Of a stretch of DNA of 64,000 nt, positions 1-64,000 are shown piece by piece; positions within the stretch are counted from its first letter, which is position 1, and the number at the start of each line of letters is the position of its first letter. This DNA comes from an uncultured cyanobacterium (GTDB lineage: Bacteria; Cyanobacteriota; Cyanobacteriia; Cyanobacteriales; Nostocaceae): assembly GCA_963706595.1 (NCBI GenBank), contig OY970166.1:1856001-1920000 (forward strand), written 5' to 3'. Made by a program: the position numbers and the translations under genes. Below the pieces are notes generated by a model. It was not told where the DNA came from. It did no database searches and was given only the letters and a program-made list of their open reading frames with translations.

Positions 1-599
1 TCTGTGACGTATCCAATCGCTGCATTCAAACCAACCACACCCATAATCACGATAGCATCTATCATCCCGCCAGTTACAAGGGCAATTCCCGCCGCCGCCC
101 CTAGTAACGCAACTGGCAAAGATTTAAACTGGTCAATTAAAATATTTGCAGAGGAACGGGTTGGGATTGCAGATAAGATATTATAACCATATTGAGTGAG
201 ATTTATTGTGGCAGACTCATCAGATAATCCTGATGTTTTGGAAGTATTTAATGTATCTATAACTCTATCTACTGTAATTAAATGCCAATTATCGCTTTTT
301 TGCTCTTTGGGATTCTGATTTTTTAAAGATTTTGGCAGGTTTTTGGTTTGAGATAAAGTAGACTTTTTCTGATAATTTTTGACAGTTTTATCAATGAGTA
401 AGCCGATGTTCTGCCAGCTATGTTCAGCTTTGAAACTAACCAGAATATTACTCGTTAATGAATTAGCGCAAACATACAATATTTCTGGGTAATTGGCAAG
501 CGATCGCTCCAAATATCGAGCTAAAGATGGTGAATGATAAAGTTGATTAACTTTGTATCTAGCTCTCCCTTTAACTTTAGTGTGTATTGCTTGAATCAC
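1..599 (-). CDS. Cation-transporting P-type ATPase, N-terminal part (runs off window start); not in ORF track
   Basis: Manual translation from GTG at 599 (AGGAG upstream): MIQAIHTKVKGRARYKV...WHLITVDRVIDTLNTSKTSGLSDESA...QYGYN...DQFKSLPVALL...DAIVIMGVVGLNAAIGYVTE, i.e. HMA2-like domain, cation-ATPase N-terminus and TM1-2. Confidence 0.85.
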   Translation of the reverse strand, partial: MIQAIHTKVKGRARYKVNQLYHSPSLARYLERSLANYPEILYVCANSLTSNILVSFKAEHSWQNIGLLIDKTVKNYQKKSTLSQTKNLPKSLKNQNPKEQKSDNWHLITVDRVIDTLNTSKTSGLSDESATINLTQYGYNILSAIPTRSSANILIDQFKSLPVALLGAAAGIALVTGGMIDAIVIMGVVGLNAAIGYVT

Positions 600-657
600 A
601 GCAATTTTTTCTCCTGTAACGCCCCTATAAACTCAGCCTATTTTATTTATTTTAACT

Positions 658-911
658 TATAGGACTCATATTTGATTTATGAAACACAAGTAGGGTGTGT
701 TCTCACGAAGTGGAACGCACCAAGACCACAGAAGACGGTGCGTAAAGCCATAACACACCCTACTGGCGTGACAAGGCTAAAATGTTGCAATAGATTTTTG
801 AGAAAATCGAGATAAATCAATGTTGTCTGCTTTTTCCTAATGCCCCATTTTAAGCTTGCCACGCTACTACATATACTTAGATTTTTTCAATAATCAAATC
901 GGATTCCTATA
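658..911. mobile_element. Composite MITE-like element (outer TIR shell, GTAG-type REP palindrome, nested 105-bp IR element at 763-867)
   Basis: Ends TATAGGACTCATATTTGATT...AATCAAATCGGATTCCTATA; related copies at 32640-32741, 40961-41052, 56540-56678, 58797-58923, 61924-62304. Confidence 0.75.
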
Positions 912-1006
912 TATGCTCAATCATTATTATAGTTACCAGATTCAACCTGATGAATACGTCAACGATTAAAACTTGCAAAACCTCACTATTCCTATAGTAT
1001 ACTTAC

Positions 1007-1552
1007 CTAATCTTTGGGTAAGCTTACTAATTTTAACTCGTCTTGATTATTAAGTTTCACAAAGCTATAAAAAGCAAACCATGCCAATATATACCAGGGA
1101 ATTTCTGCAAATTGCCAACCCTGTTTTAGCAATTGTCGAATAGCAAATAAACTCAAACTTAGAGGCACTAGCAACCGCAAATCTACAACACCATTTGTCA
1201 TTCTATCAACATCGGCATTCAAATCAGACATGACATTTACAAAATCCTGAGCCACCGAGGATCTACCATCTGTCAAATACTTCTGGGTAGTTTTATGCTG
1301 AAAACTCTGCCGTGTTTCTGGCGTAAAATTGGTATTTACTTCTGCTGCCTTATTTTCCAATTCCTCAATTGCTTCTCCAACTACTTCTTGACACCTTTCA
1401 AATAAAGCCATACCCTCTTTTATACTACTTCTGATGACAGGTTGTTTTACAGCTTCAGCAACAGGAATAATTAGAGGTGAGAAAATTATTGTTACCAGAC
1501 TATCGACAATTTCAGGGACATTAACTTGTTGCCAGTCGAAGGTAGATGTCAT
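1007..1552 (-). CDS. DUF5132-like membrane protein often found beside cyanobacterial P-type ATPases
   Basis: ORF with SPLIIPVAEAVKQPVIRSSIKEGMALFE motif and C-terminal DLRLLVPL...IPWY..WFAF segment; start chosen at MTSTF. Confidence 0.55.
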   Translation of the reverse strand: MTSTFDWQQVNVPEIVDSLVTIIFSPLIIPVAEAVKQPVIRSSIKEGMALFERCQEVVGEAIEELENKAAEVNTNFTPETRQSFQHKTTQKYLTDGRSSVAQDFVNVMSDLNADVDRMTNGVVDLRLLVPLSLSLFAIRQLLKQGWQFAEIPWYILAWFAFYSFVKLNNQDELKLVSLPKD

Positions 1553-1738
1553 CTGTAAATTTTCTCCGCAAGTAGGGCATCCATATATCAAGATTGATTA
1601 AATTTACTTTGATTTACATCAGCCTAAAGTCGCAAAATCAGATCCTATGTGGTTATTTTCGATGTAGTTTCTCCCTGGCAAACAACGGTTATTTTCCCCG
1701 CCTAGTGATAACATAACTTTTACAACGTCACAACTGGC

Positions 1739-1840
1739 TAGTACCGCAAGGCGGAAGTCAAAAGTCAAAAGTCAAAAAGCTTATAAAATGGGCTTTTCAT
1801 CGATTTTGAATGGTCTGTTTATTTACGCCGACTTGTACTA
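1739..1840. repeat. Small dispersed IR element containing AAGTCAA heptamers
   Basis: TAGTACCGCAAGGCG...TTTACGCCGACTTGTACTA; degenerate copy at ~23105-23226. Confidence 0.55.
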
Positions 1841-1877
1841 GGTTCAGTCCACTGCATAGCGTTGTTATCCTGCAAGG

Positions 1878-2189
1878 CTACCTTTGTGATTTCCGCCAAC
1901 CATTGGCGATCGCCTCTGACTCTGTACAAAACCACCTTTCTCCACGGGCTGGATTGATCACTGTTGATTCATAATATTTCATACCTGGAAGGTGATAGAT
2001 TTTACTACCTGTCTTCATGGAGATATTACCTTTGATATTGCATTCTGATTTTTTGTCTAATTTTTTAATTGATGTAATCAGAGAAGGAGAAGGACTAGGA
2101 CTTGACTTCATTGTAGGAAGGGCAACTACAAGCAAAATCCCGATAATAACAAAATTTGTGAATAGACCTTTCTTAATAAAAAGTTCCAT
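1878..2189 (-). CDS. Small membrane-anchored protein with CxIKGNI..KIYH..GERWFC.E.EA..GWR domain (also found at the C-terminus of thermonuclease/cold-shock fusions)
   Basis: N-terminal hydrophobic helix plus the conserved motif. Confidence 0.7.
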   Translation of the reverse strand: MELFIKKGLFTNFVIIGILLVVALPTMKSSPSPSPSLITSIKKLDKKSECNIKGNISMKTGSKIYHLPGMKYYESTVINPARGERWFCTESEAIANGWRKSQR

Positions 2190-2638
2190 GAAATAACCTC
2201 ATAAGGATTAAGTAAATTGGCGAGAATAAAGGTAACTATGTAAAGTAATGTAAAAATATGGTAATTTAGCTCGTAGTAATTGCTCTCAGCCCTTAATTCA
2301 GGACTAAAGTCCTGACTACAAACCTTTTACCTCTAGGGGTATACATGGAAAAAATAACATTTAGCAGAATTATACCTCTAGACTCAGGTAATTAATCACA
2401 AACATCCTTAATACTAATAAGAGGCTTTATAGCAATTATCCAAAATCGAGCCAGAAACATAAATTAATTCTAAGTTTCTTCATAATGAATTAAGAATTGC
2501 TATTACTAGCTTTTGGAGATTATGCCTAGTAATTTTTCCCAATGAAACCGAGCAAAGTTTTGATTACAAACTCGCTGCTCCATAGAATTTAAACTTCAAA
2601 GATGATTAGTCTAGAAAAGTGAGATACATAAAAGAATC

Positions 2639-3088
2639 ATGACAACTTCTACACACCGAGAGCAACAAATTCAAAAACTGCGTGAACTGATTGCAGATAT
2701 TAACTGTGGGATGTTAACCACAATTGATCAAAATGGCTGTTTGCACAGTTGTCCCATGTACAAAAGCGGTGATATTAGCACCGATGGCGCAATCTGCTTC
2801 TTTACCTCCGCCAATACTCAAAAAGCGAATGATATTAAACGCAATCAGCAGGTAAACATTAGTTTCACATCACCTGACCAGCAGCGATATGTTTCCGTAT
2901 CAGGTACAGCAGAACTGATTAAAGACTCTAACAAAATGCAAGAACAATGGCAACCAGAACTTGATACTTGGCTACCCAAAGGACTAGAGGAACCCGACTT
3001 AGTTTTACTCCAAGTAAATATTCACAAAGTAGATTATTGGGATACTCCATCAAGCATTCACCCCCAAACCATTGGAGTTAATTCCTGA
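2639..3088 (+). CDS. Pyridoxamine 5'-phosphate oxidase-like / general stress protein 26 family
   Basis: CGMLTT...LHSCPM, YVSVSGTA, W.P...W.P.G.E.P, YWD motifs. Confidence 0.85.
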   Translation: MTTSTHREQQIQKLRELIADINCGMLTTIDQNGCLHSCPMYKSGDISTDGAICFFTSANTQKANDIKRNQQVNISFTSPDQQRYVSVSGTAELIKDSNKMQEQWQPELDTWLPKGLEEPDLVLLQVNIHKVDYWDTPSSIHPQTIGVNS

Positions 3089-3151
3089 TAAATCCATCGT
3101 CAATTCGCTTCGCTCCAATTCAAAATACACAAATCGAAAAACCTTTCATTT

Positions 3152-3336
3152 AGGTAGGGTGTGTTATGGACTTTAGTCCTAACGCACCGATATAGCTGGG
3201 GAGTAGGGAGTAGGGAGTGGGGAGTGGGTTAAAAGCCGAATGGTGTCTAAGTTTGATTATCCGTTGATGTCTTAACCTCCTTGGCGGTTGCTATAATTTA
3301 GGATGGTGCGTTGCGCTGCGCGACAACACACCCTAC
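3152..3336. repeat. GTAG-type REP-like element with internal GGGAGT(A/G) STRR
   Basis: GTAGGGTGTGTT...AACACACCCTAC inverted ends, four GGGAGTR heptamers inside. Confidence 0.6.
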
Positions 3337-3368
3337 AAAAAAAGGATTGGGAAGAAACGCATAGGGAA

Positions 3369-3839
3369 TCAAACGCTCACAGGCGCTTCCCTGGTATAGC
3401 GTCCCATTAGTTCTACAGCTTCTAAAATGTGACCTTTCATAGCTGCCAACAGTTCAGTTTTGCTCGCCCTTGGTGGCAATCCTAATAATTGATCAAGGGC
3501 GTAGAGTTTAAAAAAGTAGCGATGGGTTCCATCAGGTGGACAGGGACCACCATAACCCAACTCACCAAAATCATTTACCCCCTGAACACCGCCATGAGGT
3601 AAATGAGGCTCTTTTGTGATTCCTTCTGGTAGGTGACGCAGATTAGCAGGTAAATCGTAGACTACCCAGTGCGTGAAAGTTTCTTTGGGAGCATCAGGAT
3701 CTTCCATTACCAATGCAAAACTGACTGTCCCTGGGGGGGGACTATCCCAAGCTAGGGGAGGGGCAATATTTTCGCCATCGCAAGTGTATTTGAAGGGAAT
3801 TGTACTGCCGATGAAAAAAGCCAGGCTTTGAAGTTCCAT
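3369..3839 (-). CDS. YbhB/YbcL family (PEBP/Raf kinase inhibitor-like) protein
   Basis: YTCDGEN.PPL.W, DPDAP..FTHW, GYGGPCPP..HRYFF motifs. Confidence 0.92.
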   Translation of the reverse strand: MELQSLAFFIGSTIPFKYTCDGENIAPPLAWDSPPPGTVSFALVMEDPDAPKETFTHWVVYDLPANLRHLPEGITKEPHLPHGGVQGVNDFGELGYGGPCPPDGTHRYFFKLYALDQLLGLPPRASKTELLAAMKGHILEAVELMGRYTREAPVSV

Positions 3840-3853
3840 AAGCGATGAATAAT

Positions 3854-4072
3854 TTAGTTTTTTTGGTTTAGTTCTAGTTCACCTTGGGGATAAGAATGTT
3901 CTATCTGTTGGTTTAAACTTTGGGCCATCTCCACGGCGACAAGAATTAATTGCTGTTCCATGCGTCCACTGCTGCCTTCATCACTGACTTTTGGGTAAAT
4001 ATGCGGGTTGGATAGCATGGCGGCTAACAACTGAGATGCCGTTTGTTTGAGTTGATCAACTTGTGAGTTCAT
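3854..4072 (-). CDS. Hypothetical small protein
   Basis: ORF within operon; AGGA upstream of ATG at 4072. Confidence 0.6.
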   Translation of the reverse strand: MNSQVDQLKQTASQLLAAMLSNPHIYPKVSDEGSSGRMEQQLILVAVEMAQSLNQQIEHSYPQGELELNQKN

Positions 4073-4082
4073 AGGCTTATTC

Positions 4083-4705
4083 CTACCAGCCCAATGGCGG
4101 TTCAATCATGGTCTGCTCTGACTTACCAGCCCGAACGCCTGGCTTATCAAAAATCTTGACGGTGGTGGCTTGGGTCCTTCTTCGCCTTCTACAAAGGAAA
4201 AATGCACGGCTGTGCCAATTTCTAAGCGCTCAAAGTCATGATGGATCACACTGTTACGGTGGAAGTAGATTTCATGACCGTCCAAAGTTTTCAAGAAGCC
4301 ATAGCCTCGATCTTTAAACAGTTTGGTGATTAGTGCGGTTGTTTCCTCCCCTTCTTCTTGATTGTGAGCGTAATCGCTTTCATGTTGGCGTTGGTTGAGT
4401 TTGACTAGTTGCTGACGCGCGGCATTGAAAGTATCTCGAATCACCGCGTCTAAAGGGTCGTATTGGTTACTTTCTGAGGGATTTCTTTCTGCTACCAGTT
4501 CGTGACCAGGCGGTACAGTCAGATCAATCCGCACGCGGTAAGGTGAACCACTGCGGGGGCGATCATGTACCTTTTCAATGGCAATATGGCAGCTACTGAT
4601 GCGATCGCAAACATTTTCTAGTTTGGCGATTTTTTCATGTACTAGGTGATCAATCGCAGTTGTTTTTTCAAGATTGCGATAAGTAATTTCTGGTGGTATT
4701 TTCAT
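4083..4705 (-). CDS. HPF/RaiA ribosome-associated protein fused to a cold-shock domain; 1-nt deletion near 4172
   Basis: EITYRN..., YRVRIDLTVPPGHELVA, GYGFL..DG.EIYFHRNSV; adding one C restores GPQATTVKIFDKPG...EPPLGW-stop at 4083. Confidence 0.85.
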
Positions 4706-4774
4706 ATTTTTGTCAGATTCCAAATAGGCTATGGGCGAAAATCAATTTTGATATTCCCAAAGGCCAAAGCTGAT

Positions 4775-5437
4775 TTAGGTAAGAGATAATGGTTGATGGC
4801 TGTTTTGGGCTTTTGCTAGCAGCTGACGAACTTGATCATCTGTTGTTTGGGGAAAGTCTTCGTACCATAAACCCACACTATAAAAGGGGTCGGGTGTGGC
4901 AACGCAGACAATTTCATCCACCGCAACTTGTAACTCTTGGCAAGTGGCGCTAGCCGCTACGGGTACAGCAATGACAATTTTCGCGGGGTGCTGTCGCCGC
5001 ACAGATGCTACCGCCGCCCACATAGTTGCACCTGTGGCTAAACCATCATCTACTAAGATGACTATGCGTCCTTCTAAATCCAGGTCAGCGCGATCGCCTC
5101 GATAAAGACGTTCCCGACGTTCTAATTCTCGTTCTTCTTGCGCCGCTACTCTAGCAATTGTGTCTTCGGAGATGTTCACCAAGTTGATAATATGTTCATT
5201 AATAATCCGGACTCCGCCGGATGCGATCGCCCCCATTGCCAGTTCTTCTTGTTCAGGCACACCCAGTTTACGCACCACCAGCACATCTAAGGGTGCATTT
5301 AAGGCTTTGGCAACTTCAAAGGCAACTGGTACACCACCCCTGGGTAGAGCTAATATGATCGCATCTGAGCGATTAGCATAGTCTGCTAACTCTCCGGCTA
5401 AAATTTGACCTGCTATTATGCGATTTTTGAATAGCAT
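4775..5437 (-). CDS. Phosphoribosyltransferase family protein
   Basis: LALPRGGVPV, VRKLGVP, PRPP-binding loop VILVDDGLATGAT. Confidence 0.92.
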   Translation of the reverse strand: MLFKNRIIAGQILAGELADYANRSDAIILALPRGGVPVAFEVAKALNAPLDVLVVRKLGVPEQEELAMGAIASGGVRIINEHIINLVNISEDTIARVAAQEERELERRERLYRGDRADLDLEGRIVILVDDGLATGATMWAAVASVRRQHPAKIVIAVPVAASATCQELQVAVDEIVCVATPDPFYSVGLWYEDFPQTTDDQVRQLLAKAQNSHQPLSLT

Positions 5438-5770
5438 GGTATTACTCTCCTGATATTTGTCTCAAAAATGAGGTTTTATATATTAACGGGCAATTTTTCC
5501 TCTAGATTTATTTCAGTGCCTAACTAGTGATGGTTACTCATACCAGTCATCCAGTCTTGCTACTATCTCTTAATTGATCATATAAAGCTATACATTAAAT
5601 GACCTCTGACTAACGAGGCGAGATCATCAATCTACCGATCTATCGAATGGAAGATATCCAGAAAATACAGAACCTCACCCCCAACCCCTCTCCTTAGTAA
5701 GGAGAGGGGAGACTTTGACGCAAGTCAAAGACGGGGTGAGGTCAATTCTCTACTCCTGATTCCCATGGAC

Positions 5771-6364
5771 TTACGGACGTTCTTCAATTACACGGTCAAT
5801 TAAACCGTATTCTTTGGCTTCAGCAGCAGACATGAAAAAGTCACGATCCATATCTTTTTCAATCTTAGATATATCCTGACCAGTCTTATCAGCATAAATA
5901 CCGTTTAGCTGGTGACGAATTCGCAGAATTTCTCTAGCTTCAATTTCGATATCGCTGGCTTGTCCACGAGTACCACCAGAGGGCTGGTGAATCATAATCC
6001 GAGAATGAGGCAATGCCATTCTTTTACCCTTGGTACCGGCTGCTAACAGGAATGATCCCATTGAGGCGGCTAAACCGACGCAAATTGTCACCACATCTGA
6101 TTTGATGTGTTGCATGGTGTCAAAAATTGCCATGCCGGATGTCACCATACCACCGGGGGAATTTATGTATAAATAAATATCCTTACCTGGATCATCTGAA
6201 TCCAGATACAGCATGACCGCGATAATTTGGTTAGCAATTTCATCATCAACATCTCGTCCCAGGAAAATAATCCGTTCCCGGTAAAGGCGATCGTAAATAC
6301 TAATCCAATCTGTATATTGTCCTCCGGGCATCCGGTAAGGAACTTTAGGAACACCTATAGGCAT
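5771..6364 (-). CDS. clpP3: ATP-dependent Clp protease proteolytic subunit ClpP3
   Basis: [10 protein letters not shown] start, INSPGG, AASMG (Ser), IMIHQP (His), DRD; lies downstream of clpR. Confidence 0.9.
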
Positions 6365-6452
6365 CTTCGTTACTCCGCTTGTAATTTAGTCATTAGTCGT
6401 TAGTCATTAGTCATTGGTGAATTTCCCCAAGCAGAATGACTATCCACAGTAC

Positions 6453-7115
6453 TTAGAGAACACTGGCAGGTAAGGGGGGATTGGCGAGTTCTTCTTTCTC
6501 AAAAACTCGGTCAATCAAACCATATTCCTTGGCTTCATAAGGAGTCATGTATAACAGACGATCCATGTCCTTGGTAATTTTCTCAGGTGCTTTTCCTGTG
6601 GTACTAGCCAGAATATCAACTAAGGAAACTTTGTTGATCAGAACTTCCCTGGCTCGAATTTGAATATCCGTTGCTTGACCTTGGGCGTAGCTCTTCGGTT
6701 GATGCAGGATAATAGAGGAATGGGGCAAACTGGCGCGGCAACCTTTTGTGCCAGCACTGAGTAGCATCGCTGCCATACCCATGGCCGAACCAATACAAAT
6801 GGTGTGGATGGGAGGCTTGATGTATTTCATCGTGTCATAGATGGCGAAGGCTTCGGTTTCAAAGCCAATGGGTTCACCACTATAGCCGGAAGTACCCGTG
6901 GAGTTGATATAGATTTTAATGGGCTTTTCGGGGTCTTCGGACTGTAAATAAAGCAATTCGGCAATAATTAATTCCGTAACCGCCGGCACTAATGGCATTC
7001 CCAGATAGACAATTCGTTCCTTGATTAATAAGGAAGGTAAATCTGGCGGCGGTGTCCGGTAAAAACTATCACCTTGGTAAGGGGCTTGAACAGCCTTGAT
7101 GGGGGAATTGTCCAT
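6453..7115 (-). CDS. clpR: Non-catalytic Clp subunit ClpR
   Basis: RTPPPDLPSLL, INSTGT plus insertion, AMGM (no catalytic Ser). Confidence 0.9.
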   Translation of the reverse strand: MDNSPIKAVQAPYQGDSFYRTPPPDLPSLLIKERIVYLGMPLVPAVTELIIAELLYLQSEDPEKPIKIYINSTGTSGYSGEPIGFETEAFAIYDTMKYIKPPIHTICIGSAMGMAAMLLSAGTKGCRASLPHSSIILHQPKSYAQGQATDIQIRAREVLINKVSLVDILASTTGKAPEKITKDMDRLLYMTPYEAKEYGLIDRVFEKEELANPPLPASVL

Positions 7116-7199
7116 AGCAACTGATCGCCTGAAAGTATGCCGTTAACTGTAATACATCCTAACGCGATGCTAGCCTACATCAAGTGTGGATTTCTCGCT

Positions 7200-7375
7200 A
7201 ATTGGTCATTAGTCATTAGTCATTGGTCATTAGTCATTGGTCATTGGGAAGTTACCGTCTTCTCCCCACTGCACCCTGCACCCTGCCCCCCTGCCTCTTT
7301 CCCCCCTGCACCCCTGCCTCTTTCCCCCCTGCACCCTGCACCCTGCCCCCCTGCCTCTTCTTCCCCACTCCCCAT
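7200..7375. repeat. STRR tandem heptamers (TT(G/A)GTCA) followed by CCCTGCA/CCCCTGC tandem repeats
   Basis: Visible tandem repeats; similar STRRs at ~6386-6418, 35638-35664, 54610-54640, 58838-58868. Confidence 0.85.
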
Positions 7376-7452
7376 TGCTCTAATTTTTCCGTAGTGCTGA
7401 TGTGGCGTTTTGAAGTTATTTATATAAATATGCTAACTAGGAATTTTTGGTT

Positions 7453-8709
7453 ATGAAGGTCAATTTGCAGCCTACCTTGAATGATGGTAATTTGGACGCG
7501 CATCAACCGAGCAGTCAACGTCAGTTGGCAATGTCGATTTCGGCGATCGCGGAAATTGAAGACCGTAATATTCCACTGAATTTATGCTTAATTTTAGATC
7601 ATAGTGGTTCAATGCATGGGCGACCTCTCGAAACTGTGAAGCAAGCGGCTATTGGTTTAGTTGATAAACTCAAGCCAGGCGATCGCCTCAGTGTTGTCGC
7701 TTTTGATCACCGTGCTAAAGTCTTAGTCCCTAATCAAACCATCGCCAACCCAGAAAAAATTAAAAAACAAATTAACAGCCTAGCCGCCGATGGTGGGACG
7801 GCAATTGATGAAGGTTTACGTTTGGGCATAGAGGAATTAGCCAAGGGCAAAAAAGAAACTGTTTCTCAAGCCTTTTTATTAACTGATGGCGAAAATGAAC
7901 ACGGTGATAACCAACGCTGTTTAAAGTTTGCTCAACTGGCGACTGGCTATAATTTGACTTTGAACACGTTAGGATTTGGTGACAAATGGAATCAGGATAT
8001 TTTAGAAAAAATCGCTGATGCTGGCTTAGGTAGTTTGTCCCACATTCAAAAACCGGAACAAGCCGCAGATGAGTTTAACCGCCTGTTTAGCCGAGTGCAA
8101 ACAGTGGGATTAACCAATGCTTATTTGCTGATTTCCCTGATGCCTCATATCCGGCTAGCGGAACTCAAACCTATTGCCCAAGTTTCCCCAGACACGATTG
8201 AGTTACCCATACAGCCAGAAGCCGATGGACGTTTTGCTGTGCGCTTGGGTGATTTAATGAAAGATGCAGAGCGGGTGATATTGGCTAATATTTATCTGGG
8301 ACAGTTGCCAGAAGGTAAACAGGCGATCGCTCATGTCCAAGTCCGCTACGATGACCCGGCTCAAAATAAAATGGGTTTATTGACAGATAAAATCCCCGTG
8401 TATGCCAATGTGACTGGGGTTTACCAACCAGAGGTAGATTCGGGTGTGCAACAGTCTATTTTGGCCTTAGCCAAATACAGACAAACCCAGTTAGCTGAGG
8501 CAAAATTGCAACAGGGCGATCGCGCCGGTGCGGCGACAATGTTGCAAACTGCGGCGAAAACTGCTCTGCAAATGGGGGATCACAGTGCGGCGACAGTGTT
8601 ACAGACCAATGCTACTCAACTTCAATCTGGTGGTGACTTATCGGATAGCGATCGCAAGAAAACCAGAATTGTCTCAAAAACCGTGTTGCAAGATACTCCT
8701 CACCAATGA
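7453..8709 (+). CDS. von Willebrand factor A domain protein (paralog 1)
   Basis: MIDAS DHSGS, GGT, LLTDG. Confidence 0.9.
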   Translation: MKVNLQPTLNDGNLDAHQPSSQRQLAMSISAIAEIEDRNIPLNLCLILDHSGSMHGRPLETVKQAAIGLVDKLKPGDRLSVVAFDHRAKVLVPNQTIANPEKIKKQINSLAADGGTAIDEGLRLGIEELAKGKKETVSQAFLLTDGENEHGDNQRCLKFAQLATGYNLTLNTLGFGDKWNQDILEKIADAGLGSLSHIQKPEQAADEFNRLFSRVQTVGLTNAYLLISLMPHIRLAELKPIAQVSPDTIELPIQPEADGRFAVRLGDLMKDAERVILANIYLGQLPEGKQAIAHVQVRYDDPAQNKMGLLTDKIPVYANVTGVYQPEVDSGVQQSILALAKYRQTQLAEAKLQQGDRAGAATMLQTAAKTALQMGDHSAATVLQTNATQLQSGGDLSDSDRKKTRIVSKTVLQDTPHQ

Positions 8710-10013
8710 AAGTTCAATTGCTCTGTGCCTTAAATGATACTAATGTTGATGCGGCTCAATCGAGCAACCAACGTCAACTATCTATTTCAATTTCTGCACT
8801 CGCTGGTGAATTTGATCAACATTTGCCACTCAACTTATGCTTAATTCTCGATCAGAGTGGTTCGATGCATGGTCAACCCATCGCCACAGTAATTCAGGCC
8901 GTAGAGCAATTATTAGATCGGCTACAGCCCAGTGATGGCGAAACGCCCACCTCCGGCGACCGCATTTCGGTTGTAGCTTTTTCTGGTTCAGCCCAAGTGA
9001 TTATCCCCAACCAAAAAGTCCAAGACCTCGAAGGTATTAAAGCCCAGATTAAAAAGAAACTCAAAGCTAGCGGCGGTACGGCAATTGCCGAGGGTTTACA
9101 ACTGGGAATCACAGAACTGATGAAAGGGACAAAAGGAGCAGTTTCCCAAGCATTTTTACTCACAGATGGTCATGGTGAAAGCAGTTTACGGATTTGGAAA
9201 TTTGAACTTGGCAAAGATGACAATAAGCGCTGTCTAGAATTTGCCCACAGAGCGACTAAAATCAACCTGACTATCAACACCCTTGGTTTTGGTAATGATT
9301 GGAACCAGGATTTATTGGAAAAAATTGCTGATGCCGGAGGTGGCACTCTCGCCTACATTGAGCGTCCTGAACAAGCATTAGACCAGTTTCGTCATTTATT
9401 GCGGCGCATCCAGTCTGTGCGGCTCACCAATGCCTATCTGTTGCTATCTTTGGTTCCTCATGTCCGCCTAGCAGAATTTAAACCCATTGCCCAAGTTGCC
9501 CCAGACACCATTGAGTTAGAAGTGCAAACAGAAACTCATGGCGGCTTTGCCGTGCGCTTGGGTGATTTAATGCAAGATATGGAACGGGTAGTTTTGGCGA
9601 ATATTTATCTGGGACAATTACCAGAAGGTAAACAAGTCATCGGACATTTACAAATCCGCTACGATGATCCATCTGTGAACCAACAGGACTTAGTGTCGCC
9701 GATGGTAGCGATATATGCAGATGTGGTCAAGCCCTATCAACCTGCGCTCAATCCCTCAGTACAACAGTCTATTTTGGCATTAGCCAAGTATCGACAAACT
9801 CAGTTAGCGGAAACCAAATTGCATCAAGGCGATCGCGCCGGTGCTGCGACAATGTTACAAACGGCTGCTAAAACCGCCTTACAAATAGGAGATCAAGGTG
9901 CAGCCACAGTGTTGCAAACTTCTGCGACGCGTCTGCAAGCAGGAGAAGAACTTTCGGAAGCAGACCTCAAAAAAACGAGGATGGTATCAAAGACAGTCTT
10001 ACAAGATTCCTAA
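8706..10013 (+). CDS. von Willebrand factor A domain protein (paralog 2)
   Basis: MIDAS DQSGS, GGT, LLTDG; ATGA overlap with paralog 1. Confidence 0.9.
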   Translation: MKVQLLCALNDTNVDAAQSSNQRQLSISISALAGEFDQHLPLNLCLILDQSGSMHGQPIATVIQAVEQLLDRLQPSDGETPTSGDRISVVAFSGSAQVIIPNQKVQDLEGIKAQIKKKLKASGGTAIAEGLQLGITELMKGTKGAVSQAFLLTDGHGESSLRIWKFELGKDDNKRCLEFAHRATKINLTINTLGFGNDWNQDLLEKIADAGGGTLAYIERPEQALDQFRHLLRRIQSVRLTNAYLLLSLVPHVRLAEFKPIAQVAPDTIELEVQTETHGGFAVRLGDLMQDMERVVLANIYLGQLPEGKQVIGHLQIRYDDPSVNQQDLVSPMVAIYADVVKPYQPALNPSVQQSILALAKYRQTQLAETKLHQGDRAGAATMLQTAAKTALQIGDQGAATVLQTSATRLQAGEELSEADLKKTRMVSKTVLQDS

Positions 10014-10160
10014 GCGTAGGGTGGGCATCTTTTTTGCCTACCCTTTCAATTCATGGTGTTGTTCATGGAGCTATACAGCAAGAATTATTCGACCACAGAT
10101 ATACACTTGGATACAAATGTACTGCTATACTCCGCAAGGTATTATATTTTTTCCCTGACC

Positions 10161-10634
10161 ATGACTAGCATGATTAAATTTCCTTGGCAGCAAGAGACTA
10201 TAATCATTCGCAGCCAACGCATTCTCAACAGTTTTCAGCATTGGCTAGGATATTCTTTGTTGAATGTGAGTGGTTCACCCGCAGAAATAGCCCAAGCGTT
10301 GTTTGAAGCACCTTTTATTTTAGCTGCTCACGGTACAGAAGCAAATCCGATTTTTAATTATGGAAACTGCAAAGCTTTAGAACAATGGGAAATGTCTTGG
10401 GAGGAATTTACCCGTACACCTTCACGAAAAACGGCTGAAGCGGTAGCACAAGAAGAACGCGATCGCTTGTTAGCAGAAGCAGCAACTAAAGGCTTTAGCT
10501 ATTTTTCCGGTGTGCGAATCACCAGCACAGGTAAACGCTTTCAAATCGAAGACGGTATTCTCTGGAATCTTTTAGATCAGCAACATCAGTATTGTGGTCA
10601 AGCTGCTGTCTACTCTAAATGTGAATTTATCTGA
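10161..10634 (+). CDS. MEKHLA domain protein
   Basis: LFEAPF..AHG...PIFNYGN..AL, PSR.TAE, GVRI...GKRF.I, GQAA motifs. Confidence 0.88.
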   Translation: MTSMIKFPWQQETIIIRSQRILNSFQHWLGYSLLNVSGSPAEIAQALFEAPFILAAHGTEANPIFNYGNCKALEQWEMSWEEFTRTPSRKTAEAVAQEERDRLLAEAATKGFSYFSGVRITSTGKRFQIEDGILWNLLDQQHQYCGQAAVYSKCEFI

Positions 10635-10730
10635 CAAGACACTAATTCATTAAATAAATACAGATAAATCCGTACCTCAGTAGACTAGGAAACGCTATAA
10701 CTAACGATTGAGTCCCTAAAAACTTACTTA

Positions 10731-10913
10731 CTATTTTTTTCGAGCTTTCCAAGTCCCACCGTAAACATAAAACGGGTTATTTTCACTCACACCCGCCCAA
10801 CATTCACGACAAACAAAAATCCAGTCGCCTGCTTTTTCCAACTTCACCCTAAACAAAATCGGTGCAGATTGACTACACCGATTGCACAATTTCACTCTCA
10901 TAGCACCTGACAT
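10731..10913 (-). CDS. Small CxxC...CxxC hypothetical protein
   Basis: CNRC...WIFVCRECW...YVYGGTWKA. Confidence 0.7.
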   Translation of the reverse strand: MSGAMRVKLCNRCSQSAPILFRVKLEKAGDWIFVCRECWAGVSENNPFYVYGGTWKARKK

Positions 10914-10918
10914 TTACC

Positions 10919-11995
10919 TCACGCCAAAGCTGAAGCTTGGGGTTTAGCAAAAATCATCCGTCCGGCGGAGGTTTGCAAAGCACTGGTGACAACTACTCGA
11001 ACTTCACCACCAACATAATTACTACCTTCCTCAACCACAACCATTGTGCCATCGTCTAGGTAGCCAACGCCTTGACTAGGTTCTTTGCCTTCTTTGAGAA
11101 TCTTCAGGTCAAGATTATCACCGGGTAAGTAAGTAGAACGCACAGCATTTACTAAGTCATTGACGTTCAAAACAGGCACTTTCTGCACACTGGCTACTTT
11201 CGATAAGTTGTAATCATTAGTTAGCAGTGTACCGTTGATTTCTTGGGCAAAGCGGACTAACTTAGCATCCACTGTGGCAATGTCTTCATAGTCAACGGGG
11301 TTAATTAAGATCCGGTCTGGGTACTCCTTCTTAATGCGCGTGAGAATTTCTAATCCGCGCCTTCCCCGTACCCGCTTTTGGTCTTTACTCGCATCGGCTA
11401 CTTGTTGCAATTCCTGCAAGACAAACTGGGGGACTAAAATTTGTCCTTCTAGAAATCCGGTTTCCAGTAGGGCTTCAATGCGACCATCAATAATGCAACT
11501 GGTGTCTAAAACTTTAGTATTGGCAGGTTTTAGCGTCCCTTCCACTACCATTGTCTCTACGGTGTTGGGATTAATGAACCGCAATAAACCCCGCCCGTGG
11601 GTATCGGCTAAATTCATCCCGGTGACAGCCAGCAAAATACTGCCCACAACTGCCACCAATGGCTTAATAAAGCCAAAATCCGGCGGGATAGGCAGCAAGA
11701 ATAATGGGGCTAGCATTAAGTTAGCTAGCAATAGCCCAATTACTAAGCCAATGGCACGAGTTAAAATCATTTCTAGGGGCATTTCTCGGACTTGTACTTC
11801 TAAGCGCCGATATGACGTTTGGAAACTCAGTCCGATAGCACCGCCAAGAATAGCGGCAAAGACGGCTACAACTAAGCGTAAAGCTTCTAAATTTGTGACC
11901 GCATCTAGGGAACCATCGGGTAGTAGTTCAATGCTATAGAACCCTATTCCCGCAGCAGCTAGGATGAATGAGATAATGATAATGGCATCAAGCAT
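10919..11995 (-). CDS. PIN/TRAM domain membrane protein (YacL/Ycf81-like)
   Basis: Four TM segments, VLDTSCIIDGR, TNDYNL, GKE..QGVGYLDDGTMVVVE. Confidence 0.92.
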   Translation of the reverse strand: MLDAIIIISFILAAAGIGFYSIELLPDGSLDAVTNLEALRLVVAVFAAILGGAIGLSFQTSYRRLEVQVREMPLEMILTRAIGLVIGLLLANLMLAPLFLLPIPPDFGFIKPLVAVVGSILLAVTGMNLADTHGRGLLRFINPNTVETMVVEGTLKPANTKVLDTSCIIDGRIEALLETGFLEGQILVPQFVLQELQQVADASKDQKRVRGRRGLEILTRIKKEYPDRILINPVDYEDIATVDAKLVRFAQEINGTLLTNDYNLSKVASVQKVPVLNVNDLVNAVRSTYLPGDNLDLKILKEGKEPSQGVGYLDDGTMVVVEEGSNYVGGEVRVVVTSALQTSAGRMIFAKPQASALA

Positions 11996-12238
11996 AGTTT
12001 TGTGGTTTTCCTGCGATTGTGTGATCCTATCAAGTCAAGTATTTTTCATCGGTAAGAGCGATTGATCAATCTTGACTTACACTAGGCGTTGAAGCAGGGA
12101 ATATCTGCAAATATTATAACCAAAGTGTTTTCTGTGAATATTTTGCATGATTTTGTGGTATAAAGATAATTTTTTGCAAAAAACTGCTTATTTTCGTTGT
12201 TTATAATTTTCAGTTAAATTAATTAATTCTTTCTCATA

Positions 12239-13420
12239 ATGAATCAAAAAGTTAATATATCGGGCATTACCAGTTCTGCTTATGTCCACATTCCCTTTTG
12301 CAGGCGGCGGTGTTTTTATTGTGATTTCCCTGTGTTTGTGGTGGGCGATCGCCTGCGGGGTGAAACATCTGGTACTATCTCTCAATATGTAGAGGTGCTA
12401 TGTCAAGAAATTGCCATGACGGCTGCATCTGGTGAACCTCTGAAAACAATTTTTTTTGGTGGTGGGACTCCTTCTTTACTATCTATAGAACAGTTACAAC
12501 AGATATTGGCAACGCTAGAAAAACATTTTGGGATTGCTGCTGGTGCAGAAATCTCTATGGAAGTAGACCCAGGCACGTTTGATTTAGCACATCTATCTGG
12601 CTATCGTAGCGTTGGCGTAAATCGGGTAAGTTTGGGTGTACAAGCGTTTCAACCCGAATTATTGCAGGTTGCGGGGCGATCGCACTCTGTTGTAGATATT
12701 CTCACATCTGTGGACTTAATTCACCAAGTAGAAATAGCCGAATTTAGCTTAGACCTAATCTCAGGTTTGCCGCATCAGTCTTTAGAACAATGGCAGGATT
12801 CTTTAAATCAGGCAGTAACGTTAACGCCTACTCACATATCTATCTATGACCTTACCATAGAAGCTGGGACGGCTTTTGGTCGTTATTACAAACCTGGGGA
12901 CAAGCCATTACCAACGGATGAAACCACAGTCAAAATGTACGAAACAGCACAGCAAGTTTTGACGAATGCTGGTTATGAACATTACGAAATTTCTAATTAT
13001 GCTCGTCCTGGGCATCAATGTCAGCATAATCGAGTGTATTGGGAAAACCGCCCTTATTATGCTTTTGGCATGGGTGCGGCGAGTTATATAGAAGGAAAGC
13101 GCTTCACTCGTCCGCGCAAAACTCAGGAGTATTACCAGTGGGTGAAAGCTGGGGGTGTAATTGATTGTGAAGTGACTCCAGTAGAAGAGGTATTATTAGA
13201 AACTTTAATGTTGGGGTTGCGGTTGGCTGACGGTGTGAGTTTGGCAATGTTGGCTGAAAAGTTTGGGGAAGGAAAGGTAAAAGAAATTCACCAATGTTTA
13301 CAACCTTATTTCGCTAAGGCTTGGGTGGAAGTTGTTGGGGAAAGGTTGCGTTTATCTGATCCCCAAGGGTTTTTGTTTTCTAATGTGGTTTTGGCTGATT
13401 TATTTGAAAAGTTGGGTTAA
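12239..13420 (+). CDS. hemW: Radical SAM heme chaperone HemW (HemN-like)
   Basis: YVHIPFCRRRCFYCDF, FFGGGTPS, YEISNY, HNRVYW. Confidence 0.92.
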   Translation: MNQKVNISGITSSAYVHIPFCRRRCFYCDFPVFVVGDRLRGETSGTISQYVEVLCQEIAMTAASGEPLKTIFFGGGTPSLLSIEQLQQILATLEKHFGIAAGAEISMEVDPGTFDLAHLSGYRSVGVNRVSLGVQAFQPELLQVAGRSHSVVDILTSVDLIHQVEIAEFSLDLISGLPHQSLEQWQDSLNQAVTLTPTHISIYDLTIEAGTAFGRYYKPGDKPLPTDETTVKMYETAQQVLTNAGYEHYEISNYARPGHQCQHNRVYWENRPYYAFGMGAASYIEGKRFTRPRKTQEYYQWVKAGGVIDCEVTPVEEVLLETLMLGLRLADGVSLAMLAEKFGEGKVKEIHQCLQPYFAKAWVEVVGERLRLSDPQGFLFSNVVLADLFEKLG

Positions 13421-13447
13421 TTAACCGCCTTTGCGCGCGAAGGTTCA

Positions 13448-13478
13448 GATCCCCGACTTCTTCAAGAAGTCGGGGATC
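13448..13478. repeat. Palindromic dispersed repeat
   Basis: GATCCCCGACTTCTTCAAGAAGTCGGGGATC; degenerate relatives near 52006 and 62345. Confidence 0.6.
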
Positions 13479-13576
13479 TATATCTATATTGGGATAATTA
13501 CTCGTTTCATGTATATTTGACCTAATCACCATGATTGCCAAAATAAAAAACCGAGGAAAGTTGTAGAAATGCTTAT

Positions 13577-13912
13577 ATGAAAATTCCGTCTGATGCTATT
13601 ATTGCGGACGAAAAAATCACCGGCTACTTATTAGTACCACGAGAACAAGATGATAAATCAAAGTTTCTTGCCCAAGCTGGATTTACACAAGAAAACCCAA
13701 AACTCTTACAAGCAGCAATTCGACAACTGGCAGATTCAACATTAGCAACAAAAGATAGAGATAATGAATATGGAGTGTTCTATCGCGTCACTGGTGAATT
13801 AATCGGCTTAAATCAGCGAAACTTACCAGTGATTACAGTTTGGCTACAAAGGACTGCTGACAGAAAGTTTCAATTTATCACACTCAAACCTAACAGGGAG
13901 ACTTTTCGATGA
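13577..13912 (+). CDS. DUF6883-like protein (putative toxin/nuclease-like)
   Basis: A.I..EKI..YLL.P....KSKFL...GF, YG..Y...G.L, ITVW, FITL.P pattern. Confidence 0.7.
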   Translation: MKIPSDAIIADEKITGYLLVPREQDDKSKFLAQAGFTQENPKLLQAAIRQLADSTLATKDRDNEYGVFYRVTGELIGLNQRNLPVITVWLQRTADRKFQFITLKPNRETFR

Positions 13913-14154
13913 AATTTGAACTATACCAGCGTGTGGCTTTAAATCGTGACTTAAACGAATATCAGTTAAAACAAGGTGATGTGGCAACTTTAATTGATTT
14001 TGTTCCTCATCCTAGCAATGGTTCAGAAGGATGTGTTTTAGAAGTATTCAGTGCTATTGGTGAATCAATAGCTGTTGTCATCGTTCCCATAACTGATATT
14101 AAACCACTGAAAAATCACGAAATTTTAAGTGTTCGCTCTTTGGTGGAAATTTAA
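13909..14154 (+). CDS. DUF4926-like protein (partner of upstream gene)
   Basis: ELYQRVAL.RD....L..GDVAT, G.VLEVF.A.GE.IAVV.V; ATGA overlap. Confidence 0.75.
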   Translation: MKFELYQRVALNRDLNEYQLKQGDVATLIDFVPHPSNGSEGCVLEVFSAIGESIAVVIVPITDIKPLKNHEILSVRSLVEI

Positions 14155-14248
14155 TCTGTGCAGTAGCTCATTTTGACTCAATCTTTTATAATACGAGAAT
14201 CTGAGGGTTATTTATGTGAATGAATTAACACAGATATGCGGATATTTT

Positions 14249-14686
14249 TCAATTATTTGATTCTGGAAAAAAATCGGCTGATAAAATTTCTGTTAAGCTG
14301 TAACAACAAGTTTCAGGAAATAAAGATAAACCTGTTTCTTTTTCAGCGCTGATGGTAGCCAACGGATAAACTTTGTCTATAATTTCGGTAAGATGAGATT
14401 TCAGACTAGGATTTTCTTGCAGCAGTTGTTCTAAACGTAGACGTTGTTCTTTGATGGTTAATTGCCAACTGCGGGAACGGAGATTAGGCTGAAATTGCCA
14501 TTTAAGTAAGTGCATTATTAATATTTCTAATCTACTGGCTAATTGTCGTTTTTCAGACCGTCCCATATCTTCGATTTCTTCAGCAATTTTTAGCCAATCT
14601 AATTGATGTATTTGTCTTGTTCTCAACAGATGCGCTTGCTGTTGTGTCCAAGCATAAAAATCATTTTCATGGCTGGCTGGGTTCAT
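14249..14686 (-). CDS. DUF29 family protein
   Basis: DFYAW, LDW..IAEEIEDMGRSE, HLLKWQFQP..RSRSW..TI.EQR, NPSLK. Confidence 0.92.
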   Translation of the reverse strand: MNPASHENDFYAWTQQQAHLLRTRQIHQLDWLKIAEEIEDMGRSEKRQLASRLEILIMHLLKWQFQPNLRSRSWQLTIKEQRLRLEQLLQENPSLKSHLTEIIDKVYPLATISAEKETGLSLFPETCCYSLTEILSADFFPESNN

Positions 14687-14855
14687 AGTTTTTCAGTGAA
14701 TTGTATGGGGTTTCCGCGTCTGCTTGGGTACAAATATATATATCTGACTTGGGAGGACTTAATTTTTTAGCAATTATTTACAAATACCACTTGATTAAAT
14801 CGCTAGGATTATGTATTATATTAATTACTCATCCAAAAAATAAAAAAATATTTGA

Positions 14856-15060
14856 TCGCGCCAAGCGCGAGACGGTAAGAAGGGCAAAGAAAAAAGAGCA
14901 GAGTGCAGAGGGCAAAAGAGCAAAGGGCTAAAGAGTCCTCGCCGCCGCACCACTACAGACAACCCGAAAACCGATATTGTTGTACGCGTAGTCTGGGTTG
15001 AAGCTGTTGCGACACGGCAGAACGACAGCAAGCAGGATTGTGGTTCCATGAACCACCGCG
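14856..15060 (-). other. Putative DGR variable region plus downstream pyrimidine-rich tract and GC hairpin
   Basis: RGGSW...GFRVV CLec terminus rich in NNY codons; after the stop a CCCTTTGCTCTTTTGCCCT tract and the hairpin TCGCGC-TTG-GCGCGA. Confidence 0.6.
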
Positions 15061-16929
15061 CAGCAGCCGGGATTGATATTGATTATCATTATCACTTAAC
15101 CAAGCGCTACCGTCTGCGGGTGCATTATTATAATTTTCGTGCCACTCATCCTGACACCATTCCCATATATTACCACACATATCAAATAAACCAAAGGGGT
15201 TGGCATCAAATTTTCCCACATCGGTTGTTTGCTCTCGATATTCACCCTTTGGCCCTTGACCATAATTGCCTGGGTAAGTGGTTCCTTGATAATCCCAGTC
15301 TGTCCCTCGGTAATTAGCTAAATCCGTGGTAATTGTGTCACCAAAATAAAACGGCGTAGTTCTTCCCGCCCGACAAGCATATTCCCATTCAGCTTCACTG
15401 GGTAAGCGATAGGTTTTTCCAGTCTTTTGAGATATTCGGGCGCAAAACTCAACCGCGTCATCCCAAGAAACAGATTCTACAGGTCGATTAGCACCTTTAA
15501 AATGGGATGGGTCGGGATTTAAATCAATCTTGACTTTATCAAAAGCAGCAACGACTGCCCATTGAGCTTGAGTGACGGTATATTTCTCCATGAAAAAGTC
15601 TTGAATGGTGACGCTGTGCTGAGGACTTTCAGACTCACGTCGTTTTAGCTCATTTTTTGGCGAACCCATGAGAAATGTACCCCCAGGAATTTTCACCATA
15701 TCTATAACCACACCATTACCCAAGTCTTCTGTAAAATACTCGGCGCGTCCCCGACTGCGGTTGATAATTTGCCCTTGAGCATCCACCTTCACTATGTCAA
15801 ACTCAAATTGATTGGCTAAGTTTGGTGGTATTGGTTCAGGTGCGGTTAGTTTTTGTTGACCAATAATCCTTTTTTCTATTGGTGCTACATCTTCATCTCT
15901 CAAACCTAAATGTTGCTGATACTCTCTGAGGACATTGAGAGTTCTTTCACTCAGGGTCGGCTCATCTGCAATTGTCTCAACCAAGGCTTGTTTATATTCT
16001 TCTAATTTACCCTGATACTCTTGATATGGTTTTTGAACTTCCGCTTCAATAGAATTAGCCACACCAGAGTCAAGCTTCAAGCGATGGCGGAATGAGTTTA
16101 ACAGGCGACGGGCTATAGGAGTAAACTCGCCAAAATCATCAATGAGGCGTTCAACTTCCTTGCGATACTTCAGCCTGGGGTCATCCTTGGGCGACTTCGC
16201 CAAAACAATCGGACTACCCCGGTTCAAGGAATACATCTGTGGTGTCATGGCGGGGGATACTTCTTGCACTTTGCTTTTCGCATACTCATGCAACTCATCT
16301 ACTGCAATCCAACCATCCCCGTTTTTATCGGCTGCGCCAGTCGAAATCCCTTCTACCAGATAATTAGTATAAATCCCAAAGTCTAAACTTTCGGACTCCC
16401 AAGCCTTTTGTGTAGAACTACAAGCTGTGAGAATTGCCGTTCCTTCACCCCCTAACTGCTGCTTCAGGTCAATATCCCCACTATCTCTGGGTGTCATACC
16501 ATCGGCAAAAGCAGCACTATGACAGCAATCTAAAATTACCACTTTTCTCTTAGACTTGCTGAGATACATATAACTATGTACAGTTTCTGCTTTTAGGGCT
16601 GTGGGGAGGTTTAATTCTCCTTGATTATTTTTTTGAGTGATGGGAGTCGAGAAGTAAAAATCACCATTTTCGACGGTCAGCCCATGACCAGCAAAATAAA
16701 AAAGTACCAAATCATCTTTTTGACGATTCTGATACAAGTTAAAAATAGCAGTTTCCATTTCTTGCCGTTGAGGATTTATCAGCACAGTGACATCCTTCTC
16801 AGCAAAATCACCCCTTTCTGGGTCTACCAAAACTCCCCGCATCGCCGCAACATCTTTCTCCGCTTTGGGTAGCTGTGCTAATGGTGGCTTATATTCACTA
16901 ATCCCTATCAGTAGTGCTATTTTCGCCAT
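14928..16929 (-). CDS. Caspase (peptidase C14, EACC1-associated type) fused to an FGE-sulfatase/CLec domain; +1 frameshift at ~15016
   Basis: FAGHG and LDCCHS catalytic dyad; F.MGS, YRLPSEAEWEYACRAG, N.FGLFDM.GN.WEWC, RGGSW; removing one base restores ...SACRNSFNPDYAYNNIGFRVVCSGAAARTL-stop (666 aa). Confidence 0.88.
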
Positions 16930-16930
16930 T

Positions 16931-17323
16931 TTAGCTGTTTGATGTATTGTTCAAAAAATCCTGTGCTTTTTGGATAGCCAATTCCAATTCTTGTGCATTG
17001 CTAACTTCTACGTGGAGTTTTCTGCCATCAGCCGCTTCCAGATCCAGCTTAAGTCTTTTGTTGCCGAAGCGATCGCCCAGAAATTTAAACACAGTCTTAA
17101 TATGCGCCGGGTTAACTTGTGCTTTTAACAACCCCCACACATAGCCGCTTATACTCCTTGTACCCTGGGGTGCGTTTTCCTCTGCGACTAAACCTGCATC
17201 TTCTACACCATCAACTTTTTTTAACTGGGGGAGCAAATTTTGGACTTTTTTTTGCAAATCCTCATCATCCAAACCCAGTTCAGTGAGAGAAATCGTCACC
17301 TGAACGTTAGATGTATTTACCAT
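16931..17323 (-). CDS. EACC1-like effector-associated constant component
   Basis: 130 aa, DEDLQ..VQNL..QL, APQGTRS, single hydrophobic segment, LEAADGRKL.VE; ends 1 nt before the caspase ATG. Confidence 0.65.
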   Translation of the reverse strand: MVNTSNVQVTISLTELGLDDEDLQKKVQNLLPQLKKVDGVEDAGLVAEENAPQGTRSISGYVWGLLKAQVNPAHIKTVFKFLGDRFGNKRLKLDLEAADGRKLHVEVSNAQELELAIQKAQDFLNNTSNS

Positions 17324-17692
17324 ATCAAGCGCTTAAATATAATTTAGAGTCATTTTAAACGATTGTATCCGTTTTTCTGAGTAGTTTACGAAATATTCAG
17401 GGAGAAAACGCTGAATTTGCACTGTAACCCACATTTGATGTTTATGGGCAGTTTCAGTTGTTCAGATGGCTGGTTTGTTTCTCTGTGCTGGCTGTTGTTT
17501 CCCAATTTTTATGAAACGAACCACATAAAGCCTTCCGCATAGCTAGAGCCTCCGGCACGCTACCGCGAACGCTTATGGCGCTAGCCTCTCCCTTTGGGAG
17601 AAGACACCAAGACACTAAGGAATTATGTATATTAATTTACTTCTAAACTGCTGTAATTGGGAATTTTGACTTCTGGCTCAGGCGTTTTAGGG

Positions 17693-19846
17693 TTAAATAC
17701 CCAGGAATAAATCCTTGTAAGCTTCAGCCAAATCAGGATTAATTGCCTGCACCTGGGTGAAATCAGCCAGGGCTAATCCCCATTTTTTCTGCTCCTTGTA
17801 AACAAGACCACGATTGATATAAGCTTCAGCTAAATCAGGATTAATTGCCAGCGACCGATTGTAATCAGCCAGAGCTAATTCCCATTTTTTCTGCTGATAG
17901 TAAACCAGACCGCGATTGATGTAAGCTTCAGCCAAATCAGGATTAATTGCCAACGCCTGATTGTAATCACCCAGGGCTAATTCCCATTTTTTCTGCACAG
18001 AGTAAACATGACCGCGACGGTTGTAAGCTAGATCATAAAAAGGATTAATTGCCAGCGCTCGATTGTAATTACCCAGGGCTAATTCCCATTTTTTTTGCTG
18101 AGAGTAAACATGGCCGCGATTCATGAACGCATTAGCCAAATTGGGATTAATGGTCAGCGCCCGATAGTAATCAACCAGGGCTAATTCCCATTTTTTTTGC
18201 TCATAGTAAACCAGACCGCGATTGATGTAAGTATCAGCCAAATCAGGATTAATTACGATTACTTGGTTGAAATCAGCCAGGGCTAATTCCCATTTTTTCT
18301 GCTCATAGTAAACATGACCGCGACAGATATAAGCATTAGCCAAATCAGGATTATTTCGCAGCGCCCGACTATAATCAGCGAGGGCTAATTCCCATTTTTT
18401 CTGCACAGAGTAAACATGACCGCGTTTGTAGTAAGCTAGATCATAAAAAGGATTAATTGCCAGCGCCCGATTATAATCAGCGAGGGCTAATTCCCATTTT
18501 TTCTGCACAGAGTAAACATGACCGCGACAGATATAAGCATTAGCCAAATCGGGATTAATTTGCAGCAACTGATTGTAATCAGCCAGGGCTAATTCCCATT
18601 TTTTCTGGACAGAATAAACATTACTGCGATTGTTCTCAGCATCAGCCAAATCAGGAATTGCCAGCGCCCGATTATAATCAGCGAGGGCTAATTCCCATTT
18701 CTCCTGCTGCTTGTAAACGTTACCACGTTTGTAGTAAGCTAGATCATGAATAGGATTAATTGCGATCGCCCGATTATAATCAGCCAGGGCTAATTCCCAT
18801 TTTTCCTGCTTCTCGTAAACATGACCACGACAGATGTAAGCTACAGCATTATCAGGATTAATTTGCAGCACCTGGGTTAAATCAGCCAGTGCTAATTCCC
18901 ATTTTTCCTGGTTATTGTTAACATTTTTCCCGTGCCAAGATGACGGGGTAACTGCTGGACTCACAGGACGCAAAGCATGAATAACTTCTGCAACCGACTG
19001 AAAACGGTCTTTGGGGATGGGATGGGCTAACTTGTTCAGAATTTTACCCAATTTATCACTAACCACATTCCCATTCAAGTAATCCCGCCATACCCATTCT
19101 CCTTCTAGGTGACTATATAAATAAAAAGGGCTAACTCCTGTTAATAAATGTAGACAAGTCACCCCTAAACTATATAAATCACTGACAAAAAAGGGTTTCC
19201 CCATAGACTGTTCAGGAGCGCAATATTCCGCCGAACCGATAATTGTTCCTATAGCTGTGCGTTGCTGTTGCTTTACTACCTTGGCCGCGCCAAAGTCTAC
19301 TAAAAATAACTTGTTGTCACTGCTGCGCCGGATGATACTCTCTGGTTTAATATCTCGGTGAATTACTTGTTTACTGTGGACAAATTCTAGGATTTCTAAT
19401 ATTTCTAGCAATAATTCTCTAATCTGTTTTTCGCCAAATACACCATTATTATCTAACTCGGCTTGTAGGGTGTTTCCTTGCACAAATTCTTGCACTAAAT
19501 ATTGACGATTATCTACGATAAAATAAGCCATCAACTCAGGAATTTGTGGATGTTTCCCTAACTCTTCTAATCGTTGTGCTTGCTGTGCAAATAACCCGGA
19601 TGCTTTTTCAATGCTATCTGTCCCTTGCGCCTGGGGTAAAAACTGTTTGATTACACAATAGGGTTGGGACGGTTGATTTTGATCTGTAGCTAGAAATGTG
19701 CGACCAAAACCACCTTGACCTAAAATTGAGCGGGGTATATACCTTTCTGTCAGCATTAACTTACTACCGCATTTCTGACAGTATTTAAAATTGTCAGGGT
19801 TAGGGTGCAGACAGTCTGGGTTCAGACAATAGATCATGTTCATCAT
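17693..19846 (-). CDS. Ser/Thr kinase-like domain (probably inactive) with 4-Cys N-terminal prefix and ~12 TPR units
   Basis: [34 protein letters not shown]; 102-bp DNA repeats encoding QKKWELALADY..AL.INP..A.AY..RG.VY. Confidence 0.9.
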   Translation of the reverse strand: MMNMIYCLNPDCLHPNPDNFKYCQKCGSKLMLTERYIPRSILGQGGFGRTFLATDQNQPSQPYCVIKQFLPQAQGTDSIEKASGLFAQQAQRLEELGKHPQIPELMAYFIVDNRQYLVQEFVQGNTLQAELDNNGVFGEKQIRELLLEILEILEFVHSKQVIHRDIKPESIIRRSSDNKLFLVDFGAAKVVKQQQRTAIGTIIGSAEYCAPEQSMGKPFFVSDLYSLGVTCLHLLTGVSPFYLYSHLEGEWVWRDYLNGNVVSDKLGKILNKLAHPIPKDRFQSVAEVIHALRPVSPAVTPSSWHGKNVNNNQEKWELALADLTQVLQINPDNAVAYICRGHVYEKQEKWELALADYNRAIAINPIHDLAYYKRGNVYKQQEKWELALADYNRALAIPDLADAENNRSNVYSVQKKWELALADYNQLLQINPDLANAYICRGHVYSVQKKWELALADYNRALAINPFYDLAYYKRGHVYSVQKKWELALADYSRALRNNPDLANAYICRGHVYYEQKKWELALADFNQVIVINPDLADTYINRGLVYYEQKKWELALVDYYRALTINPNLANAFMNRGHVYSQQKKWELALGNYNRALAINPFYDLAYNRRGHVYSVQKKWELALGDYNQALAINPDLAEAYINRGLVYYQQKKWELALADYNRSLAINPDLAEAYINRGLVYKEQKKWGLALADFTQVQAINPDLAEAYKDLFLGI

Positions 19847-20178
19847 GTCTGGGGGTGAGGATTGTGGGGATTAGGTGAGGGTGGTGATATTTTGCTACGC
19901 AAAAGCATTATACACAAAATTTGAGTGTTATTAGCTACGCCGCTACTGCAAAAGCGATACTCTCAAGAAATACATTTTAAAATCGTTACCAGATAAAAAT
20001 TTCCTGTTTTCACATATTTATGAAACGAACCACGTTATCGCTAGCCTCTTTCTTTGGGCTACGGTGTACACACATCATGAGACCCCACCCCTAACCCCTC
20101 CGGTGCAAGCGAGGAGGGGAACTAGATTTCCGCTTAAATCTTGTTTTTAAGTCAATTAATTTTGCAGAATATACATAC

Positions 20179-21910
20179 CTAAAAACCCAAGTCAGCTTTT
20201 GCTAATTCTGCCGCAGCGAATACTTCTGCATCTGGTTTTTCTTCCCAAGCGGGGTCTCCGATTTCTGCATAGAAGGTTGCGTCATAAGGACGAGTTTTCA
20301 CAACCACCGGCATGGGGACGGCATGACCTAAAATTAAAGCTTGTTGCTTTGAATCTAATTTGGCTAATACTGACCGCAAACCACCCGCACCAGATACACC
20401 TGTAAAAATAGCATCAATATCTTTATCATCATTGAGCAAAGCGGTGATTCGTGTGCCAATTTGAGACATCACTTCATTATCAATCCCGGATGGACGTTGG
20501 TCTACAACTAACAAAGTTACAAAATATTTTCGCAGTTCTCTGGCGATAGTTCCAAAGATTGTACTTTGTACCACTCCTGGGTCTAGAAAACGGTGCGCCT
20601 CTTCAATTGTAATCATTAATGGTGTGGGGCGATCGCATGGATTTTTGCTTTGTAAAAATGTATCGGCTTTTTTGACATAATGTGCATGAATTCTTCTGGT
20701 GATCATGTTAGTCACCAACATATAAGAAAGCATATTAGACTGAGAACCAAATTCTATAACTACGTTCTTCCCAGCTTCCAAAGACTGCACAATTTTACTA
20801 ATATAATTCTGTGGGCAAACTCCGCGCATATACTTTAAACTATCCATGCGGAGAAGTTTACGCTGTAATCCCATAATCGAACCTTTATGTCCCCGCTTTT
20901 CGTCGCAGAACATTTCGATTTCTTCGTTAGTCATATTCAGCAACTGGACAATCCAAGATTTGCCAAATTCGCTATATAAAATATTCGCATTATCCAAAGC
21001 TGCATCCGATAAGCCTAAATCTCGACTGCATAACTTGATATCTTCAACTTCCACTTGCTCATAACTCAAATATAGTTCTTGAGCATCACGCACACCCCGA
21101 CGTTTTGTCGATTCAGGATCAAGGGTGTAGACTTCCACTTTACCAGGAAATAGTTGCTTTAAGCCTTTAACAGGTACTAACATTTTTACCTTCGGCTACC
21201 GCTTCCCAGCCATACTCCGAGTGCATATCAAATATCAAGTTTACTGCCGCATTTTTACGGATAACCCCAGCTAAAAGTAAGCGGGTGAGGAAGGATTTAC
21301 CAGTCCCAGATTTACCAAATACGCCATTACTGCGTTCAACAAAGCGGTTTAAATCGATACAGACAGGTACATCCATATCTAAGGGTTTACCGATAGAGAA
21401 GTTTCGCCGTTGGGGGTCATCTTCCCAACCAAATACGCGGCGAAAATCATCCACACTGGCTTCGTAAACTTGGCTAAAGTGACTGGGAATCGTCTTCACC
21501 GGGAGTAATTCCATAGTCGTACTAGTTTGAGCCTGAAATGACGCTAAACCAGTTGCTGATGGGACAAAACCGTTAGCCGCTTTACCATTACTTGACGACA
21601 AAGATTCATCAGATTCGGGTGTGAACATCAACATCGGCGAGAGGTTAATCGTCCCATAAGTACCACTACCTGCTAAAACTTCTCGTAAAAAAGTGTCTTC
21701 CCAATTGGGGGGACTAGCAATAATGCGATCATTCGCAGTTCCCAATGCTACATCAGTCAGCATACAGAAAAAGCGCGATCGCAGTCCATGCACAACTAAA
21801 AATTTACCCACCCGCATATCTTCAACAGAAATATCCGGGTGTAGTCGTACTTCTAATCCCCCAGTCAAAGAACCTTGGATGACTGAACCTAATGGTTGTG
21901 CCGAATTCAT
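20179..21910 (-). CDS. HerA/DUF87 family helicase-like ATPase, split by a +1 indel at ~21173
   Basis: Walker A GKSGTGKS, FDMHSEYG, IEEAHRF, ARELRKY, DQRPS; removing one base joins the two ORFs (576 aa). Confidence 0.88.
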
Positions 21911-22046
21911 ATCTTAAGTGCTGAGAACTTGATCATAAGTCTCTATAGTTATGGTTTCCGATCAATGAACCACAGAGGCACAGAGAATACTGAGGAGTCA
22001 GGAAGAGAGAGATTTTTTACAGTCCCTTAGCTTATCATCTCATCAT

Positions 22047-22838
22047 CTAGTCAATTTGAATAGAAGTCGGTGCTGATCCAGTGGTCGGTAAACTAATTAA
22101 TGGTTTACGAAATTGAGCATACAAGCGATCGCGCCAAGTAAAGAAGGGTTCATAATTGGGATTATCTGCCAATCCTGGGACACCTTTACCTCTGAGACTT
22201 GCTGGTAAATCAAGATAAGGGGCTTCGGGGAACTTCAACAATATAGATAAACTAGCCACTGCTAAGTCAGCTAAGGTTGGCTCGTCTCCGGTTAAATAGG
22301 GACTATCGGCTAATATTAGTGTTAACGATTCTAAGTCTTGTTTCAAGTCCGCGATCGCTGATTTAATCACATCTGGACTATAACCCACCCCAAAACCCAA
22401 AACAGTCAACACATCACTGGGTACTCCAGCCACAAGAGTTTTGAAGATATCAGGTGTGGAATTCGGTAATAAGGACTTGCGGAAATTTTGGTCTTGACTA
22501 ATAGCCGAAAACAGCGCCTTTCTCCCTTTGACACCAATGGACTCATCAGCCCATTCTTCCATCAATAAGCATAAACCCCGTCGCTTCGGATCTTGAGGGA
22601 TGAGTGGGCGTTCAGGATATTCTAAGTCTAAATATTTAGCAATTTCCGTAGAATCAACAATATATCTATTACCGTCTTTTAAAACTGGCACTTGCTTTTG
22701 TCCAGTCAGCCGGAACAAATCTACCTGTCCCATTCCCGGTGTAACTTCTATTTTACGGTAATCTAGCCCTTTATAATCTAGGATTAACCGCACTTTTTCT
22801 GAGTAATGAGATAATTCCCATTGGTATAATTCTAGCAT
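22047..22838 (-). CDS. Glutathione S-transferase family protein
   Basis: LYQWELSHYSEKVRL, QVPVL, DST.I..YL, PTLADLA. Confidence 0.9.
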   Translation of the reverse strand: MLELYQWELSHYSEKVRLILDYKGLDYRKIEVTPGMGQVDLFRLTGQKQVPVLKDGNRYIVDSTEIAKYLDLEYPERPLIPQDPKRRGLCLLMEEWADESIGVKGRKALFSAISQDQNFRKSLLPNSTPDIFKTLVAGVPSDVLTVLGFGVGYSPDVIKSAIADLKQDLESLTLILADSPYLTGDEPTLADLAVASLSILLKFPEAPYLDLPASLRGKGVPGLADNPNYEPFFTWRDRLYAQFRKPLISLPTTGSAPTSIQID

Positions 22839-23330
22839 AATCTCTACTTTAAACAGATTCACTGCACAACGCTCTCATTGTATCTTTAGTTCAAGTAATT
22901 TTCCTGAGAAATTCAGCAATTCATCTCAAAAACTTGAAACAAAATCGGCTATTTTTGCTTCATCGTAGGTAATTACGTGATTTTTATCAAAAACTTATTT
23001 TCTGAATGATTAAAATCTCAAATAAACCAAGTTTATGAATAAATATACTCAAGTGACCTGACTTTGAGATTCAGGTGTGGAAAAACATAAAAAATAAGAT
23101 TACATAGTACCGCAAGGCGTTCGTCAGCAGAGGCATATTGCAATACGCCCGAACAACAGTCAAAAAGTTGACTTTATAGGTTGTTGATTGATTTTAGATA
23201 GTTGTGCTATTTACGCCGTGCTGTAATCGTCATTTTCACCAATAATCTAGATGCTAAATTGAGATATTTGGCGTAGCGAAGTGTTATAAATCTTTATGTG
23301 ACCTGTAAAACTGAAAGACAAACAAGATTT

Positions 23331-24038
23331 ATGAAGGCAAATTACAGCAAATTGTTGACCAAGTTGGCAGGAGTAGTAGGGTTAGCGAGCGTTAGTCTCC
23401 TGATCACTCTACCATCTGGAGCCAATGAGTCAACCAATAATTTATTAGCACAGGCAGGTAGTGGACGACTCAATCCCAGACCTAGTATTTTCAATGAGCC
23501 TCCCTATAACCGTGGTCCACGGACTGAGCCGACTGAGCCGACTGAGCCGACTACTCCTGGTCCACGCACTCCCAGAGAAACACCTCCCGCAACGCCTCCG
23601 GGAGCAGGGACACCTGGCACTCAAAATCAAACCTTGTTATCATTGGCAGAGTCTAGCCCTAACTTTAAAACCTTAACTGCCGCTTTAAAAGCAGCCGGAT
23701 TGACAGACGCTTTGCAAGGTTCAGAGAACCTAACAGTTTTTGCTCCCACTGATGCTGCATTTGCCAAATTACCCGCAGATGCTGTGAGAGATTTGTTGAA
23801 GCCAGAAAATAAAGAAGTTTTGCTGAAGCTATTAACTTACCATGTGGTCAGTGGTACTGTTCTATCCACTGACTTAGAATCTGGCGAAGTAAAAAGCCTT
23901 GAAGGCGGTGCAATCACTGTCAAAGTGAGTCCTAATGGTGTAATGGTGAATGATGCCAACGTAGTTCAGGCAGATATTAAAGCTAGTAATGGTGTAATAC
24001 ACGCGATTGATCAGGTGATTTTGCCTCCTGACTTGTAG
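23331..24038 (+). CDS. Secreted fasciclin (FAS1) domain protein
   Basis: Signal peptide, P/T linker, TVFAPTDAAF, LTYHVV, NGVIHAID. Confidence 0.93.
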   Translation: MKANYSKLLTKLAGVVGLASVSLLITLPSGANESTNNLLAQAGSGRLNPRPSIFNEPPYNRGPRTEPTEPTEPTTPGPRTPRETPPATPPGAGTPGTQNQTLLSLAESSPNFKTLTAALKAAGLTDALQGSENLTVFAPTDAAFAKLPADAVRDLLKPENKEVLLKLLTYHVVSGTVLSTDLESGEVKSLEGGAITVKVSPNGVMVNDANVVQADIKASNGVIHAIDQVILPPDL

Positions 24039-24088
24039 TTTTCCAGCAGAGGTTGAATCGCGATCGCGATTCAAATCCTAGCTAAGAT

Positions 24089-24126
24089 AAAATCCCGTTC
24101 AGATATTAAATCTGGGCGGGATTTTT
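24089..24126. terminator. Rho-independent terminator after the fasciclin gene
   Basis: AAAATCCCGTTCAGA...TCTGGGCGGGATTTTT hairpin. Confidence 0.7.
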
Positions 24127-24336
24127 CTGTAATCGTCATCCTGAAATATCTACCAAAAGGGGGTAGACTTATAAACAGAAATAGACGTTAGCTTAACATA
24201 ACTTTTTATAACAGTTTTTTGAGCTTTCCCCCTGATATTTAAAATTATGTGTCACAATCACAAGATGAGAATTAATTCGGCGACAGCGTTTGTTTTTAGT
24301 ATTGACAGGCTTTTTTCTTGTGGTATTTACAGACTT

Positions 24337-24384
24337 ATCTCCGAAATCTAAATCTCTACATCTTTGCGATTTTGGAGACAATCA
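24337..24384 (+). promoter_or_regulatory. Conserved rbp-type 5' leader (cold-responsive rbp genes)
   Basis: TCTCCGAAATCTAAATCTCTAC...TTTTGGAGA; TCTCC can pair with the GGAGA RBS. Confidence 0.55.
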
Positions 24385-24690
24385 ATGTCAATTTATGTAG
24401 GCAATCTCTCTTACGACGTTACCCAAGAAGCTCTAAGTGGCGTGTTTGAAGAGTATGGAACTGTAAAACGGGTGCAAATACCTACTGACCGTGAAACAGG
24501 TCGTGTACGTGGTTTTGCTTTCGTTGAAATGGGTTCAGACGCTGAAGAAACAGCAGCCATTGAAGCGCTAGACGGTGCTGAATGGATGGGACGCGACCTG
24601 AAAGTTAATAAAGCTAAACCCAAAGAAGACAGAGGTGGTTCCTTTGGTGGTAGCCGGGGCGGCGGCGGCGGCTCCCGTAACCGCTACTAA
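24385..24690 (+). CDS. rbp: RRM RNA-binding protein with Gly-rich tail
   Basis: RNP2 IYVGNL, RNP1 RGFAFVEM, GGGG tail. Confidence 0.93.
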   Translation: MSIYVGNLSYDVTQEALSGVFEEYGTVKRVQIPTDRETGRVRGFAFVEMGSDAEETAAIEALDGAEWMGRDLKVNKAKPKEDRGGSFGGSRGGGGGSRNRY

Positions 24691-24791
24691 GAGGTAGGGA
24701 GCAGGGGAGCAGGGGAGAAAAACTTTCCAGTACACAGTCCCTAGTCCCTAGTCCCTAATTCCCACGATTTAAAACCGGGGATTAAATACTT

Positions 24792-24829
24792 AAACTCCGA
24801 ACATGGACTCAGCCTGTTCGGAGTTTTTT
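24792..24829 (+). terminator. Terminator after rbp
   Basis: AAACTCCGAACA...TGTTCGGAGTTTTTT. Confidence 0.7.
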
Positions 24830-24923
24830 AATTTTTATAGATTAGGACATTATTGAGTCCTGAAAGCCTTGAAGCAACTTGGTTTTTACTCAGGAATCAG
24901 AACTCAGCACAAACCTAATAAAT

Positions 24924-25094
24924 TTAGAGGATACCCCAGAAGTGGAGAAAGCCTTGACCGGAGAACACTTCTAATAGAATAGCGGATACAAAACCAATCA
25001 TGGCAAAGCGACCGTTCCAGTTTTCGCTTTGGGAAGTGAATCCCCAGCGTAAAGCGTTAGGGTCGTTTGAAGCTACATTCTTAGTATCTGGCAT
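24924..25094 (-). CDS. hli: High-light-inducible protein (HLIP/SCP), 56 aa; not in ORF track
   Basis: Manual translation [56 protein letters not shown] with ExxNGRxAMIG motif. Confidence 0.93.
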
Positions 25095-25134
25095 AATTAA
25101 TATTCCTAGTTTTTATGTGGCAAAAATTGCTGCT

Positions 25135-25152
25135 TATGTAAACTAATGTAAC
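25135..25152 (-). promoter_or_regulatory. HLR1 element (RpaB binding site) upstream of hli
   Basis: Minus strand GTTACATT-AG-TTTACATA matches the (G/T)TTACA(T/A)(T/A)-N2 direct repeat. Confidence 0.8.
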
Positions 25153-25229
25153 AGATGTTTACGAAAATGCAATACAAAAACCCAACTTTAATTGAGGTAA
25201 TTACCGTACACGGTCATCAGTTTCAGTGA

Positions 25230-26747
25230 CTATGCGCGCGTATAACGATGTTTCACGCCAATGGGGAAATATTCTGCATCACCCATTGGGGCTAGTGTGA
25301 TTTGTGGGGTTTGATATTCTGGGGAAACATAGTTGGCAAACTCGCTGTTGAGGCGCAACAGTTGCGAAAGAATTGAGGATGTTATGGCTTGTCTCTTGTC
25401 TTCACCACTTTCTACCCCTGGCGCTAATTCTACAACTATAGACAAAAATCGGTTTTGATCTGCATCTTCTTTGACCTGTAACACGAACTTCCCCGTTACC
25501 CACTCAGGAATTCTGCCTTGTTCTAATCCCACTGTCACATTTTCGGGATAAATATTCGCGCCAAAGTAGGAAACTGTAAAGTTAGAGCGTCCGAAAACAT
25601 AGACAAAAGGTAAGGGATGAATTCCTCTGGGTAACTGCTGAGTCTGAGAACGCAGATGTTCCACAGGATCAAATCCCCACTCTGCCAAGAACTCAAACAT
25701 GGCATCATAACTAATGATCCCGCCAGTATCCATGATGTTATAGCGGATCAAAGGAATGCCATTATCTCCAGAAAATAATAGTATGTTGTTCTCAACTTCA
25801 AATAAGCGACTGCTGGGGTCGTATTGTACCAATGTGGGTAAGCGAGATTCCCCAAATAAAGCTTTGGCTGCATCTGGATGTTCTGCGAGGAACCGACGAA
25901 TGCAGATACTCAAGGGTGTTTCATTACCCAATACACCTGCGTCCGCAGTACCGTAGAGTGATGCAGAGTCGTAGCAGGGATTTTGCGCCCCAACTCTCTC
26001 ACCCACCAAACTCCGCCATTCTTCGCTGAATACTTCTCCCGCCATCACTAATTTAATCTGATATTGCTGCCACTCCACACCCAGAGTAATACCAGTATCA
26101 ACTACATCTTTCAGAAATGGCGGATATCCTAGTAACACTACTTGATCAAAAGCTGCACCGATTTCCTGGACAATCCGCAAAATTTCTGATTTATTGTTAC
26201 CAGGGGTAATTACAGTCAGGGGATAGCCTTTACTGGCAAGATAGCGACAGCAATTAGTGGTAAACATTCCACCTACCCAAGTGCCTAATGAGAAACAAAT
26301 TATAGCTAGAGTCCGTCTAGTATCTGCATAAAAACTATCATGAAAAATCTGCTCAAATCGTGTAGCAATTTGTAGTTCATCAGTGAAGAAACGCGGCCAA
26401 AATGTGGGTTTACCGGTGGAACCGGAGGAAGCAGCGATCATATCGCAGGCTTCTAACTTTCCATAGCGGCACAATTGGGCTAAAGAATAACGCGATATAT
26501 AATTTTCTTTGTTAATTACAGGTAGTTTCTGAAAATCCGCAAATGTTTGGATAGCGGTGGGGTCAATTTGTTGTGCTGCTAAAAAAGCTTGGTAAGCAGG
26601 TACATTGGCAGCGACATCGTAAAATAAATTTAAGGCTGTTGTTGGGCTGGGAAGATTTCGATGTTGTTGGAGTAGTGTTTCCAAGGGAGTAGATACAAAA
26701 TGTGCAAATGCCTGAATGGCTCGCGTTGTTTGTGATTTGTCGTTCAT
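25230..26747 (-). CDS. Phenylacetate-CoA ligase-like (PaaK/AMP-binding) family protein
   Basis: VPAY, SSGSTGKP, GYPPF, AGE, YGTAD, PLIRYNI.D.G, GR. Confidence 0.88.
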   Translation of the reverse strand: MNDKSQTTRAIQAFAHFVSTPLETLLQQHRNLPSPTTALNLFYDVAANVPAYQAFLAAQQIDPTAIQTFADFQKLPVINKENYISRYSLAQLCRYGKLEACDMIAASSGSTGKPTFWPRFFTDELQIATRFEQIFHDSFYADTRRTLAIICFSLGTWVGGMFTTNCCRYLASKGYPLTVITPGNNKSEILRIVQEIGAAFDQVVLLGYPPFLKDVVDTGITLGVEWQQYQIKLVMAGEVFSEEWRSLVGERVGAQNPCYDSASLYGTADAGVLGNETPLSICIRRFLAEHPDAAKALFGESRLPTLVQYDPSSRLFEVENNILLFSGDNGIPLIRYNIMDTGGIISYDAMFEFLAEWGFDPVEHLRSQTQQLPRGIHPLPFVYVFGRSNFTVSYFGANIYPENVTVGLEQGRIPEWVTGKFVLQVKEDADQNRFLSIVVELAPGVESGEDKRQAITSSILSQLLRLNSEFANYVSPEYQTPQITLAPMGDAEYFPIGVKHRYTRA

Positions 26748-26893
26748 GACGTTTATTGTTACTTGTTGCCAGTATTTTAGTTATTATCAGATTTATTCAA
26801 ACTTTTGCTCTGGGAAGTGTCGGGACGATAACCGTAACTGGAACTGCATCAGTTGTAGTAAGTTAATAAAACCTTAGTTGAGCCTTCAGCATC

Positions 26894-28585
26894 ATGCAGG
26901 TATATTGCAGTAAACAACACGGAAACAACGGTGGGAACCGTTTTTGTATCCACTGTGGTGAGCCATTACCTCTGGTTTTTGGGCAGGTTGTAAATAATCG
27001 TTATCAGATTATCCGGCAATTAGGTCAAGGCGGTTTTGGCCGCACTTATTTGGCGGAAGATTGCCATAAATCCCGGCAAACTTGTGTGTTGAAGGAATTT
27101 GCGCCTCAAGTGCAAGCACAGCAGGATTTAGAAAAAGCTAAAGAATTATTTGAGCGCGAAGCCAATGTTCTAAAAACACTCCAACATCCCCAAATTCCCC
27201 GTTTTCACGCTTCGCTGCAAGTGGAGATAGGGAGTAAAGATTTTTTCTTTTTAGTGCAAGATTATATCGATGGTGACAATTATGATCAATTGTTAGAGCA
27301 GCGCCAAAGCCAGGGAAAAGCTTTTAGTGAAGAGGAGGTGGTAACTCTACTGCAACAGATTTTACCTGTGTTGTCCTATATCCACTCACGAGATGTTGTT
27401 CACCGTGATATTTCTCCTGATAATTTGATTTGGCGGCGTGCTGATAATTTGCCGATGTTGATTGACTTTGGTGGTGTGAAGCAATTGCCGGCGGCTCAAG
27501 GTTTTTGGTTTACTCAGTTGGGTGGGAATAATACTTTATTAGGTAAAAAGGGCTACGCGCCGGAGGAACAGCTACGCCAGGGTAAAGTATTTTTTAATAG
27601 CGATTTATATGCTTTGGCGGTTACAGTTTTAGTGTTGCTTACAGGTAAAGAACCACAAAAACTCTACGACAGCTATCAAGGTGTTTGGTACTGGGGAAAG
27701 GAAATTAAAGTCAGTAGTCAATTGGAGTTGGTGTTAAAAAAGATGCTGGCTTATAAGCCGAGCGATCGCTATGAAAGAGCCGACCAAATACTCCGCGATT
27801 TACCCTCTGCTATAACCCGCAAACCCTACAATACTTATGTTACCAAGCTGAAGACTATGGTGGTGGCTCCGGGACTAAAACGCGCTCATAATCTCATCAG
27901 TAAATTCCATAGTAAAACGCCAGGAGTTAATCAAACTATCACTATGCCAGTTTGGCTGCGCCCTTTTGCTGTGAGTCTTGGGGGAACAGCTTTAGTTGTT
28001 TTAACTGGCGCAGGTACTTGGGCCGTGGTAAATTCGATAATTCGTAGTGTCGCTTCCATCACCGTACCCACAATTACCCTACCTTCACTTCCTAGTTTAC
28101 CCAATCCTCTGGGGAGTCCAGGCGGTGAGAAAGGTTCTAATGATATCAGCCAAATTTTAACCCGCCGCCAACAGCTAGAAATACCCGAAGTGTTTTTTAC
28201 TCAGTTTGTCGATAATTTATTTTATGCTGAAAACCCAGATTTAAATAGACGCAGCCTCACGAATGGGTCAGAAGATGCAGCATTAAGGGCTGAATGGGTT
28301 GGCATTGCCAGAAACTTATTAAATCAAATAGAACAGGCTAATATCAGTACAGCGTCTCGTCGGCAACTGGGACGCTATAGTTCACAAAATGAGAGAATTT
28401 GGAGACAACAAGCCAGAGCAGGAGAATGGAGAAATTATACAATTGACCAACTTAACCAAGATACAAATGAAAAATTTGATCGGTTGTTTCCAGGACAACA
28501 GCGTGGGAAACTGAATCAGCAAACTTTCGGTCAACTGTGGTATGCGATCGCATCTGATCAAGTCAGTAAGGTAAAAATTAAATAA
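26894..28585 (+). CDS. pknA: Membrane Ser/Thr protein kinase (PknA-like)
   Basis: Zn-ribbon N-terminus, complete kinase motifs ([24 protein letters not shown]), TM; tandem arrangement with a P/T-tailed kinase recalls Anabaena pknA-pknD. Confidence 0.75.
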   Translation: MQVYCSKQHGNNGGNRFCIHCGEPLPLVFGQVVNNRYQIIRQLGQGGFGRTYLAEDCHKSRQTCVLKEFAPQVQAQQDLEKAKELFEREANVLKTLQHPQIPRFHASLQVEIGSKDFFFLVQDYIDGDNYDQLLEQRQSQGKAFSEEEVVTLLQQILPVLSYIHSRDVVHRDISPDNLIWRRADNLPMLIDFGGVKQLPAAQGFWFTQLGGNNTLLGKKGYAPEEQLRQGKVFFNSDLYALAVTVLVLLTGKEPQKLYDSYQGVWYWGKEIKVSSQLELVLKKMLAYKPSDRYERADQILRDLPSAITRKPYNTYVTKLKTMVVAPGLKRAHNLISKFHSKTPGVNQTITMPVWLRPFAVSLGGTALVVLTGAGTWAVVNSIIRSVASITVPTITLPSLPSLPNPLGSPGGEKGSNDISQILTRRQQLEIPEVFFTQFVDNLFYAENPDLNRRSLTNGSEDAALRAEWVGIARNLLNQIEQANISTASRRQLGRYSSQNERIWRQQARAGEWRNYTIDQLNQDTNEKFDRLFPGQQRGKLNQQTFGQLWYAIASDQVSKVKIK

Positions 28586-28673
28586 TCCATACTTCCTTAA
28601 TGGTAAAATCCCTTAGATTTATCTGTGGGGTAAATCCAAAATCTAAAATCCAAAATTCTATGACTCATAACTT

Positions 28674-30776
28674 ATGCATACAAATAATACTATTCAACCG
28701 GGTCTAACTTTAAGCGATCGCTATGTAATTGTCCGTCAAATTGGTCAAGGTGGTTTTGGACGCACTTATTTAGCCGAAGACATTAACCGCTTTCGGGAAC
28801 TTTGTGTTTTAAAGGAATTTTCCCCTCAAGTTCAAACTGACTACGTTGTGCAGAAAGCCGAAGAATTATTTGAGCGCGAAGCTAGTGTTCTCTACAAGCT
28901 GCAACATCCCCAAATTCCCCGCTTTCGGGAACTGCTGCGAATTAACTTAGAAGGTAAAAAATACCTGTTTTTGGTGCAAGATTATGTCGAAGGACAAACT
29001 TACAATTCTTTATTAAATACGCGTAAGCAGCAAGGGTTGCGGTTTACTGAGTCGGAAATCCGGCAATTGTTAGGACAAATTCTGCCAGTTTTGGAATATA
29101 TCCACTCAATGGGCGTAATTCATCGGGATATCTCGCCAGATAATTTAATGCTTCGCACCATTGACCAATTACCAATATTAATTGATTTTGGCGGTGTGAA
29201 ACAGGTAGCAGCAACCGTGGCTTCGGAATATTACCAACCGGAACAATATGCATCTCCCCCATCACCCACTTTATTAGGTAAAGTCGGTTTTGCACCTCCA
29301 GAACAGATGCAAACGGGTTTGGTGTCTACTCACAGCGATTTGTATGCTTTGGCTGTGACAATGCTAGTTTTATTGACAGGTAAACAGCCGCAAGAACTGA
29401 TTGATAATTATAATTTGACTTGGCAATGGCGACGAGAAGTGAGTGTCAGTCAGGCTTTGGGGCAAATATTAGATAAAATGCTATCTCCTAGACCAGGCGA
29501 TCGCTATCAATCAGCGAGTCATGTATTGCAAGCCCTCTACTCGCCACCAGTCAGCTATCCCCCCACTCAATATCCCCCCACTCAACATCCCACTACCCCA
29601 CCACCAACATCTGCTACAGTTGCTGTTTCTCCAGCTTCCCCAGTAGCGCGTCCAGCTTCCCCATCCGCCTCATCTCCCTCCTCGTCTCCTCAACCAACAT
29701 CCTGGTTAACACCAGTCACAGGAATGGTAGCAGTCCTGTTAGTTGTGGGTACAGTGGGAGGAATTTGGTGGGGAGTCAGTAGTGGCGATCGCAATCCTGG
29801 AGAAGTCAAACCCACACCCACCCCCACGGTTGACCAGCCCACTGATTCCTCAGCGAAATTTTCCGCAGCAGAACGTCAGCGCAAGCAAAGATTAGACAAT
29901 CGCCGTCAACAATTGGGTATTGATTCCAGATTTTACGTCAACTTGGTAAATCAAGACTTTTGGGACAATAACCCCAGTTTACGGGGAAGCACTCTCAGCG
30001 AAGACCCGAAAGATGAAAGTTTGCGCACAGAATGGGATGAAACAGCCGCCGAATTACTAGAAAAACTGGCTCCATTGAGTAATGGGGCGCGTCAGCAATT
30101 AGGAACTTATACAGCAGCAGAACGCGAACGTTGGCGAGTTGAAGCCAACAAACTCAATGTTAGTAGTACTGCTTTATATGATTTAGGAGATGCTGCCTTT
30201 TTTAACAAATTTCCAGAACAACGGGGAAAAGATTTTATTAATCAACCCATTGGGCAAATTTGGCATGGATTTGTTAGCGATAAACTCAATGCTTTGATTT
30301 CTCGCACAGCTTTGGAAAGAATTACCTTTGATGCAGGTGCTACTAGCAGAACCATGAGGGGAAATCTGCAACCTGCTGTTCACCCGGCTGGTGGTAAAAT
30401 TTTTATTGCTAACTTGGCTCAAAATCAACTGATGACAGTCAAGCTACAAGCCAGTTCTCAAGTTTTGCTATCAGTATACTCTCCCTCTGGTAAATTCAAA
30501 ATTTTAGAAGATTCTACAGAACGGGATTTATCAACTAAATTACCAGAATCGGGATTTTATGAGTTTGTGATTGCTTCCACAGCATCAGAACCACTCAGTT
30601 ATCAACTCAGTATTGCGGCGGAAAATCCCACACCAGAACCCACACCCACACCTACACCCACACCTACACCCACACCTACACCCACACCTACACCCACACC
30701 TACACCCACACCTACACCAGAGCCTACGCCTACACCTACACCTACACCTACACCTCCGGAAACTGAGTCCAACTGA
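28674..30776 (+). CDS. pknD: Membrane Ser/Thr protein kinase with C-terminal Pro/Thr repeat (PknD-like)
   Basis: Complete kinase motifs, TM, post-TM domain paralogous to upstream kinase, (PT)n tail encoded by 12-bp repeats at ~30640-30755. Confidence 0.75.
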
Positions 30777-30811
30777 AGTTAATTGCACAGACGCACAGAA
30801 GAGGAGTTAAG

Positions 30812-31300
30812 GAGTTACCCGATGGCAAAATAGTAGTAATTGCTGGGGAACATGAAGATTTTTATGACCCAGATTTTTGTATTTATAATGATGTAATTGT
30901 TGCTCAAGGTGATGGTGACTTCCAAATTTATGGTTATCCAGAAGATGTTTTCCCGCCCACTGATTTTCATTCAGCAACATTGGTAGGAGAATACATATAT
31001 ATTATTGGCAGTTTAGGTTATCTAGACAAGAGAATTTGCGACCATACGCCAGTTTATAGACTCCATTCTCAGACTTTCACGATCGAAAGAGTTGAGACTT
31101 CTGGGGAAAATCCAGGATGGATTCATAAACACACAGCCTGCTATGAAGAACCCAATAAAATCTGTATTAGTGGGGGTGATATTTTCACGATAGTGAATCA
31201 AGAGCAACAGTATTTAGATAATACCAATAGCTACACTTTGGATTTAAAAAATTTTCGTTGGACTCGCGTGATTCCATTAGATAAAACTGAGTATAAATAG
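30812..31300 (+). pseudogene. 5'-truncated fragment of a conserved protein (LPDG..V.IAGEHEDFYDPDFCIYND...YP..VFPPTDFHSAT family, often fused to ankyrin repeats)
   Basis: Frame of ORF 30980-31300 stays open upstream through the conserved motif but has no start codon. Confidence 0.6.
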
Positions 31301-31407
31301 CGACAATGGCTTCCAGGATTTGATAGGCGATCGCATAAGACTTCACGCTATACTTTACCCGATAGCTAGACATTCTCTAATCATTGACAAGCAAAGGGTG
31401 ACATCTC

Positions 31408-32379
31408 ATGACTCGGACTATTTCTCAATTTATCGAAGAGAATTTTTTACATTTTAACGCCGCCGCCCTGGTTGATGCGGCTAAAGCATACAAAGCCCAT
31501 CTTGAGGATAACGGTAAGATGATGATTACTCTGGCTGGAGCCATGAGTACAGCCGAATTGGGGATATCTTTAGCCGAAATGATTCGCCAGGATAAGGTGC
31601 AGATTATTTCGTGTACAGGGGCGAATCTGGAAGAAGATATTATGAATTTGGTAGCCCATAATCATTATAAGCGTGTCCCTAACTATCGAGACTTAGGCCC
31701 TGAAGATGAATGGCAACTTCTGGAACAGGGGTTTAATCGAGTAACTGATACTTGCATTCCCGAAGAAGAGGCTTTTCGGAGAATACAGAAGCACATTTTC
31801 CAACAATGGAAAGAAGCGAATGACAAAGGGGAAAGATATTTTCCTCATGAATTCATGTATAAGATGCTTCTATCTGGCGATATGGAACAATATTATCAAA
31901 TAGACCCCAAAAATAGCTGGATGTTGGCGGCTGCACAGAAAGGATTGCCAATTGTTTGTCCTGGTTGGGAAGATTCCACAATGGGCAATATTTTTTCTTC
32001 CTACTGCATGAAAAAAGAACTTCAACCCAGCACAATGAAGTCGGGAATTGAATATATGATGTGGCTGGCGGACTGGTATAAAGAAAATTCTGCTGGTAGA
32101 GGGATAGGATTTTTCCAAATTGGTGGGGGAATTGCGGGAGATTTCCCCATTTGCGTTGTCCCGATGCTTTATCAAGATTTGGAAATGACTGATATTCCAT
32201 TCTGGTCTTATTTCTGCCAAATTTCCGATTCCACTACCAGTTATGGTTCTTATTCTGGAGCAGTACCCAATGAGAAAATCACTTGGGGTAAGTTAGATAA
32301 AAACACACCACGTTTTGTTGTAGAGTCTGATGCCAGTATAGTTGCTCCTTTAATGTTTGCCTATATTTTGGAACAATGA
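31408..32379 (+). CDS. Deoxyhypusine synthase-like protein (probable homospermidine synthase activity)
   Basis: FNAA, LAGAMS, CTGAN.EED, DS..G, IGGG, YGSYSGA.PNEKITWGK (catalytic Lys), SDAS. Confidence 0.9.
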   Translation: MTRTISQFIEENFLHFNAAALVDAAKAYKAHLEDNGKMMITLAGAMSTAELGISLAEMIRQDKVQIISCTGANLEEDIMNLVAHNHYKRVPNYRDLGPEDEWQLLEQGFNRVTDTCIPEEEAFRRIQKHIFQQWKEANDKGERYFPHEFMYKMLLSGDMEQYYQIDPKNSWMLAAAQKGLPIVCPGWEDSTMGNIFSSYCMKKELQPSTMKSGIEYMMWLADWYKENSAGRGIGFFQIGGGIAGDFPICVVPMLYQDLEMTDIPFWSYFCQISDSTTSYGSYSGAVPNEKITWGKLDKNTPRFVVESDASIVAPLMFAYILEQ

Positions 32380-32639
32380 TTTAGAAATTACGCACTGTAC
32401 AAATTTCTTATTTGGTAAATTAACGAAAATGGGTGATTTCAGGCTTTGATCAATTATCCCTTGATGGTTTAATGCCTGAAATCCATACCCCCTATTTGTT
32501 TCTTGGATCTGGAGGGAAGAAAAGTGGGAATATATAGTTAAGTCCCATTCAAGTGAGGTACAAGCAGTAATAATTAAACGCAGATGGACGCAGATAAACG
32601 CAGATAATTGTGTACTTTATTAGATTAATAAATGCTATA

Positions 32640-32741
32640 TATAGCAGTCCTAAATCATTTCTGAACCTCTTGACTTCTTCACTTGGCGACCTTGGCGGCT
32701 TGGCGGTTCGATAAATTCAGAAATCAAATAGGAGTCCTATA
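32640..32741. mobile_element. Short member of the TA-flanked MITE family
   Basis: TATAGCAGTCCTAAATCATTTCTGAA...TTCAGAAATCAAATAGGAGTCCTATA. Confidence 0.6.
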
Positions 32742-32763
32742 GTTAATTTCCAAGATAATATTC

Positions 32764-32991
32764 ATGCCCAGAAAAATTAGAGAGTTGAAAGCTCAGATTG
32801 CGCTTCAAGGATTCATATACTTACCCAAGCGTGGCAAGGGCAGCCATGAGCGTTGGCGACATCCTCTGCTGAGAAAAACACTGACAATCCCCGGCAAGGA
32901 TGGAGATGATGTCCCACTCTACCTAGAAAAACAACTAGACAAATTACTCACTGAACTAGAAATGTTAAAAGAGGAGGACGAAAATTCATGA
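32764..32991 (+). CDS. hicA: HicA family toxin
   Basis: RGKGSHERWRHP...TIPG. Confidence 0.9.
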   Translation: MPRKIRELKAQIALQGFIYLPKRGKGSHERWRHPLLRKTLTIPGKDGDDVPLYLEKQLDKLLTELEMLKEEDENS

Positions 32992-33206
32992 GTCGATATA
33001 GCATGATTATTCAATGGTCTGATGAAGATCAGCTTTTTCTGGTGACAATTCCAGAGTTTTCTGATTTAGTTGTGATGCCTTGTACTCACGGAAAAACTCG
33101 TGAAGAAGCAATTCACAACGGTGAAGAAGTTATTGAAATGTACTTAGAAGCTTGGCAAGCAGAAGGTGAGCCTATCCCTGAACCCATAACGCTTCAAGTT
33201 GCCTGA
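32988..33206 (+). CDS. hicB: HicB family antitoxin
   Basis: WS.EDQ.F.V.IPEF, THG.T.EEA, E.IPEP; ATGA overlap. Confidence 0.9.
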   Translation: MSRYSMIIQWSDEDQLFLVTIPEFSDLVVMPCTHGKTREEAIHNGEEVIEMYLEAWQAEGEPIPEPITLQVA

Positions 33207-33274
33207 TAATCTTCAGTAAGTGGGTGAATTGCAATTGATGTTCCACTACAAGCAATTATCTAGAGAAGTGACAA

Positions 33275-33739
33275 ATGATTATTAATCATGAAAATGTCCC
33301 CAGTCGGACAACTTCAACTTACCCCGATAAATTTAAACCTATGGTGTTCGGGAGAGTCAAACAGGCGTTAGGAAATGCGGCCGGATTGCAGAATTTTGGT
33401 GTAAATTTAGTTACTCTAGCACCGGGAAGTTGTTCTGCTTTGCGACATTGGCACACCCAACAAGACGAGTTTATTTACATTATAGAAGGTGAAGTGACCC
33501 TAGTTACTAACGCCGGAGCGCAAATTCTCACACCGGGAATGATGGCAGGTTTTCCAGCAGGTGAGGAAGATGGACATCAATTAGTAAATCGCTCCAATGT
33601 AGAGGTCGTTTATTTAGAAATAGGCGATCGCACTCCAGACGATGAGGTTTACTATCCAGACAATGACTTAATTGCTAAACGCGGTGCTGATGGACAGAGC
33701 ATATTCACACACAAAGACGGTACTTTATATGAAAATTAA
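33275..33739 (+). CDS. Cupin domain protein
   Basis: LGNAAGL.NFGVN, SALRHWH..QDEF.Y..EG, GHQL.N, YLEIGDR. Confidence 0.9.
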   Translation: MIINHENVPSRTTSTYPDKFKPMVFGRVKQALGNAAGLQNFGVNLVTLAPGSCSALRHWHTQQDEFIYIIEGEVTLVTNAGAQILTPGMMAGFPAGEEDGHQLVNRSNVEVVYLEIGDRTPDDEVYYPDNDLIAKRGADGQSIFTHKDGTLYEN

Positions 33740-33790
33740 CAATGATCAGCCATCAAAGTTTGAGACTGATCACTGTTAACTGTTAACTGA

Positions 33791-34993
33791 TTATGCTTCG
33801 TCTAAAGCGGCAATTCCAGGTAAGGTTTTACCTTCTAGCAACTCTAAACTAGCACCACCACCAGTGGAGATGTGGCTCATTTGGTCAGCTAAACCAACCT
33901 TTTCCACAGCCGCCACTGAGTCACCACCACCAATGATCGTGGTTGTACCAGTTTTACTAATTTCCGCCAGAGTATGCGCGATCGCCTCTGTACCTGCGGC
34001 AAATTTATCAAACTCAAACACACCCATTGGGCCGTTCCAAATCACGGTTTTACAATCAGCCAAAGCTTCTTGGAACACTTTAATCGAATCGGGTCCAATA
34101 TCTAAACCCATGCCATCAGCAGGAATATTGTCAATGCTGACAGTAGTAGCATTGGCATCGGGAGCAAACTTATCGGCTGAAACGATATCCGTAGGAAGCA
34201 GTAAAGCCACGCCACGTTCCTTGGCCTTAGCTTCCAAAGTCTTGGCTAGTTCTAGTTTGTCTTCTTCCACCAAAGACTTACCAACACTCAAACCACGGGC
34301 TTTGTAGAATGTAAAAATCATCCCACCACCAATGATCAGCTTGTCGCACTTCTCTAGCAAAGTTTCAATTACACCAATTTTGCTGGAAACTTTGGAACCG
34401 CCAATAATCGCTACCAAAGGACGTTGGGGACTTTCAATCGCGCTTTGCAGATACTGCAATTCCTTCTCGATCAAATATCCACCTACGGAAGGACTCAAAT
34501 AATGAGTTACACCTTCAGTAGAAGCGTGGGCGCGGTGTGCAGTCCCAAAAGCATCATTGACATAAAAATCAGCATTGGCTGCCAGTTTCTTGGCAAATTC
34601 TGGGTCGTTTTTCTCTTCTTCTTTGTAAAAACGGACATTTTCTAACAGCAGAACTTGTCCATTTTGTAAAGCCCCAACTTGGGCAGCAACTGCATCGCCG
34701 ATGCAATCATCAGTTTTGACAACTTCTTGACCAAGCAATTCTGAGAGACGTTTAGCAACGGGGGTCAAACGCAACTTATCATCTACACCCTTGGGACGAC
34801 CAAAATGGCTAGCTAAAATTACTTTAGCTCCTTTTTGCATCAAATCTTTGATGGTGGGCAGTGCAGCGCGAATGCGAGTATCGTCTGTGATGTTTCCTTT
34901 GTCATCCAGAGGCACGTTAAAGTCAACTCGGACTAAGGCACGTTTACCGGAGATATCAGCAGCAGACAAATTTGCTAAAGTTTTTTTGGACAT
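33791..34993 (-). CDS. pgk: Phosphoglycerate kinase
   Basis: [40 protein letters not shown]. Confidence 0.98.
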
Positions 34994-35082
34994 AGATAGA
35001 CTCTCCTGATTGCCTTTTTGTTATTGTTTTGAAAGTAGAACCATCAAGATTTTACCGGAGTCAGGGGTGCTAGGAGAGAGAT

Positions 35083-35490
35083 ATGTTCAAAACAGTACTA
35101 TTTCCCATTGATCAAAGCCGAGAAGCACGGGAAGCTGCGGACGTTGTTACCAACGTTGTGCAAAAATATGGCAGTCGCTTAGTGCTGCTGTCTGTGGTGG
35201 AAGAACCACCCGCAGATGCACCAAGTCCAGATCCAATGGTGTCGTCAGAAGTTGTCTCCAAATTGCTGGAAAATGCCCAAGCCTTGTTTTCTGGGCAAGG
35301 AATTACCGCCGAGATTCTGGAAAGACAGGGTAAACCAGCCTTTACTATCTGTGATGTGGCTGATGACATTGGGGCAGATTTAATTATCATGGGCTGTAGA
35401 GGGTTAGGTTTGACTGAAGAGGGCGCAAGTGATAGTGTGACAACCCGTGTAATTAATCTTTCACCTTGTCCAGTGCTGATTGTGCCTTAA
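35083..35490 (+). CDS. Universal stress protein
   Basis: VLFPIDQS, G.P...I..., DLIIMGCRG, SV..RVI..SPCPVLIV. Confidence 0.92.
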   Translation: MFKTVLFPIDQSREAREAADVVTNVVQKYGSRLVLLSVVEEPPADAPSPDPMVSSEVVSKLLENAQALFSGQGITAEILERQGKPAFTICDVADDIGADLIIMGCRGLGLTEEGASDSVTTRVINLSPCPVLIVP

Positions 35491-36148
35491 ATCAGTGAAC
35501 AGTCAACAGTCAACAGTTATCAGGCGGTAGGGGCTGGTTTACATATCCCTCTTGAGATGAATAAACCTGCCCTTATGGGGATTTCGACTCACCAGTAACG
35601 CTTACCAGCAATTGCTGTGGTGTTTCAGCAGGGATTTAACTGATAACTGATAACTGATAACTGATTCGTAACATCCGTCCATCTTCACTGGTGACGCAGT
35701 TCGGTTATCCGGCTACTTGTAAGCAACTGAGGAGGGTGTTTTAGCGTCACTATAGATATAGTTAGTGAGGTGGAAGAAATTTATTTTTTTTAAACAAAAC
35801 GGTTTTACATTATAATTGTAAGATTTGTCTGAGATACTTTACTATCCGGTTGATTTGTCTTAATATAGAATAAGTGGAACTCATATCGACTTCATATTTT
35901 ACGGTTGCAGGTTGCGACTGAGGATAAAAAGAATTTTCGCAAATAACTAAGAGTGCTTCTAAGAGATTCAAAAATTTAGGGAAGGTAGAGGAACCTATAT
36001 CAGGGATGCATCTTCATCTTCCATAGGCGGTGTATGAATTGACTTCTTTTGGTAGCGCCCTATGTTCCGTGATATGTGTACTACCTTTCCAGACCAGATT
36101 TAGTTATTAAAGATCCGTCGTGTTTACGGAGTAGAGGACAACGCACCA

Positions 36149-37132
36149 ATGGCTATTGTTAACACCAAAACTGAAAACCACAATACCAAGTTCACGGCTG
36201 ATATGGTGAGAACCTATCTGCGGGAAATTGGTCGTGTACCACTGCTAACTCGAGATGAAGAGATTATTTTTGGGAAGCAGGTACAACAGATGATGACGCT
36301 TCTGGATGCTAAACAGGTTTTGGCAAAGGAGCTAGATCATGAACCAAGTTTACCAGAATGGGCTGCCCATGTTAACCTGCCGGAAGCAGAGGTGACACAG
36401 ACTGTGGCTCAAGGTAAACGAGCCAAGCAAAAGATGATTGAAGCGAACTTGCGCTTGGTGGTGGCGATCGCGAAGAAATACCAAAAGCGCAACATGGAGT
36501 TTTTGGATTTGATCCAGGAAGGAACTCTAGGTTTAGAACGGGGTGTTGAGAAGTTTGATCCCACCAGGGGTTATAAGTTTTCCACCTATGCTTACTGGTG
36601 GATTCGCCAAGCGATTACCCGCGCGATCGCACAACAAGGACGCACCATTCGTTTACCAATTCATATCACCGAAAAACTGAACAAAATCAAAAAAGTACAG
36701 CGAGAACTGGCGCAAAAATTTGGGCGATCGCCGACACCTACGGAAATTGCTCACGAGCTAGAACTAGAGCCGATGCAGATTCGCGAGTATCTCAACATGG
36801 CTCGTCAACCAGTTTCCTTGGATGTGAAAGTCGGCGATAACCAAGATACGGAATTGCAAGAAATGCTCGAAGATGAAGGTCCATCTCCAGAGTATTACAC
36901 CACCCAAGAATTTTTGCGTCAAGACCTGAATAACTTGTTGGCAGAACTCACTCCTCAACAACGTCAAGTCTTAGCTCTGCGCTTTGGTTTAGAAGATGGG
37001 AACGAAATGTCTTTAGCCAAAGTGGGTGAACGCTTAAATCTTAGCCGTGAGCGCGTCCGCCAGCTAGAACATCAGGCTCTTGCTCATTTGCGCCGTCGTC
37101 GCGCCAATGTTAAAGAGTACGTTGCTAGCTAA
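36149..37132 (+). CDS. Group 2 RNA polymerase sigma factor (SigB-like)
   Basis: DMVRTYLREIGRVPLL, ANLRLVV, DLIQEG, KFSTYAYWWIRQAI, SRERVRQLE. Confidence 0.93.
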   Translation: MAIVNTKTENHNTKFTADMVRTYLREIGRVPLLTRDEEIIFGKQVQQMMTLLDAKQVLAKELDHEPSLPEWAAHVNLPEAEVTQTVAQGKRAKQKMIEANLRLVVAIAKKYQKRNMEFLDLIQEGTLGLERGVEKFDPTRGYKFSTYAYWWIRQAITRAIAQQGRTIRLPIHITEKLNKIKKVQRELAQKFGRSPTPTEIAHELELEPMQIREYLNMARQPVSLDVKVGDNQDTELQEMLEDEGPSPEYYTTQEFLRQDLNNLLAELTPQQRQVLALRFGLEDGNEMSLAKVGERLNLSRERVRQLEHQALAHLRRRRANVKEYVAS

Positions 37133-37154
37133 AAGCAGATCGCTTTCGGTGACG

Positions 37155-37183
37155 CGCCTCCTGAACTCAGGGGGCGATTTTTT
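37155..37183 (+). terminator. Terminator after the sigma factor gene
   Basis: CGCCTCCTGA-AC-TCAGGGGGCG followed by a T-run. Confidence 0.65.
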
Positions 37184-37232
37184 ATGGAATTTCCCCAAAA
37201 TATCGGCACTCAATACCTTTCGGTTAAGGGAT

Positions 37233-37260
37233 GTAGAGACGTTCCATGGAACGTCTCTAC
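37233..37260. repeat. GTAG-type REP palindrome (3 copies)
   Basis: GTAGAGACGTTCCATGGAACGTCTCTAC; near-identical at 40408-40435 and 58742-58769, each inside its own outer IR pair. Confidence 0.85.
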
Positions 37261-37421
37261 AAGGGTTTTCGGCTCACGAATTTGCTTAACCGAACAGTAA
37301 ACCAGCTAATACATGGGGATAGAGCAAATCTCAAGCCAGATAATTAACATAAATTCATTAAGCCAATTACCGACAAATGTTAGTATATATAATCATGTCT
37401 GGAATTTTTGGCAACTAGTCT

Positions 37422-38660
37422 ATGCAGTTGGTCGAACGGCATATAATTCAACGAAATCATCCCCACTATCAAGAGATTGATCAGTTATGTTTTGCTGCTA
37501 AAAACCTCTACAATTATGCTAACTTCCACATCCGCCAAAGTTTTATCCTGACTCAAAAATATCTAGACTACAATCGTTTAGCTAAACAATTAAAATCTAC
37601 AGAACCATATCAAGCTTTACCCGCCAAAGTCGCCCAACAAGTATTATTAGGATTACATCGCAACTGGTTAAGCTTTTTTGCAGCAATTCAAGTATATACA
37701 GCAGATAAAAGCAAGTTTTTAGGCAGACCAAAATTACCCAAATATAAACACAAAGACAAGGGCAGACATTTATTAGTTTACACAGCCCAGTCTGTGAGTA
37801 AACCCAAAATGAAAGCTGGTGTAATTCATCTGTCAAAAACACAAATTGATATTCCAACAAAAGTAGAGTATGTACATCTAAATCAGGTGAGAATTGTCCC
37901 AAAACTTGACCATTATGTGCTAGAAGCTGTGTATGAAAAAGAGGAATTAGATCATGATTTAGACTCTAATGCTATAGCCGCGATTGATTTAGGCATAGAT
38001 AACCTAGCTACCTTAACATCTAACCAGCCTGGGTTTTTACCAGTTCTGGTTTCGGGGAGAATTATCAAATCCATTAATCGTTATTACAATCACAGAAAAG
38101 CTAAATTACAATCTTTACTACCAAGTCATCAAAAGACATCTAAACAACTGCAAAGTTTAACTAAAAAACGGAATTTTCGAGTTGATGATTATCTACATAA
38201 AGCCAGTCGGTTAGTTATTGACCATTTAGTGAAGCAGGGGGTTGGGACTTTAGTAATTGGTCAAAATCCCCTGTGGAAGCAAAATGCTAATTTGGGTAAA
38301 CGAAATAATCAAAACTTTGTTTGTATTCCGCATAATCGATTCGTACAGCAGTTGATTTATAAAGCGAAATTAGTGGGGATAAAGGTATTGGTTTCTGAGG
38401 AGTCTTACACCAGTGTGGCTTCTTTTTTAGACCAAGATATTATTCCTACCTATGGAAAAGCTGATGCGAAAGAAGTTAAATTTAGTGGCCGAAGAATCAG
38501 AACTAAGCTTTATAAAGCAGGTAATGGTAAACTGATTCACGCTGATGTCAATGGTAGTTTGAATATCTTACGTAAAGTAGTCCCGACAGCATTTAGTCTA
38601 GGGATAGGGGGCGTTGTAGTTCGCCCTGTCGGGATTATTCCCGGCAAACAAATGGCATGA
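37422..38660 (+). mobile_element. tnpB: Solo IS200/IS605-family TnpB (IS1341-like, no TnpA)
   Basis: KNLYN, PKLPKYK, AIDLGIDNLA (RuvC-I), DYLHKAS, EESYTS, HADVNGSLNI (RuvC-III). Confidence 0.9.
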
Positions 38661-38785
38661 AATATTTGTCTATGCTTTTTGGAACTATAAATCAAACCTT
38701 TGAGGGAACCTTGAACAATAGGTATGTGGTTATGGTTTAAGTAAGCTGCGTAAATAACAGTTAATTTTTTGACAGGAGAAATCGG

Positions 38786-39586
38786 GTGCTTAACAACATT
38801 ACTAACTTCTTGGCTGCGCGTCAGTTGAGACTTCCCATTCTGGGCTTACTTCTGACACTGGGCGTTGTGAGTGAACAAACTAAACCAGTCTTGAGTAACC
38901 AAATACAGACAGCATCTGGGGCGATGGAAGTAGATGCTAATTTTGCCGAATCAAGTCATCAAGCGCCTATTGTATCTCGCCTCAGACAAATTCGAGAACA
39001 AAGGAATTTAATTCGGACAATTGTGACTGAGACTCAAAATAGAAAAAATTATCAACAGTCGCAACTTGACACTTCAAATACTGACAACAGTCAACTTCAA
39101 CAGCGTTATAGATTTGTATCTTCTGCCAAATTATTGAATAATATCAGAACCACACCTGAAGCTACCTCCCTATTTACTCGCACGCCGGGATCTACAAGAG
39201 TAAATTTCCCCACACAAGATGGGACTTATCTCTATGGCGAATCGCCACAAGCTCACCAGATTGGGCAAGCGTATATACTATTTGAGCAGCGTCAAGGTAA
39301 AATCACTGGGGCGTTGTATATGCCTCAATCGGAGTTTAGTTGTTTTCAAGGTGCTATGGAGCAATCGGGACAATTGGCGATGACAGTTACTAGTTCTCCT
39401 GGTGAAGTTGGTGTGAATCAAATAGCTACAGCTAATCAATTCCAAATACCTAACTACAGTGATGACCAGATGAGCAGTTATGCTTACTCTGTAGGACTGC
39501 AAGACTATCATCAGCTTAACTCTATCAGCGCTAACGACCAACGCATTTTGCAGATGTGTAAAGAAGTTTACAGTGACGCTAATTAA
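38786..39586 (+). CDS. Hypothetical exported protein
   Basis: N-terminal hydrophobic segment; C-terminal DG.YLYGES...GALYMPQSEFSCF.G domain; GGAG RBS before GTG. Confidence 0.75.
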   Translation: MLNNITNFLAARQLRLPILGLLLTLGVVSEQTKPVLSNQIQTASGAMEVDANFAESSHQAPIVSRLRQIREQRNLIRTIVTETQNRKNYQQSQLDTSNTDNSQLQQRYRFVSSAKLLNNIRTTPEATSLFTRTPGSTRVNFPTQDGTYLYGESPQAHQIGQAYILFEQRQGKITGALYMPQSEFSCFQGAMEQSGQLAMTVTSSPGEVGVNQIATANQFQIPNYSDDQMSSYAYSVGLQDYHQLNSISANDQRILQMCKEVYSDAN

Positions 39587-40271
39587 AACTCAATTCCTGG
39601 TTGCGCCTTCACACCTTGATCCCGGAAAGGATGTTTGATGAGAGTCATTTCGGTGACTAAATCTGCTCGTTCGATTAAAGCTGCTGGTGCGCCTCGCCCT
39701 GTGAGAATTACGTGCTTATTGGGTGGTTTTTGTGCCAAACCTGCTAAAACTTCGTCTATTTGTAAATAGGCCATTTTCAGGGCGATATTGATTTCATCCA
39801 ACAGGTACCTAGCTGGAAGTCTGGATTGCGGATATATTCTAAGGATTTTTCCCAAGCGGCGCTGGCTTTATCGAGGTCGCGATCGCGGTCTTGAGTTTCC
39901 CAGGTAAAGCCTTCGCCCATAGCGTGAAATTCGATCTGGTCTTCCCAAAAGCTGAAAACTTGTTTTTCTGATGGTTCCCAAGCACCTTTGATGAATTGGA
40001 CAATGGCTACTTTATAACCATGACCAAGCGATCGCAACACCATTCCCAAGGCCGCAGTAGTTTTACCCTTACCGTTACCAGTATTGACGATAATTAACCC
40101 TTTTTCCGGTACAGCCTGGGCTATCCGCCGATCCTGTACTTCTTTACGCCGCTGCATCTTTTTGCGGTACTGTTCATCAGTTAAGTCAGTTAGGGTTGAG
40201 GACATCACTTCGTCTATTAAGCGTTCAATTTCTCTATCTGAGTCTAACCCGAATGGTGTATCACTTTTCAT
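39583..40271 (-). CDS. cobO: Cob(I)yrinic acid a,c-diamide adenosyltransferase, split by two +1 indels at ~39804-39810
   Basis: TGNGKGKTTAALG, VQFIKG, MGEGFTW, LDEIN, LTGR, KHPF...GIEF; removing two bases restores FQLVLLDEINIAL. Confidence 0.92.
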
Positions 40272-41381
40272 CAACCTTACCTGAAAAATAACTGCTGCAA
40301 TCAGTAGAATATGGATTGTTCAAACGCACTGGGCGCAGAAGCGCACCAGAGTTAGTGTTGAGAATACGAGATTTATGGCGTTGCTAAAACCAACTATGAA
40401 TTTAAATGTAGAGACGTTCAATGGAACGTCTCTACAATGGTTTTGACATGATCACAAAGCGTGTTCATACTTCAAATCAGCAACGCCAGATTTATTTAGG
40501 TAGTTTACTCAGGGCTTTTGATTGTCTTTCGCTTCTTAAACATACAAGAAAATTCATGGTTTCATAACTTGACTGTAACTAGAGGAATCCGATTTGCTAG
40601 CAAAAATTCGGGATGTGCAAAATTCCAAAATTATCGTTTTTGACCAATAACTTAGAAATGCGATGTTAACTTCCAATGATATGGCTTTGAGATCAGCAAA
40701 AATGTTGAATATCTACATTTTTGGCGAATTGTATTAACTGAATATTTGGAGATTGCTGGATTGAGAAGCCGAAGTTTTGACGGTGCGTTGCGCTACGCGA
40801 CAACACACCCTACATTAAAAGTTATTAATATAGCTTGAAATATTAGTGCCGACTTACTTACTAAAAGCCAGGGTTTTAAGAATATTTTTCTAGCATTCAT
40901 CAGGTCTGCTAAGGAAACTTCAATATTCCGGCGATGGGATTTCATAATTGTTGCAGACATATAGGAATCCGATTTGATTATTGAAAAAATCTAAGTATAT
41001 GTAGGGTGTGTTATGGCTTTAGCCTAACGCACCGTCTTCTGGGTCTTGGTGCCTGTACTCTCCTCGATCACACGCCCCAGTAAAATTACTATTGTGAAAT
41101 GAGTATAATTCTGGTTGGTTGTGGATAATGTATCCAGGATTATTCCCTACGGGTAATGTCAGAATTGCTTGAAATCTAGATAACATTAGATTCGGCGTGT
41201 TTATCATTCAGGAGAGTTATTCCTGATCATTCTTAGAGAAATTTTTGCCATAATTTTCTCAACATCCATTAATTACCTGAAAATTCCTGTACATCTCTTG
41301 TGGGGCGGGCATCTTGCCTGCCCTAATTATATAAATTACCAGAAAAGCTTCAGTATTTTAGTGAGAATTATGGTTTAATAG

Positions 41382-41399
41382 TTGCAAGTAATTCTTATT
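41382..41399 (+). promoter_or_regulatory. Putative Fur box upstream of AraC (a second candidate at ~42596-42612 upstream of the TonB-dependent receptor)
   Basis: AT-rich imperfect palindromes TTGCAAGTAATTCTTAT and TTGATAGTAATTATTAA in an iron-uptake context. Confidence 0.45.
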
Positions 41400-41461
41400 A
41401 AAATCAGCAATTGCTGACAATTAAGCACACCGTTGTCAAATTGCCAGCACCTAATCACCCT

Positions 41462-42442
41462 ATGACTCTTATCCTCTCCCAATCCGCTTACAATGAACTC
41501 GTCTATGAAAGTGAGGAGAATCAACCCACACCTGATACCTCTGATGAATTTGATGTAACTTATCAGTATCCAGTGAAACTTGGTAACGGTTACACTCGGT
41601 ATATCGATTTACGAACAGGATTAGATTTACATATTGGCAACTATCAATTGCATGATGAGATAATTACAAAATCCTCTGATAGAAAACATCAGATTGAGTA
41701 CACTTTCGACCTTTTAGGGATAAAGGCTGGAAGCTATGGCTTTTTTGGTAGCGGTTTAGCACCAGGGGAAAGTATAGAATGTTCACCAGTTCAACCGATC
41801 GCCTGGGTGAGTGTTCATGTAGAACCTGACTTATTTTGCCAATGGTTTGGCCATAAGGGAGAATTACCAGCAAATTTGCAACCATTAATCCGTAAATCAG
41901 ATCAAAAATATTATGAACGTTACGGTAAGACCACCTCTGCAATGCAAATGGCACTACAACAACTGTTAGGCTGTCCGTATCAGGGAAACACAAAGCGGGT
42001 GTATCTGGAAAGCAAAGTTTGGGAATTGATGGCGCTTCAGGTTGACCAATTCCTGGAAACTCAGACTGTGGAGACAACCAGCAAAATTTTAAATGCAGAA
42101 GACATTGAGCGGATTCATTACGCCAGTGAAATTTTATTGACGCGGTTAGATCAGCCACCTTCGTTGATGGAGTTGGCGCGGATGGTGGGAATTAATGACA
42201 ATAAATTGAAGGTGGGATTTAAGCAGGTGTTTGAGACAACAGTGTTTGGCTACCTGCATGATTGTCGCATGGAGCGATCGCGCCAAATGTTAGCAGCCGG
42301 TAGATTAACGGTAACTGAAGCCGCAAAAGCCGTAGGATTTGCCAACCGAGGTTATTTTGCTGCGTCATTCCGCCGTAAATTTGGCGTAAATCCGGGAATT
42401 TATCTCAACGCAAAACGACAAAAAATCAAAAACTCCGGCTAG
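41462..42442 (+). CDS. AraC family (PchR-like) transcriptional regulator
   Basis: YLESK..EL, PPSL.ELAR.VG.ND.KLK.GF, VGF...YF...F..KFGVNP. Confidence 0.93.
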   Translation: MTLILSQSAYNELVYESEENQPTPDTSDEFDVTYQYPVKLGNGYTRYIDLRTGLDLHIGNYQLHDEIITKSSDRKHQIEYTFDLLGIKAGSYGFFGSGLAPGESIECSPVQPIAWVSVHVEPDLFCQWFGHKGELPANLQPLIRKSDQKYYERYGKTTSAMQMALQQLLGCPYQGNTKRVYLESKVWELMALQVDQFLETQTVETTSKILNAEDIERIHYASEILLTRLDQPPSLMELARMVGINDNKLKVGFKQVFETTVFGYLHDCRMERSRQMLAAGRLTVTEAAKAVGFANRGYFAASFRRKFGVNPGIYLNAKRQKIKNSG

Positions 42443-42555
42443 CGATACCTCCGGTCAGCAAAGCTAACGCAAAAACTCCGTCTAGCGATACCTCCGGTCA
42501 GCAAAGCTAACGCAAAAACTCCGTCTAGCGATCGCAAAAACTCCGGCTAGTGATC
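42428..42555 (+). promoter_or_regulatory. Four direct repeats AAAAACTCCG(G/T)CTAG(C/T)GAT, probable AraC operator; two carry 21-nt insertions in HIP1
   Basis: Copies start at 42428, 42471, 42514, 42536. Confidence 0.7.
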
Positions 42556-42697
42556 ATAGTATTCACCCATACCTGATAAATTTCCTGTAATCTACTTGAT
42601 AGTAATTATTAACTAATGGCATGGGTATAGGTTGGTACTGAGATTAATTTCCCAGTCCCTAAGTCCCCATTCCCTGATTTATGTGGTGAAGAGAGTG

Positions 42698-45265
42698 ATG
42701 TTAAATCAAGTGCAGAAACTAGCTTGGATGACCGGTTTGGCTTTGGTGTGGGCAAATTTACCAGTTTTGGCTGAAGCTCACCAAAAACCGATAGGTAAAA
42801 CCTCTCAATTAAGCAACATCGAACAATTAAATATTCAGCAGTTACTGGCTCAGTCTCTGATTCAAGTAACAGGTGTCAACTTACAAGCAACAGACACAGG
42901 CTTAGAGGTAATTTTAGTCACTAATCAATCAGATCAACTGCAACTTACCAATCAGAGTGAGGGGAATAATTATATTGTTGACATTCCTAATGCTCAATTA
43001 AGCTTACCTAATGGTGATGTTGTCAGTCAAGAAAACCCCACTGCGGGAATCACTGAAGTTACAGTTAGCAATTTGAATGCGAACACAATTCGCATCAGTG
43101 TAACAGGTGAAACCGATGCGCCCCAAGTCCAGTTATTTGATAGTGACGAGGGTTTGATTTTTGGTGTTATTTCCACCGTGTCTACTACTCAAACACCAGA
43201 GACACAACCAACACCAGCAGAAGAACAAGCAACTACTGAAACTCAAGAACCGATTGAATTATTAGTCACAGGTGAGCAAAATAGATACCGTGTACCCAGT
43301 GCTTCCACTGGAACTAGAACTGATACTCTGATCCGAGACATTCCTCAGACTATTCAAGTAGTTCCTGAACAAGTGATCAAAGATCAAAGAGTCACCCGTT
43401 TAAGAGATGCGCTGCTGAATGTTGGCGGTGTGCTTCAAGATGGTGGGTTTGCTGGTACAGCAGACCAAATTGGTATTCGGGGATTTTTTGGTGATGGTAC
43501 TTTTGGTGGAAGTATTTTAGTTGATGGTTTCAAAGATGGACGAGGTGGTATTAGAGAGACTGCAAACGTTGAACGGATAGAAGTTCTCAAAGGGCCAGCT
43601 TCTGTTTTATATGGTGGCGTTCAACCAGGGGGCGTAATTAATTTAGTTACAAAGCAGCCTCTAAGAGATCCCTACTATAATGCTGAATTGTCAGTGGGTA
43701 GTTTCTCCACATTCCGCCCTAGTATTGATATCTCAGGTCCACTAAATTCTGATAAAACTCTGCTCTATAGGCTCAATTCTGTTTACGAAACTTCCGATGG
43801 TTTCCGTGATTTTAATCAAGATGTTCAAAGATTCTTTATTTCACCCACTTTAAAATGGGAAATTGGCAAAGCAACTAACTTAACGGTTCAATTTGACTAT
43901 CTCAACGATGAGCGTCCATTTGATCGGGGATTTTTAGCCTTTGGTGAGGGTATTATTGACACTCCTCTAGAGCGTTTTTTTGGTGAACCAGATGATGTCA
44001 GAAAAGTTGAAGAAATAGGCTTGAGCTATCGTTTAGAGCATAACTTTAACGATAATTGGAAAATCCGTAATGCTTTCCGATATCAAAGTTCAGATGATTT
44101 TGATTATCGTGCTGAACCTGTGAGATTAGACGAAACAACAGGCATTCTCACACGGAACTTTAGATCCAATGATGACTATAGCGAAAATTATACTTTACAA
44201 ACTGATGTAGTTGGTAAGTTTGCGACAGGTTCAATTAATCATACTCTTTTGTTTGGTGTTGACTTAGCTAGAGCTACATCAGGAGGAACTCAGAAGCGAT
44301 TACCAGGAGGAATTACACCAGATATTGATGTATTCAATCCAGTTTACAACGCCATACCCAGACCTGGTTTAGACGAATTAACCAACGTTGTGCGTAATAA
44401 CCAGGATAGCAACGATGGTTTAGGAATTTTCTTGCAAGACCAAATAGCGTTTGCAGATAATTTCAAATTGCTTGTGGGTGGACGTTTTGATATTGTCGAT
44501 CAAAACAGTAAAAATTTACGGGATGGTTCTGAATCTGGTCGCTACGATTCCGCTTTCACTCCCAGATTGGGTATTGTTTATCAACCTATTGAACCTATTT
44601 CTCTTTATGCTAGTTACAGCCAATCATTTCAACCAAATTTTGGTACAAGAGTAGATGGTTCATTTCTAGAATCTGAGCGGGGAAATCAATACGAAGTAGG
44701 AGTAAAAGGTGAATTTTTGGATGGTAGATTAGCAGCTACTTTGGCAGCTTATAGTATTACAAAATCAAACATTGCTACAACTGATCTTGCTAATCCAGAC
44801 TTTCTTCTTCCTATAGGTGAACAACGCAACCAAGGTATTGAACTCAATGTGGCTGGAGAAATTAGTCCTGGTTGGAATGTGATCGCATCTTATTCCTATA
44901 TTGATGCCGAGATTACTAAAGATAATGATGGTTTGGCGGAGAATCGTCCACCCAATGTCCCATTTAATACAGCTAGTTTGTGGACAACTTACGAATTGCA
45001 ACAAGGTGATTTGCAAGGTTTAGGTTTTGGTGTAGGGTTGTTTTATATAGGCGATCGCCAAGGTGACTTCAGCAATACCTATATCATCCCCAGTTATCTG
45101 AGAACAGACGCAGCAATTTACTATCAACGTGATAATTGGCGGGCTGGGATTAATATCCAAAATCTGTTTAATCAAAAGTATTTCCAAGGAGCAAATTTTG
45201 GGAGAGTAGCCATAGAACCGGGCGCACCATTAACAGTTATTGGTAGTTTTTCTGTGACATTTTAA
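42698..45265 (+). CDS. TonB-dependent siderophore receptor with N-terminal AMIN domain
   Basis: Signal peptide, AMIN-like region, DIPQ.IQVV, ERIEVLKGPASVLYG...GG.INLVTK, C-terminal Phe. Confidence 0.95.
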   Translation: MLNQVQKLAWMTGLALVWANLPVLAEAHQKPIGKTSQLSNIEQLNIQQLLAQSLIQVTGVNLQATDTGLEVILVTNQSDQLQLTNQSEGNNYIVDIPNAQLSLPNGDVVSQENPTAGITEVTVSNLNANTIRISVTGETDAPQVQLFDSDEGLIFGVISTVSTTQTPETQPTPAEEQATTETQEPIELLVTGEQNRYRVPSASTGTRTDTLIRDIPQTIQVVPEQVIKDQRVTRLRDALLNVGGVLQDGGFAGTADQIGIRGFFGDGTFGGSILVDGFKDGRGGIRETANVERIEVLKGPASVLYGGVQPGGVINLVTKQPLRDPYYNAELSVGSFSTFRPSIDISGPLNSDKTLLYRLNSVYETSDGFRDFNQDVQRFFISPTLKWEIGKATNLTVQFDYLNDERPFDRGFLAFGEGIIDTPLERFFGEPDDVRKVEEIGLSYRLEHNFNDNWKIRNAFRYQSSDDFDYRAEPVRLDETTGILTRNFRSNDDYSENYTLQTDVVGKFATGSINHTLLFGVDLARATSGGTQKRLPGGITPDIDVFNPVYNAIPRPGLDELTNVVRNNQDSNDGLGIFLQDQIAFADNFKLLVGGRFDIVDQNSKNLRDGSESGRYDSAFTPRLGIVYQPIEPISLYASYSQSFQPNFGTRVDGSFLESERGNQYEVGVKGEFLDGRLAATLAAYSITKSNIATTDLANPDFLLPIGEQRNQGIELNVAGEISPGWNVIASYSYIDAEITKDNDGLAENRPPNVPFNTASLWTTYELQQGDLQGLGFGVGLFYIGDRQGDFSNTYIIPSYLRTDAAIYYQRDNWRAGINIQNLFNQKYFQGANFGRVAIEPGAPLTVIGSFSVTF

Positions 45266-45296
45266 ATAACTCAGGTTTGGGGTAGAAGTAACCATC

Positions 45297-46301
45297 ATGA
45301 ATGACAGTTATATCAAATTCAAACGCTTAACTCGCTGGTGGGGATTTGGGATTGTACTATTTTGTACTCTACTCCTATCTGTCGCTTGTCATCATGGTGG
45401 TTCTCTACCTGTGAATGAACAAATAACAAACACAGCTTGTCGTGATGTTGAACACGCTGCGGGAATTACCTGTGTTCCCGAAAAGTTTGAGCGACTGGTG
45501 ACTTTAGATGATGCTGAAAATGCGATCGCACTAGGAATTAAACCTGTTGGTGCTGTGATCTCTGATTTTTCATTATATTGGCAAGATCAGCTAACGGGAG
45601 TCCAAAACATTGGTAAGATTGGCGAACCTAACTTAGAAAGTATTCTCGCACTCAAACCAGATTTAATTGCGGGTTTTGAAGATCAAAAAGATATTTATCC
45701 TCTCACTTCAAAAATTGCTCCCACAGTTTTGTTTGAATTTGGACACAGTGGTAAATGGAAAGAGGTATTTACAAATATTAGTGTAGCGTTAGGTAAGAAA
45801 GAGGTTGGACAACAAGTAATGGAAAATTATTACCAACGTCTCAAAGAATTTCAGCAGCAAATGGGTAATAATTTATCAAAACTTAAAGTTTCTGTAGTGC
45901 GCGTCTATCCAGATAAAATAAACCTTTATCTACTTGATTCCTTCTGCGGAATAGTTTTACAAGATGCTGGATTGTCTCGTCCTGAATCACAAAATTATAC
46001 TGCTTCAGAGTCCGTAAAATTATTTGGTAATCCGATTCAAGTATCTATCGGTAAGGAATTAATCGAAAAAGCCGATGGTGATGTGATATTTATTTGGACG
46101 GCTGAAAATAGCACCAAAAAAGGCAATCAAACAGCGCAAAAGAATTTAGAGCAACTCAAATCAAATCCCCTGTGGCAAAATTTAAAAGCTGTGCAAGAAA
46201 ATAAAGTTTATGTAGTTCCAAGTTACTGGATTGGTAGTGGTATGTTAGCTGCAAACGCAATTATTGATGATTTATTTAAATATTTAATTAATCAATCATA
46301 A
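45297..46301 (+). CDS. Iron-siderophore ABC transporter substrate-binding lipoprotein (FecB/FhuD-like)
   Basis: Lipobox SVAC, HAAG.T.VP, LGIKPVG, PNLE.I..LKPDLI, IAPTV, PLW..L.AV....VY.V. Confidence 0.92.
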   Translation: MNDSYIKFKRLTRWWGFGIVLFCTLLLSVACHHGGSLPVNEQITNTACRDVEHAAGITCVPEKFERLVTLDDAENAIALGIKPVGAVISDFSLYWQDQLTGVQNIGKIGEPNLESILALKPDLIAGFEDQKDIYPLTSKIAPTVLFEFGHSGKWKEVFTNISVALGKKEVGQQVMENYYQRLKEFQQQMGNNLSKLKVSVVRVYPDKINLYLLDSFCGIVLQDAGLSRPESQNYTASESVKLFGNPIQVSIGKELIEKADGDVIFIWTAENSTKKGNQTAQKNLEQLKSNPLWQNLKAVQENKVYVVPSYWIGSGMLAANAIIDDLFKYLINQS

Positions 46302-46376
46302 GTTTCATAAACAAATATTTTATTTCTGCTAATTTAGGGTTAAATATTTTGTTTATTGAGTTTTTATCAATTAACT

Positions 46377-46769
46377 ATGACAATTCATACCTTATTTGTT
46401 TGTAAATCTTGCAGTGCTGTTCTCTCTCACGAAGAAGCAGACGATCGCGCTGAAGGAAATCAACTATTGCTGAAGCTTCTGGAAGTGCAAAAAAATAATT
46501 CTGCTTACAGCACTCTCAATATTCAGTCTGTGGGATGTTTGTGGACTTGCGTGAAAAAATATTCTTGTGCTGCGACGTTGGTTTGTCCGCAAAAATATAC
46601 ATATCATTTTGTGGATTTGACAGAGGAAAGCATCACTGATTTGTTTCAATTCAGCCAGCTTTATCAAACGAGCGAAGACGGATATGTTTTACCTCCCAAG
46701 CTACCTGGAACATTGCGATCGCATCTTTTAGTCCGCATCCCTCCTACACCTGTGGCGTTACTTCAGTAG
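46377..46769 (+). CDS. DUF1636 family Cys-rich protein
   Basis: LFVCKSC...VGCLWTC...C, K.TY.F.DL, DG.......P..L....L.RIPP. Confidence 0.8.
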   Translation: MTIHTLFVCKSCSAVLSHEEADDRAEGNQLLLKLLEVQKNNSAYSTLNIQSVGCLWTCVKKYSCAATLVCPQKYTYHFVDLTEESITDLFQFSQLYQTSEDGYVLPPKLPGTLRSHLLVRIPPTPVALLQ

Positions 46770-46982
46770 ACAGTGTGACAGTGGAGCAATACCCTTTGAT
46801 AAGGCTTAGAAGCAGAAAGAATTTTGGCAAGACTTTAAACAATTCGACCAGGAACGGACTATGAGCTACATTACCATATGATTCTATCACAATACATAAA
46901 GACTGAAGAATTTATACAATATTCTCCAGTCTTCCTAGTTGATATTACTCTACTCTATGAGCTGCTATCCACGAATTTTGAC

Positions 46983-47533
46983 TTAGACAGTGGTAATGTC
47001 TATTTCTTTTTCTGCTAGTAAGTCATCTATTTTGGCAGTGTACTTCTTTGTGAGTTTTTGCAGTTTATCTTGTTGGTCTTTGGATTCATCTTCAGAGATT
47101 TCTGAAGCTTTTTCCTCCTTGCGAATGGAGTCTTGGACATCGCGCCGGATATTGCGAATAGCTACGCGTCCTTCTTCAGCATACCTTCTAGCCATGTGGA
47201 CGAATTCTTTCCGGCGCTCGCTTGTCAATGGTGGTATATTTAGCCGAATCACAGCACCGTTGTTACTGGGTGTTAAACCTAAGTCAGACAGGGAAATTGC
47301 TTTCTCTACTAGCTTTAAGCATGCCTTTATCGAAAGGCTGAACCCAGATGCTTCTGGCATCTGGCGTGGTAATGTTTGCCAGTGACTTTTAAAGGTGTGG
47401 GTGAACCGTAGTAGTCCACCGAGACCTTATCTAGTAAACTCGCATTGGCGCGGCCAGTGCGAATAGTGTTAAAAGCTCGTTGAGTTGCCTCAACGGTCTT
47501 TTGCATTGTACTCTCAGCTTCAGATAATTTCAC
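46983..47533 (-). CDS. frr: Ribosome recycling factor, broken by two +1 indels (~47390, ~47311)
   Basis: [42 protein letters not shown]; corrected length 182 aa; follows pyrH. Confidence 0.93.
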
Positions 47534-48248
47534 ATGAACCTCCCACAAGGGTACCGATTTTTTCTCCCAATACAGCACGGCGGACGTTACCTCGCACCGT
47601 TAAATCAAAAACCAGGATTGGGATATTATTTTCTTTACACAAGGCGATCGCTGTACTATCCATAACGCGCAAATCTTTCGCTAAAACGTGCGCGTAGGTG
47701 AGACTGGTGTAACGCTTGGCCTCTGGATAAATATGGGGGTCAGCATCATATATTCCGTCTACCTTAGTGGCTTTAAAAATCACCTCGGCATCAATTTCTG
47801 CGGCTCTTAAGGCTGCTGCGGTGTCAGTCGTAAAGAAGGGATTTCCTGAACCTGCACCAAAAATTACCACCCGCCCTTTTTCTAGGTGGCGGATAGCGCG
47901 ACGACGGATATACGGTTCCGCTAATTCTTGCATAGCGATCGCGGTTTGTACCCGCGTCTGTACCCCAATTCGCTCTAAGCAATCTTGTAGCGTCATGGCA
48001 TTCATTACCGTGGCAATCATCCCTATGTAGTCAGCAGCTGCCCTGTCCATCCCCGCCGACGCAGCTTTAACGCCACGAAAAATATTCCCACCGCCGACGA
48101 CGATGGCGATTTGAACGCCGGTGGCTACCACCTCTGCTACTTCCTCGGCTATTTCCTTGACCACTTCTGGATCAATACCATAGCCCATGTTGCCCATTAA
48201 GGCTTCACCGCTTAGTTTAAGTAAAACCCGCCGGTAATTCGTTCCCAT
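47520..48248 (-). CDS. pyrH: UMP kinase
   Basis: [31 protein letters not shown]. Confidence 0.97.
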
Positions 48249-48318
48249 GAAGTTACGCTTTATCAAAAAAGTTGCAATTGCCTCCAATTTAAGATAGCAG
48301 CACAGCGACTATATGTGT

Positions 48319-48873
48319 CTAGTTTCGCCAAATCAATGAAGTCCCTGTTGGTTCCGTTTCTGCTAGGTTAATTGCTTGACCATTAAATAAAGATGCGATC
48401 GCATTTCTCAGATAATCTTCTCTGGGAGATGATGGCTCTTGAGGATAATTATCAATTTGTCCTTTGTACTGCACTATACCATTTTTATCGACCAGAAAAG
48501 CCATTGGCGTTTTATTAGCGCCAAAACTCCGAGTCACGTCTTGGGTTGAATCCCATAAATAAGGAAAATTCAACTGATGATTTTGGGCAAAAGTTTTCAT
48601 CTGATCAAAACTTTCTGTCGGGTGTTGTGTAGCACTGCTACCATTCATGCCAATGAGCGTGAAGCCCTGTAAAGCAAATTCTGCTTGAATATTTTTTAAT
48701 TTTTCTAGATATAAGTTTACATAAGGACAGTGGTTGCACATCGCAATCACACCAACTGCACGAAACTTCTCTAAATAACGGCTAAGATGGTGTACTTGAT
48801 TGTCAATTCCTGGAAGCTCAAAATCTGGTGCATAGCTACCAACAGGTGTGTCAATTGTTTCTAGTCTATTCAT
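48319..48873 (-). CDS. Thioredoxin/AhpC-TSA family protein
   Basis: APDF.LP, CNHCPYV, FPYL.D..Q, Y.GQID. Confidence 0.9.
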   Translation of the reverse strand: MNRLETIDTPVGSYAPDFELPGIDNQVHHLSRYLEKFRAVGVIAMCNHCPYVNLYLEKLKNIQAEFALQGFTLIGMNGSSATQHPTESFDQMKTFAQNHQLNFPYLWDSTQDVTRSFGANKTPMAFLVDKNGIVQYKGQIDNYPQEPSSPREDYLRNAIASLFNGQAINLAETEPTGTSLIWRN

Positions 48874-49355
48874 CTTTTATAGCCGCAAAGAACTAATAAC
48901 AAAAAAGTTTATGTGAAAATTAGGATGACTTTTTTGGGTGCAAACCTATTTTTAGCCAATCCTTGATATCCCATGATCTTACAGACCAATGTGGCTACCG
49001 TAAATTGTGAAAGTACAGAATTTACTAACAATACTAATCTTAGTAAACTATACGAAATCACATCCTAACATTTTTTTGAAAAAACAGAGGCTTTAACTCT
49101 CTCACCCTATCCAGGTACGGAAACGGCAAGATGAGGAAATGTGAAGTATCATAGAACTAATATCAAAATTCCCAAAAAGCAGCACACAAATCAACTGTGT
49201 GGGGGGTATTGGCTGTTAATAGGCAACAGTCAACAGTTCATAAGTGAGATTTTACAAAAGATTTAGGACTGCTATTTGTCAGGATTATAAATTTTTAGTA
49301 AAGCCACAAATGTATTTTTTCTTGGTACTCATATTAATATCTTCATAAAGTTCCG

Positions 49356-50288
49356 ATGACAACTTCCACAAACACATTGACGAACAGCAAAACTTGGACT
49401 TGGCAAGGTTTCCCCATCTCCTATCAGACTCAAGGAACTCATGGACCCGCAGTTGTTCTTGTACATGGCTTTGGAGCCTCATGGTGGCACTGGCGCAAAA
49501 ATATCCCCGTGCTAGCAGAAAATTGCCGTGTTTATGCCATTGATTTGATTGGCTTTGGCGGTTCAGCTAAACCTCAACCGGGAGGAGAAATTAACTACAC
49601 CCTAGAAACATGGGGAGAGCAGTTAGCCGACTTTTGCCGGGAGGTAGTGGGTGAACCTGCCTTTTTAGTAGGAAATTCCATTGGCTGTATTGTGGTATTA
49701 CAAGCAGCAGTCAGCAACCCAGATGTAGCTTTAGGTGTAGCTCTACTTAACTGTTCATTACGATTGTTGCACGATCGCAAACGAGAAACACTACCTTGGT
49801 CTCGTCGTTTCGGCGCACCAATTCTGCAACGGATATTATCAATCAAACCAGTGGGACAGTTTTTTTTCAATCAAGTTGCTAAACCTAAAACAGTCCGCAA
49901 GATTTTGCTGCAAGCCTACGCAAATGCAGAGATAGTCACAGACGAATTAGTTGATATTCTCACTGCGCCAGCAAAAGACCCAGGGGCTGTAGCGGTGTTT
50001 CTGGCTTTTACTTCATATTCTACAGGACCTCTAGCAGAAGACCTTTTGCCTCTGTTACCTTGTCCTGCCATTATCTTATGGGGAACAGCCGACCCCTGGG
50101 AACCAGTAGACTTAGGTAGAGAACTAGCCAACTATCCACAAGTGCTAAAATTCATCCCCTTGGAAGGGGTGGGACATTGCCCCCAAGATGAAGCACCTGA
50201 GTTAGTCAATCCGATTTTACTCGATTGGGTTACTGAAGACGCAGAGGTGAAGGGGGCTTTTCCGCAAAGTCGCTATTTCTCTAATTAG
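49356..50288 (+). CDS. Alpha/beta fold hydrolase
   Basis: HGFG, DLIGFG, GNSIG nucleophile elbow, WG..D, GHCP.DE. Confidence 0.93.
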   Translation: MTTSTNTLTNSKTWTWQGFPISYQTQGTHGPAVVLVHGFGASWWHWRKNIPVLAENCRVYAIDLIGFGGSAKPQPGGEINYTLETWGEQLADFCREVVGEPAFLVGNSIGCIVVLQAAVSNPDVALGVALLNCSLRLLHDRKRETLPWSRRFGAPILQRILSIKPVGQFFFNQVAKPKTVRKILLQAYANAEIVTDELVDILTAPAKDPGAVAVFLAFTSYSTGPLAEDLLPLLPCPAIILWGTADPWEPVDLGRELANYPQVLKFIPLEGVGHCPQDEAPELVNPILLDWVTEDAEVKGAFPQSRYFSN

Positions 50289-50371
50289 CAATGAATAAGT
50301 CGTAGACAAAAAAGAAGCCTCCACAGGCTTCGATAAAACCTGCGGGGACGGGCTTCTGAATTGTGTGAACT

Positions 50372-50403
50372 GCCTACACCTACCTGACAGGTAAGTGTAG
50401 GCT
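50372..50403 (-). terminator. Hairpin immediately downstream of precursor P1
   Basis: GCCTACAC-CTACCTG-A-CAGGTAA-GTGTAGGC inverted repeat. Confidence 0.5.
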
Positions 50404-50415
50404 TCTGGCGCATAA

Positions 50416-50661
50416 TTAGAACCAGCGACCGGGACCCCAGCCACCGAAGCCACCGCGACTCCAGCCACCGAAACCGGGACCCCAGCCACCGCGACCAGGA
50501 CCGAAGCCGCCGCGACCAGGACCCCAGCCACCGAAGCCACCGGGACCCCAGCCACCGCGACCGGGACCCCAGCCACCAAAACCGTAGCCACCAGAAACAA
50601 GCTGCTGTTCCTCTGCTGATAAATCCATCAACAAATCAGATTTCAGGTTTTGAACTGACAT
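50416..50661 (-). CDS. Double-glycine-leader secreted peptide P1 (Gly/Trp/Arg repeat core)
   Basis: MSVQNLKSDLLMDLSAEEQQLVSGG|YGFGGWGPGRGGWGPG...; TGAGG RBS. Confidence 0.85.
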   Translation of the reverse strand: MSVQNLKSDLLMDLSAEEQQLVSGGYGFGGWGPGRGGWGPGGFGGWGPGRGGFGPGRGGWGPGFGGWSRGGFGGWGPGRWF

Positions 50662-51169
50662 AATTTTCACCTCAAATTCGTCAATAGGTGGTACGAACAC
50701 ACGTAAAAAAACATGGGAGTGTTGTACCTATGCTTTTATTTCTATACGTATTTTCTAGTGATTAAATTGCCCTATAGTTATAAATAAATTCCCAGTAAAT
50801 ATATCCTTTGACACAGGCAAAAATTAGTTTTCACTGAAATATCAGTTTTTCTGAACCTTACGAAAAAATTATATTTATGAATTTCAACTAATTTAATTTC
50901 ATTTTTGCTTTTTATCCTGCTATTTTGAGGAGTTTCTTTCAATCTAAATACAAAAATATTCTGATGGAATTAGAAATAATCTTTATAACTTCAGAAAGAG
51001 GAAGACAATAAATCTGAGAGGATGTTTGCTCAAACATAAAATATATTAAAAAACCTCTCTCCTCATAGGAGAAAGGGTTTAGATATCCCAGTTTTTTTTA
51101 GGAAGATAGGATAAGTCAGGTTGCGAGGAATTTGATATTTATTACTAAGAAATTACCCACTCAGCGCTA

Positions 51170-51406
51170 TTAGAAACCGCCAAAAGGATTGGCAGGAGGT
51201 CCACCAAAAGGACTGCCCCCACCGCCACCACTAGTTTGTCCAGTAATGAAGCCAAGAATTGTAACTGGGAAACTCTGACCGCGCGAATCAGTGAGATTAC
51301 CAGTAACGATAATATCAGGACGACGTGCTTGACCCCCAGATATAAGTTCTTGTGATTCTGCGGATAAATCCACAAATAAATCAGGTTCAATTGTTTTGTG
51401 CGACAT
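51170..51406 (-). CDS. Double-glycine-leader secreted peptide P2
   Basis: MSHKTIEPDLFVDLSAESQELISGG|QARRPDIIVTG...; TGAGG RBS. Confidence 0.85.
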   Translation of the reverse strand: MSHKTIEPDLFVDLSAESQELISGGQARRPDIIVTGNLTDSRGQSFPVTILGFITGQTSGGGGGSPFGGPPANPFGGF

Positions 51407-51568
51407 AATTTTTGCCTCAAATTATTACATAAATTTTAGGTAGCACCCATGCCAGAAAATTTTCTGGTTGGGTGCAAAATCATGGTTCAAATTTTACGTT
51501 TGACCGTAAAAAACCTGCTGATTAGACAAGACTATTGGCGAAGTAGAAATCATGCTAATACTTAGTCT

Positions 51569-51820
51569 TTATTTAATGACTTCAAGAGTACCAGTCAAGC
51601 GGATTGGAACACTAATCACACGTTTCCTACGGCCGCCACGCTCCCTAGTTGGAGATCCAAATTCTGGCTCGTCAAATTCTGAATCGCCAAATTCTGGTCT
51701 TGAACCGCCAAATTCTGGTTCTGAATCGCCAAATCGCATATTTTGTCCGCCTGCTAAAAGCTCTTGTTGTTCTGCGGATAACTCTTCAAACAAATCTGTT
51801 TTGGTGATTTGGGATAACAT
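51569..51820 (-). CDS. Double-glycine-leader secreted peptide P3 (PEFG repeats plus basic patch)
   Basis: MLSQITKTDLFEELSAEQQELLAGG|QNMRFGDSEPEFGG...; TGAGG RBS. Confidence 0.85.
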   Translation of the reverse strand: MLSQITKTDLFEELSAEQQELLAGGQNMRFGDSEPEFGGSRPEFGDSEFDEPEFGSPTRERGGRRKRVISVPIRLTGTLEVIK

Positions 51821-52087
51821 ACTTTTGTACCTCACTTACTTAATATAGGTGTGGAATCACCTATGTTTTTATTATTAACTATTAGCGAATTTATTAAATT
51901 ATGCGGAGGTTAGAAACTTAGAAATTAATTTTACTTCTTTAGACTCAGGAAAATAATTTTTCTGGAGTTTCTTATATTTTTATATATTAGGAATAAAACT
52001 TAGAAACCCGACTTCTTTTAGACCTCCAGAAGGTTGCTTACTGGAGGTTAGAAGACGGGGGATTGAGCATTTTTGTCCGATGCTTAT

Positions 52088-52405
52088 TTATGAAAATAAT
52101 CCACTTATAGCTTTGGCTATGAAATCGTTTATGCTATTAGTATTAAAACTAAAACTAGGTAATCTGAACGTTGTAGATGATGCCATAGTAATCTGTGATA
52201 AAGTGTATTTAGTACTTTGAGAACCAGATTCATCATCGGCAAGATTTAAATTATTATTTGCCTCAGTTTCAATGTCAGTTTTCTGAAAGAAAAAATTACT
52301 GGTTCCGAGTATACCGTCGCTTTGCCCACCAGCTATATTTTCTTGTTCTTCTTCAGTCAAAGTCTGGAAAAGAAATGAATTTTTTGATATATGATTTTCC
52401 CACAT
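52088..52405 (-). CDS. Double-glycine-leader secreted peptide P4
   Basis: ...LFQTLTEEEQENIAGG|QSDGILGTSNFFFQKT...; starts 30 nt after the transporter stop. Confidence 0.8.
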   Translation of the reverse strand: MWENHISKNSFLFQTLTEEEQENIAGGQSDGILGTSNFFFQKTDIETEANNNLNLADDESGSQSTKYTLSQITMASSTTFRLPSFSFNTNSINDFIAKAISGLFS

Positions 52406-52435
52406 GATATTACTTGCTCACACCAGGATAAATTG

Positions 52436-54604
52436 TCAGAGTGATAAAAACTTTTGATGTTCTCCTTTTTCTGCCATAAAAGTCTCTGGAGTTCCTTGTA
52501 AATGGACTTCACCTTTTTCTAACATCACAATCCAATCGGCTCGCTTGACAACGCTGGGGCGATGGGTAATTAAAATCGTAGTTTTGCCTTTGCGGGATGC
52601 TAGAATGGCATCTAAAACGCTAGCTTCACTCACTGGGTCGAGTCCGGCTGTGGCTTCATCTAAAATGAGGACAGGTGGATTAGTCATAATTCCTCTAGCG
52701 ATCGCTAATCTTTGTCTTTGTCCACCAGAGAGATTCGCCCCAAATTCACCCAACACAGTTTGATACTTACTGGGAAGTTGACTGATAAAGCTATCTGCAT
52801 CCGCAATCTCGCAAGCTTTGACAATTTCCTCAAAAGAAATATAGGGCGTTCCTAAACGGAAATTCTCTAAAATCGAGCGACTCCAAAAATGAGGTTCTTG
52901 GGGGACATAAACTATTTGTTGTCGGAGACAATCCAGGGCGATGTCATCGAGGTTAAACGAGCCAATGCGGATATTACCGGAATTTGGCTGATATAAACCT
53001 GCTAAGAGTTTGGCTAAGGTACTTTTACCACAACCAGATTTACCAATCAAGGCGATCGCTTGACCACCGGGTAACTTGAGAGAAAAATCTTCTAACAAGT
53101 CAACTCTACCAGGATGGTGAAATGTCAGATGAGAACAATGAATATCTGCACCGCCGGAAATTTGCGCCACAGGCTTTTGACTACCTCCCACCACCTCCGG
53201 TGTCGCATCAATCACTTCTAAAAGCCGAGAAACTGCTGTTTGAGAGCGAAAATATTCATCGACTAAACCCACTAAGGAATTAATTAAACTCAGAACATTC
53301 ACCTGTAGCACATTAAAAGCCAACATTTGCCCGATACTTAATTCTCCCTGAATCACCAAGATACTTCCTAACCCCAATAAAGCTACAGCACCAATACTCG
53401 AAAGCAGTCGAGAAAGAGTATTGTTAATAATTCCGATTTGTACAGTGCTAAACGTTAGATTAGCTAGACGACCAAAACGACTTTGAAATTCTTCCCAAAA
53501 TTGGGGCGCAGCATTTGTGGTTTTCAGTACCTGTGCGCCCTTAAATGTTTCTACCAACACCCCTTGATTTTCTGCCCCTAACACTAAAAGATTGCGAGTT
53601 TTTTGTTGGAGGATAGGTAAAAAAGGCAGAGTAGATAAAGTCATTAAAGCACTAATTACCAGAACTGCTAATGTGAGTTTCCAACTATAAAACAGCATTA
53701 AGCAGAAAGAAATTACTGCAATGAAAAATTTACTTGGTAAAAGCACGACTATCTGTGATACCAACTGGTTAATATGATTGATATCTCGTAATCGGCTAGT
53801 GATTTCACCACTCCGGCGGGCTTCGTAGTAATTTAAAGGTAACTGGAGCATTTTCCGCCCAAATTCCAAAACAAGCCCTAATTGCAGTCGTTGACCAAAG
53901 TGAGCAATCATTGTTGATTGCAGTAATTGTAAAGTGCTGCTAAATACAGTCATAACTACAACTGCGGCGACGACAACAGTTAGTAGTTGGACATCTCCGC
54001 GCACTAAAACATCATCTGTGAGAATTTGGATAAGTATTGGAGAACCCAAAGCCAGTACACCCAAAGCAATATTCAGCATTAAAACCTGAGTCAGCAAACC
54101 ACGATAAGGCAAAATCCGCTTTAAAAAGCGTCCAAAGCCACCCATTGGTTTGTCTTCGGGCTGATCAGAAAAGCGGTCTGGATCTGGCTCCAGTAAGAGC
54201 ATCACGCCATTCCAAGCGGCTGTTAACTCTTTGCGGTCAACATAACGAATACCCACAGAGGGGTCAGCAATTACATATTTTTTGCCTTGTTGGTTATATA
54301 AAACTACCCAGTGATAACCATGCCAATGGATAATGGCTGGTAACTGTACTTCTTTGATTCTGTCGATAATTTCTGGCGAAGCTTTAACGGCTCTAGCATT
54401 AAAACCCAAATTTTCGGAGCCACGTTTTAGACCTAACAACGTAGTTCCTAGTTGTCCAGTTCCTACAGATTCTCGACTGCGATTAATGCTTAAAAATCGA
54501 CCGTAATGTTTGCTAATTGTTGCCAAACAAGCTGCTCCACAATCTTCTTCGCTTAATTGTGAAACGCACGGATAGTTTTTCTGAAGTTTGATTAAACCAA
54601 ACAT
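52436..54604 (-). CDS. Peptidase C39-containing ABC transporter (PCAT)
   Basis: QLSEEDCGAAC (Cys), YHWVV (His), IADP (Asp); TM domain; GKSGCGKST, LSGGQRQR, ILDEAT, ITHR. Confidence 0.96.
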   Translation of the reverse strand: MFGLIKLQKNYPCVSQLSEEDCGAACLATISKHYGRFLSINRSRESVGTGQLGTTLLGLKRGSENLGFNARAVKASPEIIDRIKEVQLPAIIHWHGYHWVVLYNQQGKKYVIADPSVGIRYVDRKELTAAWNGVMLLLEPDPDRFSDQPEDKPMGGFGRFLKRILPYRGLLTQVLMLNIALGVLALGSPILIQILTDDVLVRGDVQLLTVVVAAVVVMTVFSSTLQLLQSTMIAHFGQRLQLGLVLEFGRKMLQLPLNYYEARRSGEITSRLRDINHINQLVSQIVVLLPSKFFIAVISFCLMLFYSWKLTLAVLVISALMTLSTLPFLPILQQKTRNLLVLGAENQGVLVETFKGAQVLKTTNAAPQFWEEFQSRFGRLANLTFSTVQIGIINNTLSRLLSSIGAVALLGLGSILVIQGELSIGQMLAFNVLQVNVLSLINSLVGLVDEYFRSQTAVSRLLEVIDATPEVVGGSQKPVAQISGGADIHCSHLTFHHPGRVDLLEDFSLKLPGGQAIALIGKSGCGKSTLAKLLAGLYQPNSGNIRIGSFNLDDIALDCLRQQIVYVPQEPHFWSRSILENFRLGTPYISFEEIVKACEIADADSFISQLPSKYQTVLGEFGANLSGGQRQRLAIARGIMTNPPVLILDEATAGLDPVSEASVLDAILASRKGKTTILITHRPSVVKRADWIVMLEKGEVHLQGTPETFMAEKGEHQKFLSL

Positions 54605-54667
54605 AATTTAATTCGTAATTCGTAATTCGTAATTCGTAATGCCCCTTTTCTACGCAATATAGACTTG

Positions 54668-56185
54668 TTAGAAATCTGTGATTAATCTGGCTTTGCGGAG
54701 AATGAAATTAAGTACGGTTTCTTGTCGGGAAATAATATCAGCGCGACCTTTCATTCCTGGTTGTAGCTGACATTGATGATTGTCTGTACCTACATAAGTG
54801 GTTTCGGCTTCTATGGTGGTTTCGTAGCCGACTGTCTGGGTAGCCCCTGGAACACCTGGCTCGGTGCTGTTATTTCCCATTGGGAGGGCATCTGGGGCAA
54901 CATTTTTGACTGTCCCGTGGAGAGTACCGTAGTTGGGATAAGGACAAGCTGAAACCTGCATCTGCACTTTTTGCCCAGGTTTTACTTTGTCGATGTCTTG
55001 AGGCTGGACAAATGCTTTGATCACCATTGGAGTGTTGACGGGCGCAATTTGAGCAATAGCTTGACTTGGTTGTACTACCTGACCAGGATGACGCAGATTT
55101 AATTGCAACAGTGTACCTGTGATTGGCGCTCGAATTACAGTTTGATTCAGGTCAATTCCTACCTGTTGTAGTTCTTTGCGCGATCGCATAGCTTGTTTTT
55201 CCAGTTCTAGACGCTGTTGAAGGAGGGTTTCTCGTTCTCTGTTCAAAGCGGCTAAGGTAGATTTACCACTGGCTTGTTCTTGTTTAATTCGTTCTGAGGC
55301 TATGGTGATAGCTGCGTTATGAGGATTGATATTATTTTGAGCTTTTTCGAGTTTGATTTGGGCAATTTTTAAGGCTTGTTCTTTTTCTGAGAGCAAATCT
55401 TTAGCGTTAGCTTTGGCTTGTTCTAGCTTGGCTTGGGCTGATTTTACTTCCTGTTGTTTTTCCTCCAATAAATTGCGCGAAATTGCTCCGGATGCGACTA
55501 CTGATTGTAAGCGATCGCGTTGCTTTTTTGCTAAATTTAAAGCTAGTTCGGCTTCTTGTACGGTTGCAGTTAATAAGTTATTTTGTTGTAGGCGATCGCG
55601 TTGTAATTTCGCTAAATTCCAAGTAGCTTCGGCTTCGGTCAAATCAGCCATAGTTGTCATTTGCTGGTCTTCATAGTTGCGCTGACTCGCACTGAGTTCG
55701 GCTTGTGCGGCGATTATTGTGCGGTTAAGTAAGGTTCTTTGAGCCGCAATCTGAGTGGCAATATCAGCAATTTGAGCATCAATTTGGCGCAGTTGTAATT
55801 GACTCTGTTCAATACTATTTTCTAGTTGGCTTTTTTGATTTTGCAACCGTGAATCATCAATGTAAGCAATGGGTTCTCCTTGTTTGACTACCTGATTTTC
55901 TTGCACATCTATTTTCTGCACTGTGCCAATTACGGCAGATTGAACTATTCCTAGTTCTCCTTCTGGTCGAATAGTCGCCGGAACTTTGACTGTGACATTA
56001 TAACTAAAAACAGATGTGAGACCAGCCGCCGCCATAAATGTCATTAGCAGAACTCCAGCGCCGATGTTTGTCCATTTACTGATGCGGGGAAGAAACTCGT
56101 GAGGTTCAACTAAACTGAGTTCTTCTGGTGTCGGTTCATTAAACCGATTCCAAAAATTGTTGTCTTGTTGGGGAAAGGAGTTCAC
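54668..56185 (-). CDS. HlyD family membrane-fusion adaptor
   Basis: TM helix, lipoyl-like V.ENQ.V..G, long coiled coil, IRAPITG, YG.L.G.V, LQPGM. Confidence 0.95.
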   Translation of the reverse strand: MNSFPQQDNNFWNRFNEPTPEELSLVEPHEFLPRISKWTNIGAGVLLMTFMAAAGLTSVFSYNVTVKVPATIRPEGELGIVQSAVIGTVQKIDVQENQVVKQGEPIAYIDDSRLQNQKSQLENSIEQSQLQLRQIDAQIADIATQIAAQRTLLNRTIIAAQAELSASQRNYEDQQMTTMADLTEAEATWNLAKLQRDRLQQNNLLTATVQEAELALNLAKKQRDRLQSVVASGAISRNLLEEKQQEVKSAQAKLEQAKANAKDLLSEKEQALKIAQIKLEKAQNNINPHNAAITIASERIKQEQASGKSTLAALNRERETLLQQRLELEKQAMRSRKELQQVGIDLNQTVIRAPITGTLLQLNLRHPGQVVQPSQAIAQIAPVNTPMVIKAFVQPQDIDKVKPGQKVQMQVSACPYPNYGTLHGTVKNVAPDALPMGNNSTEPGVPGATQTVGYETTIEAETTYVGTDNHQCQLQPGMKGRADIISRQETVLNFILRKARLITDF

Positions 56186-56539
56186 TGTACTCTACCTTGG
56201 GTTTGATTGGGAGGGTTTGATTGGGATAAATTAATTGGGTTGCTAACTACATCTTGGGCAAATATTGGGAAAAAAAAGTAAAACGGTAACAGAAGATGCT
56301 AACGGCAGCTAACATCTGGTTTATGATGTTGTATAATTAGGAATGGGGATAAAGAAAGGAGTACACTATGTACGCCAATATCCTTTCTCAAGTATCTAAC
56401 GTGGATAACGCTTAGAAACAACAGAGGAGAATGCTCAAACTTTCTCAAAGTCCTCACTTACGTTGAGCGAGTCATAACTATCTCCTCTCCCCCCTTTTCT
56501 CGGCATTATTTAACAGGTTGACGTTGAAAACAACAGAAA

Positions 56540-56678
56540 AAGTATATGTAGGGCGTGTTACGGCTTTAGCCTAACGCACCGTCTTCTGTGGTCTTGGTGC
56601 GTTACACTTCGTGATAACACACCCTACTGGCTACTGGCGTGACTACGTACATTTCATAAATCAAATATGAGTCCTATA
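56540..56678. mobile_element. MITE/REP composite copy (empty inner site)
   Basis: Shares AAGTATATGTAGGG...GCACCGTCTTCTG and the TIR AATCAAATATGAGTCCTATA with 658-911. Confidence 0.7.
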
Positions 56679-56684
56679 GCAAAA

Positions 56685-56972
56685 TCAACTGTTGAATTGA
56701 TTCAATACTTCAAAGTTGGCAAGAGCCGGAAATTCTGTAGGTTCACTAGATAAAAAACTTGTGGCGTTAGAATTTACATCAGCAAGCTGAGTATTTGATG
56801 CCGAAGAGTTTCCTTCTAGACCAGAATCACTTGATTTTGTAGTATTTGCAGTTCCTTGAGCGAAACTATTGTCTTTGAGTTGATAGTTAACACCACCAAC
56901 CAGTAATTCCTGCTGTTTATCGGATAATTCTAATTCTGCAAACCAATCGGATGTGATGATTTGATGTGACAT
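56685..56972 (-). CDS. Double-glycine-leader secreted peptide P5 (divergent paralog of P6/P7)
   Basis: MSHQIITSDWFAELELSDKQQELLVGG|VNYQLKDNSFAQ...SGLEGNSS... Confidence 0.85.
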   Translation of the reverse strand: MSHQIITSDWFAELELSDKQQELLVGGVNYQLKDNSFAQGTANTTKSSDSGLEGNSSASNTQLADVNSNATSFLSSEPTEFPALANFEVLNQFNS

Positions 56973-57417
56973 AATTATTCGCCTCACTGACAATCAACTC
57001 CAATCTAATTTGGCATGATTGTTAGTCTCACTTACATAATCCTCAAAAAAAGGATTCCAGAAACTGACCTGTGGATGCAGTTTATCCTGAGTATTCGGCT
57101 CAATAATCAAGTTGTGTAAACATTAATCACACACAGAAAGCTCCGGAATCCGTTACAGCACTTCCCGGTGTTATGAGGTACAAAAACCCCACCCCCAACC
57201 CCCTCCCCGCAAGCGATGAGGGGGCTACGATGTACCTTATATAATTGGAAATCGCTGTATTACTGCAATTTTGAGTAACCAGATAATCAACACTTCTGGG
57301 AATCATCAATTATTCAAGTTAGCAATTGCAGATGTCTTTAGTAGTTTGTCAAAGTATTTTTCAGAGTTCGATTACCCATTAATTTCAATTTGACAAACTA
57401 CGAGAGCGGATTGGATA

Positions 57418-57713
57418 TTATTGTCCGTTACCACCGCCACCGTTAAGGACTGGTGCAGCGCCCAAAGCCTCAACGTCAGGAACTGATTCCGCACCCAATC
57501 CCATCAAGTCTTGCGCCGCAGTGTTAATGGCTGTAACGTCACCTGTGGAGTGGCAGTACTACCATCTGGACCTGAATTGGCTGTACCTTGTAAATTTGCT
57601 ATTCTGTTAGCGAAATTGCTCCCAGCTAGCTCAAAGTCAGCCCCGCCAGCTACGAGTTCTTGCTGCTCGTCGGATAATGCAAGACACAATTGTGATACGA
57701 TATTCTCTGTCAT
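57418..57713 (-). CDS. Double-glycine-leader secreted peptide P6 (paralog of P7); 1-nt deletion at ~57551
   Basis: LSDEQQELVAGG|ADFELAGSNF...GPDGS; adding one base restores ...TGDVTAINTAAQDLMGLG...APVLNGGGGNGQ-stop, colinear with P7. Confidence 0.82.
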
Positions 57714-58099
57714 GATTGTTAGCCTCATTGACGTAATTCTTAAACAAAAGATTCCAGATACTCACTTGTTGATCAGCCAAAATAAACTGGCAAGAAAATT
57801 CTGGAATTAAAGCCTACTTTCCACGCTTGAGAACAGGAAACCCAGATTGCTTCATTAGTTCAGCGCCACCATATTTCCTGAAGAAACTCACCAGGGCGAT
57901 CTCTGCAATAGTTGAGTTATTCGAGATCACAATTGTAGTTTTTGGGTAAGGTCAGGAAGACACAATTACACTGCTGATTCGGAGAATAACCCCCATGCAC
58001 CATTTGCTACTGTGATGGATGAAATAATGCTTTAATGTGACAGATCAGCTTTCCGGGTCAACTGTAGAAATGGTTTAGTGGTTTGGCTGGTTGAGTTGA

Positions 58100-58426
58100 T
58101 TAACCTTCGCCTTCACCACCACCACCACCACCACCATTACCACCGCCACCGTTAAGGACTGGTGCAGCGCCCAAAGCGTCAATTGAAGGAACTTCTGCTG
58201 CACCTAATCCCATTAAGTCTTGTGCCGCAGTATTGATAGCGGTAACGTCACCTGTGGAGTTGGCACTACTACCATCTGGACCGGCATTACTTGTGCCTTG
58301 TAAATTGGCACGTCTTTGAGAGAAGTTGCTACCAGCTAGTTCAAAGTCAGCACCGCCAGCTACAAGTTCTTGTTGATCATCAGATAAAGTAACAAACAAT
58401 TCTGATGTAAATATTTGATGTGACAT
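58100..58426 (-). CDS. Double-glycine-leader secreted peptide P7
   Basis: MSHQIFTSELFVTLSDDQQELVAGG|ADFELAGSNFSQRRANLQG..GPDG...poly-Gly tail. Confidence 0.87.
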   Translation of the reverse strand: MSHQIFTSELFVTLSDDQQELVAGGADFELAGSNFSQRRANLQGTSNAGPDGSSANSTGDVTAINTAAQDLMGLGAAEVPSIDALGAAPVLNGGGGNGGGGGGGEGEG

Positions 58427-58796
58427 GATTGTTAGCCTCACTTACGTACATAGGTTGTGACTACCTAAGACCTTAACTATAAGCACTGTTTGTGAGGAAT
58501 TCATAAATCCAGAGGTAGAAATCAATCTTGTATATTTACTCCTGAAAGTAGATATAAAGTCTGATTTTTTTACAGCCAAATTCATACTTTGAGAAAATAA
58601 ATAGACAATATTCCAGGTTTTGCGGCTATGTCATCTAATAATCGAGTTTTCAATTATCTGCTGAGTTTATCCCTTCACAGTAATTTATAAAAACTACAGT
58701 TATTAAAAATACAACGTATTAGACATCTGGTGACAAATAATGTAGAGACGTTCCGTGGAACGTCTCTACAAAGGTTCTGTGATCACGCATATTTTA

Positions 58797-58923
58797 TATA
58801 GTAATCCGTTTTGATTTTTGAACTTACTTGCGTAGGGGGGAGTGGGGAGTGGGGAGTGGGGAGTGGGAAAAAGCCATTTTGAGTTGTACTGAGTTTTTTC
58901 AAAAATCAAATAGGAGTCCTATA
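58797..58923. mobile_element. TA-flanked MITE family copy carrying a GGGGAGT STRR
   Basis: TATAGTAATCCGTTTTGATTTTTGAA...TTCAAAAATCAAATAGGAGTCCTATA. Confidence 0.65.
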
Positions 58924-58983
58924 GATGTCTATGTCACCATTTGTGAGATGGACACTGTTGAGCTTTTGAAAAATCCCTGGTTT

Positions 58984-59697
58984 TTAGAGAGAATGGTGCA
59001 AGAATATGTTAATTAACCAAAATGCCAGTCCTGCACTGCCTAAAGGCACTGTTAAATTATCAATACCTAAAAATGAAATGGCTTCTAAACTGGTAGCTGC
59101 TAAAGCGATCGCCAAAGATACTACCCAAGTTTGCCAAAGGTTTCCTTCTACACTCAGTAATATTCCACTACTGATGATAAAACTGACTAAAGCCATTGTC
59201 AAGGAGCCTTCCCAACTTTTTTGCGCTCCCCAAACTTGATACTTGTGTTGACCAAAACGCTGTCCAATCAATGCGGCTAACCCATCGCCCCAAGCCATCA
59301 CCATGATGCCGATGGCGGCATATTGGGGCTGTTCTATGTGCCAAAACCAAGCCACTAAAATGCCCATGCTGACAGCATAAAAGAAGGTTCCCAAACTTTG
59401 CCTACCAACGCTATTAATACCGGGAAGCAGGGGAAATCGGTATGATAGTAAAGTGATGGCACTGGCGACAATGGAAGCTGTAATGCCTAAACTGGCGGGA
59501 ACATCGAGCCACCAAGCCAGCATGATTACATTCCCAGTGCCAATGTGAACTATTTTCCTGACTATTTCTGGTTCGCCCTGAGCAAAGCGATATACTACCC
59601 AAGCGATGAGGAGAATGAGTGACACCCAAACTGTAACTACGGTAATTTGTAGCCACAAAGGTGGAGTGGAGGTGAAATCGATAGCTGGAGATAACAA
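58984..59697 (-). CDS. Phytol/dolichol (polyprenol) kinase family membrane protein
   Basis: RKIVHIG, WGDGLAALIG..FG, KSWEGS, DNLTVP. Confidence 0.9.
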   Translation of the reverse strand: MLSPAIDFTSTPPLWLQITVVTVWVSLILLIAWVVYRFAQGEPEIVRKIVHIGTGNVIMLAWWLDVPASLGITASIVASAITLLSYRFPLLPGINSVGRQSLGTFFYAVSMGILVAWFWHIEQPQYAAIGIMVMAWGDGLAALIGQRFGQHKYQVWGAQKSWEGSLTMALVSFIISSGILLSVEGNLWQTWVVSLAIALAATSLEAISFLGIDNLTVPLGSAGLAFWLINIFLHHSL

Positions 59698-59760
59698 AGA
59701 AACTACAAGATAGGAATTTTTTACATTTATTACTAATTTATAAGATTTTAGGCGATCGCG

Positions 59761-60048
59761 ATGAAACTATTATTCATTTGGTTGATTAAAGGTTACAGAA
59801 TGTTTATTTCGCCCCTGTTTCCCCCGACTTGTCGCTTTCAACCAACTTGTTCAATGTATGCTATTGAAGCCATTGAGCGATTTGGGATTTGGCGCGGTGG
59901 CTGGATGGCGACTCGGCGGATTTTGCGTTGTCATCCCTTCCATCCTGGTGGATATGATCCAGTTCCAGAGGCGACAAAGCATTGCTGCGATCATCATCTG
60001 CCAAATTCCGGGAAACAGACCACAGAAGACCATCACCAAGGCTCGTAG
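59761..60048 (+). CDS. yidD: Membrane protein insertion efficiency factor YidD
   Basis: [35 protein letters not shown]. Confidence 0.93.
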
Positions 60049-60111
60049 TGAGGACTTTAGTCCTCTCCATACTCATTATTGATATTGAAAAAGTATATTC
60101 ATATACTTTCA

Positions 60112-60690
60112 CTATCCCTTATCTCTAGGTAAAATCATTTTAAATCCTCCTTTATTGAGATTCGCAAAATAAAGTTCCACCTCAATATCGGGATAGCGAT
60201 CGCGAATTGACCAATAAGCGCGATGCAAATAATCTGTATGTACTTGCAATTCTTGCTCTGGATCTTTACTTAAATTAGGGTCAATCATGGTTGCATAAGC
60301 CCCACAATCTTGGTGATCAATCACAATCACCTTCTTAATCTGATGTAGTCGATAAGATATATCTAGCTGATCCCAAAATGCTTCCGCATCAGATGGGTGA
60401 GGGAATCCGGCTACAGCTAAAGAAGCACCGGCTAAAGCTGTCCAATCATACTCCCCATCAAATTGTTTTTTCCTTAAAAAGTAGCGCTCTGCGGTCAAAA
60501 ACCGAAAGTCAATACAACTGAGAACTAAAGCTTTAGCTTGACGAATTTCGGCTTGAGCAGGTGCTGCTGATTGCAGGATAGTAAAAGCTACTGCTCCGGG
60601 AAGCAGAGATTTGAGAAAATGACGACGATTAGCCAAGGGATGGCAACAAAGACATTCACCAGTCTGCGATTGATTGATAGGTTTGTTCAT
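60112..60690 (-). CDS. Tat-exported beta-carbonic anhydrase-like protein
   Basis: RRHFLK Tat motif plus AQA cleavage site; CIDFR and HQDCG zinc ligands. Confidence 0.8.
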   Translation of the reverse strand: MNKPINQSQTGECLCCHPLANRRHFLKSLLPGAVAFTILQSAAPAQAEIRQAKALVLSCIDFRFLTAERYFLRKKQFDGEYDWTALAGASLAVAGFPHPSDAEAFWDQLDISYRLHQIKKVIVIDHQDCGAYATMIDPNLSKDPEQELQVHTDYLHRAYWSIRDRYPDIEVELYFANLNKGGFKMILPRDKG

Positions 60691-60792
60691 CTTTTATTAA
60701 TAGAGTTTGTGCTGAAAGCTTCACCCTATAACTTTAATACCAACAAGGTGTGATTACCCTGTTGTTGTAGAACTTTTGCTCATTTGCTCTTA

Positions 60793-60965
60793 GAGGGTGT
60801 TTGAAAAGTTTTGGGCGAATATAATTCGCTACTACACAGGCCAAGTCCACCTCCGTGGACTAATGAAAAATTAAGGTTTTTAACCCGCGTAGGCGGGTTT
60901 TGTCTGTATAGCCGCGACTTCTAGTCGCCAGGGCTAATAATAAATTAGACTTTTCAAACAACCTC
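60793..60965. mobile_element. 173-bp MITE with IS5/IS1031-like ends and TTA target duplication
   Basis: TTA|GAGGGTGTTTGAAAAGT...ACTTTTCAAACAACCTC|TTA; no ORF. Confidence 0.7.
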
Positions 60966-61078
60966 TTACTGTTTGATTAGCAGCGTCGCATCTAGGGCTT
61001 GCAGCCCCACTTCTAGAATCGGCTGTGGAAATGCGCCTAATCTAATACCAATTATTTGTGAGGCTGCATATTATTTCG

Positions 61079-61116
61079 ACCCCACCCCTAACCCCTCCCC
61101 GCAAGCGAGGAGGGGA
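61079..61116. repeat. Dispersed ACCCCACCCC(C/T)AACCCCTC... repeat
   Basis: Related copies at ~5672, ~20081, ~57187. Confidence 0.7.
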
Positions 61117-61221
61117 ACTGGATTTCTGATTAAATTCTATTTATGCAGCTTTATATTAAATTGGTATAACCTAGTAAATATTATAATAGATATAAACATT
61201 ATCTAAAAGTAAGAAGTAATA

Positions 61222-61536
61222 ATGACAACTCAAGCAGAAATAATCAATCAATTAAAAGCTCTTGAAGCACTTTCTCAACAAGGAGGATATAGTGATATCT
61301 TGGCTTCATCACTCAGAAAGATTATCAATCAAGAAAGAGAAAATATTCAACAGCAAATTAAAGAATTAGAAAATGACTTACAAGCATTTGAACAACAGTA
61401 TCAATTATCATCGGCAGATTTTTATCAACAATTTAAAACAGGTCAATTAGGAGATGAAGCAGATTTTGTGGAATGGAGTGCTTTTTATCAAATGTGGTCT
61501 GATTTAGAAGCTCGTTTAATGTTACTGCAATCTTAA
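61222..61536 (+). CDS. Putative antitoxin (TumA-like)
   Basis: L..FEQQY.LSS.DFY..F..G.LGD..DFVEW motif; directly upstream of a DUF6516-like gene. Confidence 0.7.
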   Translation: MTTQAEIINQLKALEALSQQGGYSDILASSLRKIINQERENIQQQIKELENDLQAFEQQYQLSSADFYQQFKTGQLGDEADFVEWSAFYQMWSDLEARLMLLQS

Positions 61537-61542
61537 TTGAAT

Positions 61543-61941
61543 ATGATAGTTCAGGATTATCTGACAGAAATAAAAGCTAAATTAATTACCAGTTCGATAA
61601 TTGATAAAATTTCTATTGTTAAAGAAAGAGCATTATCCGATCAAGGTTATTTTCGCGCAAGATTGAATTTAACGAATGGTGATTTTTTAGAAGTGGTGGA
61701 ATTTTTTAAAGTCAAGGGAGATCAATGTATTACAGAAACCTATCGTTATCAATGGATGGATGGTAATAGAACCCAGTTAAGAAAAAGATGGGATAATGTA
61801 GAGCATTTTCCTAATTTACCAAATTTTCCTCATTATGTCCATATTGAGGAAGAATCTTATGTTTATGCAAGTGTTTGTAGGAATATTTTAGAAATAATTG
61901 ATTTAATTAGTCAACAAATTACATATAGGAATCCGATTTGA
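61543..61941 (+). CDS. DUF6516/TumE-like putative toxin
   Basis: Y.YQW......L..RWDN..H.P....FPH.VH motif. Confidence 0.72.
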   Translation: MIVQDYLTEIKAKLITSSIIDKISIVKERALSDQGYFRARLNLTNGDFLEVVEFFKVKGDQCITETYRYQWMDGNRTQLRKRWDNVEHFPNLPNFPHYVHIEEESYVYASVCRNILEIIDLISQQITYRNPI

Positions 61942-62304
61942 TTATTGAAAAAATCTAAGTATATGTAGTGGCGTGACAAGGCTAAAATGTTGCAATAGAT
62001 TTTTGAGAAAATTGGGATAAATCAATGTTTTCTGCTTTTTACCTAATGCACTATTTTAAGCTTGTCACGCCAGTAGGGTGTGTTATGGCTTTAGCCTAAC
62101 GCACCGTCTTCTGGGTCTTGGTGCGTTACTACTGGATTGACAAGCTTAAAATAGTGCATGAGACGTAGGTTGGGTAGAGGAACGAAACCCAACGCAACCA
62201 AAGATGTTGGGTTTCCTAACGTCAACCCAACCTACAATTTTTTGCCACATTTTAAGCTTGTCATGCTACTACGTGTGTTTCATAAATCAAAGATGAGTCC
62301 TATA
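61924..62304. mobile_element. Largest composite MITE copy with two nested IR elements and two REP palindromes
   Basis: Same TIRs as 658-911 in opposite orientation; nested element 61968-62073 flanked by TA; second nested element ~62130-62271 contains GTAGGTTGGG...CCCAACCTAC. Confidence 0.75.
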
Positions 62305-62442
62305 GGAAGTCTTAAAGTTCTAAACCTCACATTATTCATTTCGGCGATTTTCTTCAAGAAGTTGGGAATATCTGGTATCAACAGCAAAAATGCCATGTCT
62401 GGAGTTGACAAGGCTAGAGTTTAATAATATTAAATTATAGAT

Positions 62443-63021
62443 TTATGCTTTAACTGCGGATACTTGTTTGCGTTTGCGAAGTGAAGTGACACCAAAAGCA
62501 CCCAAGCCCAAGATACCCATGAGAGTAGTGGGTTCGGGAACAGAAGCTACTGAAGCTGATGTAAAAGTAAGAGTGGAACTATCTAAATCTCGAACTCCAC
62601 TAGCTCCCAAATTAGCTGCATTCAAAGCATCAAGGAAACTACTACCTCCTACAAAGCTGCTGTTTAGTGATAAAGCCGTACCGCCATTAATCAAACCAAA
62701 AAATGCAGTACCAGCTAGATTAATTTGCCCACCAACTACGGAAAATACGTTTTCAAGACTACCTGATGATAAATCGTTTATTGGTGCAGTCAACCCTAGA
62801 CCACCAGGAAGAGAGGTTATGATCACACTGGTGGCAGCAAATGTTCCATCACCATCTGCTAATTCAATAGTTCCTTCGACATTACCATTAACTGCGCCAT
62901 TCTCATTGGAAAAACTAAAATTAAAAATAGCCGCTTGTGCTGTTCCTGCAAAACCCAGAGCGATTACTGCTGCTCCGGCGGTAGCCATTGATAACTTTTT
63001 CAATACATTTACGGTAGTCAT
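62443..63021 (-). CDS. PEP-CTERM sorting domain surface protein
   Basis: Signal peptide ending AQA; VPEP, TM helix, RKRK tail. Confidence 0.92.
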   Translation of the reverse strand: MTTVNVLKKLSMATAGAAVIALGFAGTAQAAIFNFSFSNENGAVNGNVEGTIELADGDGTFAATSVIITSLPGGLGLTAPINDLSSGSLENVFSVVGGQINLAGTAFFGLINGGTALSLNSSFVGGSSFLDALNAANLGASGVRDLDSSTLTFTSASVASVPEPTTLMGILGLGAFGVTSLRKRKQVSAVKA

Positions 63022-63282
63022 AAGTATTTTTTCCTGAAAAACGAGTTTTTTTGTTGCTTTCGATACGACTGATCATAATACGGCTGTTTAACGCCTGTAA
63101 AGCGGTTTTTAGCAACTTTACAGAAACTTTACTGTGATCAAAAGCTACTATTTTCGGGGGGGTAGCGTTAAATATTTATATTGTCAGGTTTTCAAATGGA
63201 TAAAGTAGTGTATTTAACTGATACCAATATATAAAGTTATTATGCTGCACTTCAGTATACTGATAAAAGTCATGTAATAAAT

Positions 63283-64000
63283 TCACCCAAAACAAGTCCC
63301 TGATTCACCAGAAATTACACCTTTTGACTCTAATACAGCTGCAACTCGTAAAATTAAAGCTTCATTGTAGGGTGCGGCGATGATTTGCACACCCAAAGGT
63401 AAACTATCAGGAAGCTGAACTGGGACTGATAAGACGGGTAAGCCAATGAAGGATAATGGTTGTGTGAATAATCCCAAATGAGGACGCACTAGAATTTCTT
63501 CACCATCTAAAATCATGGTTTTTTGACCAATTAGCGGTGCAGAAATCGGTGTAGTGGGGGCGAGAATTATATCTACATTTTGCCAGATTTCCCGCAGGCG
63601 ATCGCGATACCAACTTCTAAACCTTTGTGCTTGTATGTACCAAGCACTCGGTATTAATGCCCCAGCCAAAAAGCGATCGCGTGTAGCGGGATCAAAATCT
63701 TGGGGACGGGACTTTAATTGCTCTAAATGCAGATTTGCCCCTTCACTAGCGGTAATTACAAAGGCGGCTGCACGGGCGCGGTGGGCTTCGGGTATATTTA
63801 CATAGTCAGTTACATTTAAAGCTTGGGCTACTTTTTGGACTGCGGCTAAGGCTTCTGGTGACGCACCTTGAGTAAAATAATCAGATGCGATCGCTATTCT
63901 AATTTGAGAAATATCTTGATATAATTGTGGTACAGATAATTCGGGAGAGCGTTTTGTACAAACCGGGTCACGCTCATCTTCACCTTGCAGCAGATCAAAA
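63283..64000 (-). CDS. AtzE-family amidase, C-terminal part (5' end beyond window)
   Basis: Frame is open to the window end: ARAAAFVITASEG, FDPATRDRFLAG, APTTP, FTQPLSFIGLP, LPLGVQ. Confidence 0.88.
   Translation of the reverse strand, partial: FDLLQGEDERDPVCTKRSPELSVPQLYQDISQIRIAIASDYFTQGASPEALAAVQKVAQALNVTDYVNIPEAHRARAAAFVITASEGANLHLEQLKSRPQDFDPATRDRFLAGALIPSAWYIQAQRFRSWYRDRLREIWQNVDIILAPTTPISAPLIGQKTMILDGEEILVRPHLGLFTQPLSFIGLPVLSVPVQLPDSLPLGVQIIAAPYNEALILRVAAVLESKGVISGESGTCFG

Follow-up and report, generated by a model that had tools for sequence, protein, structure and literature searches.

The locus studied here raises a question: does the small gene in front of a caspase-CLec fusion encode a latent effector which the protease sets free, and is the receptor at the end of the protease still being rewritten? 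The window, i.e. the whole stretch of 64,000 nucleotides that was analysed, holds one copy of this arrangement together with its chromosomal surroundings. We find that the type of system is already in print and that the window locus is a further example of the described EACC1-caspase kind, whose copy in this strain is probably frozen and possibly dead.

Gene order and domains of the locus

On the minus strand, a 130-aa ORF (17323-16931) is followed, after a gap of one nucleotide (16930), by a 658-aa ORF (16929-14953), and the preliminary description was accurate in placing the end of the small ORF 1 nt before the caspase. The genes and domains are as follows.

16931 to 17323, minus strand: 130-aa member of a divergent EACC1 clade of cyanobacteria; latent effector predicted to form pores, its loop at residues 51-60 being a candidate for cleavage (Arg56)
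16195 to 16929, minus strand: caspase/orthocaspase (residues 1-245), EACC1-associated type; dyad of His82 and Cys136, Asp26 and Asp134 at metacaspase-like positions
15820 to 16194, minus strand: linker, residues 246-370; present in homologues at about 40-70% identity, apparently helical
14953 to 15819, minus strand: ligand-binding domain of CLec/FGE type, which in the assembly terminates out of frame, with the stop at 14953-14955
17693 to 19846, minus strand: Ser/Thr kinase-TPR, the upstream neighbour; two dead-kinase-type substitutions; in sister genomes this kinase and the same CLec form a direct fusion

Domain profiles agree with the fusion of a caspase to a CLec/FGE domain that had been read from the translation: PF00656 covers residues 3-234 of the 658-aa ORF (E 7e-21) and PF03781, FGE/CLec, residues 410-641 (E 5e-53). 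The caspase passes the profile NF047832 caspase_w_EACC1 ('caspase, EACC1-associated type') with 156 bits against a cut-off of 140, and its closest solved structures are plant metacaspases. The His-Cys dyad, likewise noted before, is intact, with His82 in FAGHG and Cys136 in DCC, and both residues are invariant across 64 aligned caspase domains. The CLec domain matches the Treponema TvpA chain 2y3c in sequence (E 5e-15). Formylglycine-generating enzymes carry an active-site cysteine motif after RGGS; when the window domain is aligned to an FGE-family chain this motif is absent, and the region is the variable repeat. A scan for promoters and terminators stayed at the level of shuffled sequence (6 against 5.9 and 4 against 3.1) and gave none upstream of the EACC1-caspase pair on the minus strand.

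The small gene belongs to a divergent EACC1 clade

Against PF19953 (EACC1), the 130-aa protein scores 12.5 bits (E 0.15), below the cut-off of 23.6. The family is nevertheless weakly matched by 29 of its 39 close homologues (best E 0.0017), no other family being matched by more than 9 of the 39. A profile search with the protein among 1.84 billion representatives returned 360 proteins at E<=0.001 and 191 at E<=1e-10. In a Pfam scan of 128 of the 150 profile matches listed, 22 short or partial ones being omitted, PF19953 was found at E<=0.01 in 27 of these 128 distant homologues and its gathering score was passed by 7. In the ESM Atlas, the EACC1 set takes 24 of 30 matches (0.91; 194 of 256 features; PF19953 on 17% of the cluster). 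Judged by these sequence comparisons the 130-aa protein is a member of a divergent cyanobacterial EACC1 clade, membership being transitive via homologues and not direct. Of the HMM check of EACC1 and C14 that the preliminary description proposed, the protease half holds (PF00656 and NF047832), and the EACC1 half fails for the query itself and holds through the seven homologues.

Many close relatives of the 130-aa protein bear the NCBI name 'sugar ABC transporter permease'. This label, as well as MerE and DUF1307, was rejected for the small protein, being based on weak or unsupported matches, and the present analysis re-labels the family of 191 representatives (E<=1e-10) whose close members carry that name. 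PADLOC models gave no match to the small protein. Among the best 80 of 185 relatives, the closest named record is a Nodularia genome (L066), at 97%, which makes the host a filamentous cyanobacterium of the Nostocales. Domains of the EACC1 clade also occur together with CHAT, TRADD-N, COR, TIR or caspase in single proteins (P0074, P0093, P0094, P0142, P0144, P0173).

The AlphaFold2 model of the 130-aa protein (pLDDT 79, pTM 0.68) has a beta-alpha-beta unit at residues 7-47, a loop modelled with low confidence (51-60) and, as its second half, beta-alpha-beta-beta-alpha at 61-128. As modelled, this succession of N-terminal unit, loop and C-terminal half agrees with the description of EACC1 in the available text of a recent preprint (10.1101/2025.11.14.688446). 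A Foldseek search of the model against the PDB gave no match at E<=0.001, with ferredoxin-like folds, weakly matched, at most.

EACC1 and caspase are linked across genomes

The genome scan confirmed 185 relatives of the small protein, the best 80 of which were analysed; because several of these loci come from one genome or genus, the 80 are not independent samples. A caspase lies directly downstream of the small gene at 73 of the 80, and 65 are full-length. Both catalytic motifs are kept in 64 of the 65 full domains, and 7 of the 80 loci are without an adjacent caspase. At 73 of 80 loci the pairing is far beyond chance, in accordance with the earlier statement that EACC1-type genes accompany caspases. 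A CLec terminus is found on 41 of the best-80 caspase loci, with avd and/or RT at most 5 kb away in 16 of the 41, and these EACC1-caspase-CLec homologues form one intact ORF in 34 cases and are broken in 7. Elsewhere the caspase ends in TPR, WD40, GUN4, a penicillin-binding protein or tails without family assignment; together with CLec, these named tails reproduce the constant-core, variable-tail pattern given in PMC7159879.

A pore released by the caspase is the probable output

The reading that we consider likely is that of an EACC1-caspase pair with a DGR-rewritten CLec tip, in which a ligand acts on the caspase, the caspase cuts EACC1 and the resulting pore leads to death. Binding of a ligand, which may come from a phage or another invader, to the CLec tip likely activates the caspase; the predicted next step is that the active caspase cleaves the exposed loop of EACC1, upon which the C-terminal half would open a pore in the membrane and cause cell death. 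Cleavage and pore formation would be expected here by homology with a characterised relative. Evans et al. (10.1101/2025.11.14.688446) report that a Ktedonobacter caspase cuts EACC1, an autoinhibited monomer, into pieces of 5.7 and 7.1 kDa, that only the C-terminal piece is toxic and that cleaved EACC1 leaks liposomes; their preprint names DGRs among the EACC1-protease partners. The preliminary description knew of no biochemical characterisation, a statement that this preprint overturns. Its idea of a receptor, a caspase, a cleavage and a gasdermin-like death fits our evidence and the published EACC1-caspase biochemistry; its view of the partner as a membrane protein does not. FGS/CLec domains have been proposed as invader sensors (PMC8195603, PMC10907252). 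In the passages covered of the literature on EACC1, DGR and orthocaspase, we found no experiment on a CLec that activates a caspase or on a CLec-triggered EACC1 pair; the preprint's Figure 6A and supplementary material may show this architecture and the sequence of the cleavage site. Against the main reading, a monomeric CLec offers no obvious clustering mechanism.

Where would the cut fall? In metacaspase-like caspases, an Asp pair goes with basic cleavage specificity. The window caspase is metacaspase-like and Asp26 and Asp134 are kept, which suggests that it too has basic specificity, and orthocaspases are reported to cut after basic residues (PMC6426788). Among 110 homologues, 90% have Lys or Arg at position 56 of the small protein, which makes it the basic column with the highest conservation, and a cut after Arg56 would yield pieces of about 6 and 8 kDa. 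Arg56 is not singled out by linkage to the caspase, however, because Lys or Arg at 56 is also kept in 6 of 6 alignable small proteins without an adjacent caspase, and because K89 and R85 are basic in 84-85%.

The CLec tip is a DGR variable repeat

The features of the 3' end of the gene are as follows.

14959 to 15069, minus strand: core of the DGR variable repeat, where 12 of the 31 adenines of the template (L063:1460-1569, G063) and 1 of its 79 other bases are altered and 1 nt is inserted
15012 to 15015, minus strand: place of the +1 insertion, where the template has an AAT codon; DGR slip or assembly error
14928 to 14958, minus strand: invariant, IMH-like 3' end that includes the in-frame stop; the target gene of the cassette at G000:C1:4.625 Mb ends in the identical sequence
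14840 to 14927, minus strand: pyrimidine-rich tract and 6-bp GC hairpin 3' of the gene; candidate cis element for homing

The terminus, previously called DGR-like, is a true variable repeat, as its changes against the template of G063 concentrate on adenines (Fisher p 4e-7), the template being that of this relative and not of the window's own genome (G000). The template was predicted from aligned repeats; when 301 family genomes were searched for the exact pattern, 7 gave matches and only G063 had the predicted template itself, in a cassette with the order target, avd, 352-aa RT, template. Compared with their own adjacent templates, the EACC1-caspase-CLec genes L069, L077, L103 and L115 show 12-15 adenine changes and zero others. 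Matching their templates at all but adenines, they make EACC1-caspase-CLec a regular DGR target. Folding of the stretch at 14840-14927 has a z of -3.0, against 0.5 and 0.04 for the other two stretches folded; at two other targets the candidate element is less clear.

The window's genome carries the cognate cassette, comprising a SEFIR/TIR-CLec target, avd and RT, 2.75 Mb away from the window gene. The CLec of the cassette target is 52-58% identical to the window CLec and groups in a different clade, but the two genes have the repeat family and the 3' end in common, which points to targeting in trans, in the sense of the 'remote variable protein' of PMC7517822.

The DGR generator has decayed in several lineages

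In G000 the cassette RT has 304 aa, as against 352 aa in G063; it is 94% identical to the latter up to codon 292, where homology stops and the gene runs on into what in G006 is sequence downstream of the template. The avd gene is present. No cognate template was found in G000 within the one contig covered, so a plasmid copy is possible. Template-like repeats at 3.654 Mb and 4.451 Mb of G000 C1 were considered as the source and rejected, as they match the G063 template at only about 66% and belong with other targets. The other four RTs of G000 show at most 26% identity or no match. Hence a complete active DGR, with full-length RT, accessory gene and cognate template, was not found in G000, avd being present, the RT truncated and the template missing. 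In G006 the orthologous RT breaks off at codon 127 and in G005 at codon 102, and in G004 neither avd nor RT lies within 1.5 kb of the target. The differing breakpoints in G000, G006 and G005 suggest independent losses and would document the repeated loss of one DGR generator within the genus; PMC7517822 had suggested such a loss before, and PMC3521204 reports truncated DGR RTs. Short palindromic REP-like repeats lie beside the breakpoints of truncated DGR cassettes (L051, L047, L054, L057) and might mediate deletions.

The receptor repertoire is probably frozen in the window strain. The module, presented as diversifying in the preliminary description, is probably not diversifying now, because the sole DGR-type RT found is truncated, the template is deleted and the sensor tip is out of frame.

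Is the frameshift real?

The frameshift noted earlier is present in the sequence: at 15015-15012 four bases stand in place of one template codon, and the 658-aa ORF has its stop at 14953, the canonical GFRVV terminus being read in a different frame with its stop at 14928. If the slip is real, the last CLec strand would be lost and the sensor likely misfolded, the caspase and EACC1 being intact. The window copy would then be a dead relic, in which the last CLec strand disappeared through a real DGR slip and the loss of the template bars rewriting; we regard the chances of this as evenly balanced. The insertion is located at a mutagenised AAT codon, and frameshifting indels were found in 11 of 372 DGRs, 74% of indels adjoining AAC (Wu et al., PMC5758913). 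Among 63 distinct gene ends 2 are shifted, that of the window gene and, as the one case in the 62 others, that of L103, which lies beside an intact DGR. The RT cut at codon 292, the absent template and the dead look of the neighbouring kinase argue in the same direction. Against a relic, EACC1 and the caspase are undamaged, and the G000 assembly is prone to indels. Tested with genes from relatives, 15 of 152 are frameshifted in G000 (13 distinct, among them dnaK, lpxC-like, lpxA-like and herA-like genes), as opposed to 1 of 151 in the reverse test; this amounts to about 9% of conserved genes and about 16-17 events in 180 kb, and many of the frameshifts are single inserted bases outside homopolymers. 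An assembly error is possible at such a rate, its chance being about 1% within the 110-nt repeat, a value close to the real rate, and 16-17% for the gene as a whole. A census of frameshifts from blastn gaps was discarded, as it was inflated by shadow ORFs and compensating gaps.

Given that the rates of DGR slip and of assembly error are similar, we put a real slip only a little above an even chance. Either the window copy was switched off by a real +1 slip, which has the slight advantage, or it is intact and mis-assembled, which falls somewhat short of even. None of the sequencing runs listed matched half of the query words at the frameshift and no RNA run was listed; contigs of 4 of 15 runs over 14000-18000 give almost no cover of the repeat. 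The indel-prone assembly calls for caution towards other frameshift findings from G000. A herA-like ATPase gene 4 kb away (20179-21910, minus strand) is split by one extra base and contiguous in relatives.

One chromosomal slot, several outputs

The locus occupies a slot flanked by hemN-like and herA-like genes, at which output swapping between kinase and caspase is recorded. In the window the kinase-TPR gene is followed by EACC1-caspase-CLec. The slot holds a kinase fused to a closely related CLec in G002, G003, G006, G007 and G009 (the G002 kinase being mostly deleted), EACC1-caspase-CLec in G001, G005 and G029, and EACC1 with a truncated caspase in G008. The kinase-CLec tips of G002 and G003 have the same template of origin as the window tip. 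In a tree of 30 CLec sequences the window CLec is not resolved nearer to the kinase or to the caspase alleles, and the tree favours neither direction of swapping. In the kinase-TPR of the window, Gln replaces the alpha-C Glu and Ser the catalytic-loop Asn, both original residues being kept in the four sister alleles checked; the protein at 17693-19846, which holds about 12 near-identical TPR repeats, is likely a pseudokinase. Genes with DUF6883, DUF4926 and DUF29 (13577-14686) lie in the same variable slot and are missing there in several relatives.

Could the same protease-effector wiring serve stress, differentiation or kin recognition between filaments, with CLec tuning endogenous signalling? 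The related CLec on a Ser/Thr kinase at the same site in five genomes would suit such a role, regulatory tuning was argued for in PMC7517822, and DnaK-fused versions are mentioned in the EACC1 preprint (10.1101/2025.11.14.688446). We nevertheless think it unlikely: the fast turnover of the site, with kinase, caspase and truncated alleles in 9 same-genus genomes, the 7 broken homologues out of 41 and the hypervariable tips would better fit an arms race, for which PMC10907252 argues likewise. It is also rather improbable that the locus is a hit-and-run adaptive immune locus, in which the template writes tips in trans into a slot that swaps a kinase for a caspase-EACC1 suicide pore, the generator is deleted lineage by lineage, so freezing the receptor that was selected, and RT slippage also serves to switch the lethal module off.

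The small partner is predicted to be soluble

For the EACC1-caspase pair of the main reading, the nature of the small protein before cleavage matters. Its 'single hydrophobic segment' was at first taken for a membrane anchor. The best Kyte-Doolittle mean over 19 residues is 0.47, and 1.6 or more is reached in merely 4 of 110 family members; residues 61-70 are modelled by AlphaFold2 as a beta-strand of a compact alpha/beta fold. The single transmembrane helix of the 2020 definition of EACC1 is thus absent from the 130-aa protein, and the prediction for the uncut partner is a soluble protein instead of one in the membrane. For a pore former, the low hydrophobicity of the clade is itself a point against the main reading. 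That EACC1 is instead a membrane-embedded sensor activating the caspase, with a CLec effector released by autoproteolysis, as proposed in 2020, is very unlikely. In its favour, PMC7159879 describes EACC1 as one transmembrane helix bearing a patch of small residues, and the 130-aa family has such a patch, GG-F-L-x-G. Against it, a hydrophobic stretch of transmembrane length is lacking, the segment is modelled as a strand within a sheet, and the later preprint (10.1101/2025.11.14.688446) has EACC1 as cleaved substrate and toxin.

Relation to known systems

As far as the available texts go, the closest relatives are the EACC1-caspase systems (Kaur et al. 2020, PMC7159879; EACC1-KrAvs12, 10.1101/2025.11.14.688446), with which the window module has in common a 5' EACC1 gene of similar size, an adjacent 3' caspase of the EACC1 type, a variable C-terminal domain and a predicted fold of two parts with a cleavable loop; the preprint names versions linked to DGRs. 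It differs from EACC1-KrAvs12 in that its EACC1 clade is mostly below the Pfam cut-off, in its CLec sensor (a STAND ATPase in KrAvs12), in a predicted P1 residue of Arg/Lys, where the modelled site of KrAvs12 is Asp, and in a sensor tip that is frameshifted as assembled. With the cyanobacterial orthocaspase-CLec DGR remote proteins (Vallota-Eastman et al. 2020, PMC7517822; Dore et al. 2024, PMC10907252) it shares an adenine-mutated C-terminal CLec, an N-terminal orthocaspase or kinase, remote targets and degraded cassettes. In the accessible parts of these papers, no link of the orthocaspase targets to an EACC1 substrate was seen (EACC has 0 matches in that of PMC10907252), whereas the present analysis follows a single template family through outputs of kinase, caspase and SEFIR/TIR type.

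Pepco-caspase-FGE modules also place a small pore-former upstream of a protease-CLec, but the Pepco effector is of another family, a pre-formed beta-barrel with C-terminal cleavage, and its caspase is of another clade, about 25% identical to that of the window. In bacterial gasdermin-protease pairs, the protease frees an autoinhibited pore former. Release of an autoinhibited pore former would be the common trait with the window pair; unlike gasdermins, the 130-aa protein has a small alpha/beta fold and no gasdermin match. For the ligands of DGR-diversified CLec domains in multicellular bacteria, coupling to EACC1 offers a life-or-death readout that screens of ligands or receptor variants could use, and the intact, cassette-linked homologues L069, L077 and L115 are better suited to such screening than the window copy.

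Other loci of the window's genome deserve mention. At L049 (G000:C1:3651703-3654610), Pepco (PF24393) is followed by caspase-CLec, a second protease-pore module, with a template-like repeat directly 3'; avd and RT gave no match within the 10 kb examined around it. L050 (G000:C1:4450700-4455209) combines a gene that is MoxR-like by eye and a 1023-aa CLec gene with its own template (13 adenine changes, 1 other), again with no match to avd or RT within the 10 kb examined. Two long non-DGR reverse transcriptases, possibly defence-associated, are encoded at G000:C1:2270679-2271200 and 5300742-5301404, in frames of 748 and 1196 aa.

Follow-up and report, generated by a model that had tools for sequence, protein, structure and literature searches.

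A group III double-glycine export locus, syntenic in related genomes, whose seven precursors may be surface or matrix proteins

A gene for a peptidase-containing ABC transporter (PCAT), a gene for an HlyD-family periplasmic adaptor and seven small genes encoding precursors with a common double-glycine (GG) leader lie together on the minus strand in the 64,000-nucleotide stretch of an uncultured, Nodularia-type Nostocaceae genome analyzed here (the window; Table 1). The initial annotation had described this arrangement, and gene calls, domains and leaders all confirm it. By its sequence features the locus is a clear-cut example of the 'group III' clusters described by Wang et al. 2011, and it is syntenic with loci in related genomes. 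Our tentative reading, held with somewhat less than even confidence, is that the seven cores are exported unmodified and act as co-assembling surface or matrix proteins, not as dedicated toxins.

Table 1. Genes of the export locus, with positions counted from the first base of the window
Feature	Position	Strand	Length (aa)	Matches
P1, GG-leader precursor	50416-50661	-	81	
P2, GG-leader precursor	51170-51406	-	78	
P3, GG-leader precursor	51569-51820	-	83	
P4, GG-leader precursor	52088-52405	-	105	
PCAT, short type	52436-54604	-	722	Peptidase_C39, ABC_membrane, ABC_tran (Pfam, NCBIfam)
HlyD-family periplasmic adaptor (membrane fusion protein)	54668-56185	-	505	TIGR01843 E 5.3e-47; HlyD_3, HlyD_D23
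P5, divergent CTB-family precursor	56685-56972	-	95	NF038167 48.8 bits
P6, CTB-family precursor, frameshifted	57418-57713; as assembled 57504-57713	-	69	NF038167 68.1 bits
P7, CTB-family precursor	58100-58426	-	108	NF038167 89.5 bits

The P4 gene starts 30 nt past the PCAT stop codon, and 63 nt separate the PCAT gene from the HlyD gene upstream of it. The locus is bounded by an a/b-hydrolase gene on one side and by a VTE5-like gene on the other. The latter had been read as a polyprenol kinase; domain searches with it gave no Pfam or NCBIfam match at E<=0.01, and the gene in the corresponding position of Nodularia spumigena CCY9414 is annotated as SEC59/DGK1/VTE5 family.

Every small gene encodes a leader of 24-27 amino acids that ends in GG. 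When the whole genome (5.57 Mb; 86,150 stop-to-stop ORFs) was scanned with a leader HMM, as the initial annotation had proposed, ten matches were obtained at E<0.05. Seven were at the locus, with E values from 5e-15 to 8e-12 (1.1e-12 for P1), and three were orphans elsewhere in the genome; this clustering is far beyond chance. The PCAT carries Peptidase_C39 (residues 11-142), ABC_membrane (174-435) and ABC_tran (504-653) domains, and Pfam matched no CAP_ED/cNMP-binding domain in it, which makes it a short type. Two OEP/TolC-like genes were found in the genome, both away from the locus. With PCAT, HlyD adaptor and leaders intact and TolC-like genes elsewhere, the proposed export function is well supported. 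PCAT, HlyD and TolC form an established type I secretion route, and on that pattern the C39 domain would cut off the leader after Gly-Gly, while the ABC transporter, HlyD and an unlinked TolC-like channel would export the hydrophilic cores in one step.

The cores had been given as 53-83 amino acids long, but the actual range is 45-83, P6 ending early. Relative to P7 and to all eight other same-genus loci fetched, P6 carries a 1-bp deletion near position 57550, and its reading frame therefore ends prematurely, the remainder of the ancestral frame continuing to 57418. P6 is intact in 8/8 of those loci, RNA contigs of a relative have an extra base at 57550 (inserted behind the T), and the essential frr gene near the locus is likewise broken in the assembly.

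P5, P6 and P7 belong to a single family, CTB or 'cyanobacterial tandem bacteriocin' (NCBIfam NF038167, Pfam PF28158), so the initial annotation was right that such proteins are auto-annotated as CTB-family bacteriocins. All three exceed the curated NF038167 cut-off of 32 bits (Table 1); P1-P4 fall below it at 20.2-25.9 bits (25.1 for P2), mostly through their leaders. In core-only hhalign comparisons, the P5 core matched the P6/P7 cores with a probability of 94% (E 1.3e-7) and the P4 core matched the CTB cores with a probability of 1.2%. Ten of 40 P4-type representatives exceeded the NF038167 cut-off, and in precomputed domain tables PF28158 was matched by 74/74 P7-type, 5/8 P2-type and 3/17 P4-type proteins. 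The P4 family lies at the fringe of the CTB family. The initial annotation had counted at least four unrelated core types; with P5, P6 and P7 grouped as one, the types are P1, P2, P3, P4 and CTB. Strong conservation of the CTB core extends across genera, and those of the 74 P7 homologues that have a name are called CTB family bacteriocin. NF038167 matched none of 14 control genomes, S. elongatus among them, so by this model no EbfG homology of the CTB proteins is detectable. We found no report of antibacterial activity for any CTB protein, the two papers that use the phrase citing only the annotation, and the literature yielded no demonstrated secretion, processing or assembly for any CTB-type protein.

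The P1 core (56 amino acids; 54% Gly, 25% aromatic) contains GWGPGRGG-like repeats and was found in 8/8 other same-genus loci with variable repeats. P2 has a conserved RPDI(I/T)V.G.L.DS.GQ..PV.I.GF block followed by a Gly-rich tail ending in GGF, and each of its eight homologues is named hypothetical. In P3, a variable acidic low-complexity region precedes a conserved basic C-terminus, RV..(I/V)PIRLTG.LEV.K; this pairing of an acidic with a basic block, seen also in two orphan peptides, resembles a neutralising pro-piece. The P4 core is Ser/Thr/Asn-rich, and the 83-residue P7 core has a poly-Gly/acidic tail. Net charges are complementary, +5 for P1 against -4, -5 and -7 for P4, P5 and P7. As the initial annotation had stated, none of the seven cores contains Cys. 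All are hydrophilic: in no core does the 19-residue Kyte-Doolittle mean exceed 1.11, and by this measure a membrane-like hydrophobic segment is absent from every core. Structure prediction gave no confident fold. The AF2 model of P4 (mean pLDDT 61.2, low confidence) consists of a long beta-hairpin (two strands, about 24 residues) and a C-terminal helix, and the model of P7 is also of low confidence (54.6). The only structural look-alikes of the P4 model, all weak, are hairpins that form part of oligomeric barrels or rings.

In the genes enclosed by the flanks, Pfam and NCBIfam detected no domain of the LanM, YcaO, radical-SAM or P450 type, in agreement with the initial annotation, and no SurA, S8 or M16 peptidase or second ABC transporter. 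No leader-dependent tailoring enzyme was present in about 30 kb around the locus. Genome-wide, YcaO had no match; DUF4135 (LanM) had none either, in a search that also matched no control genome and so had no positive control. Immunity genes were sought among the 20 spacer ORFs of at least 25 amino acids, using 19-residue Kyte-Doolittle means and intactness across eight same-genus relatives. None of the 20 was intact in all eight, and none combined a membrane-like character with conservation in intact form throughout the genus; the sole ORF with a mean above 1.6 (1.77) was intact in only 3/8 loci. The spacers hold no conserved membrane-like small ORF, in line with the initial annotation, which had seen no evident immunity gene.

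An orthologous PCAT (90-97% identity) is present in nine of ten same-genus genomes, where the locus occupies one chromosomal site. It is cleanly missing from the tenth and is therefore dispensable in that species. The seven cargo genes occur in identical order in seven of the eight other same-genus loci fetched, the eighth having five. Three other genera have the locus at the same site, between the same a/b-hydrolase and VTE5-like genes, with partly different cargo. The P1 slot is fast-evolving (52-80% identity), and in other genera it holds cationic, antimicrobial-peptide-like cargo, either Arg/Trp-rich (WRGGW/FRRG repeats) or Cys/Lys-rich. The ratio dN/dS is below 1 in all cores; it is 0.34-0.46 in six of the seven, which indicates no positive selection, and 0.85 in P3, whose alignment is uncertain in the repeats.

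Supplementary Table 1 of Santoro et al. 2023 (PMC9846622) lists N. spumigena CCY9414 genes NSP_RS06245-NSP_RS06295 as an a/b hydrolase, four hypothetical proteins, PCAT, HlyD, three CTB family bacteriocins and a SEC59/DGK1/VTE5 family protein, the same row as here, as judged from gene order and annotation. The table reports no frameshift in the middle CTB gene, whereas P6 here is frameshifted. According to the RNA-seq data published in that paper, the row is transcribed under all four conditions, and the first CTB gene (P5-type) ranks highest, at about 10-30x the PCAT gene. The same source gives this locus as not phosphate-responsive and a paralogous CTB operon of N. spumigena as induced by phosphate starvation, which its authors read as allelopathic.

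Indirect evidence of several kinds favours surface or matrix proteins: the fixed gene order at one syntenic site, the absence of an immunity-like ORF, the hydrophilic cores and the lack of positive selection, together with the analogy to EbfG/PteB, the only characterized cluster that can be taken as the same class, which makes matrix proteins. The complementary charges, the conservation of the CTB core, the P4 hairpin model and the transcription of the N. spumigena row also count in its favour. Turnover of the P1 slot to antimicrobial-like cargo, loss of the locus in one species, the lack of a confident fold, the absence of an NF038167 match in S. elongatus and the allelopathic reading of the paralogous operon argue against it, and no link of the locus to sheath or akinete coat was found. 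If matrix proteins are indeed made, the anionic, beta-prone CTB-type P4-P7 would assemble outside the cell. Either these or anionic sheath polymers would be bound by the cationic Gly/aromatic/Arg P1 and by P3 with its acidic and then basic parts; this is the weakest step of the scheme. It is tempting to go further, although such a version is unlikely to hold in full, and to speculate that the locus is a fixed, co-inherited seven-protein kit for extracellular protein material in bloom-forming Nodularia. In it P4-P7 would polymerise, with P1 and P3 as the glue that holds them together or fixes them to anionic sheath polysaccharide, giving a multi-component functional amyloid or coacervate unrelated to curli or Fap and delivered by type I secretion.

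Rather doubtful in itself, and nearly as likely as the matrix reading, is that the same route exports a cocktail of unmodified class-II-microcin-like bacteriocins that kill or inhibit related cyanobacteria or other bacteria. Immunity might then be intrinsic, encoded elsewhere, or unneeded if the targets are other taxa, and some of the peptides could be both toxin and matrix. Class II microcins (MccV and MccE492 types, and A. baumannii MccAB1) are described as unmodified, Gly-rich secreted proteins of <10 kDa that bear GG leaders and leave the cell through a PCAT, a membrane fusion protein and TolC (PMC13188072), and the GG leader, PCAT and membrane fusion protein are all present at the locus. 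The naming by NCBI and Pfam as a bacteriocin family points the same way, as do the cationic, Gly/Trp/Arg-rich P1, its repeat-bearing or Cys/Lys-rich replacements in other genera, the pro-piece-like block pairing in P3 and two orphans, the loss of the locus in 1/10 genomes of the genus and the phosphate-starvation induction of the paralogous operon (PMC9846622). However, in microcin loci the toxin gene is accompanied by one for a small two-helix membrane immunity protein, and no such gene is seen among the 20 spacer ORFs, nor do the cores have a membrane-like segment. The locus is also syntenic and fixed in order across genera, not strain-variable; dN/dS stays below 1 throughout, and antibacterial activity is unreported for the CTB family. 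MccAB1 is presented as a toxin as well as a biofilm amyloid (PMC13188072), and matrix and toxin functions are therefore not exclusive.

It is improbable that the products are extracellular signals (cues of cell density, filament or bloom state) or condition-specific nutrient- or metal-binding peptides. In Gram-positive bacteria quorum-sensing peptides leave the cell through PCATs, ComA is among the matches of the PCAT, and HetC, a long PCAT, reportedly drives differentiation in Nostoc. The phosphate response of the paralogous CTB operon would also suit a signal, but the same-order N. spumigena locus is described as unresponsive (PMC9846622). Moreover, seven co-retained cores of 45-83 amino acids are large and numerous for signals, and no sensor kinase or receptor gene is linked in the 30 kb scanned. 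Least credible are RiPP precursors modified in trans by leader-recognising enzymes encoded elsewhere in the genome: ProcM-type enzymes act in trans on many precursors in cyanobacteria, the leader type is common to ten genes of the genome, and the orphan at genome position 516843 is immediately followed by genes for a Rieske/PaO oxygenase and a TauD-family dioxygenase, but the locus has no tailoring domain, its cores have no Cys, the genome has no YcaO or (in the search lacking a positive control) DUF4135 match, and group III is itself defined without such enzymes.

Many heterocyst-forming cyanobacteria carry group III and CTB clusters, which have been 'bacteriocins' by name since 2011, with no activity demonstrated. 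Should the locus make surface or matrix material, this would bear on the aggregation of toxic Baltic-type blooms, and an automatic annotation used in many genomes would be misleading. What is gained here is a set of handles for testing, not a new mechanism: the constant order of the seven genes, a species of the genus from which the locus is naturally and cleanly deleted, the exchange of cargo at this site in other genera, and expression data in which the P5-type gene ranks first.

Compared with known systems, the PCAT resembles PCAT1 of Clostridium thermocellum (PDB 4ry2), to which residues 8-717 of 722 align (E 8.6e-113) in a full-length alignment with the same three-domain layout; PCAT1, however, is a Gram-positive transporter that operates with no HlyD/TolC duct, whereas the PCAT here adjoins an HlyD gene. 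Group III bacteriocin clusters, exemplified by Nostoc 7120 asr5139-alr5148, are defined by Wang, Fewer & Sivonen 2011 (PMC3140520) as transporter, HlyD and precursors only, with 3.9 precursors on average. The locus has the same short C39 ABC transporter without CAP_ED, adjacent HlyD and dense array of GG precursors, and the marks of other groups (LanM, SurA, S8 peptidase, second ABC transporter) are absent. That it has seven precursors, of some five sequence types and with one frameshift, does not set it apart in kind, and it is one more ordinary representative of a cluster type already catalogued and automatically named 'bacteriocin'. The EbfG1-4/PteB cluster of S. elongatus PCC 7942, the sole characterized cluster of this layout and a builder of biofilm matrix, likewise has GG-motif small proteins beside a C39 ABC transporter (PteB-like PCAT) and HlyD, without tailoring enzymes, as set out in PMC12267927. 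In the survey by Wang et al. that strain has a single group III cluster (PMC3140520), and from this count and the matching layout we infer that the two loci are of the same class. The EbfG proteins are described as cell-surface and matrix proteins, three of which formed amyloid in a heterologous assay (PMC9981879). Their function has been tested by experiment, whereas the CTB proteins are described here from sequence; the NF038167 model, through which the two cargos were compared, has 0 matches in S. elongatus. For the Anabaena counterpart, asr5139-alr5148, an EbfG-like matrix role has already been proposed by Olivan-Muro et al. 2025 (PMC12267927).

Nine genes, every one on the minus strand, occupy positions 50416-58426 of the window in the transcription order P7, P6, P5, HlyD, PCAT, P4, P3, P2, P1, where P1 to P7 are small precursor genes with a double-glycine (GG) leader, PCAT is a C39 peptidase-containing ABC transporter and HlyD is a membrane-fusion adaptor (see table). 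The initial annotation had described an intact PCAT and HlyD with small genes on the same strand, and its observation on the locus was correct overall, with small corrections; both transporter genes encode the expected domains. In the PCAT sequence, a His...Asp pair (HWVVL...ADP) accompanies a Q-x5-C motif (VSQLSEEDCGAACL); we take these to be the C39 catalytic residues by analogy with ComA and PCAT1, and Walker A, signature and Walker B motifs are also visible. Residues 8-717 align with the solved bacteriocin transporter PCAT1 (4ry2) at an E value of 8.6e-113. Two OEP/TolC-like genes were found in the source genome, both away from the locus, and an outer-membrane partner is therefore available for export.

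Positions of features in the window (OY970166.1), in other fetched sequences and in N. spumigena CCY9414
Feature	Position or locus tag	Strand	Remarks
frr (ribosome recycling factor)	window 46983-47578	minus	split into two ORFs
PCAT	window 52436-54604	minus	722 aa; Peptidase_C39, ABC_membrane, ABC_tran
HlyD	window 54668-56185	minus	505 aa; TIGR01843 and HlyD_3 matches
133-nt repeat	window 56544-56676		directly past P5 stop codon
Short dispersed repeats	window ~54604-54640, 57153-57235		spacers of the locus
YidD (DUF37)	window 59761-60048	plus	adjoins cluster
IS605 OrfB/TnpB-like gene	window 37422-38660	plus	OrfB_IS605 and Cas12f1-like TNB domain; ~12 kb from locus
TumE-family toxin-domain gene	window 61537-61941	plus	past YidD end of locus
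PEP-CTERM protein gene	window 62443-63021	minus	past YidD end of locus
Orphan GG-leader gene	G000:C1:516843-517025 (L029 ~4838-5026)	plus	found by leader HMM
Orphan GG-leader genes	G000:C1:528694-528930 and 2028688-2028906		same leader type as locus
Tandem CTB copies, another genus (G012)	L019 3929-4626		at least five copies at the same site
a/b hydrolase	NSP_RS06245		PMC9846622
Four hypothetical proteins	NSP_RS06250 to NSP_RS06265		PMC9846622
Peptidase-domain ABC transporter	NSP_RS06270		PMC9846622
HlyD	NSP_RS06275		PMC9846622
Three CTB family bacteriocins	NSP_RS06280 to NSP_RS06290		PMC9846622
SEC59/DGK1/VTE5 family protein	NSP_RS06295		PMC9846622

Neither promoter-like sites (16, with 19.1 expected from shuffled controls) nor terminator-like sites (10, with 7.0 expected) were counted as above controls, and one terminator-like hairpin lies downstream of each of P1 and P2. 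The spacers hold short dispersed repeats. The 133-nt repeat has 44 more full or partial matches in the source genome and for that reason looks like a MITE; it is missing in contigs of three sequencing runs (X1, X2 and X20). DUF37 proteins near such clusters were listed as possible precursors by Wang et al. 2011 (PMC3140520), and the YidD encoded here is an ordinary membrane-insertion factor (TIGR00278, 88.5 bits).

The products of P5, P6 and P7 score 48.8, 68.1 and 89.5 bits against NF038167 ('CTB family bacteriocin', cut-off 32 bits; Pfam PF28158, release 38.1), so that the CTB naming given in the initial annotation for all three is borne out. CTB stands for 'cyanobacterial tandem bacteriocin'; neither this phrase nor 'tandem bacteriocin' was found in our literature search, where 'CTB family bacteriocin' occurred in two papers, each time only as a quoted annotation. 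P5 is related to P6 and P7 in a core-only profile comparison (probability 94%, E value 1.3e-7), the core being the part after the GG. P1 to P4 have sub-cut-off NF038167 scores that derive largely from the leader. P4 represents a separate family (63 representative clusters at E<=1e-3) and lies at the fringe of the CTB family, since 10 of 40 representatives scanned pass the CTB cut-off, yet its core gives a probability of just 1.2% against CTB cores in core-only hhalign. P2 and P3 both carry the short motif (F/V/I)P(V/I)(T/R)(I/L).G, but core-only hhalign showed no kinship between them (probability 0.9%). Gly makes up 54% of the P1 core, aromatic residues 25% and Arg 9%, and its net charge is +5; those of P4, P5 and P7 are negative (-4, -5 and -7). 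Cysteine is absent from all seven cores, as had been noted before, and so are hydrophobic stretches of membrane-like character (the 19-residue Kyte-Doolittle mean never exceeds 1.11). ESM Atlas returned no usable match for the P1 core, and for the P7 core only the CTB clusters to which this protein itself belongs, at 0.81-0.83.

Structure prediction with AF2 gave no confident fold for the P7 precursor (69-row alignment, mean pLDDT 54.6, pTM 0.20). A four-copy complex prediction for the P7 core (alignment A4; score 0.02, mark 0.42) counts neither for nor against an assembly. The model of P4 was modest (mean pLDDT 61.2, with blocks at 65-78) and predicts a long two-stranded beta-hairpin followed by a C-terminal helix. 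A Foldseek search with this model found nothing in the PDB at E<=0.001; its best rows were stem hairpins of pore or ring assemblies (E>=0.08, TM<=0.25), a match of shape only.

Each small gene encodes a leader of 24-27 aa ending in GG, and a GAGG Shine-Dalgarno-like motif lies 8-11 nt upstream of the ATG in six of the seven; the exception, P4, starts 30 nt past the PCAT stop codon. An HMM was built from the seven leaders and used to search the 86,150 stop-to-stop ORFs (>=30 aa) of the 5.57-Mb source genome. Ten matches were found at E<0.05, seven of them in the locus (E values 5e-15 to 8e-12), which upholds the shared leader consensus described earlier, and three were orphans. Two orphans, at 528694 and 2028688, have cores pairing charged blocks, one ending in a poly-Glu run, and housekeeping neighbors (FecCD ABC transporter and DnaJ; SDR and helicase, respectively).

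An orthologous PCAT (90-97% identity) was found in nine of ten same-genus genomes, and eight of these nine loci were compared, the one in G008 being left out as it lies on a short contig. In the suggested check for conserved clusters in relatives, seven of the eight loci contained the full set of seven cargo genes, identically ordered and with the same flanks, namely PyrH, AhpC-like and a/b-hydrolase genes on one side and VTE5-like and YidD genes on the other. G007, whose locus is the most divergent, is without P4 and P5 there. In G004, the tenth genome (4.7 Mb), an empty stretch of 113 bp separates the hydrolase gene from the VTE5-like gene, which is a clean natural loss of the locus. In three other genera the PCAT is ~80% identical and the cluster adjoins the same hydrolase, with partly different cargo that includes extra or broken CTB copies, WRGGW/FRRG repeat peptides, Cys/Lys-rich peptides and one His/Gly/Tyr-rich peptide. 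Two CTB copies of the tandem array in G012 are frameshifted after ~24 core residues, in an assembly that is 93% complete with 6% contamination. When the order is sampled evenly, 9 of 201 genomes have NF038167 matches at E<=1e-5, mostly in tandem arrays of 2-7, and named P7-type (CTB) homologues occur in Nodularia, Anabaena, Umezakia, Sphaerospermopsis and Trichormus. Within-genus dN/dS, computed by the Nei-Gojobori method on pairs that are not independent, was 0.34-0.46 in the P1, P2 and P4-P7 cores and 0.16-0.52 in the leaders; it reached 0.85 in the core of P3, where the alignment of the acidic repeats is poor. These ratios carry no overall signal of diversifying selection, and they mark the cargo as genuine genes with moderate constraint.

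As assembled, P6, which is paralogous to P7, shows a 1-bp deletion near 57550, past which DNA likeness to P7 runs for >100 nt further in another frame. All eight other same-genus loci fetched have an intact P6 (97-108 aa), and RNA-library contigs from a relative contain the extra base there; the X1 and X2 DNA contigs each span the site with a single gap of unassigned position. Compared with all eight same-genus relatives, the essential gene frr, ~3 kb past the P1 end of the locus, contains one extra nucleotide near 47321 and another near 47386. These insertions are probably assembly indel errors, which lowers trust in other frameshifts of this genome. Since frr is also broken and the genome is only 94% complete (~99% for most relatives), the P6 frameshift may likewise be an assembly error.

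A supplementary table of an N. spumigena CCY9414 phosphate-limitation study (PMC9846622) contains a gene row, NSP_RS06245-NSP_RS06295, whose order is identical to that of the locus here, the match being by order and annotation alone. Every gene in the row is listed as expressed in 12 of 12 samples and none as phosphate-responsive, and normalised expression is ~2e-4 for the transporter, whereas the first CTB gene, in the P5 position, has values of 2.4e-3 to 6.5e-3. RNA-library contigs of a relative span 25-29 of 30 bins of the locus, which is weak but consistent with expression. One metatranscriptome includes a 505-nt contig across P5 whose word depth is 1922, versus 3-4 for transporter-gene contigs, a weak hint only, as contig depths are unsuitable for ranking genes. 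All sequencing-run matches were contigs and none held half of the sampled words; therefore we make no habitat claim.

From knowledge of the family, we infer with high confidence that the C39 domain would cut each leader after the GG and that PCAT, HlyD and a TolC-like channel would carry the cores out unmodified. What the cores do outside is a more tentative matter. With low confidence, we favor co-assembling surface or matrix proteins, a reading suggested by the fixed gene order at a syntenic site, the lack of an immunity-like ORF, the hydrophilic cores with complementary charges, and the EbfG precedent in Synechococcus elongatus. Only slightly less probable, in our estimate, is that the cargo are microcin-like antimicrobials, possibly with a dual role; the cationic and fast-changing P1 slot, the pairing of acidic with basic blocks and the fact that one species of the genus has lost the locus would point to this. 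The initial annotation had seen no evident immunity gene, and none of the 20 spacer ORFs (>=25 aa) examined combines a membrane-like character with being kept intact across the genus. An Acinetobacter baumannii class II microcin is described in 2026 as both toxin and biofilm amyloid, its true immunity gene being a hidden 56-aa membrane ORF (PMC13188072). A role of the cargo as signals seems improbable.

That the cargo are RiPPs modified in trans is the least probable reading. Pfam and NCBIfam scans of all genes from the a/b-hydrolase to the VTE5-like gene, in agreement with the earlier claim that no tailoring gene lies between the flanks, and ORF scans over ~30 kb around the locus detected no RiPP enzyme. 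In the proposed check for trans-acting enzymes, YcaO has no match anywhere in the source genome, and DUF4135 (LanM) has none there but none in the control genomes either, so that this search lacked a positive control and does not show LanM absence. The core of the third orphan, at 516843, is rich in Arg, contains two Cys and ends in an acidic tail, FDDFDDDF; this orphan lies directly upstream of genes for a Rieske/PaO oxygenase and a TauD-family dioxygenase, which could be tailoring enzymes.

Wang, Fewer and Sivonen 2011 sorted cyanobacterial 'bacteriocin' clusters into seven groups (PMC3140520). Their group III consists of a short PCAT, an HlyD protein and a mean of 3.9 precursors, as exemplified by Nostoc 7120 (alr5148), and by their count N. 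spumigena CCY9414 has two such clusters and S. elongatus PCC 7942 a single one. The latter is taken to be EbfG1-4/PteB from the count and from the layout in PMC12267927. The products of that system are described as cell-surface and matrix proteins, EbfG1-3 being amyloid-forming in a heterologous assay (PMC9981879; PMC4997328). Olivan-Muro et al. 2025 proposed EbfG-like amyloidogenic matrix proteins for Anabaena asr5139-alr5148, for which mutants are still needed (PMC12267927), and the matrix interpretation put forward in the initial annotation is thus already published as a hypothesis. The locus is an ordinary, well-conserved member of this catalogued cluster type.
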